In this document: piece after piece, positions 1-10,134 of the stretch | Position numbering within the stretch: the stretch's first letter is position 1 | How the letters are laid out: each line of letters opens with the position of its first letter | From: a virus | Virus genome (UHGV): UHGV-1424210 | Direction: 5' to 3' (one strand) | Length of the DNA: 10,134 bases | Position numbers and translations under genes: made by a program | The notes under the pieces: model-generated | What the model was told of the DNA's origin: nothing | The model's input: only the letters and a program-made list of their open reading frames with translations | Database searches by the model: none

Positions 1-96
1 AGATTCGCGCCATGTGCTTTTGCCCTTGAGCAATTCCTTAAAGAGTACAGGGAAACGCGCCCATTGCAGGTATGGCAACGAACTGAACCAGACTGA
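1..96 (+). CDS. Possible 3' end of a gene entering from the left edge (partial, 31 codons, stop TGA 94-96)
   Basis: Frame 1 is open from the window edge to TGA at 94-96 (…RFAPCAFALEQFLKEYRETRPLQVWQRTEPD). A plus-strand intrinsic terminator lies about 65 bp downstream. No recognisable motif. Confidence 0.25.
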   Translation, partial: RFAPCAFALEQFLKEYRETRPLQVWQRTEPD

Positions 97-160
97 TTGC
101 ATTGCCCACCAGCCTGATAGCGGCTATCATCCCCGTGCTTATGTTTAGTGTTTTCCCATT

Positions 161-189
161 GGCGACCGCCCCCGGTCGCCTTTGTTTTA
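161..189 (+). terminator. Rho-independent terminator, plus-strand orientation
   Basis: Perfect 8-bp GC-rich stem GGCGACCG (161-168) / CGGTCGCC (173-180) with loop CCCC, followed by TTTGTTTTA (181-189). On the minus strand the hairpin is not followed by a U-tract. Confidence 0.5.
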
Positions 190-207
190 TGTGTCATATG
201 CTCCCCT

Positions 208-417
208 TTACACTGCCTTACCTGAATTAATGCGATCCCGGCTTTTAACCCATTCCATAACCTCGGACAGCAGCCACCCTACAGAACGACCGCCCAGATT
301 AAGACGTGACGGAAAGCTCCCTTTTTTCTCCAGTTCGTAGCGTGTAGTGCGACACACTCCAGTTAACTTACGACATTCATCCTCACGGATTACGCGATCT
401 TCATTTATTTCACGCAT
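208..417 (-). CDS. alpA: AlpA-family (prophage CP4-57 regulatory protein / excisionase-like) helix-turn-helix regulator, about 69 aa
   Basis: Translation MREINEDRVIREDECRKLTGVCRTTRYELEKKGSFPSRLNLGGRSVGWLLSEVMEWV fits the AlpA/Xis-like HTH pattern. Start set at the ATG at 417-415. The ORF-track start at 504 is a GTG directly abutting AAGAGG, with no usable spacing, and would add 29 non-conserved residues. Confidence 0.75.
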   Translation of the reverse strand: MREINEDRVIREDECRKLTGVCRTTRYELEKKGSFPSRLNLGGRSVGWLLSEVMEWVKSRDRINSGKAV

Positions 418-758
418 ACAAAAACCTACATAAAAATTACGTATATAAACTTTTCTCTTAGCTGTAGATATATGAGATCGGATATTACTTAGATTCTTTT
501 TCACCTCTTAAATTAAAAACACAACCATGCTAAAGGCTTTGTTCGCTAAGGTTCGTAGAAGCTCGTTAGTGTTTAAAATCGTGTCACGAGTTTTTAAGCG
601 ACGCAACAAAAAATGTCGTCATTTGGCATGACACCTTAATTACCTCATTAAAAACAAATAGATAAACCATCAGGTGTTGGAACAATCAAGAAACAGAGAA
701 TAAGAACTCAGAAGAAGACATTTCAATTTTTTTCGATAGTTGACACATATAAAGAGAA

Positions 759-784
759 GATATTTGCAGATATTCCCCGATATT
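759..784. promoter_or_regulatory. Three GATATT hexamers at exact 10-bp phasing (759, 769, 779) in the AT-rich int-alpA spacer
   Basis: gatatttgca gatattcccc gatattctaa; helical phasing suggests a protein-binding array. It lies upstream of alpA and just downstream of the int stop. Confidence 0.35.
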
Positions 785-798
785 CTAAGATCTATTCA

Positions 799-830
799 CG
801 GCTGTAATCTCTTAAAGAAAAAACAGCCGT
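799..830. other. Inverted repeat ACGGCTGT (799-806) / ACAGCCGT (823-830) immediately downstream of the int stop
   Basis: Perfect 8-bp inverted repeat separated by 16 bp of A/T-rich sequence. Not a canonical terminator because no U-tract follows on the minus strand. Confidence 0.3.
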
Positions 831-836
831 AATTTG

Positions 837-2075
837 TCAAGAATTTTGGGGGTAAATTCGCGGGGTCATAACAACGATTTTTTCATCATTGTTCTGGAGA
901 AGCTCGAGACGGTCTACCCATAGATTAAGAGCATCACGTTTTGCATCAAGGTAGCGGGAGTGGTTATAGACTCGTTGCATCCCTGGCATCTGGTGGGCTG
1001 TAAGCTGCTCGACAATATGCGGATCCACGCCTAAATCGTTCAGCATGGTTGTAAATGTGTGCCGGATATCGTGTAACGTCCAGGGGGCTTGATTAATTCG
1101 TCTGTGCGCTGTTCTTCCGTACTCTGCTACCGAAGATTGTCCTTTCAGTTCACCAAGCAATAAGCCTGTGTGTCTGTTCTGCTCCACCAGTTGCGTGACG
1201 AACGGCAAAATGCTTTCCGGTATTGGCCTGAATATGGCGACCTTCGTTTTGCTGTGCTCCTTCGGTACTGTCCAGAGCATTTCTTTAAAATCCCACTCCT
1301 GCACCTCAGAGCGCCTTAGCTCAGTGGTACGGCATCCAAAAACAATCAGGAGGCGAATTAGGGCGCTGTAGTATGGCGGGAATATTTTGTCATCCAGGGC
1401 GCGGAGTAATTCCCCAAGCTCCTTATTTGTTAGTACGCGCTCGCTCACTTCTGCTTTTTTTCCCACATCACCGACAACCATATCATCAAGAACGTTGCTG
1501 ATTGCGTATCGTCGTTTTCGGCAGTACTTAAGCGCCTGTTTGCATACCTGTAGCAAAAATCCGGCAGATACAGGGCTTCGCTTTGCCATCTGGTCAAAAC
1601 ATGCCAACCAGTGCCGTAGCTCGCATTTTTCCAACGGCAAAGCGCCAATCTGGCTGATTATGTGTTTATTGATCCGGCTTTTCAGTGATTCGTAGTCAGT
1701 GCGCTTTTCCTTTGCATACGATTCAAGCCAGTAAGTGAGCGCTTCCTTAACTGTCACGGGGGCTAACGCATCCTGTACAGCACGATTAAGCTCATAGCGC
1801 GGATTTTTCCCCTCAGCCAGCCAGGCGCGACACTGTGCTGCTTTTTCCCTGGCTGCTTTCAGGCTCAGATCGGGATAATTGCCCAGTCTCAGACGTTCCG
1901 GTGATACCTGCCTACCAGTTCCGGCCCTGTAAGTGAAATACCAGGTTAACAGGCCGCTGGTGGAATGTCTTACGCTAAGATTGCCACCGTCATTAAAAAA
2001 GGCGTTTTTTGTGGTTGGTGATCCGCTTAATTTTCGTAAAAGAGTGTCGCTAAGTCTATGAATTGCGCTGCTCAT
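837..2075 (-). CDS. int: Site-specific tyrosine recombinase (P4-type integrase), 412 aa
   Basis: Full-length ORF starting with ATG at 2075-2073. C-terminal catalytic-domain signatures: conserved Arg in LIVFGCRTTELRR, His-x-x-Arg box WTLHDIRHTFTT, and a C-terminal Tyr region QRVYNHSRYLD. Overall resemblance to P4/CP4-57-type integrases. Confidence 0.9.
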   Translation of the reverse strand: MSSAIHRLSDTLLRKLSGSPTTKNAFFNDGGNLSVRHSTSGLLTWYFTYRAGTGRQVSPERLRLGNYPDLSLKAAREKAAQCRAWLAEGKNPRYELNRAVQDALAPVTVKEALTYWLESYAKEKRTDYESLKSRINKHIISQIGALPLEKCELRHWLACFDQMAKRSPVSAGFLLQVCKQALKYCRKRRYAISNVLDDMVVGDVGKKAEVSERVLTNKELGELLRALDDKIFPPYYSALIRLLIVFGCRTTELRRSEVQEWDFKEMLWTVPKEHSKTKVAIFRPIPESILPFVTQLVEQNRHTGLLLGELKGQSSVAEYGRTAHRRINQAPWTLHDIRHTFTTMLNDLGVDPHIVEQLTAHQMPGMQRVYNHSRYLDAKRDALNLWVDRLELLQNNDEKIVVMTPRIYPQNS

Positions 2076-2098
2076 GTTTAGCGTTTCCGGTCATCAAA

Positions 2099-2355
2099 AT
2101 TAACTACACCATTGACTACACCGTGCATCGTACAAGGGCAAACCGTGACGAACAAGAGCGAACAAGGAAAACAAAATTTTCCTTTATAATCATAGCGATG
2201 AATGCACACAAAACACTACCACGAACACCCGCGAACACTAGATGATAAATAACTATCATTTATATCATTTAGTTAATTAGTCTTTATTTTTCATTATGTT
2301 GCAAATAACAAGCCCGTCAAAAACAGTGATATTAACTACACCATTAACTACACCG
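2099..2355. repeat. Pair of 25-bp direct repeats, ATTAACTACACCATT(G/A)ACTACACCG, at 2099-2123 and 2331-2355
   Basis: The two copies differ at one position and are 232 bp apart. Each is itself a tandem duplication of ATT(A/G)ACTACACC. They flank the putative int promoter. Confidence 0.7.
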
Positions 2356-2386
2356 CTTCACGAACAATATCGAACAACCGCGAACA
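2149..2386. repeat. Seven CGAACA hexamers in helically phased (10-bp) groups upstream of int
   Basis: CGAACA at 2149 and 2159; at 2222 and 2232; and at 2361, 2371 and 2381, with exact 10-bp spacing within each group. Candidate integrase arm-type or AlpA/RDF binding sites. Confidence 0.6.
2293..2320 (-). promoter_or_regulatory. Candidate sigma70 promoter directed toward int
   Basis: On the minus strand: -35 TTGACG (reverse complement of 2315-2320), 16-bp spacer, -10 CATAAT (reverse complement of 2293-2298). Predicted leader of about 210 nt to the int ATG at 2075. Lies between the repeat groups. Confidence 0.35.
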
Positions 2387-2642
2387 AAGATCAACACGCT
2401 TTAATCATTATCATTTTCCGGCTATCCGTCATGAAGCTGGTGGATGATCTGCGTGGTGATTTCCACCATTCAGAGCAGGGGCGGTCATCATGACCATGCC
2501 ATAACAAAAACCCCATATTCGTGGTTTTTCTGTGTCGGGGCTATTCTGCTGTTGCCGTGCTGGTGGATATTCTCCGGTATGCGGCTCCCCATATCGGCAT
2601 CAGGCCCACCAGCGTGAAGCGTTTTTCATTTTTCGCGGGTAT

Positions 2643-2702
2643 AAAAAATCGATGGGGCGGGCAGTCCTGAAGACGTCAGGGTACAGAGATTTGACCCGCC
2701 CC
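2643..2702 (-). terminator. Intrinsic terminator (minus strand): compound GC stem followed by U6
   Basis: GGGGCGGG (2654-2661) pairs with CCCGCCCC (2695-2702), enclosing an inner hairpin CCTGA-agacg-TCAGG (2666-2680). On the minus-strand RNA this is followed by AUCGAUUUUUUAU (plus-strand A-run 2643-2648). Confidence 0.5.
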
Positions 2703-2716
2703 TCCCTGTGCATGAG

Positions 2717-2752
2717 CACAATAAGTAACCGAAGGCGGAATTCCGCCCTCGG
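2717..2752 (-). terminator. Intrinsic terminator (minus strand): 10-bp stem around GGCGGAATTCCGCC plus U-rich tail
   Basis: Minus-strand RNA CCGAGGGCGG-AAUU-CCGCCUUCGG (one G-U pair) followed by UUACUUAUUGUG. First terminator reached after the packaging operon. Confidence 0.5.
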
Positions 2753-2784
2753 TACTTACATATGAGAAACGATATTTCTTCCAC

Positions 2785-2925
2785 CGATACCCTTTATTTG
2801 GGTATCGCGAGTAAGCCCCAAAATCTGGGTGTTACTCTTACTACCCAAACTACGGGTAGTTTCCGTAGTTTCATGGTCGAGTTGCAAATCTGCAACTCAC
2901 CCACCAGCCAACGCAATTTTGCGTT
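2785..2925. other. Cluster of four hairpins / inverted repeats in the untranslated region downstream of the packaging genes
   Basis: H1 CGATACCC-tttattt-GGGTATCG (2785-2807); H2 alternative stems ACTACCC/GGGTAGT (2840-2860) or AAACTACGG/CCGTAGTTT (2847-2871); H3 GAGTTGC-aaatct-GCAACTC (2879-2898); H4 AACGCA-attt-TGCGTT (2910-2925). Confidence 0.45.
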
Positions 2926-2943
2926 ATCGGGAATATCAGCAAG

Positions 2944-3324
2944 TTACCGCCGCAGTCGTTCCGGCTTCTTCCACTGGTAAGTACTTTTCGCGCTCTCCCT
3001 CCGTTGTTGAGAACGGCGACGGTATGCCAGCAACTCAAGGACTCTGGTTCGTATGTTGCGCATATCCACGCCGTTAAGCTCAATACCATCACGGCGCATC
3101 ACCTCAGCAACAACACGCGCGTAATTTTCGGCTATCACGCTGTCCGGCTGCGTGGCCTCCTGTTCGCCAGCCTGCTGGCTGATTCCGGTAATACTGCGGA
3201 TTATCCCGAGCGCTTCGGTCTCGGTCATGGTCATGGTCATGGCCTCCATAGTGATGGCGGGTCCTCCTTGTGGGGTGCCCTGCCACGGGGCGGGAGCATC
3301 GCGGAAAAAGGCTAGTTTTTGCAT
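2944..3324 (-). CDS. Hypothetical protein downstream of terS (126 aa from ATG 3324; more likely about 101 aa from ATG 3249)
   Basis: Same strand as the operon. A strong SD, AAGGAGGA, lies 13 nt upstream of the internal ATG at 3249; the ATG at 3324 has no SD. Contains an in-frame (ATGACC)3 repeat encoding MTMTMT. No recognisable family. Confidence 0.45.
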   Translation of the reverse strand: MQKLAFFRDAPAPWQGTPQGGPAITMEAMTMTMTETEALGIIRSITGISQQAGEQEATQPDSVIAENYARVVAEVMRRDGIELNGVDMRNIRTRVLELLAYRRRSQQRRESAKSTYQWKKPERLRR

Positions 3325-3485
3325 TTTTATTCGTCATCACCACCAATGCAATATATTGATATGACTTGATGTTTTATTTTTCGGTGTCGATTTCGATTGT
3401 TTTTTGTTCATCACTGACGCATAACGCCCACCAGCGCAACGCTGAAAGCCAGTCAGTAAACTGGCTTCGGTCATTGTGCACTACG

Positions 3486-4028
3486 TTACTTGTCTTTATC
3501 CGGCTGAAACTTATCAGGCACATTTCCGGTAGTTTCCATCAGATAATCGGACAGCATTCGCGGGATGTTTTCATCAAGTTTTGTGCATGCGTTACAGGCT
3601 CTGACAACTTCTTTTTTCAGGCCATCCAGCATGACGGGGGTCATCTGTGGGAAGCTCCTTTGCATAGTAAGCGGGAGGCTGTCCATGATTGATGAAATCT
3701 GACTCGCCAGTTTTGAAAGCGCGTACATGCAAAACTCTGTATCAATCACGTCACCGCGATCGCGCTCGTTTTTAAGTTCCTGCGCCTCCGCCTGTGCTGT
3801 CAGTAATCTGATCCTGACTCGTAAGAGTTCATCATCATCAATCTCGCCTTTGTCGTTTGTAAGCTGGCTAATTGCATTGTTAACCCTATTGTCTATCACG
3901 CTGGCAACATCATAAAACGCCTCACGGCCTTTACGTTCAACGGGAGTCACTCCCCACTTGTCGAATGCTGTAGCACTTACCCGGCAGCTTTGCGCCATGG
4001 TTTTTTTGTTCATCAGGTGCGATTTCAT
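3486..4028 (-). CDS. Terminase small subunit, lambda Nu1-like
   Basis: Full-length collinear similarity to lambda Nu1 as recalled: RLLTAQAEAQELKNERDRGDVIDTEFCMYALSKLASQISSIMDSLPLTMQRSFP… versus lambda RLTRAQADAQELKNARDSAEVVETAFCTFVLSRIAGEIASILDGLPLSVQRRFP…; C-terminus ENIPRMLSDYLMETTG versus ELIPGLLSEYIEQSG. The ORF-track start at 4031 is TTG; ATG candidates are 4028 and 4013 (MNKK…, matching lambda MEVNKK…). Confidence 0.85.
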   Translation of the reverse strand: MKSHLMNKKTMAQSCRVSATAFDKWGVTPVERKGREAFYDVASVIDNRVNNAISQLTNDKGEIDDDELLRVRIRLLTAQAEAQELKNERDRGDVIDTEFCMYALSKLASQISSIMDSLPLTMQRSFPQMTPVMLDGLKKEVVRACNACTKLDENIPRMLSDYLMETTGNVPDKFQPDKDK

Positions 4029-4129
4029 CAATATCCCAACTTGGTCAAGGTTTCAGGTTGGTGTGTTGGTGTTATCTTTCCCTTTTTATTCATGGAGATA
4101 GAGCAAACAACAAAACCACCACCACCACC

Positions 4130-4215
4130 CTGAAAAAGCTCATAAATAGCGAAAAACCGCAAGGTCGCCGCCCCGTAGCCTACCGGATCGCCGGAAAGGA
4201 CCCGCCAGCCAGAAC
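4130..4215 (-). other. Lambda-type cos site (cosQ/cosN-like); cosN cohesive-end sequence at 4162-4173
   Basis: Minus strand reads GGGCGGCGACCT at 4173-4162, identical to the lambda 12-nt cohesive end as recalled. Both flanks also resemble lambda: CGGGTCCTTTCCGGCGATCCGGTAGGCTACG upstream and TGCGGTTTTTCGCTATTTATGA downstream. About 135 bp upstream of the terS start, as in lambda. Confidence 0.8.
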
Positions 4216-4229
4216 GGGACCTAATTTCA

Positions 4230-4613
4230 TCAACCAATCAACTTATAGCGACCATCCCGTGCATTGCGACGTACACGCTCAATCTTGAGGCATAGCGCCG
4301 CATCTGGCTTTTTTGGGACAGGTACGCGGCAATATTCAGAAGCTCGAGGAATATTGTTTATCCAGTCGATCACTTCACTTAAATACCAGGCCTTACGCCC
4401 TTCCGTAACCTGTACGCGCTCGGGGAACTCTCCGCGAGCCTCAAGGTTTAGCAATGTGCGACGGCTAAGGGTAGTAAGTTCCATCACCTGATTCATATCA
4501 ACAAGGCGTTCACTTAAACGCATTTTGTCAGCAATAGCCTTTAATTCCTCTACTGCTGGATCCGGATACATCATTTCGGCAATTGGCTTAAGGTCATTGT
4601 AATGATTCTGCAT
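4230..4613 (-). CDS. AlpA-family HTH protein with an approximately 45-aa N-terminal extension (127 aa)
   Basis: C-terminal part VMELTTLSRRTLLNLEARGEFPERVQVTEGRKAWYLSEVIDWI matches the AlpA/excisionase-like HTH pattern. ATG at 4613 is preceded by SD AAGGGGGA at 5-nt spacing. Sits between the D-like gene and cos. Confidence 0.75.
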   Translation of the reverse strand: MQNHYNDLKPIAEMMYPDPAVEELKAIADKMRLSERLVDMNQVMELTTLSRRTLLNLEARGEFPERVQVTEGRKAWYLSEVIDWINNIPRASEYCRVPVPKKPDAALCLKIERVRRNARDGRYKLIG

Positions 4614-4624
4614 TGTATCCCCCT

Positions 4625-4966
4625 TTACACACGAGCCAGCGGCTGAACAGAAATACCTGAGCCAACAAACGCGGCAACCTTTGCCGACAGTTCTTTTACA
4701 GACTCAGGCCAGTTCAGAGCATCAACATTTAAAACACCTGTCTTATAAACCTGTGCCTGTGTTTTTTTCGCTGTGTCGATTTGTACAGCGGAAACATAAA
4801 CCGCTTTGCCTGCGCTCGTTCCATCCCATACCACTAGCGCACCAGTTGCATCTTCCTGCATCAGTGGCGTAAACGCAGGTATTACCCCTTTATTGGCTGA
4901 AAATATCCCCAGCGTAGTAACCAGTGCTTCAGTGCCAGACATGAGTTCAGTGTAATGAGTAGCCAT
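4625..4966 (-). CDS. Head decoration protein, lambda gpD-like (113 aa)
   Basis: Similar length to lambda D (110 aa), with shared motifs THY, TPLM, WDGT, KTG, WPE and a C-terminal AF-G-x-IS. SD AAGGGGGAG upstream of the ATG at 4966. Starts 10 bp after the capsid gene stop. Confidence 0.8.
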   Translation of the reverse strand: MATHYTELMSGTEALVTTLGIFSANKGVIPAFTPLMQEDATGALVVWDGTSAGKAVYVSAVQIDTAKKTQAQVYKTGVLNVDALNWPESVKELSAKVAAFVGSGISVQPLARV

Positions 4967-4975
4967 TGCTCCCCC

Positions 4976-6022
4976 TTAGCCAATGCGAACGGTAACAAAA
5001 CGATTGATGCGGGCCGGTATTGGCTGTGGTGCTGAATGTGTCTGCACATATTCAATAGCCGGATCACCAGGCACAATATAGTTTTTCGGTGCAAGTTCGG
5101 CTTTAGTCAGCCCCATCCGGATTAGCTCCGGATCCTGAATACCGCCATAAGCGACAATCCCCTGAAGAGCCGTATTGCCAAGCACCATCAAATCAGGATC
5201 AAGGAAATATTTTTCAGTTCCGTCCTCGTCGGTATAACGCCCGCTGTAAACAACAATCGCAACATCGCCCATATACCCTTTAAAACTCACCGAATCACCA
5301 AGGTCTTTAAGGGCCGTTTCCAGTTCGGAATTAGAACCACGACGAGTATCCAGAGCCTCTTTTATCGCCCTGAATGAACGGTATTTCTTCCATACATTAC
5401 CGCCCATAATGATAATATTAGTGACGCCCTCACTAAATTCTGCGTAGCTCTCAATATCATCATTTGGATCAAAAGCTTCTTTATCCTTACCTGACCACTC
5501 AGCACCGCCAGACTGAGTGATGATATTTTGTGGTTTAATATTCCAGTCCAGCTCATAACGTTCAATACCATCGCCCTCAATGATATTTTTCCCCGTTGTG
5601 ATTGCCTGAACGGCAAGCCATTCAATACGTGCACGAATAGCTTTAGCCTGATTTACAATCGCCTGTTTAACTTTAATATTACGCGCTCCAAAAGCATTGT
5701 ATTGCTCAGGTGATACACCAGCAGGGCGCACAGCTAACTTATTTGGATCAATGCTGCTTTTCGGTTTCATATAGCCAGGGCGAATTGTTTTTGATTCGTA
5801 TCCCTCATCTCGTGAAACTTTACTGCCCACCATAGGAGAGCAAAACGCCGCGATCGGGATATTTGGATCGTCGATCGTATCAAGAATAATGTCTCTCGAT
5901 TCAAACATTACCGAGCGAGTGAAAAACAAACTGGTAAACAACGCATTTAATTTTTTTTGCACATCTTCAGCATTAGCCACCTGCACAAGCTGTGTAGGCG
6001 AATATAAGTCAACCATACTCAT
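4976..6022 (-). CDS. Major capsid protein, lambda gpE-like (about 348 aa)
   Basis: Collinear similarity to lambda gpE as recalled, e.g. NIITQSGGAEWSGKDKEAFDPNDDIESYA and ALDTRRGSNSELETALKDLGDSVSFKGYMGDVAIVVYSGRY versus lambda NITQSGGTEWSKRDKSTYDPTDDIEAYA and KLDTRRGSNSELETAVKDLGKAVSYKGMYGDVAIVVYSGQY. Start set by homology at MSMVDLY (ATG 6022); the alternative ATG at 6016 has better SD spacing. The ORF-track start at 6103 is TTG. Confidence 0.9.
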   Translation of the reverse strand: MSMVDLYSPTQLVQVANAEDVQKKLNALFTSLFFTRSVMFESRDIILDTIDDPNIPIAAFCSPMVGSKVSRDEGYESKTIRPGYMKPKSSIDPNKLAVRPAGVSPEQYNAFGARNIKVKQAIVNQAKAIRARIEWLAVQAITTGKNIIEGDGIERYELDWNIKPQNIITQSGGAEWSGKDKEAFDPNDDIESYAEFSEGVTNIIIMGGNVWKKYRSFRAIKEALDTRRGSNSELETALKDLGDSVSFKGYMGDVAIVVYSGRYTDEDGTEKYFLDPDLMVLGNTALQGIVAYGGIQDPELIRMGLTKAELAPKNYIVPGDPAIEYVQTHSAPQPIPARINRFVTVRIG

Positions 6023-6187
6023 CCTCTTTACATTCATTACAAATAATTGTGAATATATTCTATTACCGATGTCTGCTATGCGAATACATGCAACCAAGTG
6101 CAATGTTGTATAAAATATGCTGTGACAACTTCAGTGCTGATAATTCGTGTTAATGTATTTACTTCCTTTGGTCGGGATTTATGTAGC

Positions 6188-6216
6188 ATGCCGGAAAATC
6201 TATTTTTTTCCGGCAT
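6188..6216. other. 11-bp-stem hairpin between the SSB-like and capsid genes (terminator-like)
   Basis: ATGCCGGAAAA (6188-6198) / TTTTCCGGCAT (6206-6216) with a 7-nt loop. A T-rich tract follows on the plus strand only, so its role in the minus-strand operon is uncertain. Confidence 0.35.
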
Positions 6217-6233
6217 CTTTTTGTTTGCAGAAT

Positions 6234-6656
6234 TTAAAACGGTATATTATCGCCGTACGGATCATCATTCCCCGACTGTTGTTTTGCCCTGTTCAGTGCG
6301 TCAGTGGCCTGCCCCTGCTGGCCTTTTTTGCCGCCCGGTCGCGCTGTTCGCGCACTGATCACGCTGTCTGCGATAACCTGCCAGCCCTGCCGCGTTTCGC
6401 CGTTCTGGCCTGTCCACTGGCTTACCTGCATGTTACCCGCCACGCTCACCAGTTCGCCTTTGTGGTGTTTTGCCAGTGCGTCGGCCTGTCTGCCAAACGC
6501 CAGGACGGATAACCACATCATCGCCGTTCCGTCATCTGCCTGGCTGCACGGAAGGGGGACCGCCATACTAGCCATCGCCATTTGTGTACCCTTGCTGGTG
6601 GTCTTTAACTGCGGGTCAGCCACCAGCCGTCCGTAAGCCGCTATCTGTGCTGTCAT
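6234..6656 (-). CDS. Single-stranded DNA-binding protein (SSB)-like, 140 aa
   Basis: OB-fold-like core WLSVLAFGRQADALAKHHKGELVSVAGNMQVSQWTGQNGETRQGWQVIADSV resembles E. coli SSB [51 protein letters not shown]. Gly/Gln-rich linker and acidic C-terminal tip DDPYGDNIPF (compare SSB DFDDDIPF). SD GGAGAG upstream; the start ATG overlaps the upstream stop (ATGA). Confidence 0.65.
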   Translation of the reverse strand: MTAQIAAYGRLVADPQLKTTSKGTQMAMASMAVPLPCSQADDGTAMMWLSVLAFGRQADALAKHHKGELVSVAGNMQVSQWTGQNGETRQGWQVIADSVISARTARPGGKKGQQGQATDALNRAKQQSGNDDPYGDNIPF

Positions 6657-6895
6657 GCTGTCTGCTCTCCGGTTTTAACGTTGATGGTTGTCACCTGTTC
6701 CGCTTCGGCAATCTCCCGTTCTGTCAGCGTGGCAAAGTTTGCAGCTGCCGTTGTCATGAATGCGCTAATCAGTTCGGGATGTGCTTTCGCATATCCTTCC
6801 CCGGCGTTGCGGTCGATGATTTTTATCGCCACTCTCAGCCAGTGCTCTGTAAGGTCAATAGCGCGGTAGTGTGGTTGTTTGCGGTTTTCCTTCAT
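6653..6895 (-). CDS. Hypothetical protein, 80 aa, translationally coupled to the SSB-like gene
   Basis: ATG-initiated ORF whose stop overlaps the SSB-like start (ATGA). First gene after the iteron region. No recognisable motif. Confidence 0.5.
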   Translation of the reverse strand: MKENRKQPHYRAIDLTEHWLRVAIKIIDRNAGEGYAKAHPELISAFMTTAAANFATLTEREIAEAEQVTTINVKTGEQTA

Positions 6896-6935
6896 AGTTC
6901 AGATCTCAATTTTTCGTATATATATACAAAACAGT

Positions 6936-7250
6936 GCGGGTTATGCGGGTTAGCGGGTTATCTTCGCTTGCTAAGTATTTTTTATTCCTTAATATCAATA
7001 CATTACAAAATTAACTGTTTACTGTTTAGCCGTGGCGTAACCCGCAAAATGCTCAAAATAACCCGCAAACGGGGTTTTTTCTGCGGGTTACGCGTGGCTG
7101 TTTGCTGTCACTTCCTGTTATTCATCTGCGGGTTATAATCGCACTTTTGCGGGTTATAACTGCCGTTTTGCGGGTTACGTGCGGGTTATTGATTTCCTTT
7201 TTATTCATGCAGTTAATGCACTTATACACAGAGTAACCCACATAACCCGC
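6936..7250. repeat. Iteron array (9-bp GCGGGTTAY) flanking an AT-rich stretch: candidate replication origin
   Basis: Direct copies at 6936-6944, 6945-6953, 6954-6962, 7083-7091, 7128-7136, 7149-7157, 7170-7178 and 7181-7189. Inverted copies (TAACCCGC) at 7036-7044, 7058-7066 and 7242-7250, plus a degenerate one near 7233-7240. AT-rich region 6962-7030. Immediately downstream of the Rep stop at 7274. Confidence 0.7.
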
Positions 7251-7273
7251 AACTTTTCACCTCACACAGGGGG

Positions 7274-9397
7274 TTAATCTTCTGCCTCAGGCTGGAACAT
7301 CAGCACGTAAAAAACATGCTGCTTCCCCCCAATTTTGCCGAGAGCCTTTTTCTTGTAACGGCGATCGTTACCCGCTTCCAGCATTCCGGCAGCACTCAAC
7401 GCGCGGGCAAAGTGGGACGGGTTAAATCCCTGTGCGATCTCCCCCTCAAACACATGAGGAAACGTGTAAAAACGGAACTCATCATCTTCATTTCTGATAC
7501 TCCCCTTTCTGTATCCGGCAAGGTCTTTAATCGGTAAATCACGTTCATCACTGTTTGGGTAAGGAAGGTATCGACTGAACCCGAACGACGACAAAAACGC
7601 CTCAGCCTGTTCAACCATCTGTTTAAATTCCCTGTTACCCGTGCCGAACTCCTTCACCCAGGCATTAAAGTTATGCTGTATTGCGTCCCGGCATTCCTGC
7701 GCGGCCCAGCCAGTTACATGACCGGAAAGCACAAGCGCGGCCTCCAGTATGGCGAAACGCTCACCCACGCGGTGGACTTGCTCGCCGTAGCTCTCCGGTA
7801 TCAGGTTGCGCCACCGTTCGCGGCATTCCCTTACCGTATCCTTTGCCTCCTGCTGGTGGCCTGCCAGCCATTTAACCCACTCACGACCCGCTGCCCCGTG
7901 ATTTTCTGTCCAGGCATCCTTTAACGCGTCTGCGTGCGCCTTTCCGGTGCTGTATTCGTGAAAGTGCGTGGCTTTTTCCATCGGAACGTTAAGCAGGCGG
8001 ACAAGCTGCCCCGCTTTGACTTTTATCCCCTCCGTTTTGAGGAATGTCTCAACGTCCATTTCTCCGGTGCTGATTGCCACCGTGCGCCAGTGTTTTATCT
8101 CCCGGTTGCCGCCGTCCTTCGCCCCCTGTAATTTCCCGGAACCGTTAAACAACGTATAGGCTGACGTGGACACCTCCCGCGCGTTTCCGGCCTGGCCTAT
8201 TTCATCCAGGGGTAACAGCCCGTCGTTGTGCGCCTCTGCCTCGTTAGCGATACCTAACGCTGTGCCGTACCAGGTCAGCCGTTGTGCGTCCGGCTCTCCC
8301 CATAAACTTGATGCGATGTTCTGCGTGGTGGTTTTCCCTGCCGATGACTGTTCGAAAAGATGTACCCCGAAGCCGTCAGCACCAACAAGGCCAATCAAAG
8401 GTGCTGCCAGTGACGTGGCAACACCCAGCATCATGGACGGATTGCCACCAGCCAGCCGCGCCACGCAGTCGCGCCAGCCCTCCGACGTACCCGCAACCGA
8501 ATAGCCATTAACAGTGGCACTTTTTCCGGTAAACAGGATCGGTTTTTCAGAATCACCAATGATTGAGCCGTCCGGCATGATATACGCGCCAAAATGCCAG
8601 CCCGTTGTTGTGCTTAGCTGCCATTCCTCATGGCTTCCGCTTAACTGCATCCAGTCAGCCAGGATAGCCCTGTATTTGCCGTTTGTTGTCACGTTCAGCC
8701 CGTGATCTTTAAGCAACCGCCAGCCGTCACGGTCGCCAATGCCACCACACGGGATCGCCATTGTGATGACTTCATGGTTTGCTAATTTTTTCCAGCGCAT
8801 CACGCGGTAATGCTCTTTACCGATCGTCCCCGTTCCCAGTAGTTCAAGCGGAGAACATAACCACGTCTCAGGCCGGATAATTTCGCCTGACTGCTTATCC
8901 ACTTTGGGCGTTACCCAGAAAACACCATCGACGCGACTTTCAACGCGGGGCTTTAATTCATCATCCTGATAGCATGGCTCTTTTTTCTTTACAGGCAGTT
9001 CAACTACCTTTTTCTTTTCCGCCTGCTCTGCCCGTTCACGTTCCAGATATTCGCGCCAGTTCTCCCGTTTCTGGCTGTGCATTCCTTCAGGGTAATAATC
9101 AGCATCCCTGACACCTGCCGCTGCCAGTTTCTGCCCGATGGTATTAACAAGCCCCGGACGCAATAACCCCGCCTGGTAGAGACGCACGCGATAGCGTCCG
9201 TCCGGTACGATTTGCAGGTTGTCCAGTTCGGCAAGTTGTTGCTCTCCAAGCCAGACAGGTGGCACGTTATCGCCAGCCAGTCGCCCGTCCTGTTCCTGCC
9301 ACTGCTTCGCATGTGCCCACGCATCACTACCCGCAAAAATGATGACTTCCGTCATTTTGTCACGCGGCTGGTGTTTTAAATTTGGCGCTTTTTTCAT
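7274..9397 (-). CDS. Replication initiator (primase/helicase-like ATPase; resembles DUF927-type proteins of CP4-57/PICI-like islands), about 707 aa
   Basis: Long ORF with P-loop-like motif FEQSSAGKTT and Walker-B-like LLPLDEIG. Adjacent iteron origin. Start set at ATG 9397 (SD GGAGAGAG, ATGA overlap with the upstream ORF stop); the ORF-track start at 9412 is GTG. Family assignment is from memory, not from a search. Confidence 0.8.
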   Translation of the reverse strand: MKKAPNLKHQPRDKMTEVIIFAGSDAWAHAKQWQEQDGRLAGDNVPPVWLGEQQLAELDNLQIVPDGRYRVRLYQAGLLRPGLVNTIGQKLAAAGVRDADYYPEGMHSQKRENWREYLERERAEQAEKKKVVELPVKKKEPCYQDDELKPRVESRVDGVFWVTPKVDKQSGEIIRPETWLCSPLELLGTGTIGKEHYRVMRWKKLANHEVITMAIPCGGIGDRDGWRLLKDHGLNVTTNGKYRAILADWMQLSGSHEEWQLSTTTGWHFGAYIMPDGSIIGDSEKPILFTGKSATVNGYSVAGTSEGWRDCVARLAGGNPSMMLGVATSLAAPLIGLVGADGFGVHLFEQSSAGKTTTQNIASSLWGEPDAQRLTWYGTALGIANEAEAHNDGLLPLDEIGQAGNAREVSTSAYTLFNGSGKLQGAKDGGNREIKHWRTVAISTGEMDVETFLKTEGIKVKAGQLVRLLNVPMEKATHFHEYSTGKAHADALKDAWTENHGAAGREWVKWLAGHQQEAKDTVRECRERWRNLIPESYGEQVHRVGERFAILEAALVLSGHVTGWAAQECRDAIQHNFNAWVKEFGTGNREFKQMVEQAEAFLSSFGFSRYLPYPNSDERDLPIKDLAGYRKGSIRNEDDEFRFYTFPHVFEGEIAQGFNPSHFARALSAAGMLEAGNDRRYKKKALGKIGGKQHVFYVLMFQPEAED

Positions 9398-9693
9398 TTC
9401 TGCTCTCTCCACGCGGCAATCATGTTTTTCAGTTCCTGTAGTTTTTTATCCACATCCACACGTGACACATGGTTATTTCTGGAAGTCGGGATTTCCCGCC
9501 GGAATCTGCAAATAAAGATCTCCACGTTCAGCGAACTAAGAAATGAATAGCCATCACGGATAAAATACACACGGTCAAACATCAGTTCTTTTACCGTTAC
9601 TCTGTTACCGTTCTTATCCAGATAAATAGCGCCGGGGATAATTTGGGGGTGTGCATAACCGCTGGCAGTCAAGCCAGATAAATACGTTCTCAT
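9394..9693 (-). CDS. Hypothetical protein, 99 aa, translationally coupled to rep
   Basis: ATG at 9693 with an upstream GGGGAT; stop overlaps the rep ATG. No recognisable motif. Confidence 0.55.
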   Translation of the reverse strand: MRTYLSGLTASGYAHPQIIPGAIYLDKNGNRVTVKELMFDRVYFIRDGYSFLSSLNVEIFICRFRREIPTSRNNHVSRVDVDKKLQELKNMIAAWREQK

Positions 9694-9699
9694 GATTAT

Positions 9700-10020
9700 T
9701 TATCCCCGATTTGAATCAGTATTCGCTTTCTTTATAGCATTTAATGCATCTGTGGCATTTTCAATGGTGCACCGTAACGAAATATCAAAATGTCCAAGCA
9801 TTGCCAGTAACAAACCGATATTACCCATATCAATGCGCATGGCCTTTTCGTCATAGTCCTCATTTTCTGACGCATGCCACATCAGGCTACCAATTGACGC
9901 AACAGCCATTGATATATTGTCAGTAGCCCCATCCGCAGCGGAATAAACCTTTTTAGCAATATCATGCTCACAGTTAAAATGCGGATTAATCAGGTACTGG
10001 TAATTTGACATATCAGGCAT
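9700..10020 (-). CDS. Hypothetical protein, 106 aa
   Basis: ATG-initiated ORF. Its start overlaps the stop of the upstream partial ORF by 8 nt. Six bp separate its stop from the next start. Confidence 0.55.
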   Translation of the reverse strand: MPDMSNYQYLINPHFNCEHDIAKKVYSAADGATDNISMAVASIGSLMWHASENEDYDEKAMRIDMGNIGLLLAMLGHFDISLRCTIENATDALNAIKKANTDSNRG

Positions 10021-10134
10021 GGCACACCCCCTGACGAATACGGGCAGCGAATACCATCACGCAGCCAGCCGGGGATTGCAGGCGTGCTTCCTGTTCGCTG
10101 GTGGCCTCAATGGTAATCACGCGCGGTTGTGCCG
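10013..10134 (-). CDS. Partial CDS (C-terminal 39 codons) entering from the right edge
   Basis: Open minus-strand frame from the window edge to TGA at 10015-10013 (…VITIEATSEQEARLQSPAGCVMVFAARIRQGVCHA), overlapping the next gene start; indicates an operon of at least four genes. Confidence 0.4.
   Translation of the reverse strand, partial: AQPRVITIEATSEQEARLQSPAGCVMVFAARIRQGVCHA

Follow-up and report, generated by a model that had tools for sequence, protein, structure and literature searches.

The window, a 10,134-nt stretch presented as one strand of the virus genome UHGV-1424210, is very probably a circularly permuted map of one phage-inducible chromosomal island (PICI) of the E. coli cspD-clpS site, a phage satellite that is already known. 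Window positions 1-2263 align with the integrase end of the integrated element (L001 20484-22746) and positions 2242-10134 with its terminase end (L001 12001-19887), each at 99.87% identity, and the two mapped pieces overlap by 22 bp. The element is 10,724 bp long in E. coli C 237-04, where it is present in one copy between clpS and yljB/cspD. In the integrated copy L001, 596 bp that are absent from the window lie between the two window ends, and other genomes suggest that positions 1 and 10134 would be linked across this missing segment.

Gene order of the element and the left edge of the window

The chromosomal order is yljB/cspD, attR, int, alpA, icd-like, primase, ori, ssb, capsid, decoration, HTH, cos, terS, orf, attL, clpS. 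When the window is un-permuted against L001, int becomes the first gene, adjoining yljB/cspD, and alpA and the other genes, with the exception of ylcI, lie on the int strand. int-alpA appears "downstream" of terS-orf because the element ends are fused in the window at an attP-type site; since the window is permuted relative to the integrated copy, int-alpA is the normal first module of the element. The odd placement of int-alpA is thus ordinary, previously described biology, and the genes themselves are real. A sequence-only reading had offered, as one option, that the window spans a junction at which int-alpA starts a second island. The junction is there and int-alpA does start an island, as its first module, but this is not a second, different island: both sides of the junction come from the same element, and 15 E. 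coli genomes each have it in a single copy. The comparison with element-free genomes which that reading had proposed found the empty site contiguous in 5058 of 5426 E. coli genomes.

The int and alpA genes share their strand with the capsid, decoration and terS genes, as had been noted from the sequence. int (837-2075, minus strand) encodes a tyrosine integrase of 412 aa, and alpA (208-504, minus strand) is an ORF for an AlpA-family helix-turn-helix regulator, for which the RefSeq start, an ATG at 417, gives 69 aa. The packaging-operon terminator expected upstream of int-alpA corresponds to a terminator-like hairpin (2753..2728, minus strand) located 3' of the last packaging-operon gene, at the end of a hairpin array (2700..2945, minus strand). 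On the other side of alpA, the anticipated plus-strand terminator is present as a terminator-like hairpin, GGCGACCG-CCCC-CGGTCGCC, with a stem at 161-180 and a T-run after it (161..190 in all). This hairpin probably ends a plus-strand ylcI/ynfO transcript ahead of alpA; ylcI/ynfO lies inside the 596 bp of the element missing from the window. Genes, strands and terminators of the earlier layout were therefore borne out, but its convergent partial ORF, placed 13 bp beyond the alpA stop, was not. No plus-strand ORF ends there, and the three plus-strand frames near the alpA stop have their stops at 96, 148 and earlier. At 195-197 the boundary corresponds to the ATG (197-195) of a minus-strand ORF, 10 nt past the alpA stop, so this ORF is co-directional with alpA. 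It is the 5' part of an Icd-like ORF (1..197, minus strand), which RefSeq labels an Icd-like pseudogene and whose coding status is doubtful.

The other option offered placed the end of the element near 190-207, which would leave int-alpA right at the edge. The plus-strand terminator at 161-180 and the gene boundary close to the alpA stop are what such an end might look like; however, all the integrated copies examined have Icd-like, ylcI, DUF4222 and primase genes after alpA, and the chromosomal junction is on the other side of int, adjoining yljB/cspD. Window positions 1-207 are contiguous with the Icd-like/ylcI element genes, which join the other window end, so that the sequence to the left of alpA simply runs on within the element. 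We consider an end at 190-207 refuted. A repeat shared by the two window ends, which could have broken an assembly, was also sought, and the two Icd-like regions show no similarity.

The remaining genes can be followed from the junction toward the right end of the window, all on the minus strand. The last gene of the element, an orf, is at 2944..3324 (2944-3228 in RefSeq), followed by terS (3486..4031), which encodes a Nu1-like small terminase subunit. Upstream of terS is a cos site (4135..4205) whose cosN (4173..4162) is an exact match to that of lambda, GGGCGGCGACCT; a cosQ-like sequence lies 5' of it. Beyond it are a second AlpA-family helix-turn-helix gene (4230-4613), a lambda D-like head decoration gene (4625-4966) and a lambda E-like major capsid gene (4976-6103). 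The replication module (6234..10020) is composed of SSB (6234-6656), an iteron-rich origin-like region with 11 exact or near-exact TGCGGGTTA iterons (6935-7251), a DUF927 primase of 712 aa (7274-9412), a DUF4222 gene (9394-9693) and a small ORF (9700-10020). An Rfam search of the window at E<=0.1 gave no match, including to C4/CI-type antisense RNA.

The attP-type junction

The overlap of the two mapped pieces is the att core, ATGATAAATAACTATCATTTAT (2242-2263, no strand assigned), which has the inverted repeat ATGATA/TATCAT inside it. Two core positions, 7 and 19, are polymorphic. attB, taken from Nissle 1917, has G7/C19, attL has G7/T19 (4 loci), attR has A7/C19 (12 loci) and the window has A7/T19. 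Across 19 core occurrences, the window included, these two positions segregate as expected for attB, attL, attR and attP, and the A7/T19 combination, set against the attL and attR patterns, identifies the window core as an attP-type junction. With the two natural polymorphisms as limits, the crossover is confined to the 11-bp block ATAACTATCAT (2249-2259); attL and attR have only 11 identical bases in common. PMC6092414 (Table S1) gives ATGATAGTTAT as the att of EcCIIHE3034 and EcCI18098, both at cspD-clpS, and this published att is the reverse complement of window 2249-2259. Looking for tRNA or tmRNA genes had also been proposed; a scan found none in the window, which places the att site outside tRNA genes.

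Candidate arm repeats flank the core on both sides, all on the plus strand and of two kinds, ACTACACC and CGAACA. The P arm (2099..2237) has two copies of ATTRACTACACC (2099-2122) and two pairs of CGAACA repeats with 10-bp spacing (2149-2164 and 2222-2237); the P' arm (2331..2386) has two copies of ATTAACTACACC (2331-2354) and three CGAACA repeats, again with 10-bp spacing (2361-2386). The arm repeats are found only in the att region, and none of 200 shuffles reached the same count. CGAACA hexamers are concentrated there, with 7 of the 12 in the window falling within 240 bp, on one strand and in 10-bp phase. The integrase has an N-terminal arm-binding domain (Pfam Arm-DNA-bind_3) and a Pfam Phage_integrase match, and its catalytic residues are all in place (R249, H335-x-x-R338, H361 and Y370). 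Repeats on both sides of the core together with this domain are predicted to make the site an arm-type attP. The att region yielded no match to the IHF consensus.

The att region had been drawn at 2076-2940. Only about 2099-2386 is att-like; the hairpin array at 2700-2945 lies outside att, belongs to the packaging operon and is kept in PICIs at other att sites. In the P' arm, a sigma-70-like site (2320..2293, minus strand) could possibly read through the core into int in the joined form only, and in the integrated form it might instead read toward clpS. The promoter scan gave 5 matches against 5.2 expected, which is chance level, and so the idea of a P'-arm promoter amounts to one consensus match.

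Physical form of the sequenced molecule

The sequenced molecule is likely to have been an excised circle or a concatemer. The window sequence would be the same whether the source was an excised circle, a concatemer or an array in tandem on the chromosome. Of 5426 complete E. coli genomes, none has the junction (window 2050-2450) contiguous, and about 370-400 of them have an element at the cspD-clpS site. The junction is present in a closed circular RefSeq record of 10,790 bp, pZ1323HEC0475-3 (NZ_CP148328.1), which represents a sibling element deposited as a plasmid. This record has the same integrase, alpA and P-core-P' junction and is contiguous with window 1-2435 at 96.9% identity; unlike the window, it has another morphogenesis module, with a ClpP-capsid fusion protein. 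The same P-core-P' junction was found in one IMG/VR contig (L002).

Two head-to-tail copies at cspD-clpS, with the window lying across their internal junction, are an unlikely source, although a second copy entering attL or attR can be reasoned to give exactly the A7/T19 junction. On this reading int-alpA would be the beginning of another, identical copy. L002 has the layout of a clpS flank, attL, the whole element and an attP-type junction, which suits a tandem array and a mixture of integrated and excised forms alike. The absence of a contiguous junction from the complete genomes, some of which carry an element at this site, argues against an array, as does the window itself, which has neither a chromosomal flank nor a duplicated segment.

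A false join of prophage ends through the common att core during assembly is very improbable. A chimeric join via the shared block would also give A7/T19, but attL and attR are identical over only 11 bases. Assembler k-mers are normally longer than this, which disfavors an artefact. In addition, the same junction appears independently in the closed circular record and in the IMG/VR contig, and excision and circularisation have been documented by experiment for the PICI family. An excised circle or concatemer thus remains the preferred source. We give little credence to the further idea that the window and the 10.79-kb "plasmid" record reflect an EcCI-type PICI maintained outside the chromosome or in tandem, and not transient excision; the original description of PICIs has them without a plasmid state.

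In public assemblies the attP junction is rare. Neither the strict nor the relaxed attP junction pattern matched in the JGI metagenomes or the GTDB species-representative genomes. An attR pattern used as a positive control in IMG/VR gave 0 matches, and therefore no ratio of integrated to excised forms is drawn from IMG/VR. The first 50 bases of the window occur in 68 IMG/VR contigs and at a contig end in none of them, and the whole window was found in no phage or plasmid record searched. The exact-protein lookup for Int returned only integrated contexts among the matches listed, because this lookup reads the longest contigs first.

These observations can be arranged into a proposed sequence of events. 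As read from the window, Int would bind the arm repeats and inverted core sites and exchange strands inside the 11-bp block, and excision would join attL and attR into attP. By analogy with published work on the family, a helper phage would then turn on alpA, AlpA would activate the rightward operon, and the primase and origin would turn the circle into concatemers by replication. Cutting at cos (4162-4173) would fall to the helper's terminase acting with the Nu1-like TerS of the island. Again as read from the window, in the circle, the concatemer and cos-to-cos virion DNA attP-int-alpA comes after terS, as it does in the window.

The genes of a satellite seem out of order when its joined form is sequenced, which may lead an annotator to read it as two islands or as an element boundary. 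Once the attP core is recognised, the usual map with int first is recovered, and the main value of the analysis is for annotation. The added details are the narrowing of the crossover, by two polymorphisms, to an 11-bp block previously published as att, and the mapping of the phased arm repeats of this integrase.

Family membership and comparison with known systems

After un-permuting, the element has int at its left end, then alpA, with transcription in one direction; the unidirectional, rightward transcription of Gram-negative PICIs has been described previously (Fillol-Salom et al. 2018, PMC6092414). Its chromosomal att site at cspD-clpS contains the published att block, and a DUF927 primase followed by iterons suggests that it has its own primase and a putative origin. 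At 10,724 bp it falls within the size range of PICIs (~10-15 kb), with an incomplete set of phage structural and lysis genes: the genes annotated by RefSeq and Pfam include capsid, decoration and TerS, with portal, TerL, tail and lysis genes all absent. Having a cos site and TerS would fit induction, replication and high-frequency packaging that depend on a helper phage. The element is already known and leaves the current understanding of PICIs unchanged, and very few public sequences besides the window have the joined form of the cspD-clpS PICI type.

The closest named relatives are EcCIIHE3034 and EcCI18098, both TerS-encoding E. coli PICIs. They share the insertion site, att block and gene order and are of similar size (10.5-10.8 kb), but the window holds the joined (attP) form and not the integrated form. 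Identity between EcCIIHE3034 and the window is 99.8% for Int, 98% for AlpA, 89% for SSB and 87% for TerS. The modules are nevertheless mosaic: identity falls to ~54-55% for the capsid and decoration proteins, and the EcCIIHE3034 primase resembles the window's 712-aa DUF927 primase only over the first ~120 residues. When mitomycin C was used to induce their resident prophages, the IHE3034 and 18098 islands were not detectably transferred (PMC6092414).

EcCICFT073, the prototype Gram-negative PICI, shares the gene order, which runs int, alpA, icd-like, DUF4222, primase, ssb, capsid (c1499), decoration (c1500), and has a lambda-type cosN. Its spontaneous excision and circularisation, with closed circles and concatemers, have been documented experimentally (PMC6092414). 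It differs from the window element in its att site (ycfD-phoQ), in having another integrase and in having no TerS, and protein identity ranges from 33 to 90%.

P4 is similar in its P4-type integrase, AlpA/Vis-like regulator, large primase and Icd-like region, and the integrase, AlpA-type regulator and primase of PICIs and P4 are distant homologues (PMC6092414). In contrast to P4, the capsid, decoration and TerS of the window element are lambda-type and the genome structure differs. Sid, Psu and Delta were absent from the Pfam matches and RefSeq product names, a scan that covered all but three small ORFs, and the lack of functions of these types among them tells against a P4-like satellite. A capsid-forming PICI (cf-PICI) was also considered and rejected, as only major capsid, decoration and TerS homologues are present, with no portal, protease, TerL or connectors.

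Phage lambda differs in scale and regulation, the window element being a 10.7-kb satellite without portal, TerL, tail or lysis genes and having AlpA as its regulator and not Xis or CI. The likeness to attP-int-xis of lambda is in the core lying between arm-type sites, in an Int with an arm-binding domain and in a Nu1-like TerS adjoining cosN. Under the Campbell model, circular permutation relates the lambda prophage map to the vegetative map, which runs from cos to cos. The attP-int-alpA order proposed for the excised and packaged forms of the island would parallel this vegetative map, permuted with respect to the prophage map.

A circularly permuted element at the cspD-clpS site

Among 5426 complete E. 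coli genomes searched with the window, 15 have one place that covers at least 80% of it, and there the alignment is always split into two or more pieces. The copy in E. coli C 237-04 shows the arrangement: window 1-2263 corresponds to positions 20484-22746 of the locus holding the integrated, single-copy element (L001) and window 2242-10134 to positions 12001-19887, both at 99.87% identity. On the chromosome the element is flanked by clpS and yljB/cspD; the integrase adjoins yljB, and a homologue of the window's 126-aa ORF adjoins clpS. The window ends are separated by 596 bp in this copy, which measures 10,724 bp with the core counted once. These alignments indicate that the window is one element, circularly permuted. 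The sequence-only reading had proposed that int-alpA might start a second island, which is wrong: both parts of the window match one element. All ten chromosomal contexts of the exact integrase protein (10/10) have int at the cspD edge with alpA after it, and int-alpA is thus the element's normal start rather than an unusual position. An element boundary at 190-207 is likewise contradicted, as int sits at the cspD edge and an Icd-like ORF and ylcI/ynfO lie beyond alpA.

The two aligned pieces overlap by 22 bp, ATGATAAATAACTATCATTTAT (2242-2263), a core that contains the inverted repeat ATGATA/TATCAT. Comparison with genomes lacking the element, as the sequence-only reading had advised, found the empty site contiguous in 5058/5426 genomes and supplied attB, taken from Nissle 1917. 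Core positions 7 and 19 differ among four kinds of site: G and C in attB, G and T in attL on the clpS side (4 loci), A and C in attR on the cspD side (12 loci), and A and T in the window, an IMG/VR contig (L002) and a circular record (L073). The A7/T19 junction therefore reads as attP-type, in the reciprocal pattern expected for site-specific recombination, and places the crossover within the 11-bp block ATAACTATCAT (2249-2259). The 24-aa gene yljB shares its last codons and stop with the core (L003 396-417; L001 22725-22813), and it is still intact in attR after integration. A tRNA/tmRNA scan, also advised, found no such gene in the window, and Rfam comparison of the window gave 0 matches.

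Repeats that are absent elsewhere in the window flank the core on both sides. Two copies of ATTRACTACACC lie at 2099-2122 and two more at 2331-2354 (4 matches vs 0.07 expected), and CGAACA units spaced by 10 bp lie at 2149/2159, 2222/2232 and 2361/2371/2381, a paired pattern with 4 matches vs 0 in 200 shuffles. The att region holds 7 of the window's 12 CGAACA hexamers, on one strand only. These arm repeats and the Int domain Arm-DNA-bind_3 together give a lambda/P4-type attP anatomy, and the repeats are candidate sites for Int, AlpA or a host factor; a search of the att region for the IHF consensus found none. A junction with an att region had been placed within 2076-2940. The junction stands, with att features limited to about 2099-2386, whereas 2700-2945 consists of packaging-operon hairpins. 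The P' arm also contains a sigma-70-like site (2293-2320, minus strand; TTGACG, 16 nt, CATAAT) that reads through the core toward int when joined and toward clpS when integrated; it was a lone consensus match from a scan whose hits were at chance level, and the sibling element L073 does not conserve it.

Physical form of the sequenced molecule

The junction (2050-2450) was contiguous in 0/5426 complete genomes, although some 370-400 of them do have an element at the cspD-clpS site. A sibling phage-inducible chromosomal island (PICI) has a RefSeq entry as a closed circular 'plasmid' of 10,790 bp (L073) and carries the same P-core-P' junction as the window, P and P' being the arms on either side of the attP core. 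Its alignment with window 1-2435 is contiguous, and its element had no near-complete chromosomal copy from that strain among the best 40 matches. Experimental documentation of PICI circles exists (PMC6092414), and these data favour an excised circle or concatemer as the likely sequenced form. A tandem array is also compatible: contig L002 runs from the clpS flank through attL and the element to an attP-type junction, and a mixture of forms fits this layout too. An assembler artefact is unlikely to have made the junction because the stretch identical between attL and attR is only 11 bases and independent records contain the junction, which is otherwise seldom seen in public data. The whole L073 record, NZ_CP148328.1, has the integrase and attP as in the window element; its deposition as a 'plasmid' contrasts with PMC6092414, according to which PICIs have no plasmid state.

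Gene order, packaging region and element ends

Every substantial ORF of the window is on the minus strand. In transcription order these are a small ORF (10020-9700), a small DUF4222 ORF (9693-9394), a DUF927 primase of 712 aa (9412-7274), an 80-aa ORF, SSB (6656-6234), a lambda E-like major capsid protein (6103-4976), a lambda D-like decoration protein (4966-4625), an AlpA-family helix-turn-helix protein (4613-4230), the Nu1-like small terminase gene terS (4031-3486) and the 126-aa ORF (3324-2944). After a gap of 868 bp come the tyrosine integrase with its arm-binding domain (2075-837), an AT-rich gap of 330-420 bp and alpA (504/417-208). The earlier observation that int-alpA share the strand of the packaging genes and lie beyond their terminator was largely correct, with terminator-like hairpins at 2753..2728 (minus strand, 3' of the 126-aa ORF) and at 161-180 (plus strand). 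In a circle, a concatemer or cos-to-cos virion DNA, cos is followed by terS, orf, attP, int and alpA, and the map then runs on to cos again; the window has this order, in which int-alpA appears downstream of the packaging genes. The vegetative and prophage maps of phage lambda are related likewise.

The cos site (4135-4205, minus strand) has an exact lambda cosN, GGGCGGCGACCT, at 4173..4162, about 130 bp upstream of terS, and a cosQ-like sequence precedes the cosN. The N-terminal region of the Nu1-like terS is only loosely lambda-like, which, beside an exact cosN, suggests that the island has its own cosB recognition. Just 3' of the primase gene, 11 exact or near-exact copies of TGCGGGTTA in both orientations (6935-7251) adjoin an AT-rich palindrome (6907-6936), and together these are probably a replication origin.

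On the minus strand, 2700-2945 folds into six or seven near-perfect hairpins in a row, with the terminator at the end (minimum free energy -109.7 kcal/mol, z-score -9.4), two of them with compensatory changes. This array had no Rfam match, is present in 1171 E. coli genomes, and lies at the right-hand end of PICIs whose integrases differ and that are inserted elsewhere (downstream of fis, at a tRNA-Ile gene or within a prophage terminase gene), so it belongs to the packaging operon and not to att. One related right end (NZ_CP032811.1 1892079-1895318) adjoins a truncated prophage terminase gpA gene and resembles the helper-embedded PICIs that PMC10111431 describes.

Left of alpA, an ATG at 197-195 begins a minus-strand ORF, which explains the boundary near 195 and is an Icd-like pseudogene in the RefSeq annotation of an almost identical genome. 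The convergent partial ORF previously proposed beyond the alpA stop was not found, as no plus-strand frame of the window is open up to about 195. The 596 bp absent from the window comprise, as seen in L001, the end of the Icd-like gene and a plus-strand ylcI/ynfO gene, which the terminator at 161-180 probably serves. This gene and terminator are antisense to the Icd-like ORF behind alpA (window 1-197, L001 20169-20680), an ORF that ranges from 110 to 348 codons among relatives and is of odd composition; the region may be a regulatory antisense RNA, not coding sequence.

Relation to known PICIs

Published work already covers the element, its att site and its circular form, and the value of the result is annotation. 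In Gram-negative PICIs transcription is unidirectional and rightward, maps are drawn with int at the left end, and a helper phage switches on the activator AlpA (PMC6092414). The prototype EcCICFT073, which spontaneously excises and circularises to form closed circles and concatemers (PMC6092414), has the gene order of the window element but another att site; the window cos site resembles the published cos sites of EcCICFT073 and phi80. EcCIIHE3034 (10.5 kb) and EcCI18098 (10.8 kb) share the cspD-clpS site and the att sequence ATGATAGTTAT in a published list (Fillol-Salom et al. 2018, PMC6092414, Table S1); this sequence is the reverse complement of the window crossover block. Protein identity to EcCIIHE3034 is 99.8% for Int, 98% for AlpA, 87% for TerS, 89% for SSB and about 54-55% for the capsid and decoration proteins, whereas the primase is of another type, which makes the window element a mosaic sibling of EcCIIHE3034.

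Follow-up and report, generated by a model that had tools for sequence, protein, structure and literature searches.

A phased four-unit repeat array between int and alpA in an Escherichia coli phage-inducible chromosomal island, a candidate site for an excisionase-type activator

The spacer between the int and alpA genes of an Escherichia coli phage-inducible chromosomal island (PICI) carries four short direct repeats spaced by one turn of the DNA helix. They occupy positions 758-793 on the minus strand of the stretch of DNA analyzed here (10,134 bp, hereafter the window) and read AGATCT-N4-ATATCG-N4-ATATCT-N4-ATATCT in the direction of transcription (793-758), the individual units lying at 793-788, 783-778, 773-768 and 763-758. 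Judged from its sequence and placement, the array may bind a winged-helix protein of the excisionase (RDF) type in a cooperative manner, most likely AlpA, and thereby activate alpA. This is the best explanation that could be reached and it is proposed tentatively. The evidence for it is given below together with the other explanations that were considered.

Genomic context

On many E. coli chromosomes, near-identical counterparts of the window are located between cspD/yljB and clpS. The RefSeq genes of these near-identical loci encode an integrase, a helix-turn-helix regulator, an Icd-like protein, a primase, SSB, capsid, head decoration and small terminase proteins. IHE3034 is among the 98.3% matches to the window, and Fillol-Salom et al. 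listed EcCIIHE3034 as an island at cspD-clpS whose att sequence is ATGATAGTTAT. The window element belongs to the EcCIIHE3034 type at this site. The att core lies at 2241-2260 and the similarity to single-island genomes ends at 2263. To the right of the att core, a second PICI is represented by its end (with small terminase, capsid, SSB and a 712-aa primase), so that the window contains two tandem PICIs at the E. coli cspD-clpS site. The junction of the two islands is attP-like: one island contributes the int-side arm and its neighbor the distal arm, on either side of the core GATGATAAATAACTATCAT. In the second island, twelve TGCGGGTTAY iterons (eight direct and four inverted) are found at 6934-7253, downstream of the 712-aa primase gene, and are presumably its replication origin; the first island type carries GGTGAACAG iterons in their place (8659-8842 in locus L001).

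Both genes that frame the spacer are on the minus strand. The int gene (837-2075, stop codon at 839-837) encodes a tyrosine recombinase of 412 aa, annotated in RefSeq, with an integrase and an N-terminal arm-DNA-binding Pfam domain. The alpA gene (208-417) encodes the PICI master activator, a 69-aa protein of family PF05930. An AT-rich spacer of about 420 bp between these genes had been described in the initial annotation and this description holds: the spacer extends from 418 to 836 (419 bp), its GC content is 32-36% compared to about 50% in the flanking genes, and int and alpA are both identified by Pfam. No RefSeq annotation falls within the spacer in 322 genomes. No Rfam match was accepted in the window, the sole match being a sub-threshold snoRNA at 3331-3419. 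An N-terminally extended AlpA (98 aa, starting from GTG at 504) was rejected; its frame is open but is shifted by indels between allele groups. In all the islands examined (L001-L013, L146-L158), one or two small opposite-strand genes, belonging to the YlcI/YnfO family or hypothetical, converge on alpA. The alleles of these genes, located downstream of alpA, vary independently of the array.

The phased array

The array was recognized from three GATATT hexamers present on the plus strand at 759-764, 769-774 and 779-784, in steps of exactly 10 bp as originally reported. Given that int and alpA are both on the minus strand, the hexamers read AATATC in the direction of transcription. A search for GATATT-N4-GATATT-N4-GATATT allowing up to three mismatches returned two overlapping matches for 0.01 expected, a result reached by none of 200 dinucleotide shuffles. 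The spacing is therefore non-random, and the second of these matches (769-794) exposes a degenerate fourth unit, GATCTA, at 789. The GATATT hexamer itself is abundant in the window, mostly in coding DNA (20 occurrences versus 5 expected from shuffles), possibly as a result of a codon effect (Asp-Ile, Asn-Ile); despite this excess, a phased run is encountered in the spacer only. Arrays of the RDF type are made of at least three direct repeats, one per helix turn (10-11 bp); the window carries four such units and all allele types carry three or four.

An 8-bp inverted repeat had been described along with the hexamers. It does exist, with its right arm at 823-830 as originally given, but its left arm is located at 798-805 rather than at 799-806, and instead of straddling the hexamers it sits between them and the int stop codon. 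ACGGCTGT (798-805) pairs with ACAGCCGT (823-830) and an inner TCT/AGA extension prolongs the stem, forming a stem-loop on the minus strand (798-830) directly after the int stop. The inverted repeat can be extended to 798-813/815-830, with arms of 16 positions and 81% complementarity. As a minus-strand RNA the stem-loop folds with -20 kcal/mol (z = -4.7). Two other sequence versions occupy the same place in relatives and fold as well (-17.6 and -12.8 kcal/mol; z of -4.2 and -3.1); as all three versions fold, it is the structure and not the sequence that is kept. Despite its strong stem, the structure was not called by an intrinsic terminator scan, and it is followed by GAAUAGAUC or CUUAAAAAAA with no U tract. 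The inverted repeat is treated here as an element of the int 3' end, apart from the phased array, and could serve as an insulator or an mRNA stabilizer.

Allelic variation

Thirteen E. coli spacer variants, ranging from 100% to 77% identity, were aligned. The pairwise difference amounts to 0.03-0.25 in most 20-nt segments of the spacer and peaks at 0.55 over the array, the most variable 20 nt among these 13 variants. Depending on the variant, the array contains AATATC three times, AATATCG twice, AAGTTCG twice, or a mixture of units. The GATATT hexamer can thus not be retained as a conserved feature, close relatives having AAGTTCG or mixed units instead. When further loci were included in the typing, twelve distinct array sequences were obtained and assigned to four types. 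Type I is composed of AAATCG or AGATCT followed by ATATCG, ATATCT and ATATCT; type II of AAATCG, ATATCG and ATATCG; type III of AAATCG or AAAACG, then ATATCG, then AGTTCG or AATTCG; and type IV of AAATCG, AGTTCG and AGTTCG. Relative to the remaining types, type I has one more 10-bp unit, and the unit consensus across all alleles is A-N-W-T-C-K.

What remains constant is the geometry. All the full-length alleles retain at least three units in 10/11-bp phase, the nearest unit being located 35-37 bp before the -35-like hexamer described in the next section; the four units of the window lie 37, 47, 57 and 67 bp before it. In nine alleles representing types I-IV, the pattern A[AGT][AT][AT]C[GT] is found 35-37, 45-48 and 55-58 bp before TTGAAA, and also 65-67 bp before it in type I, with no further match elsewhere in the stretch. 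This pattern was fitted to the alleles and therefore describes the array without constituting a test of it. From the unit offsets, the length differences between types correspond to one helical turn. On the basis of these alignments, the variation of the array is not random decay. The geometry is broken in two cases: in the L005/L025 allele, the loss of 28 bp of intervening DNA brings the array next to the -35-like hexamer, and the L160 allele has a 9-bp step between two units. These natural variants are possible ready-made test alleles.

The array type was compared with the AlpA allele, the hairpin type and the convergent YlcI/YnfO genes, and no pattern of co-variation was found. Both AlpA allele groups occur with all array types. 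The AlpA of the window is 97% identical (two substitutions) to WP_001206970, which is the partner of type III arrays in L004 and L006 and of a type IV array in L007.

Repeats of this kind could also be the functionless outcome of neutral replication slippage or of small duplications in dispensable DNA behind int. Units 2 and 3 are identical at 8 out of 10 positions when taken as 10-mers, type I can be described as the other types plus one 10-bp unit, the array is the least conserved part of the spacer, and the alleles with the 28-bp deletion and the 9-bp spacing do occur; these points speak in favor of slippage. Against it, the phase, the frame of the units (A...C.) and the distance to the -35 survive complete unit replacement across the four types, Tandem Repeats Finder called no repeat between positions 700 and 850 at a minimum score of 30, and the unrelated spacer of EcCICFT073 has an analogous array. 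Phase and position being kept through full sequence replacement, and the repeat finder being negative, neutral slippage is considered improbable.

The composition of the spacer raises the question of host nucleoid proteins. The IHF consensus WATCAANNNNTTR is absent throughout 418-836 when one mismatch is allowed, so that a role of IHF, named in the initial annotation as a protein to be footprinted, is not supported; the nearest IHF-like match is at 2263-2275, beside the att core. The high-affinity motif of H-NS, TCGATAAATT, is likewise absent from the array with up to two mismatches. The array might nevertheless be a part of AT-rich, possibly bent DNA bound by H-NS, Fis or a similar protein that silences alpA, in which case the phase of the repeats would reflect DNA shape and not a specific regulator. 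The low GC content of the spacer agrees with such silencing, as do the binding and repression of the alpA promoter of the Shewanella prophage CP4So by H-NS (PMC5148205) and the lack of a known island-encoded repressor in Gram-negative PICIs (PMC6092414). Apart from the missing H-NS and IHF matches, this explanation is opposed by the AAGTTCG (type IV) alleles, which are not AT-rich, and by the TpA steps present in the units, which for this reason differ from classical A-tracts. Base-specific contacts are further argued for by the conservation of the A and C positions, and silencing by a nucleoid protein is regarded as a poor candidate for the array, though it might apply to the AT-rich spacer in its entirety.

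Promoter-like site and alpA leader

A promoter-like site is located on the minus strand at 697-726, between the array and alpA. It consists of TTGAAA (726-721) and TATTCT (702-697) separated by 18 bp. Matching the consensus at 9 of 12 positions, it has no sigma-70-like counterpart elsewhere on the alpA strand of the spacer and is kept in 12 of the 13 alleles. As the sigma-70 scan was overall not above chance, with fewer such matches than in shuffles, the placement of PalpA at this site is putative. The offset of 35-37 bp between the array and this candidate is constant, with two alleles deviating. The -35-like hexamer is preceded by an A7 tract (733-727; A6-7 across alleles) and by a conserved TGTCAA (745-740). 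A start near 690, as inferred for the candidate PalpA, would centre the units at about -70, -80, -90 and -100. A plus-strand promoter from the conserved TTGACA (740-745) was rejected, no acceptable -10 being found at 16-18 bp.

Two further elements are present in the putative alpA leader. The first is a perfect 11-bp palindrome, TCGTGACACGA, at 579-589, invariant in 12 of the 13 alleles (alignment columns 261-271) and retained as a candidate operator from its sequence. The second is a CGAAC-N5-CGAACA doublet in 10-bp phase on the minus strand at 540-555, which has the same core as the arrays of the att arms, is conserved in all alleles and is likely to be the core AlpA site. RNA structure in the leader around this doublet was not significant (z of 0.2-0.7). 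A Shine-Dalgarno-like sequence, AAGAGGTGAAAAAG, is found on the minus strand at 496-509 and has no start codon after it in the window. The same exact 14-mer is present in a Shigella relative of EcCICFT073, where it comes right after an array of six units; the two spacers are otherwise unalignable.

The GTTCG motif family and the att arms

The int-proximal att arm (2149-2237, plus strand) contains two pairs of CGAACA in 10-bp phase (starting at 2149/2159 and 2222/2232, and spanning 2149-2164 and 2222-2237), and the distal att arm of the neighboring PICI (2361-2386, plus strand) contains three such units, also in 10-bp phase. Both arms therefore read TGTTCG in 10-bp phase in the direction of transcription, and these TGTTCG arrays are invariant across all alleles. 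Each arm additionally carries a ACTACACC doublet. The ATTAACTACACC doublets, at 2099-2122 and 2331-2354, are about 128-151 bp and 81-104 bp away from the core centre. A 'doubled motif' at 81 and 132 bp has been reported in helper-embedded and fis PICIs (PMC10111431), and the geometry in the cspD-clpS island is the same.

In five complete islands, phased GTTCG/CGAAC pairs are confined to the att arms, the alpA-proximal doublet and the type IV array. The array units of the window allele (ATATCG, ATATCT, AGATCT) do not match the att-arm recognition sequence TGTTCG; the att-arm unit is shared by type IV (AAGTTCG twice) and partly by type III. For 13 distant relatives of AlpA in other enterobacteria, and likewise for a second PICI family of E. 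coli, the CGAAC doublet of the spacer is found directly before alpA whatever the upstream gene. In distant relatives (L133-L144, L152, L153, L155), it is found about 40 bp before alpA within a strong hairpin (z of about -4.6), whose 3' arm is the Shine-Dalgarno sequence GAGGG. A U run comes after the hairpin, immediately ahead of the ATG of alpA. From its sequence, this hairpin resembles an attenuator or translational trap; it is missing from the window family.

The GTTCG core is of particular interest with respect to TorI, the excisionase of KplE1, whose sites, grouped in blocks by twos and threes, were defined as GTTCG, GATCG and GTCCG (Panis et al., PMC2951348). Considering that TorI accepts these three cores, the degeneracy of ATATCG, AGATCT and AAATCG does not exceed what a known RDF tolerates. 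The search for sequence relatives of AlpA did not bring up TorI, and for this reason the likeness of the motifs is taken as a lead only.

Another ligand considered is the integrase. The units would in this case be arm-type sites for the N-terminal domain of the integrase, and Int, produced from the gene just upstream, would control alpA. Int has an arm-DNA-binding domain and GTTCG arrays are found in both att arms, which is also where the arm sites of lambda Int lie. The CGAAC doublet, however, stays with alpA in relatives that have a gene other than int upstream, GTTCG has been proven as an RDF motif in the case of TorI, and the array is 1.4 kb away from the att core. Control by Int is accordingly held to be very improbable.

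AlpA as the proposed ligand

The preferred ligand is AlpA, on grounds of both format and gene content. Direct repeats in 10-bp phase are the typical binding format of excisionase-type winged-helix proteins (PMC7498355, PMC3936717). RDFs generally bind direct repeats at one-turn intervals, about three neighboring sites being required, and three is the minimum for cooperative binding by Apl; the RDFs of P2-like phages and of P4 also control promoters far from att through att-like sites (PMC7498355). The occurrence of phased GTTCG pairs at the att arms, together with the array and the doublet, forms the pattern of such dual-purpose RDFs and regulators (PMC7498355). The closest solved relative of AlpA is the GIsul2 excisionase (8C3T, E = 3.6e-9), and AlpA is the only excisionase-type winged-helix protein encoded in the island, which thus has a small RDF-like protein of its own. 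The AlphaFold model of AlpA was poor (pLDDT of 65) and Foldseek searches with this model were uninformative. AlpA being the sole protein of this type and its nearest relative being an excisionase, the simplest reading is that AlpA recognizes the GTTCG family, of which the array would be a degenerate member.

Both AlpA and the helper phage activate the alpA promoter region in related PICIs (PMC6092414, PMC11773190), and in EcCICFT073 AlpA was found to activate PalpA, its own promoter (PMC6092414). Autoregulation by AlpA is thus already known. Also in favor of AlpA are the perfect GTTCG of the type IV units and the unit frame shared by all types, and mixed alleles (ATATCG and AGTTCG) would fit a single tolerant binder. 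The CGAAC doublet that accompanies alpA in distant relatives with other upstream genes, and the six-unit array of EcCICFT073, point in the same direction. Several observations stand against it: no array unit of the window contains a GTTCG core whereas the att-arm sites never vary, the array type does not co-vary with the AlpA allele, the candidate promoter matches the consensus at 9 of 12 positions only, the L005/L025 and L160 alleles depart from the geometry, and the EcCICFT073-type array may correspond to the alpA-proximal doublet.

The array had initially been described as an operator or activator site controlling alpA. The activator alternative stands in outline and fits better than that of an operator, since the array lies upstream of the candidate promoter (the only sigma-70-like match), its format is RDF-like and PalpA is activated in related islands. 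The proposed mechanism can be briefly summarized as follows. The array would lie upstream of a weak alpA promoter, at a distance of about 70 to 100 bp from its putative start. Once some AlpA has been made, monomers would bind head-to-tail and cooperatively, one per turn of DNA. The bound protein would bend the DNA and assist RNA polymerase at the weak promoter. A positive feedback loop would then be closed, committing the island to excision and replication.

A helper-phage protein as a possible ligand

The variability of the array is also compatible with a ligand provided by the helper phage. The array would then be the docking site of an inducer, for instance an early protein of the Cox, Xis or Apl type produced after prophage induction, which would switch on alpA in the way P2 Cox acts on the phased cox boxes upstream of P4 PLL, and the array types would set the matching between helpers and islands. 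This is the main rival of AlpA, and an unlikely explanation in our estimation. Helper phages induce PalpA (PMC6092414), in EcCIMP1 even without AlpA (PMC11773190); it follows from the latter observation that spacers of this kind must contain a cis site responsive to the helper. Within a spacer that is conserved in other respects, the array varies most, and its type shows no coupling to the AlpA allele, the hairpin type or the neighboring small genes. A variable array contrasting with invariant att-arm sites is what would be expected if the array tracked an external partner. A precedent is provided by the cox boxes at P4 PLL (PMC3936717), and cross-talk of excisionases among PICI, ICE and helper phage has been shown (PMC11773190).

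The database searches argue against a helper-phage ligand. BLAST comparison of the array and of the whole spacer with 50,697 GenBank phage records gave no meaningful match and revealed no similar array, the method being insensitive to degenerate sites. In IMG/VR, the matches listed for three AATATC-N4 units comprised this PICI family and unrelated AT-rich 10-bp tandem repeats, and the E. coli-like ones among them belonged to this PICI family only; this search is similarly insensitive to degenerate sites. Mixed alleles would moreover suit a specific factor poorly. The identity of the helper-phage factor that induces alpA in Gram-negative PICIs is not given in the literature searched.

A related proposal is that the array is a swappable specificity cassette, in which the AATATC, AAGTTCG or mixed type decides the pairing of helper and island independently of AlpA. 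It is viewed as rather unlikely.

Comparison with known systems

The closest parallel is found in the cox boxes of P4. Like the array, they are short degenerate repeats 10-11 bp apart, placed upstream of a satellite promoter (PMC3936717). This promoter, PLL, drives the operon of vis, the alpA homologue, and in this respect parallels the candidate PalpA (PMC3936717, PMC10111431). The cox boxes are bound by a small filament-forming protein of the excisionase type, resulting in induction of the satellite, and a counterpart in the PICI array is putative (PMC3936717, PMC10111431). The differences are that P4 has six or more cox boxes, of consensus TTAAAG/CNCA and recognized by a protein of the helper, whereas the PICI array has three or four units of another sequence and a putative binder.

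The operators of Apl in phage 186, located at pR-pL and attP, resemble the PICI sites in that direct repeats, one per helix turn, are found both at att and at a distant promoter and are served, or in the PICI would be served, by one RDF (PMC7498355). Apl, however, represses two face-to-face promoters whereas the position of the PICI array upstream of the -35 suggests activation, and the unit sequences are unrelated. The TorI sites in attL of prophage KplE1 (GTTCG, GATCG and GTCCG) occur two or three at a time in closely spaced blocks and have a role in regulating a promoter as well (PMC2951348). GTTCG is common to the TorI sites and to the PICI att arms, alpA-proximal doublet and type IV arrays, whereas the units of the window end in ATCG or ATCT. 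The TorI sites in attL repress intS, the window units are one or two bases off the TorI cores, and a sequence relation between AlpA and TorI is undetectable.

Among PICIs, EcCICFT073 and EcCIMP1 have the same int-spacer-alpA order as the window, and their spacer is activated by AlpA and by the helper phage (PMC6092414, PMC11773190). The papers did not map cis sites, and these spacers cannot be aligned with that of the window except for two short strings. Using the coordinates of the published supplement, six GAACAA-type units in 9-10-bp steps were found in the EcCICFT073 spacer right after int, and they match the att-arm units of that island. The 14-mer shared by the window (496-509) and the Shigella relative suggests that an array of the EcCICFT073 type may be homologous to the alpA-proximal doublet of the window rather than to the variable array. 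In view of this possible homology, the EcCICFT073 array counts only as evidence that arrays are general in such spacers.

Significance

By analogy with Cox, Apl, Vis and TorI, the kind of element proposed here is a well-known one. The presence of the array in PICIs, its position and its cassette-like variation were not found described in the literature searched. PICIs are phage parasites of wide distribution, through which virulence and defence genes are spread. Those of Gram-negative bacteria have no known repressor (PMC6092414) and are switched on through alpA by a helper-phage factor. With its 36 bp, its fixed position and its natural allelic variants, the array is a well-delimited target that can be used as bait for its binder. 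It could also allow two roles to be separated, namely setting helper specificity and serving the AlpA feedback only. If the reading of the array as a specificity cassette is true, the array allele would decide which helper phages wake which island.

Follow-up and report, generated by a model that had tools for sequence, protein, structure and literature searches.

The island and its attachment site

The window analysed here, a stretch of 10,134 nucleotides, carries an integrase gene (int) with a repeat array directly upstream of it and a small AlpA-family gene (alpA) immediately downstream. These belong to a set of genes that all run in a single direction and that also includes Icd-like genes and genes for a DUF4222 protein, a DUF927 primase-helicase, an SSB, a major capsid protein, a decoration protein, a second AlpA-domain protein and a Nu1-like small terminase. 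The Int protein matches the Pfam families Phage_integrase (2.7e-18) and Arm-DNA-bind_3 (1.4e-16), and AlpA matches Phage_AlpA (PF05930, 3.1e-16) and is 66% identical to the EcCICFT073-type AlpA. An Rfam search of the window gave no match. The features considered below are as follows.

208-417, minus strand: alpA, encoding a 69-aa AlpA/Vis-family winged-helix protein, candidate RDF and activator
536-555, minus strand: phased pair CGAACCTTAG-CGAACAAAGC, 120-138 nt upstream of the alpA start codon, the unit also found in the att arms
837-2075, minus strand: int, encoding a 412-aa tyrosine integrase with an N-terminal arm-type DNA-binding domain
2099-2122, plus strand: int-proximal doubled 12-mer ATTAACTACACC-ATTGACTACACC, candidate pair of Int arm-type sites
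2129-2175, plus strand: distal array of the int-proximal arm, with CGTACAA, CAAACCG, CGAACAA and CGAACAA at 10 bp, candidate AlpA operators
2183-2195: conserved block TTTATAATCATAG, with no IHF consensus match
2222-2238, plus strand: near-core phased pair CGAACAC-CCG-CGAACAC abutting the core, candidate AlpA (RDF) sites
2242-2263: 22-bp att identity block ATGATAAATAACTATCATTTAT, the junction of the island ends, from comparison of attL, attR, attP and attB
2245-2250: core site C, ATAAAT, within the att block
2251-2257: 7-bp overlap AACTATC, centre 2254
2258-2263: core site C', ATTTAT, within the att block
2293-2320, minus strand: sigma-70 promoter-like site TTGACG-16 nt-CATAAT on the int-distal arm, a consensus match only
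2331-2354, plus strand: int-distal doubled 12-mer ATTAACTACACC-ATTAACTACACC, candidate pair of Int arm-type sites
2361-2397, plus strand: int-distal arm array of three CGAACAA units in 10-bp steps and a degenerate TCAACAC, candidate AlpA operators

An island in E. coli C 237-04 matches the entire window, in two pieces, at 99.9% identity. In this genome alignment, window positions 1-2263 correspond to the right end of the island with its flank boundary and positions 2242-10134 to the left end onward, and the island ends are joined at 2242-2263. Since the window lies in two pieces relative to the integrated island, it is the excised, circularly permuted form of an approximately 10.7-kb E. coli PICI satellite of the EcCICFT073/EcCIO42 family. 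The co-directional int, alpA and pri, the size of about 10-12 kb and the dedicated chromosomal site are all features by which Gram-negative PICIs are recognised. In addition, the element has its int-alpA-arm module in common with EcCICFT073 and with the E. coli 042 island, both of which have been named PICIs and the former of which has been mobilised experimentally (PMC6092414). The clade to which the element belongs, inserted between clpS and yljB/cspD, is sister to the experimentally used EcCICFT073. Among 5426 complete E. coli genomes, both arms are present in 367 and the empty attB is intact in 5058.

In order to locate the crossover, we compared the four att sites, namely attL (ATGATAGATAACTATCATTTAT), attR (ATGATAAATAACTATCATCTAT), attP as found in the window (ATGATAAATAACTATCATTTAT) and attB as found in the empty site of ATCC 11775 (ATGATAGATAACTATCATCTAT). 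attL and attR are reciprocal hybrids, and both differences between attP and attB segregate reciprocally, which places the exchange between core positions 8 and 18 and shows that strand exchange is confined to 11 bp (2249-2259). In both attP (ATAAAT-AACTATC-ATTTAT) and attB (ATAGAT-AACTATC-ATCTAT) the same 7 bp are flanked by perfect inverted repeats of 6 bp, and the two positions at which the sites differ are symmetry partners within these repeats. From this layout we infer that the crossover is the 7-bp overlap AACTATC (2251-2257), with inverted 6-bp core sites on both sides. The AT-rich centre of the array coincides with the crossover site. In the chromosome, the stop codon of yljB, a small gene, overlaps attB, which is 85 bp upstream of where clpS translation starts. 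A circular junction was also present for a tqsA-type sister element (L075).

It is thus close to certain that window positions 2099-2397 are the attP of a PICI in its excised circular form. The sequence-only reading had guessed that the repeats might mark an att region, and this guess is borne out by the meeting of the island ends at 2242-2263 and by the consistent crossover that the four att sites give. It had proposed a comparison with the other end of the element, for matching repeats and a shared core; both ends proved to be joined already inside the array. The result is an exact attP/attB map, with overlap, core sites and geometry of the arms, for a PICI clade that about 7% of complete E. 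coli genomes carry.

Two classes of arm repeat

The arms contain repeats of two kinds. The first is a doubled 12-mer, overall ATTRACTACACC twice or ATTAACTACACC-ATTRACTACACC, with copies at 2099-2122 and 2331-2354. These direct repeats are tandemly duplicated internally and lie where the sequence-only reading had placed them, though they are 24 bp in length rather than 25, and they are identical at 23 of 24 positions. Of the two pairs, the int-proximal one lies 24 bp from the int start codon at one end and 132 bp from the crossover centre (2254) at the other, and the int-distal one starts 77 bp from that centre. The motif TTRACTACACC has 4 matches in the window as compared with 0.22 expected, a number reached in none of 200 shuffles, and all four exact ACTACACC sites in the window fall within the two doubled 12-mers. 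The direct repeat extends, at 72% identity, to 57 nt (2099-2155 and 2331-2387), so that each copy forms a module of two 12-mers and about three 10-bp units.

The second kind of repeat is the hexamer CGAACA, which occurs seven times on the plus strand (at 2149, 2159, 2222, 2232, 2361, 2371 and 2381). All seven had been described as lying at an exact 10-bp spacing. That spacing holds only inside three clusters of two, two and three hexamers, which are separated by gaps of 63 bp and 129 bp; the first of these, between the distal array of the int-proximal arm and the near-core pair, amounts to 6.0 helical turns. Likewise, the term helically phased suits the hexamers but not the 12-mers, whose period of 12 bp is not the helical repeat. 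Further degenerate units lie in phase (CGTACAA at 2129, CAAACCG at 2139, AAAACAA at 2168 and TCAACAC at 2391), the AAAACAA that ends the 2129-2175 array following at a 9-bp step. The spaced motif CGAAC-N5-CGAAC has five matches in the window as compared with 0.01 expected, four of them in attP and the fifth upstream of alpA, on the alpA strand (541-555). The CGAACA units, as direct repeats grouped in twos or threes at one-turn spacing, have the form that characterises RDF operators. The array at 2361-2397 sits outside the segment between the two 12-mer pairs.

We scanned viral contigs with an alignment of Int proteins, which yielded 80 loci; a contig scan with a single Int protein had returned only two loci, both irrelevant. 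Related int-alpA modules occur at three other sites, roxA, tqsA and comM/ilvL, and EcCICFT073 is a roxA-site member of the family with the same arms. Across the related modules the alignment of the int-proximal arm is gap-free from the start of int up to TGATAAA, the left core half-site, and it diverges exactly at the start of host DNA. The ACTACACC motif is invariant in all related elements, each of which carries the doubled 12-mer once per arm and nowhere else, so that the repeats proved to be present in relatives, and at fixed distances. These distances from 12-mer to core hold across four integration-site classes even where the spacers are unrelated; from TGATAAA to the distal 12-mers, for example, there are 88-89 bp in the clpS, tqsA and roxA classes, whose spacers are unrelated. 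In two clpS-site variants (L018 and L038) the spacer is replaced or diverged and the 12-mers and the CGAACAA triplet are kept, and the int-distal arm of the E. coli 042 island has the same module of 12-mers and array. The arm repeats are therefore unlike the core, occur on both arms and stand at fixed distances. A GTGAC/TTAAC variant in the 12-mer flank tracks the Int subclade while AlpA is identical, in what is essentially a single event. A literature search for the motif strings returned no relevant match.

The 10-bp units are kept across the related modules as xAACAAG, without conservation of the CG. Within the clpS clade the 2129-2175 array is invariant, and sister clades have xAACAAG units at the homologous position and GAAACA/AAAACA as their near-core units; one element lacks exactly one 10-bp unit of the int-proximal arm array. 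The only variable part of the int-proximal arm in the clpS clade is 2195-2221. Adjacent to it, the conserved block TTTATAATCATAG is possibly a bend or host-factor site. The IHF consensus has no match in this attP, and a perfect IHF consensus is found in the distal spacer of sister clades. The phased pair upstream of alpA is kept in all clpS-clade variants despite diverged flanks, and some of these have four phased units there. The arrays go with the int-alpA module and track neither the type of replicase nor the 127-aa AlpA-like protein. Throughout the 90 loci considered, int, alpA and the arms are inherited as a unit, so covariation gives no means of telling whether Int or AlpA binds a given class of repeat.

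Candidate roles for Int and AlpA

We consider it quite probable, from motif, position and analogy, that the four ACTACACC 12-mers, two per arm, are Int arm-type sites. By elimination they would be the sites that the Arm-DNA-bind_3 domain of Int requires, an assignment supported by the P4 analogy. As in phage P4, an Int tetramer would contact the four 12-mers through its N-terminal domains.

With regard to the CGAACA arrays, we lean towards reading them as operators of the int-linked AlpA. In EcCICFT073, AlpA activates an alpA promoter-lacZ fragment (PMC6092414). Using the published primers, we mapped this fragment to positions 7128-7583 of L097, where it spans the whole int-alpA spacer. That spacer, in EcCICFT073 as in 042, contains a six-unit phased array just after int and three units upstream of alpA, and the mapped fragment includes both arrays (6+3 units) and no ACTACACC. 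Since the activated fragment carries arrays and lacks 12-mers, AlpA acts on array-bearing DNA. Moreover, expression of alpA alone triggers excision of EcCICFT073 while int expression is not raised (PMC6092414), which points to RDF behaviour. RDFs bind head-to-tail on direct repeats one helical turn apart, and binding to a promoter as well is on record for three of them, Apl, Cox and RdfS (PMC7498355, PMC11963761). The second AlpA-domain protein of the island (127 aa, 4230-4613), which the sequence-only reading had included alongside AlpA as a possible binder, was rejected for this role as its presence is independent of array type: it is absent from the complete L018 and L038, which have the same arrays, and present in L065, which has the other array type.

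If this reading holds, AlpA, as a Vis/Xis-type protein, would bind the arrays head-to-tail with one monomer per helical turn, bending the arms, and would activate its own promoter through the CGAACA units upstream of alpA. Once alpA is induced, AlpA would amplify its own supply and turn Int toward excision. Assignment of the 12-mers to Int and of the arrays to AlpA would thus account for the activation of the PICI operon and the steering of excision by a single small protein. An array that lies beyond the DNA bridged by Int, as on the int-distal arm, is unusual for an RDF.

A near-consensus promoter reading into int had been proposed within the array. A promoter-like site does lie on the int strand (TTGACG at 2320-2315 and CATAAT at 2298-2293), matches the consensus at 10/12 positions and is the sole match in 1900-2800, but it occurs at chance frequency (1 found as compared with 2.0 expected in shuffles), lies beyond the crossover, and is missing from the spacer variant L018 as well as from the clades at roxA, tqsA and comM. 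Its -35 element is a perfect TTGACA in variants L015 and L038. Neither a standard nor a relaxed scan found an int promoter between int and the core, and no promoter in the host flank was found to read into int. Being beyond the crossover, the site could read into int only once the element is circular, and in the prophage it points out of attL toward clpS-clpA. We entertain, tentatively, a circular-form int promoter on the int-distal arm. Circularisation would create this promoter from the int-distal promoter-like site, favouring re-integration.

Taken together, the explanation we hold likely is that of a PICI attP in which the 12-mers serve as Int arm sites and the CGAACA units as AlpA operators, with the promoter-like site, more tentatively, as a promoter of the circle only. 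A more elaborate version, to which we attach rather little weight, would make each pair of 12-mers with its phased array a composite Int-AlpA loading unit, present on both arms and coupling the direction of recombination to state-dependent transcription. The int-distal module would then stand immediately upstream of a junction-spanning promoter that drives int in the circle and reads into clpS-clpA in the prophage, where the insertion displaces the upstream region of clpS-clpA and transcription of the host gene yljB would enter int. Were this composite arrangement correct, the AlpA regulon of the family would be defined by the 10-bp xAACA code, which would also answer the question raised in 2023 of which protein binds which attP repeat. 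Insertion may also affect clpS-clpA expression.

It is unlikely that the roles are reversed or mixed, with the CGAACA units as extra Int arm-type sites in the manner of lambda P'1-P'2-P'3 and the 12-mers bound by AlpA or another factor. Arm sites of lambda-type Int can stand in tandem at about 10-11 bp, and the perfect covariation of both Int and AlpA with the arms suits a reversal as well as it suits our assignment. Tommasini et al. named the Int arm domains, AlpA or an unknown protein for an analogous doubled motif (PMC10111431), and in EcCICFT073 an array-carrying int-lacZ fusion is unchanged in expression by AlpA (PMC6092414). The fusion fragment maps to host flank, core, proximal arm and the 5' part of int, and the null effect fits a purely architectural role of AlpA as it also fits an absence of binding. 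Against a reversal stand the AlpA-activated alpA fragment of EcCICFT073, which has phased arrays and no 12-mer, and the same phased pair upstream of alpA in the window. Furthermore, the 12-mer motif of P4 is confined to int/attP and absent from Vis-regulated promoters, a 12-bp period is ill-suited to a head-to-tail RDF filament with one-turn spacing (PMC7498355), and four 12-mers equal the number of arm domains in an Int tetramer.

We also weighed two further readings. Were the repeats purely transcriptional operators, for int or for outward transcription toward clpS, with no part in recombination, the position of the promoter-like site between the core and the distal 12-mers would be accounted for, and Int and the RDF do repress the int promoter in P4 and KplE1 (PMC7286903, PMC2951348). 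Nevertheless, the distances to the crossover are fixed on both arms across clades that differ in spacers and promoter content, which argues for an architectural role in recombination, and the promoter-like site is not conserved; we regard this reading as very improbable. Still harder to credit is that the phased repeats are replication iterons of the P4 ori/crr or SaPI type, bound by the island primase-helicase and flanking an AT-rich unwinding region. The layout, repeats around an AT-rich centre, is similar, the crr iterons of P4 adjoin its attP, and the P4 type-1 iteron TGTTCACC resembles TGTTCG, the reverse complement of CGAACA. However, within each int-alpA clade identical or nearly identical arms accompany replicases of three kinds whose C-terminal modules are unrelated (DUF927, P4-alpha-like and RepA helicase), the AT-rich centre is the demonstrated crossover site, the same units lie upstream of alpA, and PICI origins have been reported downstream of pri (PMC10111431). 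As the arms do not follow the replicase type, we rejected the iteron reading.

Comparison with known systems

The attP described here is largely an expected structure, as its layout is already known from P4, and the general picture of tyrosine-integrase att sites is unchanged by it; the doubled 12-mer architecture of P4 and the helper-embedded PICIs (HE-PICIs) is extended to a further integrase clade with a new motif. The resemblance to P4-like systems noted in the sequence-only reading is borne out, as regards architecture, by the P4 record (GenBank NC_001609), which annotates 12-bp attP arm sequence repeats in tandem pairs at 3942-3965 and 4151-4174, with the core at 4078-4097 and the int start at 3926 (here, 2242-2263 and 2075). 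In both elements int lies beside attP and each arm has a co-oriented tandem 12-bp pair. In P4 the proximal pair lies 15-24 bp from the start of int and some 115-120 bp from the core, and the distal pair some 55-68 bp past the core; each arm here is longer by about one helical turn. In both elements, units phased at 10 bp come after the proximal 12-mers and border the core: P4 has three exact CGGA and one AGGA at 10-bp steps right after its proximal 12-mers, the sole CGGA-N6-CGGA matches in its genome, and three GGA units next to its core. The proteins correspond as well, Int being 24% identical to P4 Int over its full length with the same domain set and the 69-aa AlpA sharing 43% identity with Vis, the excisionase of P4; in P4 the int promoter is under repression by Int and Vis (PMC7286903). 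The motifs differ (TGCCCCC in P4 and ACTACACC here; CGGA in P4 and CGAACA here), and within P4 TGCCCCC occurs only in int/attP, not at the late promoters that Vis regulates. P4 also has two extra single arm repeats near or inside int, of which none was seen here, and it targets a tRNA-Leu gene whereas this element, a PICI and not a P4-like satellite, targets the 3' end of yljB.

Comparable in geometry are the HE-PICIs, in which a doubled, co-oriented TGTATTGC motif, reported absent from other PICIs, lies 81±2 and 132±2 bp from the attP centre (PMC10111431). We confirmed the 132/81-bp geometry in one HE-PICI embedded in a prophage capsid gene, where two GAAAGCC units form a 10-bp pair abutting the core. 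The corresponding distances here are 132 and 77 bp, and both systems have two co-oriented, doubled copies with a 12-bp period and the same int and alpA module type, with TGTATTGC there as against ACTACACC here. The distal motif copy of HE-PICIs can be tripled, and their alpA abuts int without a spacer, hence the lack of a separate alpA promoter array.

The phased arrays find their counterpart in the direct-repeat operators of 186 Apl, P2 Cox and ICEMlSymR7A RdfS, which are spaced one turn apart and occur both in att and in a controlled promoter (PMC7498355, PMC11963761). Apl and Cox are repressors, whereas the AlpA of PICIs activates the promoter of its own gene (PMC6092414). RdfS has no clear consensus motif, in contrast to the clear CGAACA/xAACA unit here, and, unlike in all three systems, an array here is also located beyond the distal 12-mers. 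State-dependent int promoters formed by joined ends have been documented for ICEKp1, ICEclc and ICEEc1, in which a promoter at the far end comes to lie upstream of int only once the ends are joined (PMC13023037); the site here is a consensus match only and is not conserved in sister clades. Finally, lambda attP and the site described here have in common a heterobivalent Int, a 7-bp overlap with inverted core sites, and arm sites on both arms. The site here differs from lambda in having no IHF consensus match and in having arm sites that are 12-bp tandem pairs, and whereas lambda has its RDF array on one arm, the RDF-like arrays of this PICI occupy both.

Circular and integrated forms

Alignment of the window with an integrated copy of the island (L001) revealed that ~596 bp, corresponding to L001 13888-14483 and containing the Icd-like and YlcI/YnfO genes, are missing between the window ends (positions 1 and 10134). 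It follows that the window represents almost the whole circle, opened within the Icd-like region. A single metagenome contig, L010 (IMGVR_UViG_3300019373_000108), carries an attP junction at its int end, whereas its opposite end runs through a junction of attL type into host flank from the clpS side. The presence of both junction types on one contig suggests that excised and integrated forms occurred together in its source sample. The replicase module of L010 is also not the one present in the window.

Window 7274-9412, - strand: mosaic replicase gene, compared with loci L010-L089

Replicases share a common N-terminal portion of ~123 aa, which is joined to a C-terminal part that is of DUF927, P4-alpha-like or RepA-helicase type; all three types were found inside one int-alpA clade.

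Host genes at the island ends

Window 2293-2320: promoter-like site
L001 5596-6100 and 16725-16813 (integrated island copy); L002 300-420 (a further compared locus): host-junction features

At attL, the promoter-like site is directed toward clpS-clpA, and the clpS start codon lies 85 bp downstream of the insertion point. Given this orientation and proximity, the island may alter expression of clpS and clpA. At attR, the host gene yljB has the same orientation as int and its stop codon falls within the core, an arrangement through which the island may receive host read-through into int.

Arrays, arms and overlapping features

Window 760-797, - strand: second phased array, directly past the int stop codon
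Window 2063-2245, + strand: open reading frame on the int-proximal arm (counterpart, L004 2468-2650)
Window 2728-2753, - strand: strong terminator-like hairpin (11 pairs, 8 of them G-C)

The units of the second array are GAATAG, GAATAT, GAATAT and AAATAT, spaced by steps of 12, 10 and 10 bp. The equivalent position is occupied by six (A/C)ACAAC units in EcCICFT073 and in islands of the 042 type, and some clpS-clade variants have GTTCG there, which is CGAAC in inverted orientation. On the other side of int, the open reading frame, annotated in E. coli 042 (L004) as hypothetical protein WP_001332680.1, covers the same stretch as the repeat array, so a real gene is unlikely here. In a roxA-type island (L095 2030-2080) the proximal array lacks exactly one 10-bp unit (GCTGGAACAA), so that its phase is kept. 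The hairpin is located past the final gene of the leftward operon of the island, just inside the int-distal arm.

Comparison with a helper-embedded PICI

The helper-embedded PICI L098 (6100-6400 and 16900-17140) resides in a lambdoid prophage, whose major capsid gene it interrupts. Here the 12-mer GCAATACA is present twice beside int and three times on the distal arm, and int abuts alpA with no spacer.

Follow-up and report, generated by a model that had tools for sequence, protein, structure and literature searches.

What is the hairpin-rich stretch of about 300 nt that follows the packaging operon in this viral DNA? The first-pass annotation, made from the letters alone, had seen there four hairpins followed by two consecutive intrinsic terminators and had proposed a structured regulatory RNA or a set of protein-binding palindromes at an element junction. 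Analysis of the whole stretch of 10,134 nt (here called the window) points to another answer, to which we assign a probability of roughly 0.6: the region would be the non-coding cis-element end of a phage satellite, lying between the packaging operon and attP and assembled as a patchwork of exchangeable cassettes, and the distal hairpin with its T-run would be a copy of an SfV/SfI/SfII/ST64B/phiP27-type cos site, by which the satellite would pirate the cos of a helper phage.

The 701 bases around the region are 100% identical to sequences in many E. coli chromosomes. In strain 2015C-3163, the matching integrated element sits between clpS and yljB/cspD and has the gene order 94-aa hypothetical protein, small terminase, HTH regulator, head decoration protein, major capsid protein, SSB, DUF927 primase, Icd-like protein, AlpA-like regulator, and tyrosine integrase. 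Positions 1 to 2263 of the window align to the right (int) end of the integrated satellite in other genomes, and positions 2242 to 10134 align to its left end, between clpS and yljB/cspD; as read from its sequence, the window represents a PICI-like E. coli satellite of ~10.5 kb in circular or tandem (attP) form. Both forms were found in public assemblies. The complete E. coli genome CREC-629 (locus L003, NZ_CP024815.1) contains the satellite in three or more tandem copies with a period of 10,487 bp, one of them with frameshifts, and a 10,790-bp record deposited as a plasmid (L182, NZ_CP148328.1) is a circular satellite of the same family.

Pfam and PHROGs searches of the window identified a lambda-E-like capsid protein, a lambda-D-like decoration protein, a Nu1-like TerS, and two AlpA-like proteins, and the integrase (int, 837 to 2075) has an arm-DNA-binding domain (Arm-DNA-bind_3). 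The capsid, decoration, and TerS proteins are encoded on the minus strand at 3486 to 6103, without portal, protease, or large terminase, and this gene set is intermediate between those of the classical PICIs and the capsid-forming PICIs (cf-PICIs). Just 3' of the DUF927 primase gene, positions 6930 to 7260 contain a probable replication origin, in which an AT-rich core is surrounded by many GCGGGTTA(T/C) iterons of either orientation. A search of the window for tRNA and tmRNA genes gave none, and a contig set with one genome per species, apparently one without these satellites, yielded no match when searched with the 94-aa protein and with the pattern of hairpin D. The features of the region and its surroundings are collected in Table 1.

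Table 1. Features of the satellite end, the attP region, and the two cos sites (positions are those of the window)
Feature	Position	Strand	Basis
P-arm repeat block (ATTAACTACACC ATTGACTACACC, then CGAACAA repeats); probable integrase arm-type sites	2099..2155	+	repeat D2 and Int domain
att core (attP in the circular or tandem form), the element junction	2242..2263		22-bp overlap of two end alignments
Best sigma-70-like promoter in the window (TTGACG-16-CATAAT), candidate int promoter	2293..2320	-	promoter scan, 10/12 matches
P'-arm repeat block (ATTAACTACACC twice, then CGAACAA repeats)	2331..2387	+	repeat D2
Chi (GCTGGTGG)	2436..2443	+	octamer scan
Chi (GCTGGTGG)	2559..2566	+	octamer scan
Chi, ~50 bp beyond the cos motif	2606..2613	-	octamer scan
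Putative SfV/SfI/phiP27-type cos cassette (the supposed second terminator)	2624..2706	-	phage homology
TGCCCGCCCC, exact match to the SfI 10-nt cohesive end	2654..2663	-	sequence; PMC3636060
Distal stem, GGGGCGGG/CCCGCCCC, then ATCGATTTTTTAT on the minus strand	2654-2661 with 2695-2702	-	
Hairpin B, intrinsic-terminator-like (11 pairs, 8 GC, loop 4, tail UACUUAUUGU)	2728..2753	-	terminator scan
Module 3 (hairpins C, 2785-2807; G, 2809-2837; D, 2840-2871; E, 2879-2898)	2781..2900		conservation
Hairpin C, CGATACCC/GGGTATCG	2785-2792 with 2800-2807		sequence
Hairpin G	2809-2837		sequence
Hairpin D, alternative stems ACTACCC/GGGTAGT, AAACTACGG/CCGTAGTTT, and AAACTAC-GG-GTAGTTT	2840-2871		repeat search (inverted-repeat pairs I6 and I12)
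Hairpin E, GAGTTGCA/TGCAACTC	2879-2886 with 2891-2898		sequence
Chi between hairpins E and F (-241 position)	2901..2908	-	octamer scan
Hairpin F, AACGCAA/TTGCGTT	2910-2916 with 2919-2925		18 nt beyond the last gene's stop codon
Last gene of the packaging operon, 94 aa, phrog_1561	2944..3228	-	gene call and PHROGs
Lambda-type cosN (GGGCGGCGACCT) upstream of the Nu1-like TerS gene	4162..4173	-	sequence

The hairpin region does adjoin an element junction, as had been suspected, but the actual junction, the att core, is located ~400 bp farther left. On either side of the core lies one copy of a 57-nt direct repeat (D2), each consisting of two ATT(A/G)ACTACACC units followed by CGAACAA repeats. This layout is the classical attP arm architecture and fits arm-type sites for an integrase with an Arm-DNA-binding domain; the ACTACACC repeats are read as such sites because they flank the core on both sides and the integrase has that domain. 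They had been described as repeats at the int promoter, which, given their occurrence on both sides of the core, they are not simply. A twofold GACTACACC motif also adjoins att in L005, an unrelated cf-PICI-like element integrated at tqsA. The candidate int promoter faces int from across the att core, so the two would become separated on integration. The small host gene yljB overlaps the core with its 3' end, and a host transcript could therefore read into int when the element is integrated. The ACTAC motif of hairpin D had been thought to echo the arm repeats. It is indeed common to both, but the likeness extends to the pentamer only and was over-read: the arm-type consensus TDACTACACC is present at 2099 to 2122 and 2331 to 2354 with a period of 12 nt, whereas hairpin D has a period of 9 nt and is not at a fixed distance from the core (580 to 610 bp in the window and ~350 bp in L005).

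The stretch 3' of the packaging operon is, as first noted, on the minus strand and unusually structured. For positions 2630 to 2943 (314 nt), the minimum free energy of the minus strand was -137.3 kcal/mol versus -90.4 ± 5.7 kcal/mol in shuffles (z = -8.25), and the z value of the plus strand was -7.97. All of the hairpins described at first are present in the sequence, including the mutually exclusive ACTAC stems of hairpin D, which are overlapping inverted repeats; however, five hairpins, not four, stand ahead of the two terminator-like stems. The one nearest to the last gene, hairpin F, is conserved in structure but not in stem sequence (AACGCA/TGCGTT, ACCCA/TGGGC, AGTGCA/TGCACT, and GGCG/CGCC), and three pairs of this helix (helix 5 of the alignment) are changed on both sides. 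In some related satellites (L165, 1798 to 2192; L109, 1782 to 2287; and L124, 1779 to 1965), tandem units of ~54 nt come after the last gene, each with the elements TAAC..TTGAT..TTCC and a short hairpin whose stem sequence differs between units; the window has one such unit, that of hairpin F.

Hairpin B is a plausible intrinsic terminator and a good candidate on the coding strand. It has the features of the class, with at least five T residues in the 8-nt tail window, and contains a G-U pair on the minus strand that would be an A-C mismatch on the plus strand. Within the region, the terminator scan flagged hairpin B alone (2753 to 2728, minus strand). The distal stem (2702 to 2654) combines an 8-bp GC stem with a T6 run, its loop is 33 nt long, the T-run begins 4 nt past the stem, and the scan made no call. 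Of the two consecutive intrinsic terminators of the first-pass annotation, hairpin B fits the class, and the distal structure is the homologue of a mapped phage cos site. Packaging-operon transcripts would be stopped ahead of attP and int by hairpin B and probably also by the cos hairpin and the T-run that follows it.

The identity of the distal structure was indicated by comparison with 50,697 phage records, 26 of which matched positions 2624 to 2706. These 83 nt are 92% to 95% identical to the HNH-TerS intergenic (cos) region of SfII, SfV, SfI, and ST64B, with SfIV and others among the matches at this level, and 83% identical to phiP27, whose annotated cos-site lies inside the match; the phiP27 record gives CGCCCGCCCC as the cos-site, at the place equivalent to TGCCCGCCCC. 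The SfV and SfIV records start, and the SfI record ends, inside the match, the last letters of SfI being ...TGCCCGCCCC and the first of SfV being TCCGGACTGCCCGCCCC. Sequencing of the ends of SfI virion DNA revealed a 10-nt TGCCCGCCCC gap (PMC3636060). This module occurs alone in many E. coli prophages, and in the NU14 prophage the sequence is found between the genes for an HNH endonuclease and a P27-family TerS. The homology spans the phage HNH-TerS intergenic region and ends short of the TerS ribosome-binding site. In the window, the cassette lies between hairpin B and the attP P' arm, and no HNH or P27-family TerS gene was present anywhere in the window.

Most satellite copies (e.g., those of L003, L023, L043, and L084) have TGCCAGCCCC in place of the phage TGCCCGCCCC, a one-base C-to-A substitution that lies within the cohesive end and disrupts the inverted repeat, and the site may consequently be drifting or be recognized differently. 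An exact-match scan of IMG/VR for the satellite variant GACTGCCAGCCCCATCG returned the known satellite loci and eight chance matches and no phage. In other satellites that share the last gene, the equivalent position is taken by different HNH-phage cos variants (L116, L130, L136, and L137): L116 has a phiP27-like GGGACTGCCCGCCCCGTCAAATTTTTACACCCGCG, and L130 and L137 have GGGACCGCCCGCCTACCC, which matches phages such as phi467 and, near the record ends, mEp235 and Fraca. At loci with two copies of module 3, a further cos variant is located between the copies together with origin-like iterons. Counted across the satellites, the different HNH-phage cos variants at the equivalent position number at least four, and such repeated gain of different helper-type cos sequences at one place argues for function rather than accident. 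Several records deposited as Escherichia phages, among them ON470600.1 (11.1 kb), ON470621.1 (17.9 kb), ON470607.1 (18.2 kb), and ON470586.1 (21.5 kb), also contain an HNH-type cos variant; at a length of only 11 to 21 kb, they may be satellites sequenced from virions.

The cassette might instead be a nonfunctional relic of recombination with an SfV-like prophage or have been kept merely as a good terminator, and its terminator-like anatomy (an 8-bp GC stem and then ATCGATTTTTTAT), its position in tandem with terminator B upstream of int, the substituted cohesive end of most satellite copies, and the presence of a separate lambda-type cos and TerS in the satellite would all agree with that. 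We consider this unlikely, since at least four cos variants at the equivalent position are hard to see as repeated accidents, the homology covers the HNH-TerS intergenic region and stops before the TerS ribosome-binding site, Chi sites have been added around the satellite cos while none was seen near the three phage cos regions examined, and a 33-nt loop is atypical of an intrinsic terminator.

The satellite also has the lambda-type cosN at 4162 to 4173, the flanks of which resemble lambdoid cos regions and which lies just upstream of the Nu1-like TerS gene. A cos of lambda type within the hairpin region was ruled out, the lambda-type site being this one. Both cos sites of the satellite have the same orientation; it carries, as far as the sequences tell, two unrelated cos types and could exploit two unrelated helper families, the second of which is probably that of the SfV-like phages. 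Phages of the SfV/SfI/SfII/ST64B/phiP27 type are HK97-like, with packaging by TerS, TerL, and an HNH protein. During replication of such a phage in the cell, the phage terminase would recognize and nick the satellite at TGCCCGCCCC and would then package satellite concatemers toward attP and int, in the same direction as from the lambda-type cos. The sequences show the homology, the exact cohesive end, the orientation, the mosaic distribution, and the Chi enrichment; we infer cleavage at 2654 to 2663, the use of this helper, transcription termination, and the role of module 3. The satellite cos comes without the HNH and TerS coding sequences that flank it in the phages, and these might hold terminase-binding determinants.

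The surroundings of the cos cassette are rich in Chi. The octamer 5'-GCTGGTGG-3' occurs 12 times in the window (between 106 and 10104; six sites on each strand in 10.1 kb), versus 0.33 expected, and none of 200 shuffles reached 12. This density is ~5 times that of the E. coli chromosome. Four of the sites, 2436 (+), 2559 (+), 2606 (-), and 2901 (-), surround the putative pirated cos. Among 32 distinct contexts, a Chi was found at +47 or +54 past the cos motif in nearly all satellites with a cos of this kind, and most also had one at -241 or -522 relative to cos. No Chi was found within ~280 bp of the cos in the NU14 prophage, phiP27, or SfV, the SfV stretch covering the downstream side of the motif only. 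RecBCD recognizes Chi when it arrives from the 3' side of the octamer. By this rule, the site at 2901 (-) would face the free end left by cleavage at 2654 to 2663, and those at 2559 (+) and 2436 (+) would face the other end of the linear molecule; the near-universal Chi at +54 does not fit, as its orientation is wrong for a RecBCD that enters from the cos end closest to it. No recognizable RecBCD inhibitor was identified in the satellite, and Chi around the cos would thus blunt RecBCD attack on the cut ends.

Module 3 was found in 704 of 5,426 complete E. coli genomes, nearly always at full length and almost never annotated, and had no match in the 50,697 phage records. It is present both in lambda-type satellites and in cf-PICI-like elements and is near-identical across satellites with unrelated flanks, and about half of the satellites that share the adjacent last gene are without it. 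The first-pass annotation had suggested checking whether related genomes break synteny here; they do, and at the related loci the region is modular, with a mosaic distribution of its cassettes. A scan of IMG/VR with AGCCCCAAAATCNNNGTGTT added only two new variants of module 3 and four chance hits. Obligate pairing of module 3 with a P27-type cos was ruled out, as L005-type cf-PICI-like elements have module 3 and no adjacent cos. In L006, an abortive-infection gene is located just beyond module 3, on the side away from the last gene. An iteron block homologous to 6930 to 7260 lies between two module-3 copies in L017, L029, L046, and L067 and beside the cos in L116. In L116, L130, and L136, which have no module 3, the first 60 nt past the last gene contain five GTGACA repeats with a spacing of ~10 to 11 bp and, after them, a strong terminator-like hairpin; the arrangement resembles an array of protein-binding sites at the position of module 3. 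We conclude that module 3 is a real, recently spreading, satellite-specific cassette.

The covariance analysis that had been proposed for the stems gave a divided result. In an alignment of 36 sequences, 93% of the cells pair, and 8 of 39 pairs are changed on both sides; all of these are in hairpins C and F, and some of the changes in C come from one non-homologous row (L046a). The compensatory changes in hairpin C are C-G to U-A and A-U to C-G. Hairpins G, D, and E, in contrast, are essentially invariant, loops included, and show no compensatory change. The most diverged homologue of module 3 (79% identity) keeps hairpin C, a shortened D, and E, and RNAalifold returned weak, uninformative consensus structures for both strands of alignment A1.

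These data also bear on the idea of a regulatory RNA. A discrete structured sRNA, made from ~2650 to 2940 and acting in trans, for example, on helper or host mRNAs, would explain the very stable fold of both strands, the near identity of module 3 next to unrelated flanks, the compensatory changes in hairpins C and F, and the absence of coding periodicity. However, the wobble substitutions (G-U versus A-C) are divided, two pairs pointing to the minus strand and two to the plus strand; covariation is absent from hairpins G, D, and E; and the 79%-identical homologue folds with a z value of just -2.5. Rfam 15 gave nothing in the region when the whole window was searched at E ≤ 1 and only noise for 2580 to 2960 at E ≤ 10 (E values of 2 to 8, far below the gathering scores). 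Our scans detected no promoter-like site in or beside module 3 on either strand and no terminator specific to it, about half of the related satellites are without the cassette, and the proposed RNA would include a phage cos site. A discrete RNA species is accordingly not supported, and we regard it as decidedly unlikely.

The palindromes could also act as DNA, as binding sites for proteins; in particular, the ACTAC elements of hairpin D would be extra integrase arm sites, and the region would belong to the attP intasome or to an operator array. AACTAC is enriched in the window (10 copies versus 3.5 expected; 0 of 200 shuffles reached 10), and 6 of the 10 copies are in the att arms or hairpin D. 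In the deletion variants of module 3, what is left of hairpin D is a 7-bp inverted repeat, AAACTAC-NN-GTAGTTT, whose 2-nt spacer varies and which resembles a dimer-binding site more than an RNA hairpin, and the conservation of G, D, and E down to their loops points the same way. We nevertheless find protein binding highly improbable as the explanation of the region. Hairpin D has nothing but ACTAC in common with the 12-nt-period arm repeats, its distance from the core varies, and satellites with the same arm repeats are often without module 3; in L006, a whole abortive-infection gene stands on the module-3 side away from the last gene; five different palindromes would require five different proteins; and the stems of C and F vary with compensation, which points to structure and not to the recognition of a sequence.

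Scarcely credible, finally, is a small protein encoded by module 3 in the plus-strand frame from the ATG at 2762. That frame is open in the window, in L006, and, from a different ATG, in L005, and all of the indels seen, a 9-nt deletion and a 3-nt insertion, are in-frame multiples of three. However, the 9-nt indel corresponds to precisely one unit of a 9-nt direct repeat, conservation does not extend to the start codon, a convincing ribosome-binding site is absent, and RefSeq has no annotation here in most genomes. The variable columns number 21, 19, and 14 by position modulo 3 (6, 6, and 3 in the best-conserved core), and on this lack of 3-nt periodicity a coding role of module 3 was rejected as unlikely.

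Within the reading of the region as a cis-element end, the simplest view of module 3 is that of a 3'-untranslated-region (3'-UTR) structure or of an insulator bordering the variable cargo end. The most likely role of hairpins F, E, D, G, and C would then be that of 3'-UTR structures acting at the RNA level, which would protect the mRNA 3' end or insulate the operon from the cargo end; this is the weakest part of the proposal. A still more inclusive picture, in which the satellite uses two helper families (one through the lambda-type cos and its own Nu1-like TerS and the other, independently, through the pirated SfV/P27-type cos and HNH-dependent terminases), has its cut ends protected by Chi sites placed for that purpose, and carries in module 3 a new structured RNA or cis element of ~13% of E. 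coli genomes, is put forward tentatively, and as a whole we hold it to be rather doubtful. The literature on the cos sites of PICIs and cf-PICIs, as far as it could be searched, contains no description of a lambda-type and an HNH-type cos together or of module 3. Two unrelated cos types in one element thus appear to be undescribed, although they would be a variation on known cos piracy. Piracy of this kind decides which phages mobilize a satellite together with its virulence or defense cargo. If two unrelated cos types are indeed in use, the helper range would be wider than current PICI models assume, and such a satellite would bear on the open question of why some E. coli PICIs carry two cos sites. 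The dense, satellite-specific placement of Chi suggests a simple route by which satellites without Gam-like inhibitors could survive RecBCD. Module 3 marks this class of satellites in hundreds of genomes and could serve as a marker for their detection.

Some of the individual elements have close counterparts in known systems. Hairpin B resembles the Rho-independent terminators at the ends of operons in its GC-rich 11-bp stem, its 4-nt loop, and its U-rich tail on the coding strand, but its U-tract is interrupted (UACUUAUUGU), and the supposed distal terminator differs in its 33-nt loop and is a cos homologue. The exact Chi octamer is strongly overrepresented on both strands, as in the Chi-rich genomes of phages without RecBCD inhibitors; here, however, Chi is clustered tightly around a putative pirated cos and belongs to a satellite rather than a phage.

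The putative pirated site shares with the cos of SfV, SfI, SfII, SfIV, ST64B, and phiP27 (i) an identical TGCCCGCCCC, (ii) the GGGGCGGG...CCCGCCCC inverted repeat, (iii) the T-run, (iv) the ACCCGCGAAA box, and (v) the orientation relative to the direction of packaging. It differs from these phage sites in its location at the end of an element adjoining attP and not between the genes for HNH and a P27-family TerS, in its flanking Chi sites, none of which were seen near the phage copies examined, and in the C-to-A change in the cohesive end of most satellite copies.

Piracy of a helper cos is known from P4, which uses the P2 cos; from SaPIbov5, which uses the phi12/phiSLT cos and the phage HNH; and from EcCICFT073, with two lambda-like cos sites and Rpp. 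Two cos sites are also found in SaPIbov4 (PMC6092414, PMC6739421). Like P4, SaPIbov5, and EcCICFT073, the satellite described here appears to bear a copy of a helper cos, so that the helper terminase would package the satellite. Unlike the known cos-pirating satellites, it would combine a lambda/Nu1-type cos with a 12-nt end and an HNH-dependent SfV/P27-type cos with a 10-nt end, and it encodes a lambda-E-like capsid protein, a D-like decoration protein, and a Nu1-like TerS of its own.

Follow-up and report, generated by a model that had tools for sequence, protein, structure and literature searches.

The terminal gene of an EcCICFT073-type PICI encodes a small c1505-family protein behind an inverted cos site and probably acts as a late accessory factor

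The island and its terminal gene

The DNA analysed here, in the following called the window, is one stretch of 10,134 nucleotides, and the gene under study is the small gene downstream of the small terminase gene terS. The first-pass annotation had placed an open reading frame at 2944-3324 without giving its strand. This frame is indeed present as an ATG-to-stop ORF of 126 codons (2944..3324) and lies on the minus strand. The main features of the element, apart from the gene itself, are:

208-504, minus strand: AlpA-type regulator
837-2075, minus strand: integrase
2242-2263: attP core ATGATAAATAACTATCATTTAT, a 22-nt overlap, hybrid of the attL and attR cores in E. coli AR_0077
2728-2753, minus strand: palindromic hairpin (11 bp, 8 GC) about 190 nt 3' of the stop codon of the target gene, candidate late-operon terminator
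3486-4028/4031, minus strand: small terminase gene terS, Nu1 family, 180 aa, upstream neighbour of the target gene
4162-4203, minus strand: cos1, composed of cosQ (4197-4203) and a cosN identical to that of lambda (GGGCGGCGACCT, 4162-4173)
4230-4613, minus strand: second AlpA-like protein
4625-4966, minus strand: lambda gpD-like decoration protein
4976-6103, minus strand: lambda gpE-like capsid protein
7274-9412, minus strand: DUF927 primase

A DUF4222 protein, an 80-aa protein and an SSB are also encoded on the minus strand. Neither tail nor lysis genes were found among the ORFs of the window, nor were there any tRNA, tmRNA or Rfam matches in it.

Judged from its two ends, the window represents an EcCICFT073-type PICI of 10,732 bp from E. 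coli in its excised state, with attP. Positions 2242-10134 match one end of an island that E. coli AR_0077 carries between clpS and yljB/cspD, and positions 1-2263 match its opposite end, which bears int. Since the attP core is a hybrid of both cores of the integrated copy, the excised form is the appropriate reading. About 600 nt of the 10,732-bp element are absent between the two ends of the window. The traits of an EcCICFT073-type PICI are present, namely an integrase at the end, an AlpA-type regulator, a primase/replication module, the size and the att site. The idea of two tandem islands, with int and alpA in 1-2242 belonging to a second element, was rejected, since these positions form the int end of one and the same island and attP is a hybrid.

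The small terminase is a clear member of its family (Pfam PF07471, Phage_Nu1, E = 1e-22; PHROG 57, E = 6e-52) and shares 37% identity with lambda Nu1 over the full length and 47% with N15 gp1. It is directly preceded by cos1, which matches the position of cos before Nu1 in lambda. Two cos copies with a lambda-like cosQ and cosN are present in the island, the second (cos2) with a different type of cosN. An Rpp protein that redirects the helper TerS was not found; a full Nu1-family TerS occupies its place, and a tblastn search (E ≤ 1) did not detect any RppA homolog in the window.

Simple consensus scans predicted neither a promoter nor a terminator between terS and the target gene, and the gene would be co-transcribed with the late packaging operon. 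The hairpin at 2728-2753 is identical in the D8 cf-PICI and precedes attP and int. The target gene had been called the only gene after terS, which does not apply to the circular element, where attP and int lie farther along the same strand. A Tai defence system was also considered as an explanation for the locus and dropped, since it adjoins pri and does not take the position of the target gene.

Coding sequence, cos2 and the hexanucleotide repeat

The features around the start of the gene are the following:

2944-3228, minus strand: core coding sequence of the c1505-family protein, 94 aa plus stop, from the last ATG of the repeat
3223-3240, minus strand: (ATGACC)3 array at the initiation region, perfect, in frame, encoding MTMTMT
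3229-3234, minus strand: extra ATGACC unit, whose ATG (3232-3234) is the one best placed behind GGAGG, with a 96-aa product MTMTETE...
3241-3324, minus strand: 5' extension of the 126-codon reading, apparently spurious, which reads through cosQ and cosN of cos2
3243-3247, minus strand: Shine-Dalgarno sequence GGAGG, within ATGGAGGCC, for the ATGs of the repeat; duplex with the anti-SD -9.3 kcal/mol
3255-3418, plus strand: cos2, a complete cos region (cosQ-cosN-cosB side) of the mEp460/phi458 type
3259-3265, plus strand: cosQ-like GGGTCCT of cos2, 22-23 nt upstream of cosN, as in lambda
3288-3299, plus strand: cosN-equivalent GGGCGGGAGCAT of cos2; lambda counterpart GGGCGGCGACCT

By its substitution pattern, the target ORF is a genuine protein-coding gene of 94-96 codons under purifying selection. 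Pairwise dN/dS values over the 94-codon core range from 0.17 to 0.36, with dS up to 0.77. Among the 80 loci compared, substitutions at codon positions 1, 2 and 3 of the minus-strand frame number 508, 508 and 1314. This excess at the third position rules out the antisense ORFs of the plus strand, for example 3004..3315.

The length of the gene is less uniformly annotated. Different pipelines give 94, 96, 98, 126 or 130 aa for members of the c1505 family, and more than 1000 contigs carry the 96-aa annotation. The 94-aa form corresponds to the RefSeq/PGAP start (WP_024187550.1), and its start is positionally homologous to MTE[AT]E, the start seen across the family. In agreement with this, the match to PHROG 1561 (E = 2e-50) aligns residues 33-126 of the long ORF with profile positions 1-93 of 93. 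The start of this gene family appears to be mis-called by annotation pipelines in many genomes.

The DNA in front of the core is a cos site. Positions 3255-3418 are 86-88% identical over 164 nt to the cos regions of the lambdoid phages phi458 and mEp460 and also match the unannotated stretch that separates the lysis genes from terS in O157 and Qin-type prophages. In the alignment, the junction of cos2 reads ccacG/GGGCGGGAGCAT/CGCGG and that of lambda ttacG/GGGCGGCGACCT/CGCGG; the cosN 20-mer of cos2 occurs once in the window, with 0 occurrences expected by chance. The GGGTCCT element lies at a distance from cosN which we take to be that of lambda cosQ. The whole site is inverted relative to the island genes and to cos1. 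As a second cos site of another phage type, it suggests that the island might be packageable by two groups of helper phages.

The 126-codon reading is thus best regarded as an artefact, in which an inverted mEp460-type cos site is read antisense. The first ATG (3322-3324) lies 23 nt past cosN on the cosB side, so that codons 1 to about 25 cross cosN and cosQ and consist of cos DNA, and the extension is not conserved as a protein across the cos types. In islands with a lambda-type cos2 the in-frame extension has an entirely different sequence and no ATG, and cf-PICIs lack it altogether, as their gene begins 9-17 nt after the terL stop. That the 126-aa form is the true product is hardly credible: no stop codon interrupts the frame from 3324 onwards, and lengths of 126-130 aa are given by several pipelines, but the ATG at 3324 is not preceded by a Shine-Dalgarno sequence (upstream sequence GACGAATAAAA), cosN and cosQ are kept in phages as non-coding DNA, and both PHROG 1561 and PGAP begin at residue 33.

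Only two candidate starts had been proposed for the ORF, the internal one with a strong Shine-Dalgarno sequence. In fact, there are five in-frame ATGs (3324, 3249, 3240, 3234 and 3228). The internal start holds up, but the ribosome binding site needs revision. The Shine-Dalgarno-like AAGGAGGA (3262-3269) overlaps cosQ and is mostly the reverse complement of cosQ and its flank (GGGTCCTCCTT); likewise, the reverse complement of the cosQ element forms part of the Shine-Dalgarno-like AAGGAGGACCC. The stronger pairing of AAGGAGGAC (-11.3 kcal/mol), which also overlaps cosQ, ends 11 nt before the ATG at 3247-3249 (M26), a possible minor start in frame inside the extension. It is the GGAGG at 3243-3247 that has the conserved spacing. 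Its distance is approximately 1-2 nt to ATG 3240, 7-8 nt to ATG 3234 and about 13 nt to ATG 3228. Other lineages show the start context GGAGG-CC-ATGACA-ATGACCGAAGCC, and a GGAGG-CC-ATGACN-ATG context is seen in the loci L027, L066 and L050. Translation would then start about 8 nt behind the GGAGG, at ATG 3234, with further initiation possible at 3228 or 3249.

The in-frame (ATGACC)3 array had been reported correctly: Tandem Repeats Finder returned a period of 6, 3.3 copies and 100% matches. By our own arithmetic, random sequence of 2 x 10 kb should contain about 1e-3 perfect threefold hexamer arrays. Near-identical islands differ in copy number, and the repeat is therefore not a product of chance. 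The proposed comparison of copy numbers across isolates was carried out and revealed one to five units. Counts were made at the DNA level (2, 3 and 5 copies in L003, L001 and L002), at the protein level (1-4) and in the IMG/VR loci (2-5). One unit is present in P0018, two in L003, L019 and L023-26, three in the window and in L001, L015, L017 and L018, four in P0009 and L016, and five in L002 and L014. Islands that differ in copy number are otherwise 98-100% identical, and the reading frame is kept in all variants. The protein lengths form a ladder of 122, 124, 126 and 128 aa that follows the number of repeats, and matched lengths of 1853, 1859, 1865 and 1871 nt in complete genomes agree with the steps in copy number. 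PGAP uses a single protein accession whether an island carries 2, 3 or 5 units. By this pattern the variation is ordinary replication slippage of the hexamer.

The canonical state, as seen from the lineages compared, is that with two units. In other lineages the unit in front of the family-wide start (MTEAE... or MTETE...) encodes MT, VT, IT or MI. Since it varies in this way, the unit seems to act as a spacer between the Shine-Dalgarno sequence and the start rather than as conserved coding sequence, and (ATGACC)n represents a duplicated unit of spacer plus start codon. A change in copy number would then affect nothing but the count of Met-Thr dipeptides at the N-terminus and the spacing to the Shine-Dalgarno sequence. 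The third unit in the window would add either one Met-Thr at the N-terminus (start at 3234, 96 aa) or 6 nt to the leader (start at 3228, 94 aa). In the one-copy state the sole ATG of the repeat is 2 nt away from GGAGG, and translation may drop. An on/off switch by frameshifting is not to be expected, since the unit has 6 nt and carries an in-frame ATG in each copy.

Family, gene neighbourhood and possible function

The target gene is a homolog of c1505 from EcCICFT073 and of ECs_1599 from the Sakai strain (PHROG 1561, function not assigned). The statement that the protein has no recognisable family is valid for the curated libraries, since Pfam, NCBIfam and PDB sequence searches gave no match to the ORF. 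It does not extend to PHROG 1561 or to the 981 homolog clusters that were identified among 5.8 billion searched and that derive nearly all from E. coli, Shigella and other Enterobacteriaceae. The similarity covers the full length, the lengths of about 93-97 aa and the C-terminal motif are shared, and the gene has the last position in the island. Amino acid identity to c1505, ECs_1599 and the D8 homolog is 71-91%.

The family is a narrow one. HMMER found only 37 matches over 1.8 billion representatives at 50% identity, almost all of them with more than 60% identity, a scan of one genome per bacterial species yielded a single locus, and the phage records contained one weak partial match in 50,697. 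The 3' two-thirds of the gene match approximately 1900 of 5426 complete E. coli genomes (about 35%) with 80-95% nucleotide identity. The known distribution is that of a family confined to enterobacterial satellites. A match to a representative of 2175 aa (P0141) was discarded as a chance match to a eukaryotic repeat protein. One match to a Klebsiella 'phage' was observed as well, in an uninformative context.

The neighbourhoods of the gene were compared in 80 IMG/VR loci and six annotated genomes. The gene is always the last one of the island and co-oriented with its upstream neighbour, and the nature of this neighbour varies considerably. In 35 loci it is a Nu1-like terS, with a gap of either 255-278 nt that contains an inverted cosN (of two types) or 15-83 nt without cos. 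In 29 loci the gene follows the TerL gene of a cf-PICI at a distance of 9-17 nt, and in about eight loci RppA or an Rpp-type module. It follows a DUF1441-type TerS with an ATGA stop/start overlap in one locus (L041) and a bare co-oriented cos in two others (L060 and L051), where a PICI terminase gene is absent. Absence from related elements, named beforehand as an observation that would speak against the gene, was thus not what we found, as it is conserved across island types. Since it follows such varied packaging determinants, the assignment to the slot of lambda gpA reflects a positional coincidence of one architecture and cannot be upheld. From these arrangements, cos2 is an optional insert, and we infer that the gene itself is part of the island backbone and that its expression accompanies that of the late genes.

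The 94-aa product has a mass of 10.9 kDa and a pI of 10.2, with a net charge of about -6 in residues 1-52 and about +10 in residues 53-94. AlphaFold2, with an alignment of 16 sequences, gave a model with a mean pLDDT of 75 and values above 88 for residues 30-70. Helices are predicted for residues 3-14, 29-46 and 53-83, forming a helical hairpin and an N-terminal helix on a low-confidence linker. Invariant positions are found in the hairpin loop (G48, L51, N52 and D55) and in the C-terminal tail Y-(Q/H)-W-(K/R)-K-P-E-R-L-R-R, in which Y84, W86, L92 and R93 are invariant and K88, P89 and E90 are conserved to at least 90%. Fold searches with the model found no informative relative. According to the model, the product would be a bipolar three-helix protein, whose tail probably binds DNA or a protein partner.

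Some indications on the function come from published experiments with homologs. When the EcCICFT073 genes located after ori were expressed singly from pBAD18, only c1503 (rppA) blocked lambda (PMC6739421). The primers used for pBAD18-c1505 map to positions 3317-3690 of the EcCICFT073 locus (L011 in our set) and thus include the whole 93-aa gene (3374-3655). The island c1504-07::cat serves as a transfer reporter and is transferred with lambda and phi80 (PMC6739421). The recombineering arms of this construct end at L011 positions 3103 and 4002, so that 3104-4001 including c1505 are removed. Since the reporter still transfers, the family is not essential for the packaging of an Rpp-type island by lambda or phi80. 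The construct also lacks cos2 and most of the att-proximal spacer, and c1505 may still make a quantitative contribution to transfer. For the cf-PICI EcCIEDL933, a preprint describes a mutant of 'hypothetical gene 1792' with severely reduced but not abolished transfer. Going by the preprint, its supplements, the Sakai annotation and the cluster names, gene 1792 may be either the one that follows terL or a 60-aa ORF located between hnh and terS.

In our opinion, the terminal PICI gene (c1505 family) probably encodes an accessory factor that functions late, is not essential and is shared by every PICI packaging type. This protein would act at a late step that is shared by all of them and would modulate transfer without being essential for it. 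It would be neither a substitute for gpA nor a partner specific to Nu1.

If gene 1792 is the homolog of ECs_1599, the term 'non-essential modulator' would understate the role of the protein. We regard it as unlikely, though of the alternatives it fares best, that the gene encodes a core satellite factor required for efficient PICI transfer with any packaging strategy, which presupposes this identity. The protein would then act at a helper-dependent step, for instance the handling of cos DNA ends or tail joining, and the hexamer array might serve as a slippage 'rheostat' for dose or N-terminus in one lineage.

Less probable still is the suggestion that the protein is a packaging accessory factor specific to the island TerS and the helper gpA and acting in the place of gpA. 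It would fit with the gene always lying directly behind a terminase-related gene in the same orientation, in some cases translationally coupled to it, with the cos site that often adjoins the gene, and with the mutant of gene 1792, which might concern the same family. However, the gene also follows an HK97-type TerL that comes with a TerS and HNH of its own, RppA, a DUF1441-type TerS or a bare cos. Moreover, c1505 is deleted in the transfer-proficient EcCICFT073 reporter and does not interfere with lambda, and the protein has no similarity to lambda packaging proteins. The last point rests on hhalign and BLAST comparisons of the ORF, made with a diverged terminase or lambda head protein in mind, with Nu1, the island TerS, gpA, W, B, C, Nu3, D, E, FI and FII, which returned nothing (hhalign probability below 1% for Nu1 and TerS).

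Similarly improbable is a 'moron'-like protein at the 3' end of the island that interferes with the helper, acts against phages or modulates the host. The 5' or 3' ends of PICIs are known to house accessory and immunity genes (PMC11364771), and the family is both satellite-specific and dispensable for the transfer of EcCICFT073. In contrast to variable defence cargo, however, it is conserved across island types, PADLOC returned only noise for the ORF (BrxA, E = 0.012), and over-expressed c1505 did not lower the number of lambda plaques.

A recombination or attP-associated factor, be it for directionality or architecture, of the P4-type integrase is very unlikely: the product is small and basic, and no other gene lies closer to attP/attR (the distance to the attP core is 680 nt, and in the circular form the gene is on the int strand), but near-identical genes occur in islands with differing integrases and att sites (clpS/cspD, fis, phoQ, tRNA-Pro), the gene is coupled to late terminase genes and not to int/alpA, an AlpA-type regulator already lies beside int, and the model is not a winged helix as in known excisionases.

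The probable accessory role in late PICI transfer can now be approached with fewer experiments, since the protein has 94-96 aa, the long form is a reversed cos site and the gene is not tied to a single terminase type.

Comparison with known systems

The Rpp proteins (RppA, RppB and RppC) are comparable to the target protein in that they are small PICI proteins encoded beside the island cos in the late region, and they are known factors for the redirection of packaging (PMC6739421). However, they have 144-153 aa, a Nu1-like winged HTH at the N-terminus and a coiled-coil helix for dimerisation, and they share no similarity with the ORF. The AlphaFold2 model lacks a winged HTH, and a PDB sequence search with the ORF, the TerS homolog and the AlpA-like ORF did not retrieve RppC, so that an Rpp identity was dropped.

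The likeness to lambda gpA is only positional, as gpA follows Nu1. The two proteins differ in length (641 versus 94 aa), and the ORF contains no ATPase or nuclease domain. A large terminase is also not indicated by the searches, in which the 94-aa product showed no Pfam match and no similarity to gpA or to the TerL of cf-PICIs. Lambda gpW (68 aa, with a basic C-terminal tail) is encoded after the large terminase gene, as is the target family in cf-PICIs. The gpW fold includes a beta-hairpin, whereas the predicted fold of the ORF is all-helical without one; a match to the gpW family (PF02831) was not obtained in Pfam, and BLAST gave E = 3 at best.

The repeat resembles the simple-sequence contingency repeats at the starts of bacterial genes in being a tandem repeat at the initiation region with a copy number that is polymorphic among close isolates. 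It differs from the repeats of a phase-variable contingency locus in its 6-nt unit with an in-frame ATG, and a change in copy number does not switch the gene on or off but shifts at most the spacing to the Shine-Dalgarno sequence or the N-terminal length.

The closest known element is EcCICFT073, the archetype of the Gram-negative cos-type PICIs, which encodes homologs of the capsid (c1499) and decoration (c1500) proteins and carries two cos sites (PMC6092414). Its two-cos layout is the same as in the window, but both of its cos copies are of the lambda type, and it has RppA where the window carries the full Nu1-family TerS. Its c1505 protein (E. coli CFT073; WP_000133413.1) shares 71% amino acid identity with the target protein (93 versus 94 aa) and is likewise encoded by the last gene of the island, with an inverted cos2 before it and about 550-700 nt of att-proximal DNA after it. 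In contrast to the target gene, c1505 has rppA upstream, a lambda-type cos2 and a single ATGACA start without repeat. ECs_1599 from the Sakai 'prophage Sp7', which corresponds to the cf-PICI EcCIEDL933, is 74% identical to the target protein, and together with the homologs from D8 and IAI39 the range is 74-91%. In these own-capsid islands the gene is again the last one and follows an HK97-type TerL after 9-17 nt without an intervening cos. The target gene is therefore a further member of a catalogued, uncharacterised family (PHROG 1561, c1505, ECs_1599) in a known kind of element, and this family is among the few genes common to all three packaging architectures of E. coli PICIs, that is the Rpp-type, the TerS-type and the capsid-forming islands.

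Form of the element and its attachment site

The window is one 10,732-bp phage-inducible chromosomal island (PICI) in excised, circular or concatemeric form. Its attP core of 22 nt is a hybrid between the attL and attR cores that flank the island where it sits integrated in E. coli AR_0077, between clpS and yljB/cspD. The features of this region are:

1-2263 and 2242-10134: the two segments that meet at the attP core
2242-2263: attP core
2099-2122 and 2331-2354: direct repeats ATTAACTACACC, one on each side of the core
2100-2155 and 2332-2387: 56-nt repeat pair containing the ATTAACTACACC copies

The direct repeats around the core are probably arm-type binding sites of the integrase, and the ATTAACTACACC motif is also present in the archetypal relative EcCICFT073, at its phoQ-side end.

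In the near-identical integrated island of AR_0077, the SSB gene is annotated as frameshifted (L001, 15994-16417), whereas it is intact in the window.

Late-region genes, candidate terminator and candidate origin

The features concerned are:

2728-2753: perfect 26-nt GC-rich palindrome ACCGAAGGCGGAATTCCGCCCTCGGT, about 190 nt past the c1505-family gene (2944-3228, minus strand)
4230-4613: second AlpA-family winged-helix protein, 127 aa (match to AlpA, PDB 8c3t, E=2e-10)
4625-6103: homologs of lambda gpE, the major capsid protein, and gpD, the decoration protein
6935-6961 and 7127-7177: TGCGGGTTA x3 and the 21-nt unit TGCGGGTTATAACCGCACTTT x2.4, tandem repeats resembling iterons

Besides the gpE and gpD homologs, which have their counterparts in c1499/c1500 of EcCICFT073, no portal, protease or scaffold genes are encoded by the island. 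The second AlpA-family gene lies within the late region, with the decoration gene on one side and the lambda-type site cos1 and terS on the other. In EcCICFT073 the same position is occupied by c1501, the 137-aa product of which is unrelated to this protein.

An identical copy of the palindrome is found in an unrelated capsid-forming PICI of strain D8. When the element is circular, the palindrome could act as a bidirectional terminator that keeps transcription of int and of the late operon apart. The iteron-like repeats, situated in the gap separating the primase gene from an 80-aa ORF, are a likely origin of replication.

Two cos sites of different type

A single island carries two cos sites in opposite orientations and with differing cosN:

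4162-4203, minus strand: cos1, ahead of the island's TerS, with a cosN identical to lambda's and a divergent cosB of its own
3255-3418, plus strand: cos2, a complete cos of mEp460/phi458 type
4115-4129 and 4057-4072: plus-strand (ACC)5, which reads GGT x5 along the gene strand, and GTTGGTGT x2

The last two are short tandem arrays in the cosB-equivalent segment, between the cosN of cos1 and the terS start, and are possibly binding repeats for TerS.

Some related islands possess no terminase-like gene at all (IMG/VR contigs L060, 6810-7077, and L051, 6530-6788). In both, about 230 nt separate a co-oriented cos of phage type (cosQ-cosN-cosB) from a downstream c1505-family gene, which therefore occupies the place of the phage small terminase gene.

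The presence of two cosN types in one island suggests that it can be packaged by two distinct helper groups. In this respect it differs from EcCICFT073, where both cos copies are of the lambda type.

Follow-up and report, generated by a model that had tools for sequence, protein, structure and literature searches.

PICIs of E. coli with a TerS of their own have been on record since 2018; one of them, EcCIIHE3034, occupies the same site as the element described here (Fillol-Salom et al., ISME J, PMC6092414). For EcCIIHE3034 the 2018 paper noted that it 'encodes TerS' and no more, and found almost no transfer: induction of the resident prophages yielded between <1 and 40 transductants per ml, and transfer was almost absent for the strain 18098 island as well (PMC6092414). 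A terS gene 'responsible for redirecting the packaging' is also one of the five core PICI markers used by SatelliteFinder (PMC10085698). Because of these two precedents, TerS as a kind of packaging-hijack gene is already known, and in the literature we searched the gene of TerS-type PICIs is mentioned and not studied.

Among Gram-negative satellites of the cos type, a packaging hijack has so far been worked out for Rpp alone, which is presumed to serve the same purpose of redirecting lambda-like packaging to the island's cos. Rpp needs the helper's TerS, and transfer of EcCICFT073 is abolished with phage 80 delta-terS. Rpps are 139-154 aa long and lack the C-terminal, TerL-binding region (PMC9026076), and they have been proposed to have evolved from TerS (PMC6739421). 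In SaPIs such as SaPIbov1 and SaPI1, a satellite TerS uses the phage TerL (PMC10530653) and satellite DNA is chosen, as may be the case here, but the SaPI protein belongs to another family and serves headful (pac) packaging, whereas the island described below is of the cos type with a lambda cosN. No partner resembling Ppi, as found in SaPIs, was identified in this element.

The element and its gene content

We analyzed a window of 10,134 nucleotides (UHGV virus genome UHGV-1424210), whose features are collected in Table 1. It corresponds to a complete 10,724-bp PICI in its excised (attP) permutation, an island that is closely related to the published EcCIIHE3034 and common in E. coli. An integrated copy, 99.9% identical to the window, is found in NZ_CP109921 between clpS and cspD (yljB/cspD side), bounded by 22-bp att repeats. 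Window positions 1-2263 and 2242-10134 map to opposite ends of that copy and overlap by the 22 bp of the att core, which is flanked by direct repeats at 2099-2155 and 2331-2387, with CGAACA repeats. A joined attP-type junction is also present in an IMG/VR contig from a relative 97-99% identical to the window. The junction is consistent with excision and circularization; a tandem array is another possible source.

Table 1. Features of the 10,134-nt window, with positions counted from its first letter.
Feature	Position	Strand	Basis
AlpA-family regulator beside int	208..504	-	Pfam PF05930, E=4e-16
Tyrosine integrase	837..2075	-	Pfam Phage_integrase and Arm-DNA-bind_3; RefSeq
att core, 22 bp, attP configuration, flanked by arm-type repeats	2242..2263		mapping to NZ_CP109921
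Two terminator-like hairpins closing the packaging operon	2643..2759	-	RNA fold -58.5 kcal/mol, z=-5.9
orf94, conserved satellite gene, last of the operon	2944..3228	-	PHROG 1561 (unknown function), E=2e-50
terS, 180-aa Nu1-family small terminase	3486..4028 (including stop codon)	-	Pfam, PHROG, BLASTP
terS codons 128-180, C-terminal module, putative TerL-binding end	3489..3647	-	identity, dS, island comparison
terS codons 74-127, central (oligomerization-type) domain	3648..3809	-	best conserved part relative to phage TerS
terS codons 1-55, predicted winged helix-turn-helix DNA-binding domain, N15-like	3864..4028	-	identity, AF2 model, Foldseek
cosB-equivalent region, cosN to terS start codon	4029..4161	-	alignments
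Inverted repeat in cosB, TTTCAGGGTGGTG / CACCAACCTGAAA, 59 nt apart	4051..4135		repeat search
Candidate TerS binding site, R3-like, (GGT)5 then TTTTGTTGTTT	4105..4128	-	+46 to +69 from cosN
cosN, exact lambda 12-nt cohesive-end sequence GGGCGGCGACCT	4162..4173	-	zero mismatches, sole occurrence in window
cosQ-like segment and left flank of cosN (GGGTCCTTTCCGGCGATCCGGTAGGCTACG)	4174..4203	-	alignment to lambda and N15 right ends and other PICI cos
Second AlpA-like HTH protein, immediately upstream of cos	4230..4613	-	Pfam PF05930, E=1.4e-8; PHROG 2790, E=2e-48
Lambda gpD-like head decoration protein	4625..4966	-	Pfam PF02924, E=2e-15
Lambda gpE-like major capsid protein	4976..6016	-	Pfam PF03864, E=6e-41; PHROG 29, E=4e-91; RefSeq start codon
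SSB	6234..6656	-	Pfam PF00436, E=2e-15
DUF927 primase/helicase, replication module	7274..9397	-	Pfam PF06048, E=4e-47; PHROG 1139, E=6e-180; RefSeq

The original prediction placed the gene in a satellite, and the gene content agrees. Integrase, AlpA-type regulator, primase-replicase, a capsid-morphogenesis gene, and terS are all present in the expected order, matching the description of classical PICIs in the SatelliteFinder model and in Fillol-Salom 2018 (five core genes, conserved order, about 10 kb). Neither Pfam, PHROG, nor RefSeq annotation revealed a TerL, portal, protease, tail, or lysis gene anywhere in the complete 10,724-bp element, which extends to the whole island the earlier claim that no large terminase gene lies beside terS. 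We therefore classify the element, on gene content, as a classical PICI of the EcCICFT073/EcCIIHE3034 group and not as a capsid-forming PICI. The cf-PICIs (e.g. EcCIEDL933) resemble it in having int, alpA, a primase, and their own capsid protein and TerS; that assignment was rejected since TerL, portal, protease, and head-tail connectors are all missing by Pfam, PHROG, and RefSeq. A P4-like satellite was likewise rejected, as psu, delta, sid, and the P4 alpha-type primase are absent from the Pfam and PHROG matches and the capsid genes are of gpE/gpD type.

Downstream of terS lies orf94, followed by the terminators and att, with no overlapping gpA-type gene. The next gene, earlier described as an unknown ORF of 101-126 aa, is real. 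Its product has 94 aa if translation starts at the ATG at 3228 and as many as 126 aa with the ATG at 3324, and it shares 71% identity with the gene that comes last in EcCICFT073. No Pfam model matches it, and NCBIfam has no model matching orf94, TerS, the AlpA-like protein, or the capsid protein. The two terminators proposed after this gene correspond to two strong terminator-like hairpins (2721-2759 and 2654-2702), with a U6 run after the second stem. Neither Rfam (gathering threshold) nor ARAGORN gave a match in the window.

A lambda Nu1-type small terminase

The terS reading frame begins at an ATG at 4028, with a TTG one codon upstream at 4031, and the same ATG is used by homologues in other islands and in RefSeq; the product length of 181 aa given previously is one residue too long. 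The protein matches Pfam PF07471 over aa 64-148 (E=9.8e-23, 81 bits, above the curated cut-off of 30 bits) and PHROG 57, 'terminase small subunit', over aa 1-174 (E=6e-52). In BLASTP the protein and lambda Nu1 share 37% identity over 179 aa (E=1e-35). These scores establish the proposed homology to Nu1 formally and put it well outside chance. The alignment to Nu1 is collinear end to end, as had been claimed, apart from a single deletion of 13 aa and an added C-terminal tail of 14 aa. Among phage proteins N15 gp1 comes closest (47.5% identity), the TerS of EcCIIHE3034 is 87% identical, and RefSeq annotates the satellite protein as 'terminase small subunit'. A phmmer search of PDB sequences gave no TerS match. 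Assignment to an 'Rpp-like protein' family was rejected because there is no sequence similarity to RppA by either BLASTP (E=1.4) or hhalign (probability 0.06%).

Lambda gpNu1 and N15 gp1 share with this protein three collinear domains, a winged helix-turn-helix DNA-binding domain (predicted in the satellite protein), and a position just downstream of cosQ-cosN-cosB. The phage genes have an overlapping terL that the satellite gene lacks, and this absence separates the satellite copy from the phage copies. We conclude from these comparisons that the gene at 3486-4028 is a genuine lambda Nu1-type terS belonging to a satellite and not to a phage.

The three parts of the protein differ in their resemblance to phage TerS. 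The original prediction held that the C-terminal part was the best conserved and the N-terminal part more divergent. The N-terminal DNA-binding domain is indeed divergent from lambda (33% identity over aa 1-55), although 55% identical to N15 gp1; the best conserved part is the central domain (aa 74-127, 57% identical to lambda and 54% to N15), which also holds most of the columns invariant across phage and satellite TerS, and not the extreme C-terminus, where the last ~40 aligned residues (aa 128-166) are 33% identical to lambda.

An AF2 model of the N-terminus has a beta-HTH-wing-alpha3 helix arrangement with pLDDT of 70-81, and its top Foldseek match is 7lwr_A, a lambda-like TerS DNA-binding domain (target TM 0.73, rmsd 1.9 A, E=0.095). 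A profile built from satellite sequences alone matches lambda TerS 1-98 (E=0.004); the relation of this domain was recovered only by the satellite profile and by fold comparison. The N-terminus is thus probably a winged helix-turn-helix domain of the Nu1 type, an assignment we hold with moderate support because the structure is an AF2 model and not a solved one. Together with the short linker that follows, the domain is of the N15 type.

The extreme C-terminus is 28-33% identical to those of lambda, N15, and 21. We searched 50,697 phage records for a phage whose TerS C-terminus matches that of the satellite and might point to a helper, and none exceeded 49% identity, the value for PhiR5_1 (lambda, 36% in that search). 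Phage and satellite TerS agree almost without exception at K138, E140, A144, N146, P156, and Y162. A protease-sensitive stretch matching aa 128-166 has been reported to be needed for TerL binding, and work with lambda/21 chimeras of TerS traced TerL specificity to the C-terminal half (PMC9026076). By these alignments the part of the protein most directly implicated in TerL binding is the least phage-like and most variable, so that an interaction with lambda gpA is far from assured. Nothing in the comparisons links the C-terminus to one particular TerL.

The cos site

The original prediction supposed that the satellite has a cos of its own, and an exact lambda cosN with a cosQ-like flank does lie directly upstream of terS. 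The cosN aligns with those of lambda, EcCICFT073, EcCIIHE3034, and CFT073 phage 4, and GGGTCCTTTCCG is invariant in alignments of the cosQ-like flank with lambda, N15, and other PICI cos sites. The terS start codon lies 133 bp downstream of cosN (ATG at +146). The intervening cosB-equivalent region is distinct from that of lambda, with no resemblance past about +40, and it is 85% identical to that of EcCIIHE3034, although the gene upstream of it is unrelated. Between cosN and terS no sequence fits the IHF consensus WATCAANNNNTTR at 8 or more of its 9 positions.

The R3-like motif in this region occurs at the same distance from cosN in an Enterobacter-type PICI whose DNA-binding domain is 69% identical, and it resembles the mapped N15 R3, GAGGTTGTTGTTT, at bp 48-60 (PMC9026076). 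We infer from position and resemblance that it may be a TerS binding site. The 13-nt inverted repeat in cosB is present in EcCIIHE3034 and absent from the Enterobacter-type island, the most distant relative; its significance is uncertain, and we do not rely on it because of that absence.

Distribution, selection, and natural recombinants

Across 5,426 complete E. coli genomes, terS is present in 761-907, almost always encoding 180 aa, and rppA in 97, making terS roughly eight times commoner, in a comparison that takes RppA as the one Rpp allele counted. Frequent frameshifts or neutral evolution were not seen across terS alleles.

EcCIIHE3034 resembles the window in its site next to clpS and in its series of primase, SSB, gpE-like, gpD-like, cos, terS, and orf94, with a nearly identical cos and a TerS about 97% identical over codons 1-127. 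It differs in the last ~50 codons of terS, the gene upstream of cos, the decoration gene, and the replicase. Codons 1-127 have 97.4% nucleotide identity and a dS of 0.08, in contrast to 71.7% and 1.08 for codons 128-180, while dN/dS is about 0.2 in both parts. The last ~50 codons form a module that is exchanged on its own and is still under purifying selection. Identity between the two islands is 85-97% over the whole stretch of cosN, cosB, and terS as far as codon 127, and 36-59% in the genes on either side.

In a sister PICI (L008), both the cosB, which has R3/R2/R1-like CATGTCG sites, and the DNA-binding domain are of the phage-21 type; from about terS codon 80 to past the stop, this island is 100% nucleotide-identical to the window. 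The recombination breakpoint lies near window position 3790, at the start of the central domain. Since L008 pairs 21-type cosB with a 21-type domain, the type of DNA-binding domain and the type of cosB travel together. This chimera retains the satellite-type C-terminus and not the 21-type, which is unexpected if that module must copy the helper's TerS. We considered whether the 21-type chimeric TerS (P0099) might lie in a prophage beside TerL and rejected this, as it is located in another PICI.

Proposed packaging mechanism and its alternatives

We consider it probable, with good support from the comparisons, that the island's own TerS brings the helper's TerL to the island's own cos, as the original prediction proposed, and does so independently of the helper's TerS. 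A lambda-like helper would induce the island, which would excise and replicate with its own primase/helicase and SSB, and the packaging operon (capsid protein, decoration protein, regulator, cos, terS, and orf94) would be transcribed. The N15-type winged-helix domain of TerS would then bind the island's cosB, with (GGT)n-TTGTTGTTT at +46 to +69 as the candidate site. With the central domain serving for oligomerization, the C-terminal module of TerS would draw in the helper's large terminase of gpA type, which would nick the lambda-identical cosN so that island DNA is packaged from cos to cos. By our reckoning, a head of lambda size (genome 48.5 kb) would be filled by four copies of the island (42.9 kb); single copies in small capsids made from the island's gpE- and gpD-like proteins are another possibility. 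The island would thereby supply the specificity subunit and take the helper's enzyme, and the helper's TerS should not be needed. The co-exchange described above suggests a tie between the DNA-binding domain and the island's own cosB; TerL recruitment, DNA binding at the motif, independence from the helper's TerS, and the lambda-like identity of the helper are put forward as inferences. Several observations count against the mechanism. EcCIIHE3034, a near relative, was barely transferred by its resident prophages, the extreme C-terminus of TerS is far from those of known phages and stays of the satellite type in the 21-type chimera, the part of TerS best conserved with phage TerS is the central domain, cosB has no IHF consensus, and its inverted repeat is not kept in the most distant relative. 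A conserved oligomerization domain means that mixed oligomers with the helper's TerS are also possible.

The satellite protein might instead act only as such a hetero-oligomer, in the manner of Rpp: joining helper TerS through the central domain, it would poison recognition of the phage cosB and retarget the mixed complex to the island's cos, with TerL coming mainly through the C-terminus of the helper's TerS. The position of terS, exactly in the rppA slot of EcCICFT073 (after the capsid and decoration genes, downstream of cosQ/cosN, and upstream of orf94), would fit this mode, as would the conservation of the central domain, the lack of a close phage match to the C-terminal module, and the proposal that Rpp is TerS-derived. 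We nevertheless regard it as unlikely. The 180-aa satellite protein has full central and C-terminal regions, the latter under purifying selection and retaining residues in common with phage TerS, whereas Rpps are without that C-terminal region; it shows no similarity to RppA; and Rpp contacts the TerS DNA-binding domain and helix alpha3, a region divergent or deleted in the satellite TerS. Somewhat less likely still is a defense-like decoy, in which TerS serves mainly to titrate the helper's TerL or disturb its terminase, blocking phage packaging, and does not package the island efficiently. Interference with the helper is common among PICI genes of this region (PMC6739421), and the near absence of transfer of EcCIIHE3034 and the strain 18098 island would be expected, but low transfer may simply reflect the lack of the right helper. 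Moreover, a functional-looking cosQ-cosN-cosB adjoins terS and is exchanged with the matching DNA-binding domain, an arrangement that would be pointless unless the substrate were the island's own DNA.

Least probable, and very unlikely in our estimation, is that terS is an inert remnant of a decayed lambda/N15-like prophage with no current function. The gene is phage-derived, has no partner terL, and carries in RefSeq just the label of a terminase small subunit. Against this, its frame is intact in hundreds of genomes with the low dN/dS given above, the surrounding PICI architecture includes an intact attP, int, alpA, and replication module, and the relative in IMG/VR has an attP-type junction; the decayed-prophage reading was rejected on gene content and selection.

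Significance

The result is incremental within a known framework and does not describe a new kind of system. The satellite TerS represents an alternative to Rpp in which the island brings a complete TerS. A more tentative idea, which we put forward as possible though short of an even chance, is that TerS-type PICIs may package without helper TerS by means of a three-module TerS that recombines in nature. Its modules would be a cassette of cosB and DNA-binding domain that gives specificity (N15-like or 21-like), a conserved core for assembly, and an exchangeable C-terminal adaptor peculiar to satellites. The choice of helper TerL, and through it the range of helper phages open to the island, would depend on this adaptor, and full-length TerS would be the ancestral state from which Rpp arose by adaptor loss. 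Murialdo and Feiss raised, for PICIs, the questions of which part of TerS reads cosB and which chooses TerL. The natural chimeras are ready-made swaps of the part reading cosB and the part choosing the large terminase, and so bear on helper range.

An intact Nu1-family gene in an element without TerL

The small terminase gene, terS, is an intact open reading frame (see the table), and its predicted homology to lambda Nu1 is supported by Pfam Phage_Nu1 (81 bits where the cut-off is 30; E=9.8e-23; aa 64-148), by PHROG 57 'terminase small subunit' (aa 1-174, E=6e-52) and by BLASTP with lambda Nu1 from NC_001416 (37% identical across 179 aa, E=1e-35). Collinearity with Nu1, also part of the original prediction, holds apart from a 13-aa linker deletion after the DNA-binding domain (DBD) and a 14-aa C-terminal extension. 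The nearest phage protein in a collection of 50,697 records is N15 gp1 (47.5% identity over 88% of the query).

A direct PDB sequence search gave no match for the TerS N-terminus, which is too diverged, and a satellite-only profile matched lambda TerS residues 1-98 (6hn7_B, E=0.004). The AlphaFold2 model (mean pLDDT 68; 70-81 across the first 50 residues) predicts an N-terminal strand-HTH-wing-helix order, and its top Foldseek match is the lambda-like TerS DBD 7lwr_A (target TM 0.73, rmsd 1.9 A, 51 columns). For aa 1-55, the linker, aa 74-127 (the oligomerisation region) and aa 128-166, identity is 33, 11, 57 and 33% to lambda Nu1 and 55, 28, 54 and 33% to N15. The expectation that the gpA-contacting C-terminal part would be best conserved is thus half right if that part is residues 100-181 (PMC6739421), and wrong if it is the C-terminal ~40 residues (PMC9026076).

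The gene following terS, previously noted as an unknown ORF followed by two terminators, is real: it encodes 94 aa from an ATG at 3228, matches PHROG 1561, a family of unknown function, and shares 71% identity with the gene that ends EcCICFT073. Two strong terminator-like hairpins (z=-5.9) are present downstream of it.

Features of the window and of the chromosomal island
Feature	Window position	Strand	Details
terS ORF, intact	3486-4028	-	180 aa; ATG at 4028; TTG one codon upstream
cosN	4162-4173	-	Exact lambda cohesive-end sequence GGGCGGCGACCT; sole zero-mismatch match in window
Second AlpA-family HTH gene	4230-4613		127 aa; PHROG 2790; directly upstream of cos
att core	2242-2263		Flanked by arm-type direct repeats
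Island gene order, left part			int, alpA, icd-like genes, DUF4222, DUF927 primase/helicase, hypothetical gene, SSB (RefSeq; Pfam and PHROG)
Island gene order, right part			gpE-like major capsid, gpD-like decoration, AlpA-like HTH, terS, 94-aa hypothetical (RefSeq; Pfam and PHROG)

The chromosomal island and its relatives

Escherichia coli C 237-04 (NZ_CP109921) matches the window at 99.9% identity in two pieces, window 1-2263 at one end of a 10,724-bp island between clpS and yljB/cspD and window 2242-10134 at the opposite end, with a 22-bp overlap. The window is therefore an attP-type permutation, from a circle, concatemer or tandem array; ~596 bp of the island are absent from it. A search of the whole island found no TerL, portal, protease, tail or lysis gene; the TerL elsewhere in the element that would have counted against the original prediction is thus absent.

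The att core is flanked on both sides by a 57-nt direct repeat (ATTAACTACACCATT(G/A)ACTACACC..., window 2099-2390), and the attP region also has several CGAACA(N4)CGAACA repeats; the repeats around the core are probably integrase arm sites. A 97-99% identical relative, IMG/VR contig UViG_3300019373_000108 (10,780 nt), has the same joined junction. It carries the attP-type junction at its start (1-122) and an att-clpS chromosomal junction at its end (10586-10780). The sample apparently contained excised (or tandem) plus integrated forms; the contig's replication module departs from the window's between window 6850 and 8977. Beside attP, a ~320-nt block (window 2300-2620) is nearly identical in EcCIIHE3034 between unrelated flanks; it has no RefSeq gene annotation or Rfam match, and a 57-aa ORF on the plus strand (2444-2617), which includes a hydrophobic segment, lies within it.

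The closest described island is EcCIIHE3034, a marked island described as TerS-encoding (Fillol-Salom et al., 2018; PMC6092414), which shares the clpS site, the gene order and a TerS 87% identical to the window's; resident prophages barely transferred it (PMC6092414). SatelliteFinder lists a small terminase that redirects packaging to satellite DNA among five core PICI components (PMC10085698). TerS-encoding PICIs are thus already known as a kind, to which this island adds another. The type is common: among 5,426 complete E. coli genomes, the terS and cos segment occurs in 907, with coverage of 80% or more in 761 of these, and rppA, counting that Rpp allele alone, occurs in 97.

The right arm of EcCICFT073 (capsid c1499, decoration c1500, a hypothetical gene, cos, rppA (c1503) and the homologue of the 94-aa gene) matches the window's, and terS therefore occupies the exact position of rppA. 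Neither BLASTP nor hhalign detected similarity between TerS and RppA. The place of the AlpA-like gene upstream of cos is taken by an unrelated 137-aa gene in EcCICFT073 and EcCIIHE3034, whereas Enterobacter-type islands share the AlpA-like gene. The lambda gpE-like capsid and gpD-like decoration genes (window 4625-6016) are unaccompanied by portal, protease or scaffold genes. Deletion of the EcCICFT073 homologues c1499 and c1500 left the interference with lambda unrelieved (PMC6092414); capsid size redirection is one conceivable role.

In Enterobacter-type genomes (L012-L014, ~8559-16513), a related PICI with its own TerS (P0109) has FRG and DUF3892 genes after it, and next to these comes a lambda-like prophage. 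The first gene of the prophage is a truncated gpE, after which come FI, FII, Z, U, V, G, T and H; it has no terminase-to-capsid left arm and adjoins the satellite directly.

A lambda-type cos site with a candidate TerS-binding motif

cosN lies 133 bp upstream of the terS start codon; counted from the first base of cosN, the ATG is at +146. The cosQ-like segment preceding cosN can be aligned to the right ends of both lambda and N15, as well as to the EcCICFT073 and EcCIIHE3034 cos. Divergence from lambda starts ~+40 past cosN, and a motif of the form (GGT)5 TTTTGTTGTTTG lies at +46 to +70. The Enterobacter-type island, whose TerS DBD is 69% identical to the window's, carries GGTAGGTGGTGGTGTTGTTATTT equally far from cosN, in a cosB otherwise unrelated to the window's. 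In N15, the phage with the most similar DBD (55%), the mapped R3 site is GAGGTTGTTGTTT at bp 48-60 (PMC9026076). Given these two correspondences in position, we propose the motif as a candidate TerS-binding site. No IHF consensus was found between cosN and terS, and cosB contains a 13-nt inverted repeat that is not conserved in a distant relative. A run complementary to the (GGT)5 run (window 4105-4128), CACCACCACCAC, lies at a similar cosN distance in the EcCICFT073 cos (L003 ~2545-2565), so that the triplet tract has opposite orientations in the two island types.

Natural module swaps in terS

Compared with each other, the window and EcCIIHE3034 form a mosaic: identity is 85-97% for the segment that runs from cosB to the end of terS codon 127, as against 36% for the upstream gene and 59% for the decoration gene. 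Within terS, dS is 0.08 for codons 1-127 and 1.08 for codons 128-180, with dN/dS ~0.2 in both parts. The last ~50 codons of terS therefore form an old module, exchanged on its own and still under selection. Six residues of this module (K138, E140, A144, N146, P156 and Y162) are common to phage and satellite TerS. Replication modules vary among otherwise similar islands (window 7274-9397, L004 1-521, L008 2922-4328), with a DUF927 primase/helicase, a 'DNA primase family protein' or AAA_25; the mosaic pattern of the packaging arm is a separate one.

Two 194-aa proteins, P0099 and P0104, join a phage-21-type N-terminal half to a window-type C-terminal half, a natural mirror of the lambda/21 TerS chimera, made in the laboratory, by which the domains were defined (PMC9026076). 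The P0099 gene (L008 8001-8585; also L009-L011) belongs to another PICI, at the phoQ site and again without TerL, which carries a PerC gene and differs in its replicase (AAA_25). Its cosB is 21-type, with R3/R2/R1-like CATGTCG sites, and from about terS codon 80 to past the stop this island is 100% identical to the window in nucleotide sequence. DBD type and cosB type thus travel as one cassette, as would be expected if the island TerS reads the island cosB.

Mode of packaging

We think it probable, in agreement with the original prediction, that the satellite contributes the whole specificity subunit: TerS would bind its own cosB in that capacity and draw in the helper's gpA-type TerL, and the recruited TerL would cut the island's lambda-type cosN. 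The main alternative is a mode like that of Rpp, in which TerS must co-assemble with the helper's TerS through its central domain; transfer of the Rpp-type EcCICFT073 is abolished when the helper has no terS. The central domain of the window's TerS is well conserved; we consider this mode unlikely. Pure interference with the helper is a slimmer prospect, and an inert remnant is very improbable, because cos and the matching DBD have been retained and have moved between islands as a pair, and because purifying selection acts on the gene. The literature searched contained no experiment on how Nu1-type satellite TerS proteins work.

An interaction with lambda gpA specifically is doubtful. No phage C-terminus in the collection is close to the satellite's (best PhiR5_1, 49%; lambda, 36%) and the 21-type chimera keeps the satellite-type C-terminal end, so the comparison points to no particular helper TerL. 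The main use of the analysis lies in the modules found swapped in nature and in the candidate motif within cosB.

Follow-up and report, generated by a model that had tools for sequence, protein, structure and literature searches.

A candidate island-specific cosB next to the small terminase gene of a satellite of the EcCICFT073 lineage

Gene content of the island and layout of its cos region

The window, i.e. the whole stretch of 10,134 nt analysed here (UHGV virus genome UHGV-1424210), carries on its minus strand genes for a DUF927 primase, an SSB, a gpE-like capsid protein, a gpD-like decoration protein, an AlpA-family protein and a small terminase (TerS). A locus that is 99.9% identical, in strain FDAARGOS_1262 (L001), covers the whole island, which is about 10 kb long, lies next to a tRNA-Ile gene and has an integrase at its far end; the integrase of the window element itself lies outside the window. 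We located EcCICFT073 in CFT073, where the order is int, HTH, Icd-like, DUF4222, primase, SSB, capsid, decoration, small ORF, cos1, rppA (144 aa) and a further small ORF. Since the gene order is the same, terS stands in the exact place of rppA. With its size of about 10 kb, an int gene, an alpA-type regulator, a primase, capsid-related and packaging genes, and no tail or lysis genes, the element is, judging by its genes, a phage-inducible chromosomal island of the EcCICFT073 lineage. Capsid-related and small-terminase genes are already known as core components of such islands (PICIs) in Proteobacteria (PMC10085698). The 127-aa ORF upstream was also considered as a possible Rpp protein and rejected, as it belongs to the AlpA family (8c3t).

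The island type is common: 937 of 5,426 complete E. coli genomes (about one in six) match at least 80% of a 156-bp cosN-cosB query (window positions 4025-4180), and related modules occur in the Enterobacter group, Citrobacter, Kosakonia and Superficieibacter. Relatives were seen beside or inside lambdoid prophages. The features of the cos region are given below, with positions p counted along the minus strand from the cohesive end (p1 = 4173), so that the terS ATG falls at p146 (window position 4028).

4190..4204, minus strand: cosQ-like block CGGGTCCTTTCCGGC, 31 to 17 bp upstream of the cohesive end
4158..4176, minus strand: cosN, with the 12-nt cohesive-end sequence GGGCGGCGACCT at 4173..4162
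4139..4152, minus strand: conserved TCGCTATTTATGAG, p22-35, common to lambda, N15 and rpp-type islands, 93% identity across clades
4106..4129, minus strand: R3-equivalent element, (GGT)5 at p45-59 (4115-4129), then TTTTGTTGTT at p59-68
4106-4124, minus strand: conserved core of the R3-equivalent element, TGGTGGTGGTKTTGTTGTT, p50-68
4088..4102, minus strand: region equivalent to I1 (IHF), TCTATCTCCATGAAT, p72-86, aligning with TATATCTACTTGATAAG of Monarch-like phages
4065..4072, minus strand: distal octamer copy, a lineage-specific duplication that is not conserved
4054..4068, minus strand: R2-equivalent element CAACACACCAACCTG, p106-120, inverted relative to R3 and including the TerS-proximal octamer GTTGGTGT at 4057-4064 (plus strand)
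4029..4041, minus strand: R1-like element AGTTGGGATATTG, p133-145, in R3 orientation, overlapping the terS ribosome-binding region
3486..4028, minus strand: terS, 180 aa

The lambda-type cosN match, GGGCGGCGACCTTGCGG (4157-4173, minus strand), has one mismatch in 17 positions, with 0.01 such matches expected by chance, and cosN was aligned with the left ends of lambda and N15. The cosQ block is 94% identical in nine satellites of distant clades, and is conserved in lambda-like, Monarch-like and EcCICFT073 cos sites. The original prediction had proposed that an (ACC)5 tract and a tandem octamer in the spacer between cosN and terS are recognition elements for the island's own TerS. The tract is present as described (ACC × 5.0, 4115-4129, 100% match, by Tandem Repeats Finder and in the sequence itself). 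The octamer pair is also real (2.0 copies, 100% match), but it lies at 4057-4072, the predicted position of 4055-4070 being 2 nt too low. As had been claimed, both repeats lie between cosN and terS; the cosQ/cosN is of the lambda type, and terS is a Nu1-family gene on the minus strand. The motif GGTGGTGGT has three overlapping matches in the 10,134-nt window, all inside the (ACC)5 tract, with 0.07 expected and three reached in none of 200 shuffles. Two-copy octamer arrays are ordinary, with nine comparable arrays detected in the window by Tandem Repeats Finder, so that a pair of this kind is not unusual by itself and its significance depends only on conservation in relatives. The R1-like element at 4029-4041 is a third element, missing from the original prediction.

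The 180-aa product of terS matches Pfam PF07471 (Phage_Nu1, E = 9.6e-23) over residues 63-147 only. In the alignment its N-terminal domain is of the N15 type (window ...VSATAFDKWGVTPVERKGREAFYDV, N15 ...ISVQAFDKWGVQPVEKRGREVFFDV) and its C-terminal half is Nu1-like. The recognition helix reads TAFDKWGV, preceded by SA, in the window, versus QAFDKWGV, preceded by SV, in N15, and each of the 57 unique window-type sequences has the T form. Among phage TerS proteins, N15 gp1 comes closest, with 47.5% identity, and lambda Nu1 is 37% identical. The AlphaFold model has a pLDDT of 69.7 (about 72-81 in the first 50 residues) and the order beta, alpha1, alpha2, beta-hairpin, alpha3. The predicted DNA-binding domain can be superposed on lambda TerS as well as on RppC; Foldseek alone gave no significant match, only MerR-like ones that were non-significant. 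We also considered terS itself as an rpp gene and rejected this, as its sequence matches no solved structure, not even that of RppC, and its comparison with RppA by BLASTP yields E = 1.4. Rpp proteins have 139-154 aa and no TerL-binding tail, and this ORF has 180 aa with a Nu1 C-terminal half. A literature search for satellite TerS proteins with Nu1 retrieved no relevant paper.

The two halves of the protein occur in other combinations in related elements. Two sister islands (L003 and L014) encode a 194-aa TerS with a C-terminal half almost identical to that of the window, joined to a phage-21-type DNA-binding domain (PRTIERWQ) and accompanied by 21-like R sites. In a Superficieibacter satellite (L131), a DNA-binding domain and cosB of the window type are combined with a C-terminal half close to lambda Nu1; the 50% identity to lambda Nu1 over the full alignment is concentrated in that half.

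Conservation of the spacer and its relation to phage cosB sites

We collected relatives by means of the TerS protein, independently of any DNA motif. In 92 of the 94 loci retrieved in this way, (GGT)3 is present upstream of terS. A weighted conservation profile of 71 unique upstream sequences reveals conservation of cosQ, cosN, TCGCTATTTATGAG (p22-35), TGGTGGTGGTKTTGTTGTT (p50-68), TATC..TGA (p74-84) and CAAYACACCMACYTG (p106-120), while AAGTTGGTGTATT, directly before the start codon, is conserved in the E. coli clade only. A scan of genome contigs gave six loci with an alignment-based query and none with a single-sequence query. The window was also taken as the reference for a cross-clade comparison with nine satellites of the Enterobacter/Kosakonia/Superficieibacter/Citrobacter group, whose TerS proteins are about 55-58% identical. 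Identity to the window along the spacer was as follows.

p36-49: 0.45
p50-68 (R3 block): 0.93
p69-105: 0.44
p106-120 (R2 block): 0.80
p121-145: 0.26

The two blocks are also held at fixed distances from the cohesive end. In 55 of the 57 unique sequences the GGT/KTT junction of R3 falls at p57, and in 56 of them the R2 core falls at p110; a single sequence has a 3-bp slip, despite the triplet repeat. This rigid R3 spacing fits the known sensitivity of lambda to the distance between cosN and R3, which is critical for its site (PMC4669245, PMC9026076).

Among these 57 sequences there are three GGT units in 34, four in 15 and five in six, and the differences are mostly length-preserving substitutions rather than slippage (all but one sequence). 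The (ACC)5 run of the window arose through two transversions, which lengthened a pre-existing GGT periodicity. The tandem ACACCAACACACCAAC is likewise found in eight of the 57, the other sequences having AATCAAT, AACCAAT or AAACAAT at the same place. The proposal that the repeats are recognition elements therefore holds for their cores, (GGT)3 followed by KTTGTTGTT and a single inverted ACACCMAC, which are conserved, and not for the perfect (ACC)5 (6/57) and the tandem octamer (8/57), which are minority states. The comparison among homologous elements that had been suggested thus found conserved motifs in the spacer, and not the lack of any.

The position of the conserved blocks can be compared with that of the R sites of known phages. 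Lambda R3 occupies bp 50-65, with contacts at 55-63, and N15 R3 occupies bp 48-59, where block mutations of bp 48-53 and 54-59 impair packaging (PMC9026076, PMC4669245). We checked the lambda and N15 sequences; N15 R3 reads GAGGTTGTTGTT. Because it overlaps with both sites, the conserved p50-68 block is at the R3 position. The site order and orientation are the same as in lambda, the R3 coordinate and the R3-R2 distance are similar, and the TerS fold and C-terminal half are homologous. In contrast, the R sequences of the window are unrelated to those of lambda, none of which was found in the window spacer, there is no clear IHF consensus, and the identity between the TerS proteins is only the 37% given above.

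A closer counterpart is the three-part cosB of Monarch-like prophages, which was described together with the simple cosB of N15 by Feiss et al. 2015 (PMC4669245). A motif scan with TATGA...GGTTGTTGTT was too loose, most of its 120 matches being due to chance, and a cosN filter left seven distinct cos regions (eight loci). Two of these loci, L325 and L248, are true phages, in which lysis genes are found upstream and the helix of TerS reads QAFDKWGV. The TerL of L325 is 97% identical to lambda gpA, and the L248 sequence ends within terS. The Monarch R sequences were read from these two loci, whose cosB consists of R3 GGTGGTGGTTGTTGTTTT, an A/T-rich TATATCTACTTGATAAG, an inverted R2 AAATACAACAACCTGA and R1 GGTTGTTGTATTG. 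The window has the same architecture of R3, A/T-rich middle, inverted R2 and then R1, and aligns with the phage sites from cosQ to R2 with no gap; the spacer between R2 and R1 is much shorter in the window.

Compared with the Monarch-like sites, the window has T to G at p54 and p57 in R3, one A-to-C change in R2 (ACAACAAC to ACACCAAC) and one T-to-G change in R1. The Monarch/N15 core GGTTGTTGT is not present in the R sites of the window, which read GGTGGTGGT in R3 and GGTTGGTGT in R2 and R1, and GTTGTTGTT occurs in the window only 9 bp further from cosN. The T-to-G changes are at another position in R3 than in R2 and R1, so the exact site boundaries are uncertain. Both p54 and p57 are inside the N15 block of bp 54-59, the mutation of which impairs packaging (PMC4669245). 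Between R3 and R2, the match to the IHF consensus WATCAANNNNTTR, read by eye, is poor in the window, and window-type sequences keep only TATC and TGA; Monarch-like phages have a one-mismatch site at the equivalent place.

The spacer is thus, by its sequence, a derived cosB of the N15/Monarch type, and the DNA-binding domain of the window TerS is also of the N15 type (FDKWGV helix). Further differences are that the window module is on a satellite with no TerL, and that its helix starts with T and not Q. The original prediction had described the spacer as unrelated sequence, which is correct with respect to the lambda R sites; it is, however, homologous to the three-part N15/Monarch-like cosB and in register with it. 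The site would have descended from such a cosB through the T-to-G changes in each R-like site and a Q-to-T change at the start of the helix. Deposited phage genomes gave no match to the window beyond the cosN part, and the best phage TerS has less than 50% identity. Two marine prophages (L134 and L135) with the Q-type helix have GGAGTTGTTGTTT or GGTTGTTT at the R3 position and an inverted copy inside terS, like N15.

Pairing of recognition helices with R sites

All the unique cos regions gathered were used to compare the helix type of the specificity protein with the R3 class. The TAFDKW helix occurs with GGTGGTGGT in 55 of 57 cases, the two exceptions being degenerate variants, the Q[AG]FDKW helix with GGTTGTTGT in 8/8 and Rpp with ACCACCACC in 14/14, and the 21-type and lambda-type helices are each paired with their own R sites. 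In these five module types there is strict co-variation between the helix type and the R3 class. The relation also holds in the reverse direction, as all 110 IMG/VR matches to cosN plus the GGT motif are upstream of a satellite terS with no adjacent TerL. Breakpoints are seen between the DNA-binding domain and the C-terminal half, and none in this sample between cosB and the DNA-binding domain. The distance between cosB and the 5' end of terS is less than 150 bp, so the co-variation could reflect physical linkage alone. Two Shewanella prophages with the TAFDKW helix (L132 and L133) have no recognisable cos near terS and could not be used as an independent test of the pairing between helix and site.

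The proposal that the spacer is a cosB is therefore supported by the blocks that are strongly conserved, at a fixed spacing, where phages have R3 and R2, by the co-variation of their sequence class with the type of DNA-binding domain encoded by the next gene downstream, and by the absence of the variant from deposited phage genomes. We assign a probability of about 0.75 to the reading that positions 4029-4129 (minus strand) are the cosB of a cos-packaged island of the EcCICFT073 lineage and are read by its own TerS; that the spacer is a recognition site of this TerS is very probable. It is a variant of the phage cosB and of the island-specific cosB of EcCICFT073, that is, an ordinary terminase recognition site and not a new kind of element.

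In the mechanism that we propose, TerS would contact the R3-equivalent TGGTGGTGGTKTTGTTGTT, 50-68 bp from the cohesive end, and the inverted R2-equivalent CAAYACACCMACYTG, at 106-120 bp, while the R1-like site just before the start codon may provide an accessory contact. The Nu1-like C-terminal half of TerS would recruit the gpA-type large terminase of the helper, which would nick the adjacent lambda-type cosN and package the island DNA. A similar division of labour is known for SaPIs, in which a satellite-encoded small terminase pairs with the helper large terminase and directs packaging to the satellite (PMC6092414), as would be the case here. SaPIs differ in using pac (headful) packaging and an unrelated TerS family, whereas the window module is of the cos type, with a lambda-like cosN and defined R sites. 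The changes in the R sites and in the helix probably shift packaging specificity away from phage genomes, and we infer from them a discrimination against helper DNA.

The R sites are only 1-2 bp and the helix 1-2 residues away from the Monarch type, which makes cross-recognition possible. The serious rival is therefore a specificity shared with a Monarch-type helper, in which the cosB is not private: the small terminase of an N15/Monarch-like helper would recognise it, either in addition to the island TerS or in its place. The island would then ride on the specificity of the helper, as two islands with an unmodified Monarch-type cosB and neither terS nor rpp (L254 and L351) apparently do, although an island with a full terS would gain little from a specificity identical to that of its helper. 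The small differences from the phage module point in this direction, since the alignment to the Monarch-like cosB is ungapped, with 1-2 bp changed per R site, and the helix has Q-to-T, to which V-to-A is added in E. coli. However, 55 of 57 unique sequences have the fixed G variants, which always go with the T-type helix and never with the Q type, and the variant was found in no deposited phage. N15 terminase is known to package lambda DNA, its TerS tolerating the quite different R3 of lambda (PMC4669245), but the p54 and p57 changes are in the block that is essential for N15 packaging (PMC4669245). On balance we consider a shared specificity improbable, though of some weight, and favour recognition by the island TerS.

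Other functions considered for the conserved blocks

It is very unlikely that the conserved blocks serve to regulate terS expression, as a promoter, operator or mRNA hairpin, rather than packaging. The R2 and R3 sides do form an inverted repeat (13 nt, 92% complementary, 4051-4063 / 4123-4135) that folds into a long hairpin in silico, but this fold is no better than that of shuffled sequences (z = -1.27) and no Rfam family was matched. The R1-like element overlaps the ribosome-binding region and in O157-type relatives is an exact inverted copy of R2 (AATACACCAAC / GTTGGTGTATT). In the window, however, it is weak, with three mismatches to the family consensus GGTTGGTGTATTG, it is missing in the Enterobacter clade, and it drifts with no compensating changes in R2. 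A regulator of the AlpA family is encoded just upstream, yet the type of the upstream ORF varies (AlpA or a 137-aa protein) while cosB stays constant and tracks the DNA-binding domain of TerS. In addition, no sigma-70-like sites were found in 3400-4700, where 1.6 are expected, and the coordinates of the blocks are those that R3 and R2 have in phage cos sites.

We regard as highly improbable that the G-rich tract works as Chi, or as a Chi-like site (GCTGGTGG), and shields cut concatemers or injected DNA against RecBCD. An exact Chi is present at p48-55 in 18 of the 57 unique sequences, from the E. coli and Enterobacter-group clades, and the GGTGGTGG of the window is one mismatch away from it. 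Nevertheless, conservation leaves out the two bases at the 5' end of Chi, invariance starting at p50-51, and continues for 13 bp past Chi into GTTGTTGTT. Chi would act anywhere in the genome, with no need for a fixed spacing to cosN, and rpp-type islands have no Chi here. That the repeats are neutral simple sequence, produced by slippage and chance duplication, is hardly credible and for the cores largely refuted: the number of GGT units does vary from three to five, and the second octamer copy is lineage-specific and of a kind ordinary in 10 kb, but this applies only to the extra GGT units and the distal octamer, whereas the cores are conserved across genera at fixed spacing in a diverged spacer, with GGT-number differences that preserve length in all but one sequence.

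Relation to rpp-type islands

To our knowledge, cos-type satellite packaging in Gram-negative bacteria has been worked out for one solution only, the hijacking of the helper TerS by Rpp. The window would represent another solution, in which an island with the same backbone encodes an entire small terminase and has a three-part cosB to go with it. The sister modules (rpp-type, 21-type TerS, window-type TerS, and Monarch-type cosB with no protein) form a natural series, suited to asking how few base or residue changes switch cos packaging specificity. We know of such switching being studied so far mainly with lambda versus 21. The same modules are candidate orthogonal cos/TerS pairs for engineered transducing particles.

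The cos1 site of EcCICFT073, with RppA, was described by Fillol-Salom et al. 2019 (PMC6739421), and Murialdo & Feiss 2022 proposed an R3-PICI at bp 48-65, identical at bp 55-63 in four islands (PMC9026076). EcCICFT073 cos1 reads ...GAAGGTGACACCACCACCACTTGATTAA..., with ACCACCACC at p55-63, which is the proposed R3-PICI segment. IMG/VR has 26 cosN-proximal matches to ACCACCACC, 25 of them true cos sites and one a chance match, and every true site with readable downstream sequence precedes an rpp gene. The window element has the same backbone as EcCICFT073, and its packaging module likewise lies between the capsid module and the end of the island. In both, a non-helper cosB follows a helper-like cosQ and cosN and precedes the gene of a specificity protein. 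The gene in the window encodes a full-length TerS of 180 aa, whereas Rpp has 144-153 aa and must pair with the helper TerS. In addition, the window site has three parts (R3, inverted R2 and R1) and a 145-bp spacer, in contrast to the simple site and 101-bp spacer of EcCICFT073.

The two types of island share a 12-bp core, TGGTGGTGGTGT, at nearly the same distance from cosN, on the top strand at p50-61 in window-type and on the bottom strand at p53-64 in rpp-type islands. On the strand running from cosN to the gene, ACCACCACC is thus not found at bp 55-63 in the window, where its complement (the GGT repeats) is present instead. The orientation of the core is opposite and the recognition helices are unrelated, and a simple reading of one helix for one site does not explain why rpp-type islands have the inverted core. 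We infer, as a possibility only, that a window-type site lost R3 and I1 by deletion, which brought the inverted R2 to where R3 had been. A broader scenario, which we put forward tentatively and consider rather unlikely as a whole, would make the shared inverted core a common island recognition code, possibly derived from such a deletion. In this scenario a Monarch-type signal would have become private to the satellite through a natural re-coding of the TerS/cosB pair, with Q-to-T in the helix and T-to-G at two or three places in the R sites, and the Nu1-like C-terminal half, swapped between lineages, would capture the helper TerL and might poison the helper terminase through mixed oligomers, doing the job of Rpp. 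The sequences compared for the deletion were ACACCCACTTG of the Enterobacter clade and ACACCACCACCACTTG of the rpp type, with the spacers of 145 and 101 bp.

The cosB core, the R3 block and a mosaic TerS

The 12-bp core TGGTGGTGGTGT of the window-type cosB, the three-part site between cosN and terS, is present as its reverse complement in all cos sites linked to rpp (encoding the protein that pairs with the helper TerS), at an almost equal distance from cosN. The core segments compared were:

Window 4113-4129, window-type cosB
L217 15608-15622, cos1 of EcCICFT073, an rpp-type island of the same gene order

The recognition helices of the proteins adjoining the two kinds of cos site are unrelated. 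In 18 of the 57 unique window-type sequences the R3 block contains an exact Chi octamer, GCTGGTGG, at p48-55 (bp from the cohesive end towards terS), on the strand running from cosN to terS; these sequences come from both the E. coli and the Enterobacter-group clades. At the same positions (4119-4126) the window itself has GGTGGTGG.

In the TerS of a Superficieibacter satellite (L131, 6001-6501) the DNA-binding domain is of the window type and the C-terminal half closely resembles that of lambda Nu1, the 50% identity to Nu1 across the whole alignment being concentrated in this half. This combination of domains suggests that TerL-binding modules have been swapped to suit local helpers.

Second cos sites and packaging-module variants

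Relatives including EcCICFT073 have an additional, inverted cos (cos2) downstream of terS or rpp, with p1 at the following positions:

L217 16309
L002 8788
L013 4736
L254 4727

No second cosN was found in the window at up to 3 mismatches. In the classified cos regions without a downstream gene the cosB is of a helper type, either 21-like, as in cos2 of EcCICFT073 (CATGTC), or Monarch-like. Two EcCICFT073-like islands, L254 (4192-4460) and L351, carry an unmodified Monarch-type three-part cosB that is followed by neither terS nor rpp, which is a fourth packaging-module variant on this backbone.

Probable replication origin, possible tandem satellites and prophage neighbours

Two iteron-like arrays between the primase and SSB genes are likely the replication origin of the island:

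6935-6961, TGCGGGTTA, three copies
7127-7177, 21-bp unit TGCGGGTTATAACCGCACTTT, 2.4 copies

Positions 1-2263 of the window are 99.9% identical to the start (int, HTH, Icd-like) of another satellite, which occurs elsewhere in E. coli. From this match the window seems to hold two satellites in tandem, both oriented alike; their junction would fall somewhere in 2263-2944. The integrase gene of the second satellite, the one at the left end, is at 837-2075 on the minus strand. Close upstream of it are two separate arrays, possibly att or arm-type sites:

2099-2122, two copies of ATTAACTACACC
2331-2354, two copies of ATTAACTACACC

In the Enterobacter/Kosakonia group, satellites are immediately followed by an E (capsid) gene truncated at its 5' end, with FI, FII, Z and U after it. 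In L052 lambda-identical Nu1 and A precede the satellite integrase. The islands may target the helper's morphogenesis genes for integration.

In some IMG/VR contigs (L128, L024, L026, L066, L071) a lambda-like gene A is no more than a few kb away from the satellite capsid-cos-terS module. In L128 the gap between A and the satellite capsid gene is only about 1 kb, which leaves no room for the replication module; this arrangement may have arisen by deletion or recombination, or be an artefact of assembly.

Several satellites are located within the head regions of lambdoid prophages:

L006-L011, L017 and L130, some 2 kb downstream of terS
L052, 7399-12315

Follow-up and report, generated by a model that had tools for sequence, protein, structure and literature searches.

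The published system against which the present locus is best read is EcCICFT073, a sister island whose cos sites combine a lambda-like cosQ and cosN with no phage cosB (PMC6092414, PMC6739421, PMC9026076). Its cos1, once cloned, permits plasmid transfer by both lambda and phi80 (PMC6092414, PMC6739421). The gene that directly follows cos1 encodes RppA (c1503, 144 aa), which associates with the helper TerS in a heterocomplex that retargets packaging to the EcCICFT073 cosB (PMC6739421); Rpps are without the C-terminal TerL-binding region (Murialdo & Feiss 2022, PMC9026076). Neither transfer nor interference requires the island genes c1499 and c1500, and phage-size capsids are used (PMC6092414, PMC6739421). 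That a satellite can join a lambda cosN to a foreign cosB is therefore already established, having been published for this sister island.

Two further islands, EcCIIHE3034 and EcCI18098, were catalogued in 2018 as 'encoding TerS' (Fillol-Salom 2018, PMC6092414). Their transfer after mitomycin C amounted to only 40-110 transductants, and no helper was named (PMC6092414). No description of the cos or cosB of either island was found in the literature searched. The contribution of the present analysis is the anatomy of a TerS-type cosB, its N15-type affinity, and a candidate natural helper with a lambda terminase.

The island and its relation to known satellites

The window, that is, the whole stretch of 10,134 nucleotides that was analysed, represents in circularly permuted form an island of 10.7 kb that E. 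coli C 237-04 carries between clpS and cspD, where the integrated unit measures 10,724 bp. Positions 1-2263 represent the integrase/attR side and positions 2242-10134 the attL side, and because the two overlap by 22 bp, which constitute the att core, the window carries an attP junction; therefore, the island excises. The window derives either from an excised circle or from a tandem copy. None of the other loci retrieved shows the same attP junction; L138, in which both att sites are present, is an integrated copy. Missing from the window are about 596 bp of the island, from the Icd-like/YlcI region (L001 13888-14483). The main features of the island outside the cos region are as follows.

837-2075, minus strand: tyrosine integrase (Pfam Phage_integrase and Arm-DNA-bind_3)
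2242-2263, no strand: attP junction, with ATAACTATCAT in its core; reverse-complemented, this is the att ATGATAGTTAT of PMC6092414 Table S1
4230-4613, minus strand: AlpA-family HTH protein of 127 aa (Pfam Phage_AlpA, E 1.4e-8), ending just before cosQ
4625-4966, minus strand: head decoration protein homolog of the lambda gpD family (Pfam HDPD; 40% to lambda D)
4976-6016, minus strand: major capsid homolog of the lambda gpE family (Pfam Phage_cap_E; 42% to lambda E)
6934-7253, no strand: probable replication origin, with 12 TGCGGGTTAY iterons in both orientations
7274-9397, minus strand: DUF927 primase/replication protein (Pfam DUF927, E 3.7e-47)

All genes lie on the minus strand, namely those for the integrase, a small AlpA-type regulator, an Icd-like protein, DUF4222, the DUF927 primase and SSB, and further the gpE-family capsid protein, the gpD-family decoration protein, a second AlpA, then cos, terS and a 94-aa ORF. 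The 127-aa AlpA gene is thus the second of its family, the small AlpA-type gene being found near int. The gpE-like homolog is 55% identical to c1499 of EcCICFT073. The origin sits between the primase and SSB genes, with an AT-rich palindrome at 6907-6936 beside the iterons; a place downstream of the primase gene is that described for the origins of Gram-negative PICIs (PMC6092414).

The element is a phage-inducible chromosomal island (PICI) of the EcCIIHE3034/EcCI18098 type. Judged by what defines Gram-negative PICIs (Fillol-Salom 2018; island size ~10-15 kb), it has a dedicated att site that prophages do not use, the cspD-clpS intergenic region with the core ATGATAGTTAT, and a gene content of int, AlpA, pri-rep and ori, mostly in one direction and with no lysis or tail genes. 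For induction, packaging and transfer by a helper, the only signs are indirect, namely the attP junction and the low-level transfer published for the sister islands. The att core, the cspD-clpS site and the size (10.5-10.8 kb) agree with those of EcCIIHE3034 and EcCI18098 (PMC6092414 Table S1), and the gene order is the same as well. The cf-PICI head module (TerL, portal, protease, head-tail connectors) was not found, the only homologs of this kind being those of capsid, decoration and TerS. What marks P4-like satellites is a P2-type 19-nt cos and the presence of sid, psu and delta; the cos of the window is lambda-type, and the Pfam/PGAP annotation holds no Sid, Psu or Delta. The earlier note had spoken of a satellite-like element, which holds in that int, AlpA, primase, ori and the E/D homologs make it a PICI, but it had missed the island's own TerS and cosB.

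The lambda-like half of the cos site

The cos region was compared with lambda and with 36 related islands from IMG/VR, which comprise 34 distinct sequences. Its half nearest to the nick has three parts.

4197-4203, minus strand: cosQ heptamer GGGTCCT, -30..-24 from the nick, in sequence and spacing as in lambda; invariant in 36/36 islands
4162-4173, minus strand: cosN GGGCGGCGACCT, predicted 12-nt 5' overhang; present in 27/36 relatives
4130-4161, minus strand: cosN-proximal, I2-equivalent segment, 20/22 then 7/12 to lambda; CGCTATTTATGAGC within it is invariant in the relatives

In lambda the cosQ heptamer occupies 48473-48479. Read on the minus strand, the site runs CGGGTCCTTTCCGGCGATCCGGTAGGCTACG, GGGCGGCGACCT, TGCGGTTTTTCGCTATTTATGAGC and onwards. 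The exact lambda cohesive end that the earlier note had placed at 4173-4162 is indeed there, at 12/12, and is unique: GGGCGGCGACCT is the sole match in the window at one mismatch or fewer, where 0.02 would be expected by chance, so that the window has one cos only. The near-identity claimed for about 30 bp on the cosQ side and about 22 bp on the other is likewise accurate, with 27/32 identities at 4205-4174, before the nick, and 20/22 at 4161-4140; the following 12 positions, 4139-4128, give 7/12. The alignment that had been proposed as a check amounts to 66/78 identities (85%) over the whole segment 4205-4128. Against N15 the same cosQ-cosN-I2 segment gives 55/78. A blastn search of 50,697 phage records (2.3 Gb) matched 101 of them, all lambdoid, with E values from 4e-17 (lambda) to 2e-20, and the lambda match of the cos lies far beyond chance.

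Every one of these alignments ends at about 4128, and in alignments to lambda the window holds no lambda R3, I1, R2 or R1 sequence beyond that point, which bears out the earlier statement that similarity stops where cosB begins. The likeness to lambda and phage 21 ends at about +44, and the annotated I2 of phage 21 occupies +30..+44. With these two phages the island has in common the sequence and spacing of cosQ, cosN and I2, and a terS gene that follows directly. An exact 64-mer of the cos had no match in IMG/VR, of which the window is not a contig. Metagenome contigs with an end precisely at cosN, which would have stood in for virion ends, numbered 0/47.

A candidate cosB with its own boxes

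Between the I2-equivalent segment and terS, the relatives point to two conserved boxes.

4106-4124, minus strand: box 1, TGGTGGTGGTTTTGTTGTT, at +50..+68; candidate R3-equivalent TerS site
4068-4105, minus strand: A/T-rich inter-box spacer, mostly conserved in the relatives
4052-4067, minus strand: box 2, AACACACCAACCTGAA, at +107..+122; candidate R2-equivalent site, inverted with respect to box 1

Across the 34 distinct sequences, box 1 (consensus TGGTGGTGGTTTTGTT..TT, 4124-4106) comprises 16 consecutive invariant columns and 2 more, between variable flanks, while box 2 (consensus AAYACACCAACCTGAA, 4067-4052) comprises 13 consecutive invariant columns and 2 more, with one variable position, Y, that is either C or T. 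The reverse-complement likeness of the boxes extends into a 13-nt inverted repeat (4051-4063 and 4123-4135). The annotated R3 and R2 of phage 21 lie at +50..+65 and +107..+122 (with +1 set at L002 position 167), and because of these matching positions the boxes of the island stand in the exact canonical R3 and R2 registers. As in lambda and phage 21, the candidate boxes in these registers are mutually inverted; the sequences of the R boxes are, however, unrelated, and the window has neither the IHF consensus of I1 nor an R1. The full lambda cosB (R3, I1, R2, R1) is thus replaced by different boxes in the R3 and R2 registers. No IHF consensus occurs between the boxes at one mismatch or fewer, and in the whole window IHF-consensus matches are fewer than chance predicts. 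Since terS begins at +146, where its start codon lies, there is no space for an R1, which in phage 21 is at +150.

A GGTTGTTGTTT(T/A)... motif located 5' of N15-type terS genes, in loci of N15, Escherichia albertii, Trabulsiella, Erwinia, Pseudocitrobacter and Pluralibacter, and at an equal distance from an I2-like CGCTATATATGA, can be aligned with box 1. The Trabulsiella version, GGTTGTTGTTTTGTTGT, agrees with the window's GGTGGTGGTTTTGTTGT at 15/17 positions by hand count on the alignment. Box 1 may accordingly be read as an R3-type site for an N15-type DNA-binding domain, a reading that draws on motif and register. N15 itself, a complete phage, has the GGTTGTTGTTT-type R3 in the same register, but from R3 to gene 1 there is no second, inverted box.

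A triplet repeat, (GGT)4, opens the TerS-type box 1 (window 4116-4129). The proposed Rpp-type R3 of EcCICFT073, ACCACCACC at +55..+63 (L005 ~2613-2625), has this triplet repeat the other way round, and box 2 of the window (ACACCAACC) has the Rpp-type orientation.

The small terminase encoded after cos

The gene that follows the boxes was identified by BLASTP, Pfam and PGAP.

3486-4028, minus strand: terS, a 180-aa small terminase of the Nu1 family with an N15-type DNA-binding domain

PGAP names the product 'terminase small subunit' (WP_000835287.1), and Pfam matches it to Phage_Nu1 (E 9.6e-23). It is 37% identical to lambda Nu1 over residues 6-166 (E 1e-35) and 47.5% identical to N15 gp1; the INPHARED set contains no phage TerS closer to the island protein than gp1, and none above 60% identity. 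The identities are unevenly spread along the chain.

DNA-binding domain (residues 6-50): N15 gp1 27/45, lambda Nu1 17/45, 21-type 13/45
Central part (residues 66-125): N15 gp1 29/60, lambda Nu1 30/60, 21-type 27/60
C-terminus (residues 126-167): N15 gp1 15/42, lambda Nu1 15/42, 21-type 12/42

The island and N15 thus have in common both an N15-like TerS DNA-binding domain and a GGTTGTTGTTT-type R3, and the recognition half of cos would seem to match the island's own small terminase rather than that of lambda. The C-terminus is only 36% identical to lambda Nu1 (15/42), and it retains the LDExIPxxLSxY pattern as lambda and N15 do. A single-sequence AlphaFold model of TerS (pLDDT 58.8, below 50 at the N-terminus) is too poor for use.

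The position of terS right after cos is that of rppA, and an Rpp identity for the gene was considered; it was rejected on a BLASTP E of 1.4 against RppA and on the full-length homology to Nu1. A derivation of the Rpps from a TerS of this kind was rejected too, the Rpp DNA-binding domain being lambda-type and that of TerS N15-type. Quite apart from descent, the island TerS might act as the Rpps do, forming mixed oligomers with the helper Nu1 that read the island cosB, reach gpA via Nu1 and poison the packaging of the helper. This is the main rival to direct recruitment of the large subunit, and an unlikely one. The sister island EcCICFT073 works in this way and needs the helper TerS (PMC6739421), the location of the gene fits, and TerS is most Nu1-like in its central part, at 30/60, compared with its C-terminus. 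What speaks against the mixed oligomer is that TerS has no sequence likeness to RppA or to the Rpp structures in the PDB, a sequence search of which gave no meaningful match, neither to the Nu1 DNA-binding domain nor to RppC; that its DNA-binding domain is of the other type; and that its C-terminal region is complete and Nu1-type, LDExIPxxLSxY pattern included, whereas Rpps lack such a region (PMC9026076). A TerS that recruits TerL by itself is the more probable reading.

Conservation, exchange and spread among related islands

TerS identity among the 36 aligned islands ranges from 84% to 100%. Invariant in all of them are cosQ, the ACG and GGGCG that meet at the start of cosN, CGCTATTTATGAGC, box 1, and box 2 bar its one C/T position, and the bases between and around these features vary. 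In the cohesive end only the first five bases are fixed. The relatives have seven different ends in all, six besides that of lambda, and these alternatives include GGGCGGAAGGCG, GGGCGTCAGGCG, GGGCGGCTGACG and GGGCGGCAGACG; they are found in L009, L017, L019, L035, L051, L057, L059, L064 and L066, all of which still keep cosQ, the boxes and TerS. GGGCGGAAGGCG is identical to the cohesive end of the lambda-like phage PhiR46_1. Because the cohesive ends vary in this manner, the cosQ-cosN half appears to track lambdoid phages while the cosB/TerS half stays constant. Variants of the TerS C-terminus are associated with variants of the cohesive end only in part, with none of the clean covariation that would have linked the two to a single helper TerL.

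This conservation also bears on whether the site is alive at all. A consensus scan calls a weak, terminator-like 5-bp hairpin with a T-run across cosN, and one could imagine that the cos-like sequence is a motif due to chance or resembling a terminator, or that it was left behind by a lambdoid prophage and no longer functions. We regard this as exceedingly improbable, given E-values down to 2e-20, the invariance of cosQ, most of cosN and both boxes at a fixed architectural place in 36 islands, the intact terS adjoining cos, the excision of the element, and a module that is present in 763 of 5426 complete E. coli genomes (~14%). An Rfam search of the window gave no match. Outside E. coli, no close relative of the island was found in a scan of genome contigs (one genome per species), which gave N15-type, phage-like TerS proteins of 30-47% identity.

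The closeness to EcCIIHE3034 extends to its TerS, 87% identical to that of the window, and to the same cosQ, cosN, box 1 and box 2. The two differ just upstream, as the window has its AlpA-like gene before cosQ whereas EcCIIHE3034 has an EcCICFT073-like gene and a terminator. The same replacement of the 127-aa AlpA gene is seen in 15 of the 36 aligned relatives (~40%), and the junction of the swapped gene lies right at cosQ.

EcCICFT073, for its part, agrees with the window in int, AlpA, primase and ori, the gpE/gpD-like genes, a cos followed by a specificity gene, and a lambda-like cosQ/cosN with a foreign cosB. It differs in encoding a 144-aa Rpp with a lambda-type DNA-binding domain where the window encodes a 180-aa Nu1 homolog with an N15-type domain, in having a single proposed R3 where the window has one box at the R3 position and another at that of R2, and in having two cos sites rather than one. 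When EcCIIHE3034 and EcCICFT073 are compared directly (L132 8930-9155 against L005 2490-2670), a single base differs from the upstream gene through cosQ/cosN to about +34, after which the divergence is complete. Because the two diverge at this point, TerS with its cosB and Rpp with its cosB would behave as exchangeable cassettes, and the alignment points to the swapping of cosB and specificity gene together by recombination at the I2/R3 boundary.

One metagenome contig with a TerS-type cosB (L146; CYGL01000727.1, 10,713 bp) has a terminal direct repeat of ~270 nt with a repeat spacing of 10,428-10,429 bp; from this repeat, the related island was assembled as a circle or concatemer.

A candidate natural helper

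E. coli FDAARGOS_1287 (L099, NZ_CP070071, 4100-20800) has a prophage whose portal gene contains an inserted island with a TerS identical to that of the window (WP_000835287.1) and a near-identical cos. The host prophage has a lambda-type cos including the lambda cosB, a lambda Nu1, and a TerL identical to lambda gpA at 638 of 641 residues (99%). Nested island and prophage are thus a candidate natural satellite-helper pair, on the strength of their co-occurrence. Lambda-like prophages harbour other relatives with the same TerS and cos as well, again within late genes (portal, capsid). Helper-embedded PICIs also sit in late prophage genes, as these relatives do; the island of the window is at a chromosomal site, however. 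The type element described for this helper-embedded group, 11capE, is without terS and has 258 bp of cos in common with its helper (PMC10111431).

Cutting of the island cosN by a lambda-type TerL, as the earlier note had predicted, is supported on three counts: cosQ, cosN and their spacing are identical to those of lambda, the homologous EcCICFT073 cos1 works with lambda and phi80 (PMC6092414, PMC6739421), and the same TerS with a near-identical cos is nested in a prophage of the gpA type. For the TerS-encoding subfamily itself, we infer it by extension.

The affinities of TerS and box 1 raise the question of whether the helper could instead be an N15-like (Ravinvirus-type) phage. N15 gp1 is the nearest phage TerS and box 1 resembles the N15-type R3 motif, but the cohesive end of N15, GGGCGGCGTCCG, agrees with that of the window at 10/12 positions, compared with 12/12 for lambda, and the cos segment as a whole stands nearer to lambda by the counts given above. 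Moreover, the prophage in which this TerS and cos lie nested has a lambda-type terminase and head genes, and an alternative end among the relatives is that of the lambda-like PhiR46_1. An N15-like helper is therefore judged very unlikely, and a lambda-like one is assumed in what follows.

A model for packaging

From the observed sequence anatomy, conservation pattern and homologies, and from the natural co-occurrence with a lambda-type terminase, we infer that the island TerS binds the boxes and contacts gpA, and that cutting and the packaging of about four units follow. The cos would on this account be modular: probably, one half is a substrate for a lambdoid gpA, and the other is a private cosB read by the island's own TerS, to which TerL is recruited. 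Most likely, then, the island TerS binds its own cosB and recruits the gpA of a lambdoid helper to cut cosN.

The sequence of events may be pictured as follows. The island would excise and replicate from its own origin to give concatemers, in which the cosQ-cosN-I2 half (4203-4130), common to lambda-like phages, would be the substrate of the helper's gpA-type TerL. The private cosB boxes at +50..+68 and +107..+122 would be read by the winged-helix domain of the N15-like TerS, whose Nu1-like central and C-terminal parts would recruit the helper's TerL. With a private cosB and its own TerS, the island would thereby mark its concatemer for helper packaging without the cosB specificity of the helper. 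gpA would then nick cosN, leaving 12-nt cohesive ends at 4162-4173, and translocate the DNA until a downstream cosQ/cosN is met in a filled head, where cosQ would terminate packaging, at about four units (42.9 kb) per lambda-size head. The packaging range of lambda is ~38-51 kb, and with a unit of 10,724 bp four units fit a lambda head and five do not. Such packaging of multimers parallels that published for EcCICFT073.

The head itself admits of another reading, in which cos is cut as proposed and the DNA enters small, island-size capsids built or remodelled by the island's own gpE/gpD-like proteins. The island's full-length counterparts of lambda E (42%) and D (40%) would lend themselves to this, SaPIbov5 has its head size redirected by capsid homologs and PmCI172 has been seen with small heads (PMC6092414), and a single unit of 10.7 kb is far under the packaging minimum of lambda. 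SaPIbov5 resembles the island in its helper-type cos and its capsid-protein homolog, but belongs to an unrelated, Gram-positive lineage and has no TerS of its own. Small capsids nevertheless strike us as distinctly unlikely, since c1499 and c1500 of EcCICFT073, which are homologous to the gpE/gpD-like genes, are dispensable and phage-size capsids are used there (PMC6092414, PMC6739421), and since four units fit a lambda head; lambda-size heads are preferred.

The contact between TerS and gpA calls for caution. From hybrid-terminase genetics, the small subunits of lambda and phage 21 are known not to cross-react with each other's large subunits. For this reason, and because the TerS C-terminus agrees with lambda Nu1 at only 15/42 positions, TerS need not fit lambda gpA directly. 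Further points that count against the model are the low transfer of the sister islands, the lack of any INPHARED phage TerS above 60% identity, the imperfect covariation of TerS C-termini with cosN, the missing IHF site between the boxes and the absence of metagenome contigs with an end at cosN.

A satellite that provides its own small terminase and recognition site and borrows the large terminase of its helper is familiar from the pac SaPIs, which use headful packaging. The working logic proposed here is the same, although the pac SaPIs are an unrelated Gram-positive lineage and package by headful rather than by cos. It may even be, although here we stop a little short of an even chance, that the TerS-encoding PICIs represent a third route of piracy on cos phages, in which an N15-type TerS and private R3/R2 boxes take gpA directly and independently of Nu1, and in which the cosQ-cosN half is swapped by recombination to match the lineage of the helper.

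Concluding remarks

As a satellite with a lambda-type cos was already established, the finding mainly extends known biology. The anatomy yields precise targets that can be tested, namely the pair of boxes, the TerS and the candidate natural helper with its lambda terminase. The islands also amount to a natural experiment on the separation of cosB specificity from cosN cutting in lambda-like terminases. Phage satellites transport genes for virulence and defence from one E. coli strain to another, and the module described here is found in about 14% of the complete genomes of this species.

Follow-up and report, generated by a model that had tools for sequence, protein, structure and literature searches.

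In the current picture, Gram-negative PICIs have one regulator, AlpA, which is encoded beside int and drives a single rightward operon. The master activator of these Gram-negative elements is AlpA, as described for EcCICFT073 (Fillol-Salom 2018, PMC6092414), and a single AlpA is what E. coli PICIs typically carry (PMC11773190). There is a passing mention of two regulatory genes in some satellites (PMC10085698). Helper-embedded PICIs (HE-PICIs) insert into prophage capsid genes, and the study that described them classes all Phage_AlpA genes as "integration" (PMC10111431). Our literature searches returned no paper that characterizes a capsid-module AlpA, and no description of a capsid-linked AlpA subfamily or of its promoter.

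The satellite P4 provides the other points of reference. P4 delta is a satellite-encoded late-gene activator within a capsid-modifying operon. Like the P2 late activator Ogr, delta is of the zinc-finger type, bears no relation to AlpA, and acts on helper late promoters. P4 Vis is a single AlpA-family protein that has been reported in both excision and late-promoter control. What is new in the present analysis is an AlpA subfamily that appears to form part of a portable capsid/cos cassette whose candidate operator is conserved.

Results and Discussion

The stretch of DNA analyzed here (the window, 10,134 nucleotides) is 99.9% identical to a 10.7-kb island located between clpS and cspD in E. coli C 237-04. 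The window is a circular permutation of this island copy, with positions 1-2263 mapping to the int end and positions 2242-10134 to the other end. The two map segments overlap by 22 bp at 2242-2263. Because of the permutation and this overlap, we identify the window as the excised, attP-bearing form of the element, of which about 596 bp are missing from the window. The element is a Gram-negative cos PICI of the EcCICFT073-like kind: it contains int, alpA, a pri-rep gene with an iteron ori, a late zone with capsid gene and terS, and a helper-type cos, and its length of about 10.7 kb compares with an expected 10-15 kb. It shares gene content and order with cos PICIs of the EcCICFT073 type, in which capsid and decoration genes are present as well (PMC6092414). 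According to the ORF map and profile searches, the genes in the window are co-oriented on the minus strand. The features are as follows.

208-417 (longer ORF to 504), minus strand: AlpA1, the int-proximal AlpA, 69 aa as annotated (Pfam, E = 4e-16)
837-2075, minus strand: tyrosine integrase (profile searches)
2099-2390, plus strand: attP, with a 22-bp core at 2242-2263 and arms with doubled ACTACACC and CGAACA repeats
2944-3324, minus strand: small conserved ORF (ORF map)
3486-4028, minus strand: Nu1-like small terminase TerS (Pfam Phage_Nu1, E = 1e-22; PHROG 57)
4032-4139, minus strand: diverged cosB-like spacer before terS, without similarity to lambda cosB
4140-4204, minus strand: lambda-type cosQ-cosN, with cosQ GGGTCCT at 4197-4203 and cosN at 4162-4173
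4230-4613, minus strand: AlpA2, 127 aa, ATG start (ORF and profile searches)
4618-4624, minus strand: Shine-Dalgarno sequence AGGGGGA of alpA2, 4 nt before the ATG (read from the sequence)
4625-4966, minus strand: lambda gpD-like head decoration protein (Pfam HDPD, E = 2.3e-15; PHROG 49)
4976-6016, minus strand: lambda gpE-like major capsid protein (MCP), 346 aa in RefSeq (Pfam Phage_cap_E, E = 6e-41)
6057-6084, minus strand: candidate sigma-70 promoter P_cap from a consensus scan (-35 TTCGCA at 6079-6084, 16-nt spacer, -10 TAGAAT at 6057-6062)
6078-6113, minus strand: proposed AlpA2 operator with four direct repeats (TTATAC at 6108-6113, TTGCAC at 6098-6103, TTGCAT at 6088-6093, TCGCAT at 6078-6083)
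6188-6216, strand not given: hairpin between the SSB gene and P_cap
6234-6656, minus strand: SSB (profile searches)
6934-7253: ori iterons, twelve copies of TGCGGGTTAY
7274-9412, minus strand: DUF927 primase-helicase (profile searches)
9394-9693, minus strand: DUF4222 gene (profile searches)

The late zone resembles that of lambda. The MCP is 42% identical to lambda gpE, and a full-length alignment of TerS with lambda Nu1 gives 37% identity; TerS is encoded by some E. coli PICIs and not by others (2018 study, PMC6092414). Positions 4162-4173 contain the exact lambda cosN, AGGTCGCCGCCC, and over the 65 bp of 4140-4204, an interval that starts about 25 nt past the stop codon of alpA2, identity to lambda cosQ-cosN is 91%. 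The similarity ends before cosB, and the adjacent spacer at 4032-4139 may act as the TerS binding region.

The initial annotation had placed a 127-aa AlpA-family gene with a strong Shine-Dalgarno sequence at 4230-4613, between the decoration gene and cos. Both statements hold. The reading frame is intact, its product matches PF05930 with E = 1.4e-8, and the neighboring cosN is exact. The Shine-Dalgarno sequence directly follows the stop codon of the decoration gene (4625-4627), and the gap between the two genes is 11 nt, an arrangement in which translation of alpA2 is likely coupled to that of the decoration gene.

Family and Fold of AlpA2

AlpA2 is a member of the AlpA/excisionase winged helix-turn-helix (wHTH) family by both profile and fold. 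Residues 36-85 match Pfam Phage_AlpA with 34.9 bits against a cut-off of 21, and a search for other Pfam domains in the protein found none. Residues 11-109 match PHROG 2790 (E = 1.8e-48), a family labeled excisionase/regulator. The HTH assignment, previously made from the sequence alone, is thus confirmed by profile searches. A sequence search of solved chains at E-values up to 10 gave a single meaningful match, PDB 8c3t (E = 1.6e-10); the remaining matches, at E of about 1, were an enolase-superfamily enzyme and rotavirus VP6. The NCBIfam search returned nothing, and the Rfam search nothing at the gathering threshold. PADLOC gave two weak sub-threshold matches for AlpA2, PDC-M06B and mad1 (E about 0.003-0.005).

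A usable AF2 model was obtained from a 36-sequence alignment that included distant members; the 23 close homologues alone gave an uninformative model with a pLDDT of 52. The model has a mean pLDDT of 77.5 with values of at least 90 in the core, and describes two N-terminal helices (residues ~8-33), a wHTH domain (~36-86), a linker, and a C-terminal helix (~105-119). The core elements (E37-38, H40-47, H51-60, E67-70, E73-77, H78-86) form a beta-alpha-alpha-beta-beta-alpha winged helix. This layout revises the domain map of the initial annotation, which had described a C-terminal HTH behind an N-terminal extension of roughly 45 residues. The HTH is central, the extension comprises about 35 residues, and a conserved C-terminal tail of about 40 residues had been overlooked. 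The top Foldseek match of the model is again 8c3t, the GIsul2 excisionase (rmsd 0.9 Å, 44% identity). Further structural neighbors are RdfS, BldC, Pukovnik Xis, MerR-type proteins, and the DNA-binding domains of TerS and Rpp. The matched BldC structures, 6ama and 6amk, are promoter-DNA complexes.

The C-terminal tail carries the conserved sequence WINNIP...LCLKxERVRR (in wider form WINNIP...LxLKxER...G). It is a signature of the AlpA2 subfamily that is kept as far as Serratia, and ordinary AlpA proteins do not have it. With 127 residues and conserved extensions, AlpA2 departs from the usual form, a small single-domain protein of about 60-75 residues whose gene adjoins that of a tyrosine integrase. 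Only two cysteines are conserved. The element does encode two AlpA paralogues, as had been proposed; an alignment of AlpA1 with AlpA2 gave 32% identity over the 56 residues of the HTH.

Distribution and Genomic Context of AlpA2

About 95 AlpA2 loci were gathered from RefSeq, GTDB genomes, IMG/VR, and Logan assemblies, and their genes were typed by tblastn; a scan of genome contigs contributed 4 loci. AlpA2 was found in 408 of 5426 complete E. coli genomes (~7.5%). It is also present in Enterobacter, Citrobacter, Klebsiella, Salmonella, Pluralibacter, Kosakonia, and Kluyvera, and further in Cedecea, Buttiauxella, Scandinavium, and Serratia. A tblastn search of 50,697 phage records found no AlpA2 homologue. 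An uninterrupted reading frame of 127 codons is present in 92 of 93 loci, and the dN/dS ratio of the gene relative to locus L003 is 0.06, with the HTH as the most constrained part and the N-terminus as the least. alpA2 is therefore under strong purifying selection.

The genes for MCP, decoration protein, and AlpA2 are contiguous and constantly spaced in all 91 scored loci, in Serratia, and in two further loci. In the collected loci alpA2 always follows the decoration gene and never lies beside int. In nearly all loci, that of Serratia among them, a cosQ sequence GGGTCCT with one of two cosN types starts about 25-75 nt past the stop codon of alpA2. In E. coli, the shared nucleotide block typically extends from the ori side of the SSB gene (~6880) to just past cosN (~4130) or terS (~3460).

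The modules around this core vary. Across AlpA2 loci, which include the helper-embedded clade, Int is between 20 and 100% identical to the Int of the window. AlpA1 is 44-100% identical, absent, or replaced by an HTH_17 protein, and the primase is of the DUF927, D5_N/Pox_D5, or Toprim type. TerS identity ranges from 37 to 100%; in other loci terS is absent or an Rpp-like gene takes its place (L007-L009). AlpA2 itself is 95-100% identical across E. coli elements whose integrases share just 20-42% identity. The AlpA2 cassette is a portable unit that shuffles among integrase and packaging backgrounds. Since AlpA2 does not co-vary with Int and the att arms, the comparison argues against it being the cognate excisionase of the element's integrase. 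Because the flanking modules vary freely, AlpA2 is also unlikely to be the partner of one particular TerS/cosB specificity.

The repeats of the integration module fit the same division. The attP arms contain doubled ACTACACC at 2103, 2115, 2335, and 2347, and CGAACA repeats on both sides of the core (2149-2386). The spacer between int and alpA1 contains three (G/A)AATATC units at 759-784 and a CGAAC-N6-CGAACA pair at approximately 534-557. Pairs of CGAACA, ACTACACC, and AATATC occur only in loci with the Int/AlpA1 type of the window, and are absent where AlpA2 is 96-100% identical but Int and AlpA1 differ. We assign the repeats at 2099-2386 and 759-784 to the integration module because they track the Int/AlpA1 type. 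The proposal that these repeats are targets of AlpA2 is contradicted by this distribution. The ori iterons were considered as AlpA2 sites and rejected; their sequence, TGCGGGTTAY, is unlike the repeat units at P_cap.

Phased Repeats Upstream of the Capsid Gene

A common arrangement precedes the MCP gene in all AlpA2 loci: a hairpin, followed by three to five direct repeats at 10-bp phasing, followed by a sigma-70-like promoter. In the window, a Shine-Dalgarno sequence and the MCP start codon at 6016 lie downstream of P_cap. The region forms a recognizable footprint amid sequence that otherwise does not align, with repeats conserved from Escherichia to Serratia. The alignment also reveals an extended -10-like block, TGnTAnnAT, that is conserved across genera. 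At the position of the hairpin, other genera have a canonical intrinsic terminator. Outside Escherichia the repeat array lies exactly one helical turn farther upstream. The repeats stand 17 nt from the -10 element in E. coli and 27 nt from it in the other genera.

Among the cassettes compared, only those with AlpA2 have this arrangement of repeats and promoter. An exact TTGCAY-N4-TTGCAY occurs once in the 10-kb window, upstream of the MCP gene. Allowing up to one mismatch gives three matches versus 0.42 expected from shuffled sequence; two of these overlap at the array and one lies at 4846-4861 in the decoration gene. In most of 13 loci scanned, TTGCAY pairs separated by 3-5 nt occur only upstream of the MCP gene. 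L002 shows one more match, within its decoration gene, and in the loci that diverge most, L005, L006, and L013, variant repeat units replace TTGCAY. The pattern is absent from the whole of each of 80 EcCICFT073-type cassettes, which carry c1501 in the slot of AlpA2 and a 68-aa ORF before the capsid gene. In lambda and the lambdoid prophage of CFT073, a search for AlpA2 targets gave matches at chance level only, apart from the CII box of pRE. A sigma-54 promoter was considered for the resemblance of TTGCAC-N4-TTGCA to TGGCAC-N5-TTGCA, and was rejected: no locus has the invariant GG, and there are three to five units, not two.

Repeat unit and recognition helix appear in matched variants. A helix with the sequence SRRT pairs with the unit TTGCAC, SRGT in Cedecea pairs with TTGTAC, and SRQT in Serratia with TTAGAC/TTGTGC. 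Buttiauxella and Scandinavium combine LLDME and the wing sequence GRTAW with the unit TTATAC.

Possible Functions of AlpA2

The reading that we tentatively prefer, at somewhat less than an even chance, is that AlpA2 acts as the cassette's own, probably autoactivating, regulator of the late (capsid-packaging) operon. The portable cassette would consist of the hairpin or terminator, the three to five phased repeats, the sigma-70-type promoter, the genes for MCP, decoration protein, and AlpA2, then cos, and terS where present. Slight read-through from the AlpA1-driven early operon would supply the first AlpA2. AlpA2 monomers would then bind head-to-tail to the phased repeats that abut or overlap the -35 element, and the bound protein would recruit RNA polymerase and place the operon under positive feedback. 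The conserved C-terminal tail might mediate oligomerization or contact the polymerase; this role, like any role of the N-terminal tail, is conjectural. The feedback loop is suggested by the position of alpA2 inside the operon that it would control. We consider that AlpA2 more plausibly activates than represses its own operon because of the position of the sites and the weak -35 element in most genera.

Several observations favor such a regulator. AlpA2 has an excisionase-type wHTH with BldC, RdfS, and Xis as structural neighbors. Head-to-tail binding to phased direct repeats is typical of proteins with the excisionase-fold wHTH. BldC forms such multimers on direct repeats and regulates promoters in this manner, and two proteins of the excisionase type, P2 Cox and P4 Vis, also control late promoters via phased boxes. 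The MCP-decoration-AlpA2 core is constant while Int, AlpA1, primase, and TerS vary. The phased repeats and the -10 block are present in every AlpA2 cassette and absent from the 80 cassettes without AlpA2. Binding of AlpA2 to the P_cap repeats is further suggested by the joint changes of recognition helix and repeat unit. Finally, the other repeat families track Int/AlpA1, and the ori iterons differ in sequence. On the other hand, the repeats and alpA2 reside in one recombination block, so their co-occurrence partly reflects plain linkage. The covariation rests on three or four lineages and is not independent of overall divergence. A strong Shine-Dalgarno sequence within a capsid operon suggests an abundant protein, which would fit DNA binding in an architectural role better than a regulator. 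Among solved structures the nearest relative is an excisionase, the repeats can also be read as TTGC-N6-TTGC, which is the lambda CII box, and the second AlpA of EcCIMP1 is dispensable for the PICI cycle (PMC11773190).

Some of these points lead to other functions. AlpA2 could be a recombination directionality factor that serves a helper prophage or the integrase of the HE-PICI clade, rather than the element's own integrase in general, and times excision late. The match to the GIsul2 excisionase, the neighbors RdfS and Pukovnik Xis, and the excisionase/regulator label of PHROG 2790 would agree with this function, as would the second alpA gene of EcCIMP1, alpA_1, which can replace the helper Xis (PMC11773190). 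Furthermore, the attP arms of HE-PICIs contain doubled TGTATTGCA (PMC10111431), similar to the P_cap unit TATTGCAC. We nevertheless judge an excisionase unlikely. AlpA2 is 95-100% identical in elements where Int is only 20-42% identical and the arm repeats differ, the window's own att arms contain no TTGCAY motif, and the 50,697 phage records contain no homologue. The arm motif of HE-PICIs repeats every 12 bp and is tied to the Int clade, which is what Int arm sites would be expected to show. The proximity of cos, which closely follows the 3' end of alpA2 in nearly all loci from Escherichia to Serratia, raises another option: an abundant packaging or interference factor that marks satellite DNA near cosQ/cosN, or blocks the helper cos, and thereby biases the terminase. 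The strong Shine-Dalgarno sequence within the structural operon and the fold common to the DNA-binding domains of Nu1/TerS and Rpp (PMC6739421) are compatible with such a factor. We find it quite unlikely, since AlpA2 occurs alongside either of two cosN types and alongside several cosB/TerS types, an Rpp-like gene, or no TerS at all, and so does not co-vary with packaging specificity. A search near cos found no repeats resembling the P_cap units, AlpA2 shares no sequence similarity with RppA, and EcCICFT073 transfers without an AlpA2 homologue, with c1501 in the slot.

The remaining alternatives concern the promoter. The phased repeats might be a sensor for a helper or host activator such as lambdoid CII, which recognizes TTGC-N6-TTGC, and the role of AlpA2 would then be unrelated to them. 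The sequence TTGCACTTGGTTGCAT is indeed close to the CII box of lambda pRE, TTGCGTTTGTTTGCAC, the only comparable site found in lambda. Yet the conserved unit is 6-7 bp long (aTTGCAC) and present in three to five copies, and it lies 17 nt (E. coli) or 27 nt (other genera) from the -10 element, as compared to a spacing of about 13 nt between box and -10 at CII promoters. The unit also drifts to TTAGAC, TTGTAC, and TTATAC along with changes in AlpA2. A CII-type sensor thus seems very unlikely to us. The least probable of these explanations is a Q-like processive antiterminator that, like AlpA of Pseudomonas aeruginosa (PaAlpA), loads at the promoter, here P_cap, and carries polymerase through terminators and cos into terS. 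The two proteins belong to the same Pfam family, and AlpA2 has an N-terminal extension before the HTH; in PaAlpA, the N-terminal segment is reported (Wen et al. 2022) to enter the RNA exit channel. The extension is the least conserved part of AlpA2, and the search of solved chains at E up to 10 gave no meaningful match besides 8c3t. PaAlpA is an antiterminator with a binding element between -35 and -10 (PMC7969949), unlike the candidate repeats, which lie upstream of or over the -35 element. There is also no clear terminator between alpA2 and terS.

Returning to the late-operon regulator, the initial annotation had suggested that the two paralogues divide the tasks of excision control and packaging-gene activation. 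A division is plausible: AlpA1 co-varies with Int and the att repeats, and AlpA2 with MCP, decoration gene, cos, and a repeat-bearing promoter. The activation of the capsid gene and terS by AlpA2 is an inference. A capsid-linked AlpA with its own operator and promoter would imply a separately controlled late transcription unit. AlpA2 and its ~40-bp site would offer a handle on when and why satellites express their own capsid proteins. The annotation "AlpA family" would then hide at least two functionally distinct classes within one element. A more far-reaching version, which we regard as rather doubtful, is a self-regulating, exchangeable late capsid cassette in which AlpA2 is the satellite's own late switch. 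It would play the part of lambda Q or P4 delta with an excisionase fold, work by positive feedback, and be largely independent of AlpA1. In HE-PICIs, AlpA2 might also read the TGTATTGCA arms and couple late transcription to excision.

Comparison with Known Systems

AlpA2 and the AlpA of EcCICFT073 belong to the same Pfam family and occur in the same kind of element. The latter protein is short, encoded beside int, and corresponds to AlpA1, which at 208-417 occupies the int-proximal position of a master regulator. A master regulator of the EcCICFT073 type heads the early operon beside int, autoactivates PalpA, and is required for induction. AlpA2 does not occupy this position; it lies in the late zone, is extended at both ends, and shares only 32% identity within the HTH. 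AlpA2 is missing from EcCICFT073, which has c1501 in the slot. This gene was considered as an AlpA2 homologue and rejected, as BLASTP gave no alignment; c1501 belongs to PHROG 1999 and weakly resembles the C-terminus of protease/Nu3. The published c1501::tetA data, in which the gene served as marker insertion site (2018 study), are uninformative on AlpA2 because c1501 is not homologous.

[quoted passage not shown] The GIsul2 excisionase, RdfS, and BldC share the wHTH fold of AlpA2 but are about 55-75 residues long, do not have its extensions, and occur in other genomic contexts. The Rpp proteins (RppA/B/C, PMC6739421) are, like AlpA2, PICI-encoded winged-HTH proteins beside cos. They differ from AlpA2 in that their HTH is N-terminal, C-terminal helices mediate dimerization, a C-terminal coiled coil binds the phage TerS, and their genes lie downstream of cos. 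Homology of AlpA2 to Rpp was rejected, as BLASTP gave no alignment to RppA and 6hn7_B is a weak fold match (E = 0.2). The two kinds of protein are not exclusive, since the Rpp-like gene co-occurs with AlpA2 in L007-L009.

The position of alpA2 had been likened to that of P4 delta, between capsid-modifying genes and cos. The gene order of P4 does not agree with this comparison: delta lies between sid and psu, and psu, not delta, adjoins cos (PMC10085698). AlpA2 also contains no Ogr/Delta zinc-finger domain. By its proposed role AlpA2 would be a functional analogue of P4 delta and not a homologue. The closer analogy is P4 Vis, whose two tasks appear to be divided here between two paralogues.

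Form of the element and its repeats

The island whose integrated copy lies between clpS and cspD is 10.7 kb long, and the window (1-10134) represents it after excision, in circularly permuted form. The window holds attP as the 22-bp overlap of attL and attR (core 2242-2263) and is missing approximately 596 bp of the island from the Icd/YlcI region. Repeats and a strong hairpin occur at these positions:

534-557, minus strand: CGAAC-N6-CGAACA pair in the int-alpA1 spacer
759-784, minus strand: three (G/A)AATATC units with 10-bp phasing in the same spacer
2099-2390: attP arms, with a doubled motif ATTAACTACACCATTGACTACACC on either side of the core and seven CGAACA units
2728-2753, minus strand: strong GC-rich hairpin of 11 pairs with no clean T run after the stem
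6934-7253: twelve iterons of sequence TGCGGGTTAY, found in both orientations in the gap that separates the primase-helicase gene from the following ORF

The iteron region is presumably the origin of replication of this satellite. The two repeat groups in the int-alpA1 spacer are candidate operators for AlpA1, the int-proximal AlpA protein, or for the Int zone. The CGAACA unit of this spacer is identical to that of the att arms. The hairpin is located about 190 nt past the last ORF and ahead of the att core, and the rightward operon may end there. At the DNA level, the window resembles deposited phages only over 155 bp (3255-3409, 80-81% in most records), a segment that comprises the beginning of the last small ORF (PHROG 1561) and the sequence just upstream of it.

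Packaging site

The cosQ and cosN sites of the window are lambda-like, and the cosB region (4032-4139), which contains a GGTGGTGGTGGTGG run and direct repeats ACACCAAC, is unrelated to that of lambda. This combination fits the idea that the Nu1-like small terminase TerS of the element would recognize its own cosB. In relatives without TerS, the cosB sequence is lambda-like. Among the related loci, cosN occurs in two variants, GGGCGGCGACCT and GGGCGTCAGGCG, 59-75 nt past the stop codon of near-identical alpA2 genes. This arrangement implies that the packaging site has been exchanged between helper types.

Comparison with EcCICFT073 and HE-PICI elements

In EcCICFT073-type cassettes, the place that alpA2 occupies in the window, between decoration gene and cos, is taken by c1501 (EcCICFT073 cassette L004, 2084-2497; 137 aa, PHROG 1999). 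This protein is weakly similar to the C-terminus of head-maturation proteases, which corresponds to the Nu3/scaffold region. Ahead of the capsid gene, these cassettes have an uncharacterised ORF of 68 aa (L004, 463-669), and the cassette type is found with TerS as well as with RppA variants.

Several related loci (L003, L014, L018, L023, L030 and others) carry the arm motif TGTATTGCA of helper-embedded PICIs (HE-PICIs) immediately upstream of int and again at the distal att end. This motif and the phased repeats before the capsid gene of the window (6078-6113) have a TATTGCA core in common, which could be either a coincidence or a sign of cross-talk of Int or AlpA2 with both sites. In the attP arms of the window, the seven CGAACA units are paired with 10-bp spacing, and our locus comparison shows that the ATTAACTACACCATTGACTACACC and CGAACA repeat families both go with the Int/AlpA1 type. 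The geometry of these arms parallels that of HE-PICI attPs, which contain a doubled motif TGTATTGC (PMC10111431).

Follow-up and report, generated by a model that had tools for sequence, protein, structure and literature searches.

Background

Capsid and decoration genes have been known from PICIs since 2018, and the arrangement of the two genes described below is already published. Of 29 reference Gram-negative PICIs, 21 have capsid genes, on which transfer does not depend (Mageeney 2023, PMC10111431), and the capsid gene and small terminase have been counted among the components of PICIs (PMC10085698). In EcCICFT073, the model Gram-negative PICI (Fillol-Salom 2018, 2019), all packaged DNA was phage-sized (PMC6092414). 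Deletion of its capsid gene c1499 or its decoration gene c1500 left transfer, interference and the size of the packaged DNA unaffected (PMC6092414), a result that comes from only three helpers, from an island with Rpp in place of TerS and from a homologue 54% identical to the capsid protein studied here. Redirection of capsid size was sought in EcCICFT073 and not observed. A c1499::cat replacement transferred well (PMC6092414). For two siblings of the present island, EcCIIHE3034 and EcCI18098, low-level transfer has been reported (PMC6092414, Table 1).

Other satellites carry capsid genes as well. PICIs of the 11capE type are embedded in helper prophages (Mageeney et al. 2023), and cf-PICIs such as EcCIEDL933 encode their own major capsid protein and small terminase (Alqurainy et al. 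2023). In SaPIbov5, capsid size is redirected by Ccm, a homologue of capsid proteins (PMC6092414; bioRxiv 10.1101/2022.09.08.507074), and small capsids are also made by PmCI172, which has a gene for a capsid homologue (PMC6092414). Here we analysed a stretch of 10,134 nucleotides (UHGV virus genome UHGV-1424210, hereafter the window), which harbours genes for lambda gpE-like capsid (E) and gpD-like decoration (D) proteins.

The window is a PICI joined at its att site

The features that define the island outside its late zone are the following.

208–504, minus strand: AlpA-type regulator adjoining the integrase gene (Pfam Phage_AlpA, 4e-16; a shorter 69-aa HTH protein according to PGAP)
837–2075, minus strand: tyrosine integrase, 412 aa (Pfam Phage_integrase and Arm-DNA-bind_3)
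2242–2263, no strand: att core, an attP-type junction beginning ATGATAAATAACTATCAT, which joins the integrase end to the terS end of the island
6188–6216, no strand: candidate terminator or operator, a perfect palindrome with an 11-bp stem and T runs between the SSB and capsid genes (consensus match only)
6234–6656, minus strand: single-strand DNA-binding protein, SSB (Pfam SSB, 1.7e-15)
6934–7253, no strand: predicted replication origin, with TGCGGGTTAT repeated about 12 times, some repeats facing each way, directly 3′ of the primase-helicase gene
7274–9412, minus strand: DUF927 primase-helicase, the putative replication initiator (Pfam DUF927, 3.7e-47)
9394–9693, minus strand: DUF4222 protein upstream of the replicase (Pfam DUF4222, 9e-17)
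9700–10020, minus strand: 106-aa protein with no assigned function, upstream of the replicase (phrog_15327, 2e-71)

An integrated copy was found in NZ_CP109921 as an island of about 10.7 kb bounded by clpS and yljB/cspD. When the window was compared to this copy by blastn, it aligned in two pieces with an overlap of 22 bp, which is the att core. A core of 18–22 bp is common to attL, attR and the window junction, and it includes the published EcCIIHE3034 att sequence ATGATAGTTAT (cspD-clpS). As the joined ends indicate, the window is the island closed at att, either as an excised circle or as a tandem junction. The roughly 600 bp of the integrated island that lie outside the window encode only Icd-like and YlcI genes. 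The IMG/VR contig L012 shares the att junction and is 97.5–99.3% identical to the window over three blocks, with positions 6851–8976 (the replicase region) unmatched.

All genes of the island lie on the minus strand, with int and the AlpA gene at one end. The iterons at 6934–7253 are probably the replication origin, and their position agrees with that of the PICI ori (PMC6092414). The palindrome at 6188–6216 possibly separates the replication zone from the late zone. Neither the window nor the complete integrated copy contains a portal, protease, scaffold or TerL gene among its ORFs, as judged by Pfam and PHROG, and there are no tail or lysis genes in the island. A scan for tRNA genes in the window gave no hits, and no P4-type CI, C4 or isrK RNA was found in the window at the Rfam gathering thresholds, the Bro/Icd zone being partly outside the window.

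The original prediction, made from the window, had described a satellite that would have to obtain the missing portal, protease, scaffold and TerL from a helper. The complete element bears this out: an integrase, AlpA, a primase-helicase with a predicted iteron origin, cos and TerS are present, and our search between clpS and cspD found no portal or protease gene. The island combines the features by which a PICI is recognised, namely a small size with att boundaries, an int/alpA end, its own replicase and predicted origin, and cos and terS without virion-building genes. For excision, replication and transfer induced by a helper, the joined att junction and the low-level transfer of the two siblings are indirect evidence.

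The late zone encodes complete gpE- and gpD-like proteins

Three genes form the capsid part of the late zone.

4976–6022, minus strand: gpE-like major capsid gene, probable start at 6016 giving 346 aa (Pfam Phage_cap_E, PDB, PHROG)
4625–4966, minus strand: gpD-like head decoration protein, 113 aa (Pfam HDPD, BLASTP to lambda D)
4230–4613, minus strand: second AlpA-type wHTH protein, 127 aa (Pfam Phage_AlpA, 1.4e-8; phrog_2790, 2e-48; PDB 8c3t AlpA, 1.6e-10)

The longest capsid ORF spans 4976–6103 and adjoins the decoration ORF on the same strand. Translation most likely begins at M30 (position 6016), which is also the start chosen by PGAP in NZ_CP109921; it is conserved in four other genera, and a GAGG lies 6 nt upstream. 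The capsid ORF was correctly located by the original prediction, although the ATG proposed there, at 6022, is two codons before M30.

The capsid protein matched Pfam Phage_cap_E (PF03864) at 6.3e-41 over model positions 4–327 of 329, and its score of 140.9 bits against a curated cut-off of 22.9 bits places it in the lambda gpE family. It was also assigned to the major head proteins by PHROG (4e-91). BLASTP aligned it to lambda gpE residues 1–341 with 42% identity (4e-85), which confirms a full-length gpE homologue. Block identities of E are uneven, at 14–33% in a divergent N-arm/E-loop region versus 60–80% in a more conserved core. The top PDB match was the crystal structure 3BQW (1e-121), which we take to be EcCICFT073 c1499 as the lengths are equal; lambda gpE cryo-EM chains matched at 6e-76.

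For the decoration protein, Pfam HDPD (PF02924) was matched at 2.3e-15 over model positions 2–111 of 116, with 57.2 bits against a curated cut-off of 29.1 bits, as for members of the lambda gpD family. PHROG (head decoration, 1e-26) and BLASTP to lambda gpD (40% identity over 78 aa, 1e-17) agreed, so that the predicted homology of both products to lambda E and D is established. Both genes are intact and complete, and D is cognate to E. Their order, E before D, is the reverse of that in lambda, as had been noted.

The 127-aa AlpA-like protein showed no similarity to the 137-aa gene product encoded in the same slot of EcCICFT073. We also considered it as an Rpp homologue and rejected this, since its sole PDB match was AlpA (8c3t) and RppC (6HLK) was not matched.

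Two convergent cos sites flank terS

Downstream of these genes, the packaging region contains four features.

4135–4205, minus strand: cos1, a lambda-type cosQ-cosN with cosN GGGCGGCGACCT at 4162–4173, in lambda orientation and 130 nt upstream of terS
3486–4031, minus strand: Nu1-like small terminase (TerS), 181 aa (Pfam Phage_Nu1, 1e-22; PHROG terminase small subunit, 6e-52)
3255–3409, plus strand: cos2, a cosQ-like GGGTCCT followed by cosN GGGCGGGAGCAT at 3288–3299, opposite to the genes and pointing into the 3′ end of terS
2944–3324, minus strand: conserved terminal ORF with no assigned function (phrog_1561, 2e-50; 94 aa from near 3228 according to PGAP)

The cosN of cos1 is an exact match (12/12) to the lambda cohesive end. 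Visual comparison of the surrounding sequence with lambda cosQ-cosN gives about 90% identity along some 80 bp, followed by divergence at the would-be cosB. The cosN of cos2 is of another kind: window positions 3288–3326 are 97% identical to positions 1–39 of phage Tritos, and the start of the Tritos record, GGGCGGGAGCGT, differs from the cos2 cosN by one base. In addition, the cos2 region is about 81% identical to a stretch just upstream of terS in PhiR47_1. The longer, 126-aa reading of the terminal ORF overlaps cos2. The original layout, with E and D upstream of a single cos and terS, therefore holds for cos1 but has to be extended by a second, inverted cos downstream of terS, so that terS is flanked by two convergent cos sites with unlike cosN.

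Along its full length TerS shares 37% identity with lambda Nu1, and its best phage match was N15 gp1 (47.5%). No significant similarity was found between TerS and the TerS proteins of Tritos and PhiR47_1, the phages that share cos2. The helper using cos2 can therefore not be deduced from TerS.

The island is a mosaic of known PICIs

Judged by its gene content and sequence relationships, the island is a Gram-negative PICI of E. coli and a mosaic sibling of EcCIIHE3034, EcCI18098, EcCICFT073 and the helper-embedded 11capE type. It shares the cspD-clpS site and the att core with EcCIIHE3034 and EcCI18098 (Fillol-Salom et al. 2018, ISME J, Table S1). These islands are also alike in length (10.5–10.8 kb) and in the order capsid, decoration, small gene, cos1, terS, inverted cos2 and terminal ORF. 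Compared to EcCIIHE3034, the integrase is 99.8%, AlpA 98%, TerS 87% and SSB 89% identical, whereas the capsid and decoration proteins reach only 55% and 54%, since the allele in EcCIIHE3034 is of the CFT073 type. This contrast between int and E shows that the islands are clearly mosaic. Furthermore, the third gene is unrelated (it encodes the AlpA-like 127-aa protein in the window), the replicase is of the DUF927 type rather than the D5-type primase of EcCIIHE3034, and cos2 has a different cosN (GGGCGGGAGCAT).

With EcCICFT073 the island shares the four-zone layout, synteny and the order E before D. The E (c1499) and D (c1500) proteins are both 54% identical to those of the window, SSB is 69%, an 80-aa ORF 91% and the terminal ORF 71% identical, and the N-terminal 230 aa of the primase are 50% identical. 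Convergent cos1 and cos2 sites around the packaging gene are found in all three islands (the present one, EcCICFT073 and EcCIIHE3034). The differences are that EcCICFT073 adjoins phoQ rather than cspD-clpS, that RppA fills the slot of the full TerS, and that each of its two cosN is of the lambda type. Of the two islands, only EcCICFT073 has been studied experimentally.

The capsid-decoration-HTH allele of the window also occurs, at 95–100% amino acid identity, in prophage-inserted satellites resembling the 11capE-type PICIs of Mageeney et al. (2023; 11capE from strain NRG857c), a comparison made with IMG/VR loci. These satellites sit in head genes of lambda-like prophages, mostly in E at about codon 80. 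In contrast, the integrase of the window is only 37–42% identical to theirs and its att site is chromosomal.

The island resembles cf-PICIs (EcCIEDL933; Alqurainy et al. 2023) in that it encodes a major capsid protein and a small terminase itself. The gene set of cf-PICIs also includes a portal, a protease, head-tail connectors, HNH and TerL, and these elements make small capsids themselves. The present island lacks all of these additional genes, and with no portal, protease, head-tail connectors or TerL in the window or the integrated copy we ruled out a cf-PICI. The likeness to SaPIbov5 Ccm is one of analogy, a satellite capsid homologue for which we found no sequence relationship to the E of the island. 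The same applies to P4, which has the decoration protein Psu and a late activator beside cos. The parallel to sid-delta-psu-cos drawn in the original prediction is accordingly positional and does not extend to homology with Sid, Psu or Delta (Pfam, PHROG). We also rejected a P4-like satellite, as no sid, psu or delta was found by Pfam and PHROG among all window proteins and only int, alpA and the primase-helicase are common to both.

The capsid allele is conserved and distant from phage E

The E-D-HTH trio is present in five genera. Between genera, dN/dS was 0.014–0.07 for E and 0.07–0.11 for D, with dN of 0.05–0.14 across the five genera, saturated dS and a small cross-genus sample of four loci from a scan of genome contigs. 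By these ratios E and D are both under strong purifying selection. Among 50,697 phage records, no E above about 42% identity was found (best, 41.5%), and the best match of D was about 42%. On these identities, E and D form a satellite lineage that is at most about 45% identical to any sequenced phage E, the lambda-type E of prophages included.

The allele is carried by 397 of 5,426 complete E. coli genomes, and 15 complete E. coli genomes contain the island over at least 80% of its length. Of 80 IMG/VR loci with the allele, 57 hold a second E gene or E fragment belonging to a prophage, which is 90–100% identical to lambda E in 55 and 64% identical in two. Satellite E and co-resident prophage E are 40–47% identical over long segments. 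Most of the 57 embedded loci split the helper E at about codon 80–82, and a Cedecea relative is embedded in a prophage in a like manner. The 127-aa AlpA-like gene is kept beside the allele in 79 of the 80 loci. What is new here is the purifying selection on E and D, their distance from phage E, the embedding in prophages, and the two convergent and unlike cosN flanking terS.

Possible roles of the capsid and decoration proteins

The reading that we consider probable is that E and D are the late-zone capsid part of a Gram-negative PICI with helper-sized packaging, in which they serve as shell subunits and not as size determinants. A lambdoid helper would induce the island, which would then replicate, and the island TerS would recruit the helper TerL to the island cos. 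Concatemers would be cut cos-to-cos into helper-sized heads as multimers of about four units, comparable to the trimers of EcCICFT073; by arithmetic, 4 × 10.7 gives 43 kb or 88% of the lambda length. Most likely, E and D would be genuine head components, a shell and a decoration protein that are assembled with the portal, scaffold and protease of the helper, and they would probably provide a spare shell or one that is useful under certain conditions. Strong long-term selection on E and on the D that goes with it would be difficult to explain if the two proteins were dispensable, which suggests that they likely have an important role under conditions outside those assayed for EcCICFT073.

A somewhat unlikely alternative is that the module arose in satellites inside the helper E (or B/C), where it replaced or buffered the interrupted head gene, and that the cspD-clpS island obtained it by recombination. 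Such a back-up role was proposed by Mageeney 2023 (PMC10111431). The 57 of 80 loci in which the exact allele lies in lambda-like prophages, mostly within a split helper E, are consistent with it, as are the embedded Cedecea relative and the clear mosaicism of the islands. On the other hand, helper E is restored on excision, so that a back-up is not obviously needed, and alleles of the EcCICFT073 type are also found on chromosomal islands. Moreover, an E that is 42% identical may not work with the scaffold and D of the helper.

The original prediction had proposed capsids sized for the small genome, for which the sister island EcCICFT073, judged by analogy, provides no support. Here, E and D would act with the portal, scaffold and protease of the helper to form smaller heads that fit 10.7 kb and shut out the helper genome, on the model of P4 Sid/Psu or SaPIbov5 Ccm. 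We regard this as unlikely. It would agree with the completeness and strong conservation of E and its cognate D, and with the precedents of SaPIbov5 Ccm and PmCI172. A lattice of its own would be conceivable for satellite E, given that over long segments it shares only 40–47% identity with the lambda-type E found in its natural helpers. Geometry scaled from lambda would also allow it: a T=3 head would be about 79% full with one genome, and a T=4 head about 102% full with two. Against this, packaged EcCICFT073 DNA was all phage-sized, and its c1499 and c1500 deletions were neutral and the c1499::cat replacement transferred well. In addition, four island lengths (43 kb) suit a lambda-sized head, which makes small heads unnecessary, and neither Pfam nor PHROG revealed a size-determining scaffold like Sid or CpmB.

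A related and equally doubtful idea is that, with some natural helper, satellite E and D form a shell on the portal, scaffold, protease and tails of that helper, and that this shell might be small. The helper could be a lambda-type prophage of the kind that hosts the relatives, or a phage of the Tritos/PhiR47 cos type. If true, the island would stand midway between classical PICIs, with their theft of whole capsids, and cf-PICIs, which take nothing but tails, and the effect would have been missed in EcCICFT073 owing to the helpers or the allele used.

It is very improbable that E and D are poison subunits in helper procapsids, or decoys for capsid-sensing systems, instead of a container for the satellite. 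The divergent N-arm/E-loop beside a conserved core would suit a poison subunit, and Gram-negative PICIs interfere strongly with their helpers; in EcCICFT073, however, interference maps to RppA, and the c1499 and c1500 deletions did not restore lambda plaques. A poison subunit would also have no obvious use for a cognate decoration protein. Finally, the locus is almost certainly not an ordinary defective prophage remnant that lost its other head genes: homologues of E, D and Nu1 are phage late genes, but core genes flank the island, its att ends enclose no other head genes and terS is its only terminase gene, for which reason we reject this reading, and it also conflicts with the conserved four-zone PICI layout, the presence of at least 80% of the island in 15 complete E. 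coli genomes, the purifying selection on the trio in five genera and the lack of an E above 42% identity in the 50,697 phage records.

E and D are among the most widespread late genes of PICIs and are far from any phage E. The present data point to natural helpers, namely prophages with a lambda E and cos phages of the Tritos type. They also draw attention to the island as a variant that carries TerS and has cos sites of two kinds, and could guide a better-designed experiment.

Homologues of the lambda capsid and decoration proteins in a satellite island

Every substantial open reading frame (ORF) of the window lies on the minus strand. The genes and sites are as follows, in gene order.

Features of the island in the window
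Minus strand, first in gene order: gene for a 106-aa protein, then one for a DUF4222 protein (Pfam/PHROG)
Minus strand, after the DUF4222 gene: DUF927 primase-helicase (Pfam/PHROG)
6934-7253, directly 3′ of the DUF927 gene: iterons, the 10-mer TGCGGGTTAT occurring about 12 times, in both orientations
Minus strand, between iterons and capsid gene: 80-aa protein, then SSB (Pfam/PHROG)
4976-6103, minus strand: E-like major capsid gene as longest ORF; Pfam Phage_cap_E, 6.3e-41, nearly the whole model
4625-4966, minus strand: D-like decoration gene, 113 aa; Pfam HDPD, 2.3e-15
Minus strand, after the decoration gene: AlpA-like protein, 127 aa (Pfam/PHROG)
4162-4173, minus (gene) strand: cos1, cosN GGGCGGCGACCT, 12/12 to the lambda cohesive end, preceded by a cosQ-like GGGTCCT
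Minus strand, after the AlpA-like gene: Nu1-like small terminase (TerS), 181 aa, 37% identical to lambda Nu1 over its full length
3288-3299, plus strand: cos2, cosN GGGCGGGAGCAT, downstream of terS
Minus strand, after terS: conserved terminal ORF, then tyrosine integrase, then AlpA regulator (Pfam/PHROG)
2242-2263: 22-bp att core, attP-type junction, where the two pieces matching NZ_CP109921 overlap

The capsid protein aligned to residues 1-341 of lambda gpE with 42% identity, and the decoration protein shared 40% identity with gpD across 78 residues. PHROGs agreed with Pfam on both assignments. The gpE and gpD homologues of the original prediction were thus confirmed by both databases and by direct alignment, as was their order, E before D, which is the opposite of that in lambda. 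The predicted capsid start at 6022 is an ATG two codons upstream of the likely start, M30 at 6016, which gives a protein of 346 aa. M30 is also the PGAP start in E. coli NZ_CP109921, and the same start was found in four other genera. The top structure match of the capsid protein was PDB 3BQW (1e-121), a 'putative capsid protein of prophage' of 351 aa. It is equal in length to c1499, the capsid protein of the sister island EcCICFT073, and is presumably the structure of that protein.

The complete island lacks all other head genes

The window is 99.9% identical to NZ_CP109921 as two permuted pieces, 2242-10134 matching the left part and 1-2263 the right part of an island located between clpS and yljB/cspD. 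The two pieces share the att core, which in the window joins the integrase end to the terS end, and the island is therefore seen here in a form whose ends are connected. Judged by this arrangement, the source of the window is an excised circle, a concatemer or a tandem array/junction and not a single integrated copy. No window-collinear copy was found among the best 15 complete E. coli genomes. The exact att junction was present in a sole IMG/VR metagenome contig (L012), in which positions 1-123 are the arm on the terS side fused to the integrase end, and the far end (10586-10780) runs about 190 bp past the point where the window match stops on the att side. This layout would fit a tandem island pair, or an assembly mixing circular and integrated forms.

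The approximately 600 bp missing from the window hold, in the NZ_CP109921 copy, only Icd-like and YlcI genes. In the complete island of about 10.7 kb, no portal, protease, scaffold, large terminase (TerL), tail or lysis genes were found, so that the predicted lack of portal, protease, scaffold and TerL holds also for the part outside the window. A prophage remnant was rejected, as no other contiguous head genes are present in the complete island between clpS and yljB/cspD.

The iteron array is a probable replication origin. A perfect palindrome (ATGCCGGAAAA ... TTTTCCGGCAT, 6188-6216) with T runs on both sides lies between the SSB and capsid genes, and may act as a terminator in both directions, or as an operator setting the late zone apart as a transcription unit. 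A weak promoter-like site was seen at 6084-6057. At 3215-3245, the conserved terminal ORF opens with a short run of GGTCAT hexamers, which is translated as (MT)n. We favour the 94-aa PGAP start of this ORF over the 126-aa reading, because the latter would cross cos2.

The island is a Gram-negative PICI

Gram-negative phage-inducible chromosomal islands (PICIs) were described by Fillol-Salom et al. 2018 (PMC6092414). The model island EcCICFT073 has the same order of DUF4222, primase, small ORF, SSB, capsid, decoration, small gene, packaging gene and terminal ORF. Compared with the window, its capsid and decoration proteins are each 54% identical, its SSB 69%, its 80-aa ORF 91% and its terminal ORF 71%. 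The packaging gene of EcCICFT073 encodes RppA (PDB RppC match, 5e-31), whereas a full TerS occupies this slot in the window. Table S1 of PMC6092414 places EcCIIHE3034 and EcCI18098 at cspD-clpS with the att sequence ATGATAGTTAT, which lies inside the att core of the window. EcCIIHE3034 has near-identical integrase (99.8%) and AlpA (98%), with TerS at 87% and SSB at 89%, but carries CFT073-type capsid and decoration alleles (55% and 54% to those of the window), and therefore the window island is a mosaic sibling of published PICIs.

Mageeney et al. 2023 (PMC10111431) report that, of 29 reference Gram-negative PICIs, 21 carry a capsid gene, and the SatelliteFinder paper counts a capsid gene and a small terminase as PICI components (PMC10085698). 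All features of a Gram-negative PICI that can be tested on sequence were found in the element. A capsid-forming PICI was rejected, since portal, protease and TerL are absent, and a P4-like satellite was rejected as the island has no sid, psu or delta. The predicted parallel to P4 sid-delta-psu-cos is one of position alone.

The slot after the capsid, decoration and HTH genes is variable. Besides TerS and RppA, we observed a TIR-domain gene, likely defence cargo, in a helper-embedded Cedecea island (L008, 12106-13254) and a lambda tail-assembly-I-like protein in a Kluyvera relative (L007, 12062-12661).

Two convergent cos sites flank terS

A cos-terS unit downstream of the capsid genes had been predicted. 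This was correct for cos1, which, as in lambda, precedes terS by 130 nt, but the site is not single: a second, inverted cos is located beyond terS, and the two are convergent. By eye, cos1 is about 90% identical to lambda across roughly 80 bp, with divergence beginning at the expected place of cosB. For cos2, window 3288-3326 matches the opening 39 bases of the phage Tritos record at 97% identity, the first 12 of which are one base off the cos2 cosN, and the wider region is about 81% identical to a stretch of PhiR47_1 just upstream of terS. The TerS proteins of Tritos and PhiR47_1 showed no significant similarity to that of the island, whose closest phage TerS is N15 gp1 (47.5%).

The cohesive ends thus differ between the two sites, lambda-type at cos1 and Tritos-type at cos2. 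A convergent pair likewise surrounds rppA in EcCICFT073 and terS in EcCIIHE3034, but there each site carries a lambda-type cosN; both EcCICFT073 sites are functional (PMC6092414). The mixed pair was found in 4 of 80 related IMG/VR loci and may be an adaptation to two helper types. In EcCIIHE3034, a sequence between SSB and the capsid region (7027-7113) is 79% identical to window 3258-3345, in another place and orientation than cos2, and may represent either a cos-like site that has moved or a third such site.

The capsid genes are conserved and distinct from those of phages

Relatives at 79-86% protein identity were found in Superficieibacter, Kluyvera, Cedecea and Kosakonia. In pairwise Nei-Gojobori comparisons, the capsid gene had a dN of 0.05-0.14 with saturated dS, and a dN/dS of 0.014-0.07 for pairs with estimable dS; the decoration gene had a dN/dS of 0.07-0.11. 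These ratios indicate that both genes are under strong purifying selection and not decaying, and the evidence points to functional capsid genes. The capsid-decoration DNA of the window allele was present in 397 of 5,426 complete E. coli genomes.

Lambda E (41.5%) was the top capsid match among 50,697 phage records, and that of the decoration protein reached about 42%. The window and CFT073 capsid alleles are 54% identical and have blocks in common that are absent from lambda E (lambda E and c1499 itself share 44% identity): at lambda positions 121-150 the two alleles are 80% identical to each other, with 30-37% to lambda. Because of the low identity to phages and these satellite-specific blocks, the satellite genes form an old lineage apart from those of phages. 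At lambda-E positions 211-240, the window allele is 80% and the CFT073 allele 50% identical to lambda E, and in block 91-120 the values are 14% and 50%. Such patchiness suggests past recombination with helper capsid genes.

Natural helpers and the proposed role of E and D

The helper survey covered 80 IMG/VR loci with the window capsid allele (95-100% identical). The decoration gene was present in all 80, the AlpA-like gene in 79 and TerS in about half. A second, prophage-type E gene or fragment was found in 57, for instance in locus L049 (2780-3025 and 13744-14529), being 90-100% identical to lambda E in 55 (nearly all 96-100%) and 64% in the other two (L065 and L091). Most helper E genes are split by the satellite at about codon 80-82; others are unbroken and lie downstream of a satellite that has integrated into the portal/protease region. 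Satellites in or beside prophage head genes are the helper-embedded PICIs of Mageeney 2023 (PMC10111431), and the Cedecea relative is likewise embedded. Satellite and helper E are 40-47% identical over long segments and 31% over a short N-terminal fragment.

In EcCICFT073, AlpA controls induction, the island's own ori drives replication, and packaging is cos-dependent, by the helper terminase, as phage-sized DNA (PMC6092414). In the window island, TerS would bind an island-specific cosB beside the lambda-type cosN and recruit a gpA-type TerL of the helper. Four island units (by calculation 42.9 kb, 88% of lambda length) would fill a helper-sized head, and the second cosN type may broaden the helper range. 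In our judgement, E and D are most likely true shell and decoration proteins, which would use the portal, scaffold and protease of the helper for their assembly.

As to what these subunits are for, they could conceivably serve as a back-up in connection with the helper-embedded lifestyle, although we consider this unlikely. That E and D build capsids sized for the small genome, as originally predicted, would agree with geometry scaled from lambda, in which one island copy takes up about 79% of a T=3 head and two about 102% of a T=4 head. However, the only relevant experiments, on EcCICFT073, point the other way: deletion of c1499 or of the decoration gene c1500 affected neither transfer nor interference (PMC6092414), and this reading is improbable. 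Interference in that island acts via the packaging protein, and a function of E and D as interference or decoy is very doubtful. The three roles are not mutually exclusive.

A satellite with lambda E- and D-like genes and no other part of the head module has been published before. To this, our analysis makes small additions: the selection and lineage analysis of E and D, the comparison with helper E, the exchange of TerS for Rpp in one conserved cos-flanked slot, and the mixed cosN types.

What the first reader, a model, noticed from the sequence alone, without database searches (positions are those of the whole stretch)
6234..6656. Element-encoded SSB-like protein with a variant C-terminal tip (DNIPF)
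A compact OB-fold SSB homologue ending in DDPYGDNIPF, rather than the canonical DDDIPF, is coupled to an unknown 80-aa ORF next to the origin. The C-terminal tip is the SSB partner-recruitment motif, so an altered tip could change which host or helper proteins are bound during satellite replication or interference.
Basis: partly seen in the sequence, partly recalled or inferred. Interest (0 to 1): 0.45.

Follow-up and report, generated by a model that had tools for sequence, protein, structure and literature searches.

The report
Ordinary SSB gene of a phage satellite
This is a real single-stranded-DNA-binding protein gene in the replication module of a common E. coli phage satellite (PICI); its "odd" tail differs from the textbook one mainly at a position that varies freely in this family, so it is an ordinary, already-annotated gene.

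Summary
Window 6234-6656 (minus strand) encodes a 140-aa protein ending NDDPYGDNIPF. It passes the curated cut-offs of Pfam SSB and TIGR00621, and its model is an OB fold followed by a disordered tail. Its start overlaps the stop of an 80-aa ORF (ATGA). Both genes lie just downstream of an iteron origin: 11 copies of GCGGGTTA against 0.25 expected.

The window is a circularly permuted ~10-kb Gram-negative PICI of the EcCICFT073 type. The prototype has the same rep-ori-small ORF-SSB layout, and its SSB ends DDPYGDDIPF. RefSeq already names this protein an SSB. The gene matches in 1384 of 5426 complete E. coli genomes.

The functional reading is only weakly supported. Among 170 unique family sequences, D(-4) and I(-2) are almost invariant. 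The same GDNIPF allele sits behind four different replication helicases, each with its own iterons, so the tip does not co-vary with the element's replication proteins.

Most likely this is an accessory replication SSB whose I-P-F anchor docks onto host SSB-binding proteins. Retuned partner choice is not excluded. It needs peptide-binding and deletion experiments.

The parts
6234..6656 (-). ssb gene of the satellite (140 aa plus stop)
   Evidence: ORF. Pfam PF00436 and TIGR00621 above curated cut-offs. PGAP product 'single-stranded DNA-binding protein' WP_000126634.1.
6348..6656 (-). OB-fold ssDNA-binding domain, residues 1-103
   Evidence: AlphaFold pLDDT 82-92. Foldseek top hits are S. aureus SsbA/SsbB and B. 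subtilis SsbA, probability 1.0. W48, F54 and W81 align with E. coli W54, F60 and W88 and are invariant in the family.
6270..6347 (-). Short disordered linker, residues 104-129
   Evidence: pLDDT below 50. The region is rich in indels and is replaced by unrelated linker sequences in sister alleles.
6237..6269 (-). C-terminal tip N-D-D-P-Y-G-D-N-I-P-F, residues 130-140
   Evidence: Sequence. Column statistics: D136 169/170 and I138 160/170; position 137 is N92/D38/G23/E15; P139 and F140 were fixed by the filter used to pick the set. 107 of 120 cluster representatives end in IPF.
6653..6895 (-). 80-aa ORF of unknown function, translationally coupled to ssb
   Evidence: ATGA overlap and GGAGAG Shine-Dalgarno. 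phrog_1231 E 5e-49. 167 homologues, almost all from E. coli and Shigella and all 'hypothetical'. Predicted helical hairpin, pLDDT 67, no PDB fold match. 91% identical to the ORF at the same place in EcCICFT073.
6936..7250 (.). Replication origin: iteron cluster with 11 copies of GCGGGTTA in both orientations
   Evidence: (0.25 expected by chance). It lies immediately 3' of the rep gene, as described for PICI origins (PMC6092414).
7274..9412 (-). Replication initiator/helicase (712 aa): shared N-terminal ~145-aa domain plus DUF927 helicase
   Evidence: Pfam DUF927 E 3.7e-47. Weak similarity to the SCCmec Cch1 helicase. The N-terminal domain is shared with three other helicase types.
6188..6216 (.). 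11-bp perfect hairpin 18 nt downstream of the ssb stop codon. It separates the replication genes from the capsid genes.
   Evidence: The T-run follows the hairpin only on the plus strand, so a terminator role for the minus-strand operon is uncertain.
2242..2263 (.). att core (ATGATAAATAACTATCATTTAT), where the two ends of the integrated element meet in this permuted window
   Evidence: Window 2242-10134 matches L001 8349-16235 and window 1-2263 matches L001 16832-19094, with a 22-bp overlap.

Best explanation
The gene encodes a bona fide bacterial-type SSB. It is the last gene of the replication module (rep helicase, iteron origin, 80-aa ORF, ssb) of an EcCICFT073-type phage-inducible chromosomal island. 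Shown: the sequence and predicted fold are those of an SSB. The tail is disordered and ends in an I-P-F tip. The gene is translationally coupled to the upstream ORF. The module sits beside an iteron origin. The layout is conserved in the prototype PICI and in cfPICI relatives. Inferred: after helper-phage induction the island's Rep helicase opens the iteron origin, and the island's own SSB coats the exposed single strands. The C-terminal Ile-Pro-Phe-COO- then docks into the same hydrophobic pockets of host SSB-interacting proteins that host SSB uses (Pol III chi, DnaG, PriA and others). This links host priming and elongation enzymes to a replicon driven by a non-DnaB helicase that has no recognisable primase domain. 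The N at position -3 is an allele-class difference at a weakly constrained position, not a new recognition code.
For: SSB identity. Conserved ssDNA-contact aromatics W48, F54 and W81. Replication-module context: 11 iterons and DUF927 Rep. The same order rep-ori-small ORF-ssb occurs in EcCICFT073, in a cfPICI with a D5-type Rep and in a Klebsiella element. The PICI literature places SSB in the replication category next to mapped origins (PMC10111431). Tip anchor retained: D136 169/170 and I138 160/170; 107 of 120 representatives end in IPF. Wider relatives at 34-60% identity show F-[DN]-D-x-[ILV]-P-F with x variable. No tip/Rep covariation: YGDNIPF occurs with AAA_25 (25), D5a (25), D5b (32) and DUF927 (17), and YGDDIPF and YGDGIPF are likewise spread across Rep types. 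That fits a constant, host-side partner. The hydrophobic anchor dominates SSB-Ct binding (PMC3152348; PMC10238739). None of the four Rep types has a Pfam primase domain.
Against: No experiment on any PICI SSB was found. Host SSB is present, and lambda-type helpers manage without their own SSB, so the need for an island copy is unexplained. The tip has only one Asp in its last six residues, against three in host SSB, which could weaken electrostatically driven contacts. W40 of E. coli SSB is not conserved (Q39). Oligomeric state is unknown.
Confidence: 0.7

Rival explanations
1. One reading: the altered tip (Y-G-D-N-I-P-F against the host's F-D-D-D-I-P-F) retunes which host or helper proteins are recruited. 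For example it could favour or avoid the helper's Red-beta-type annealase or particular host SSB-interacting proteins, giving the satellite a private interaction channel or a means of interference.
For: Three of the last seven residues differ from host SSB. G at -5 (145/170) and an aromatic at -6 (170/170) are a stable signature of the clade. Within the 140-aa allele class N is stable (62 of 64 unique genes). RecT-SSB compatibility is set by the last 7 residues, and one residue can switch it. The phage HK620 SSB tip NDYPPF recruits its cognate Sak4 (PMC5928155).
Against: Position -3 takes N, D, G and E among otherwise very similar alleles, and the prototype PICI has D there. The anchor residues are unchanged. 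There is no covariation with Rep type. The element encodes no annealase or other obvious tip partner.
Confidence: 0.12
2. The 80-aa protein and the SSB form an element-specific complex that works with the shared ~145-aa N-terminal domain of the Rep proteins. This complex would act as a loader, or supply the missing priming function, in the way the SCCmec CcPol-MP (polymerase-SSB) primase pairs do.
For: Translational coupling. orf80 is present in 114 of 115 loci with AAA_25, D5a or D5b Reps. All four Rep types share the unknown N domain and lack a primase domain. In a Klebsiella relative a Zn/Toprim primase domain occupies that position and the small ORF there is unrelated. There is a precedent for MGE SSB-like subunits of primases next to DUF927 or D5-type helicases (PMC10061031).
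Against: orf80 is predicted to be a helical hairpin, not a polymerase palm. The SSB keeps a full canonical architecture, including the host-type tip. Some loci have ssb without orf80. There is no interaction evidence.
Confidence: 0.1
3. The SSB is not mainly for replication. Instead it acts as a weapon or shield: it titrates SSB-interacting proteins away from the helper phage, or modulates defence systems that sense SSBs, such as Retron-Eco8 or DRT10.
For: PICIs interfere with their helpers (PMC6092414). Phage SSBs are known triggers of defence systems (titles and abstracts).
Against: No PADLOC hit. The gene lies in the replication module, not the interference/packaging module. It is conserved next to the origin in unrelated satellites.
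Confidence: 0.05

Closest known systems
SSB of the prototype Gram-negative PICI EcCICFT073 (WP_000126698.1, NC_004431 1384538-1384948)
   Same: 69% identical over the full length. It has the same place in the element (rep, ori, small ORF with 4-nt overlap, ssb) and the same tip frame, DDPYGD-x-IPF.
   Different: 136 aa with a different linker (SRRKTTGTQGNQPPAG type). The tip is D-D-I-P-F rather than D-N-I-P-F. It is followed by a PerC gene that this window lacks. Its Rep is D5-type rather than DUF927.
Escherichia coli chromosomal SSB (PF00436; tip MDFDDDIPF)
   Same: OB fold. W54, F60 and W88 equivalents. Disordered linker. Terminal I-P-F with Asp at -4 and an aromatic at -6.
   Different: Only 26% identity in the OB domain. 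The L23 loop is 5 residues shorter and lacks W40. H55 is replaced by L49. The linker is ~26 aa against ~55. There is one Asp rather than three in the last six residues.
SSB of lambdoid phage HK620 (tip NDYPPF; partner Sak4)
   Same: An SSB encoded by a mobile element, with a non-canonical tip ending P-F. In HK620 that tip is needed to recruit a cognate partner (PMC5928155).
   Different: No close sequence relationship: no phage record reaches 60% identity and the listed hits are 23-33% identical. The PICI encodes no Sak4 or annealase, and its gene neighbours are replication genes rather than recombination genes.
Firmicute SsbA/SsbB (S. aureus, B. subtilis) and staphylococcal/streptococcal phage SSBs
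   Same: These are the best structural matches (TM-score up to 0.82 normalised to target) and the best phage-database hits.
   Different: About 27-30% identity, and a different host range.
SCCmec CcPol-MP primase (A-family polymerase plus small SSB-like protein next to Cch/DUF927 or D5-type helicase)
   Same: A mobile-element replication operon that combines a small protein, an OB-fold ssDNA binder and a DUF927 or D5-type helicase wrongly called 'primase' (PMC10061031; Cch1 similarity).
   Different: The small partner here is a predicted helical hairpin with no polymerase palm. The SSB here is a full canonical SSB with a host-type tip, and the gene order differs.

Membership tests
Bacterial-type SSB (Pfam PF00436 / TIGR00621) | Sequence matches the family profile above the curated cut-off | tested here: met
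   PF00436 57.4 bits against 26. TIGR00621 59.3 bits against 53.95.
Bacterial-type SSB (Pfam PF00436 / TIGR00621) | OB-fold three-dimensional structure | tested here: met
   Predicted model only: residues 1-103 at pLDDT 82-92. Foldseek PDB hits are SSBs at E 1e-9, probability 1.0.
Bacterial-type SSB (Pfam PF00436 / TIGR00621) | Aromatic ssDNA-stacking residues (E. coli W40, W54, F60, W88) | tested here: inconclusive
   W48, F54 and W81 align with W54, F60 and W88 and are invariant in the family. W40 aligns with Q39, in a loop that is 5 residues shorter.
Bacterial-type SSB (Pfam PF00436 / TIGR00621) | Intrinsically disordered linker after the OB domain | tested here: met
   pLDDT below 50 for residues 104-140. 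The segment is indel-rich and replaceable in homologues.
Bacterial-type SSB (Pfam PF00436 / TIGR00621) | Acidic C-terminal tip ending in hydrophobic [IL]-P-F | tested here: met
   The protein ends D-N-I-P-F. 107 of 120 family representatives end in IPF. D(-4) is 169/170 and I(-2) 160/170. The acidic run is reduced: one Asp in the last six, plus D-D at -9 and -8.
Bacterial-type SSB (Pfam PF00436 / TIGR00621) | Homotetramer that binds ssDNA; tip binds SSB-interacting proteins | not testable with these tools
   Needs purified protein (EMSA, SEC-MALS, peptide binding). No multimer prediction was available.
Gram-negative PICI, EcCICFT073 type | Tyrosine integrase and co-oriented AlpA regulator at one end; att direct repeat | tested here: met
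   int 837-2075 and alpA 208-504. 22-bp att core. The element is integrated between clpS and cspD in NZ_CP109921.
Gram-negative PICI, EcCICFT073 type | Own replication initiator followed by an iteron origin | tested here: met
   DUF927 Rep and 11 iterons 3' of it.
Gram-negative PICI, EcCICFT073 type | Small (~10 kb), with a few late genes (capsid, decoration, small terminase-like) but no tail, lysis, portal or large-terminase genes | tested here: met
   ORF list and Pfam: gpE-like, gpD-like and Nu1-like only. PGAP annotation of the integrated copy.
Gram-negative PICI, EcCICFT073 type | Synteny and homology with the prototype | tested here: met
   int 77%, alpA 62%, Rep N-domain 70%, orf80 91%, SSB 69%, capsid 54%, decoration 54%, orf126 72%, in the same order.
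Gram-negative PICI, EcCICFT073 type | Induction, packaging and transfer by a helper phage | not testable with these tools
   Indirect only: the window is a circularly permuted, excised-type junction, and close relatives are abundant among IMG/VR viral contigs.
SCCmec-type Pol-SSB primase pair | Small OB-fold protein paired with an A-family-polymerase-derived (RRM palm) protein | tested here: not met
   The adjacent 80-aa ORF is predicted as two helices, with no Pfam, PDB sequence or fold match.

The most novel reading that the evidence does not exclude
The orf80-ssb cassette is a portable two-protein unit that works with the unknown ~145-aa N-terminal domain shared by four unrelated PICI helicases. 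Together they would supply or recruit the priming function these so-called 'primases' lack. In this reading the clade-specific tail (P-Y-G-D-x-I-P-F, with allele classes N, G, D and E) sets which partner is engaged: host DnaG or chi, the Rep N domain, or the helper's annealase.
Probability: 0.1. Interest if true: 0.55.

Novelty: already known. Interest (0 to 1): 0.18.

Why it matters
It matters little for discovery. The protein is already annotated as an SSB in RefSeq, a homologue sits in the prototype PICI, and the PICI literature already lists SSB among the replication genes. The useful outcome is a corrected reading. The residue flagged as unusual is the least constrained one, and the real clade signature is Y-G-D-x-I-P-F with a reduced acidic run. 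No PICI SSB has been studied experimentally. These elements occur in about a quarter of complete E. coli genomes and are being engineered as delivery vehicles. Knowing whether the island SSB is needed for replication, and what its tail binds, would therefore be a modest practical gain.

Tried and rejected
1. Antisense plus-strand ORFs across the gene were rejected, because the minus-strand ORF has strong family homology.
2. Diversifying selection at position -3 was checked. The column is the second most variable in the protein. Within the 140-aa allele class, however, it changes only twice on a neighbour-joining tree (62 of 64 N). The variation lies between tail classes and is not recurrent.
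3. Tip-Rep covariation was tested on 200 unique loci, and none was found.
4. I asked whether the shared Rep N-terminal domain is the iteron reader. It was rejected: L003-type and window-type Reps share a 97% identical N domain but have different iterons (GGTGAACAG against GCGGGTTA).
5. I asked whether that N domain is a hidden Toprim or primase. There is no Pfam hit at E <= 1, no PDB profile hit below E 0.05 and no hhalign match to the Klebsiella Zn/Toprim region.
6. The function of orf80 was sought without success: no Pfam or NCBIfam hit, PHROG 'unknown', no PADLOC hit, no PDB sequence or fold hit.
7. A helper-phage origin for the gene is not supported: all 113 phage-database hits are below 60% identity, the listed ones are 23-33%, and they are mostly Staphylococcus and Streptococcus phages.
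8. Rfam found nothing at gathering threshold in the window.
9. Literature searches found no experimental work on a PICI SSB.

Full report
**1. The observation**

The ORF listing gives a 140-aa ORF at 6234..6656 on the minus strand. Read on that strand, the gene ends gat gat ccg tac ggc gat aat ata ccg ttt taa, which is D-D-P-Y-G-D-N-I-P-F-stop. Its ATG overlaps the TGA of the upstream 80-aa ORF (6653..6895) as ATGA, and GGAGAG lies 8 nt upstream of the ATG.

**2. It is an SSB**

- Pfam PF00436 matches residues 5-99 at E 1.7e-15, with 57.4 bits against a cut-off of 26.
- NCBIfam TIGR00621 scores 59.3 bits against a cut-off of 53.95.
- phmmer finds 27 solved SSBs. The Thermus, Thermotoga and Staphylococcus proteins score better than E. 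coli SSB.
- An AlphaFold model built on 25 family members is confident over residues 1-103 (block means 82-92), with the strand pattern of an OB fold. It is unstructured from residue 104 to the end, with pLDDT below 50.
- The top 50 Foldseek PDB matches are all SSBs, with probability 1.0, E down to 1e-9 and TM-score up to 0.82 normalised to the target.
- Identity to E. coli SSB is 26% over the OB domain. W48, F54 and W81 align with the DNA-stacking residues W54, F60 and W88. W40 has no counterpart, because the L23 loop is five residues shorter. H55 is replaced by Leu.

**3. What the window is**

The whole 1.4-kb neighbourhood is 100% identical to a chromosomal island of E. coli C 237-04. PGAP already calls the gene 'single-stranded DNA-binding protein' there.

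The window is a circular permutation of that island. Window 2242-10134 equals locus positions 8349-16235, and window 1-2263 equals 16832-19094. A 22-bp overlap forms the att core.

All genes lie on one strand. In transcription order they are:

- integrase
- AlpA
- (Icd-like)
- a 106-aa ORF
- DUF4222
- a 712-aa DUF927 protein
- the intergenic origin
- the 80-aa ORF
- SSB
- a hairpin
- lambda-gpE-like capsid
- gpD-like decoration
- an AlpA-like HTH
- a Nu1-like small terminase
- a 126-aa ORF

.

This is the organisation of the Gram-negative PICIs (PMC6092414; PMC10111431). I located the prototype EcCICFT073 in the CFT073 genome. It has the same order: primase-family protein, gap, 85-aa ORF, SSB with a 4-nt overlap, PerC, capsid (c1499) and decoration (c1500). 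Identities to the window are 77% (int), 91% (80-aa ORF), 69% (SSB) and 54% (capsid and decoration).

The intergenic region upstream of the 80-aa ORF holds 11 exact GCGGGTTA copies in both orientations, all within 6936-7250, against 0.25 expected. This fits the published rule that the PICI origin lies immediately 3' of the rep gene.

**4. The tip in its family**

Of 120 cluster representatives of the family, 107 end in IPF. The counts are GDNIPF 54, GDGIPF 19, GDDIPF 14, EDEIPF 8 and SDDIPF 5.

I aligned 170 unique full-length sequences that had been chosen to end in PF. The results were:

| Position | Result |
|---|---|
| D136 (-4) | 169/170 |
| I138 (-2) | 160/170 |
| -6 | aromatic in all 170 |
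| G135 (-5) | 145/170 |
| 137 (-3) | N 92, D 38, G 23, E 15, H 1, S 1 |

It is the second most variable column of the entire protein.

The prototype EcCICFT073 SSB ends DDPYGDDIPF. More distant relatives at 34-60% identity mostly end F-[DN]-D-x-[ILV]-P-F, with x again variable.

On a tree of the 140-aa allele class, N is stable: 62 of 64 unique genes, with two changes. The variation therefore lies between tail classes and is not a fast-evolving site:

| Tail class | Residue at -3 |
|---|---|
| 140 aa | N |
| 141 aa, QHDDPYGDGIPF | G |
| 136 aa | D |
| QQDDPYEDEIPF | E |

The real difference from host SSB (FDDDIPF) is the clade signature Y-G-D-x-I-P-F. The anchor is kept, but only one of the three Asp residues remains.

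**5. What this predicts**

[quoted passage not shown] For RecO, only Pro176 and Phe177 are ordered in the structure. Only the triple Asp-to-Ala peptide loses as much binding as a single P176 or F177 change (PMC3152348). On this basis a canonical mode of binding is expected for D-N-I-P-F, perhaps with weaker electrostatics.

For RecT-type annealases the last seven residues set compatibility, and one residue can switch it (bioRxiv 10.1101/2020.04.14.041095). The HK620 phage SSB tip NDYPPF is needed for its cognate Sak4 (PMC5928155).

**6. A comparative test of 'element-specific partner'**

I collected 273 loci around family members from IMG/VR, plasmid and genome records, of which 200 are unique.

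The protein encoded upstream of the origin falls into four types: DUF927, two D5_N/DUF5906/Pox_D5 clusters, and AAA_25. Each type has its own iteron word: GCGGGTTA, GGTGAACAG, GGTAGAC or AAAGTGGG.

The YGDNIPF allele occurs with all four types (17, 25, 32 and 25 loci). YGDDIPF and YGDGIPF are also spread across types. Nearly identical SSB genes thus travel with different initiators, integrases and capsid modules. The tip is not matched to the element's own helicase or iteron specificity. This favours a constant, host-side partner, or a partner common to all these islands.

Two caveats apply. The loci were selected by SSB similarity, so SSB conservation itself is not evidence. Many loci are related by descent.

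**7. The 80-aa ORF**

It belongs to a narrow family of 167 clusters, almost all from E. coli and Shigella with single hits from Citrobacter and E. albertii, and all annotated as hypothetical (phrog_1231). It is predicted to be a helical hairpin at modest confidence (pLDDT 67). It has no fold, PDB, Pfam, NCBIfam or PADLOC match.

It accompanies the SSB in 114 of 115 loci with AAA_25 or D5-type Reps, and in 13 of 58 DUF927 loci. In a Klebsiella relative (SSB 69% identical) an unrelated 126-aa ORF occupies the same overlapping position. The coupling is real and common but not obligatory, and its function remains unknown.

**8. Mechanism**

Most likely (about 0.7) this is the island's accessory replication SSB. 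It would be expressed with the rep operon after induction, coat ssDNA opened at the iteron origin by a non-DnaB helicase, and present a host-type I-P-F tip to host replication proteins. The identity, architecture, context and conservation are shown. The timing, the partners and the need for an island copy are inferred.

None of the four Rep types has a recognisable primase domain. That makes recruitment of host DnaG via an SSB tip attractive but unproven; DnaG is a known SSB-Ct binder (PMC3632105, abstract).

The rivals are a retuned tip (0.12), an orf80-SSB-Rep N-domain complex analogous to SCCmec Pol-SSB primases (0.10; PMC10061031), and an interference or anti-defence role (0.05).

**9. Novelty and verdict**

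The exact protein is in RefSeq as an SSB. The gene matches in 1384 of 5426 complete E. coli genomes, with up to six copies per genome. A homologue is in the prototype PICI, and the PICI literature already counts SSB among the replication genes. No experimental study of a PICI SSB was found.

The finding is a correct annotation of an ordinary gene. Its functional speculation rests on the least constrained residue of the tip. Interest is low, at 0.18.

Noticed in passing
window 8978-9412 (minus strand; residues 1-145 of the 712-aa Rep): A ~145-aa N-terminal domain is shared (43-97% identity) by four otherwise different PICI replication proteins: DUF927, two D5_N/DUF5906 clusters and AAA_25. It has no Pfam hit, no PDB profile hit, and no similarity to the Zn/Toprim primase domain that occupies the same position in a Klebsiella relative. 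None of these 'primases' has a recognisable primase domain. Iteron sequence tracks the helicase part, not this domain.
   Followed up: partly
window 2242-2263, and the window ends 10134/1: The window is a circular permutation of the island. The 22-bp att core ATGATAAATAACTATCATTTAT joins the two integrated ends, as in an excised circle or a tandem copy. The window's own ends both fall in Icd-like sequence and lack 596 bp (a YlcI/YnfO gene) present in the integrated copy in NZ_CP109921. Joined, they give a short Icd-like ORF.
   Followed up: partly
loci L189-L231 (IMG/VR contigs of about 13-67 kb, mostly 19-23 kb): A sister SSB clade (58-66% identical) ends in P-P-Y-D-D-D-F, with no Ile-Pro before the terminal Phe. 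It is linked to DUF927-type Reps and lacks the 80-aa ORF.
   Followed up: no
window 3486-4031 and 4230-4613 (minus strand): A Nu1-like small-terminase homologue (181 aa) and a second AlpA-like HTH lie in the late module. Neither has a tblastn counterpart in EcCICFT073, so the packaging-redirection genes differ from the prototype's.
   Followed up: no
window 6188-6216: A perfect 11-bp hairpin lies between ssb and the capsid gene. It looks like an intrinsic terminator only on the plus strand (CTTTTTGTTT tail), opposite to all the genes.
   Followed up: no
loci L002-L081 compared with the window: There is strong mosaicism. SSB genes 96-100% identical to the window's are combined with integrases of 22-100% identity, with capsid modules that are absent or 54, 83 or 99% identical, and with four Rep/iteron types. 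The orf80-ssb segment may be a frequent recombination junction among E. coli PICIs and cfPICIs.
   Followed up: partly
window 6546-6548 (Cys37) and the P36-C37 motif: P36-C37, in the shortened L23 loop, is invariant in the 25 aligned family members. E. coli SSB has no equivalent, and the significance is unknown.
   Followed up: no
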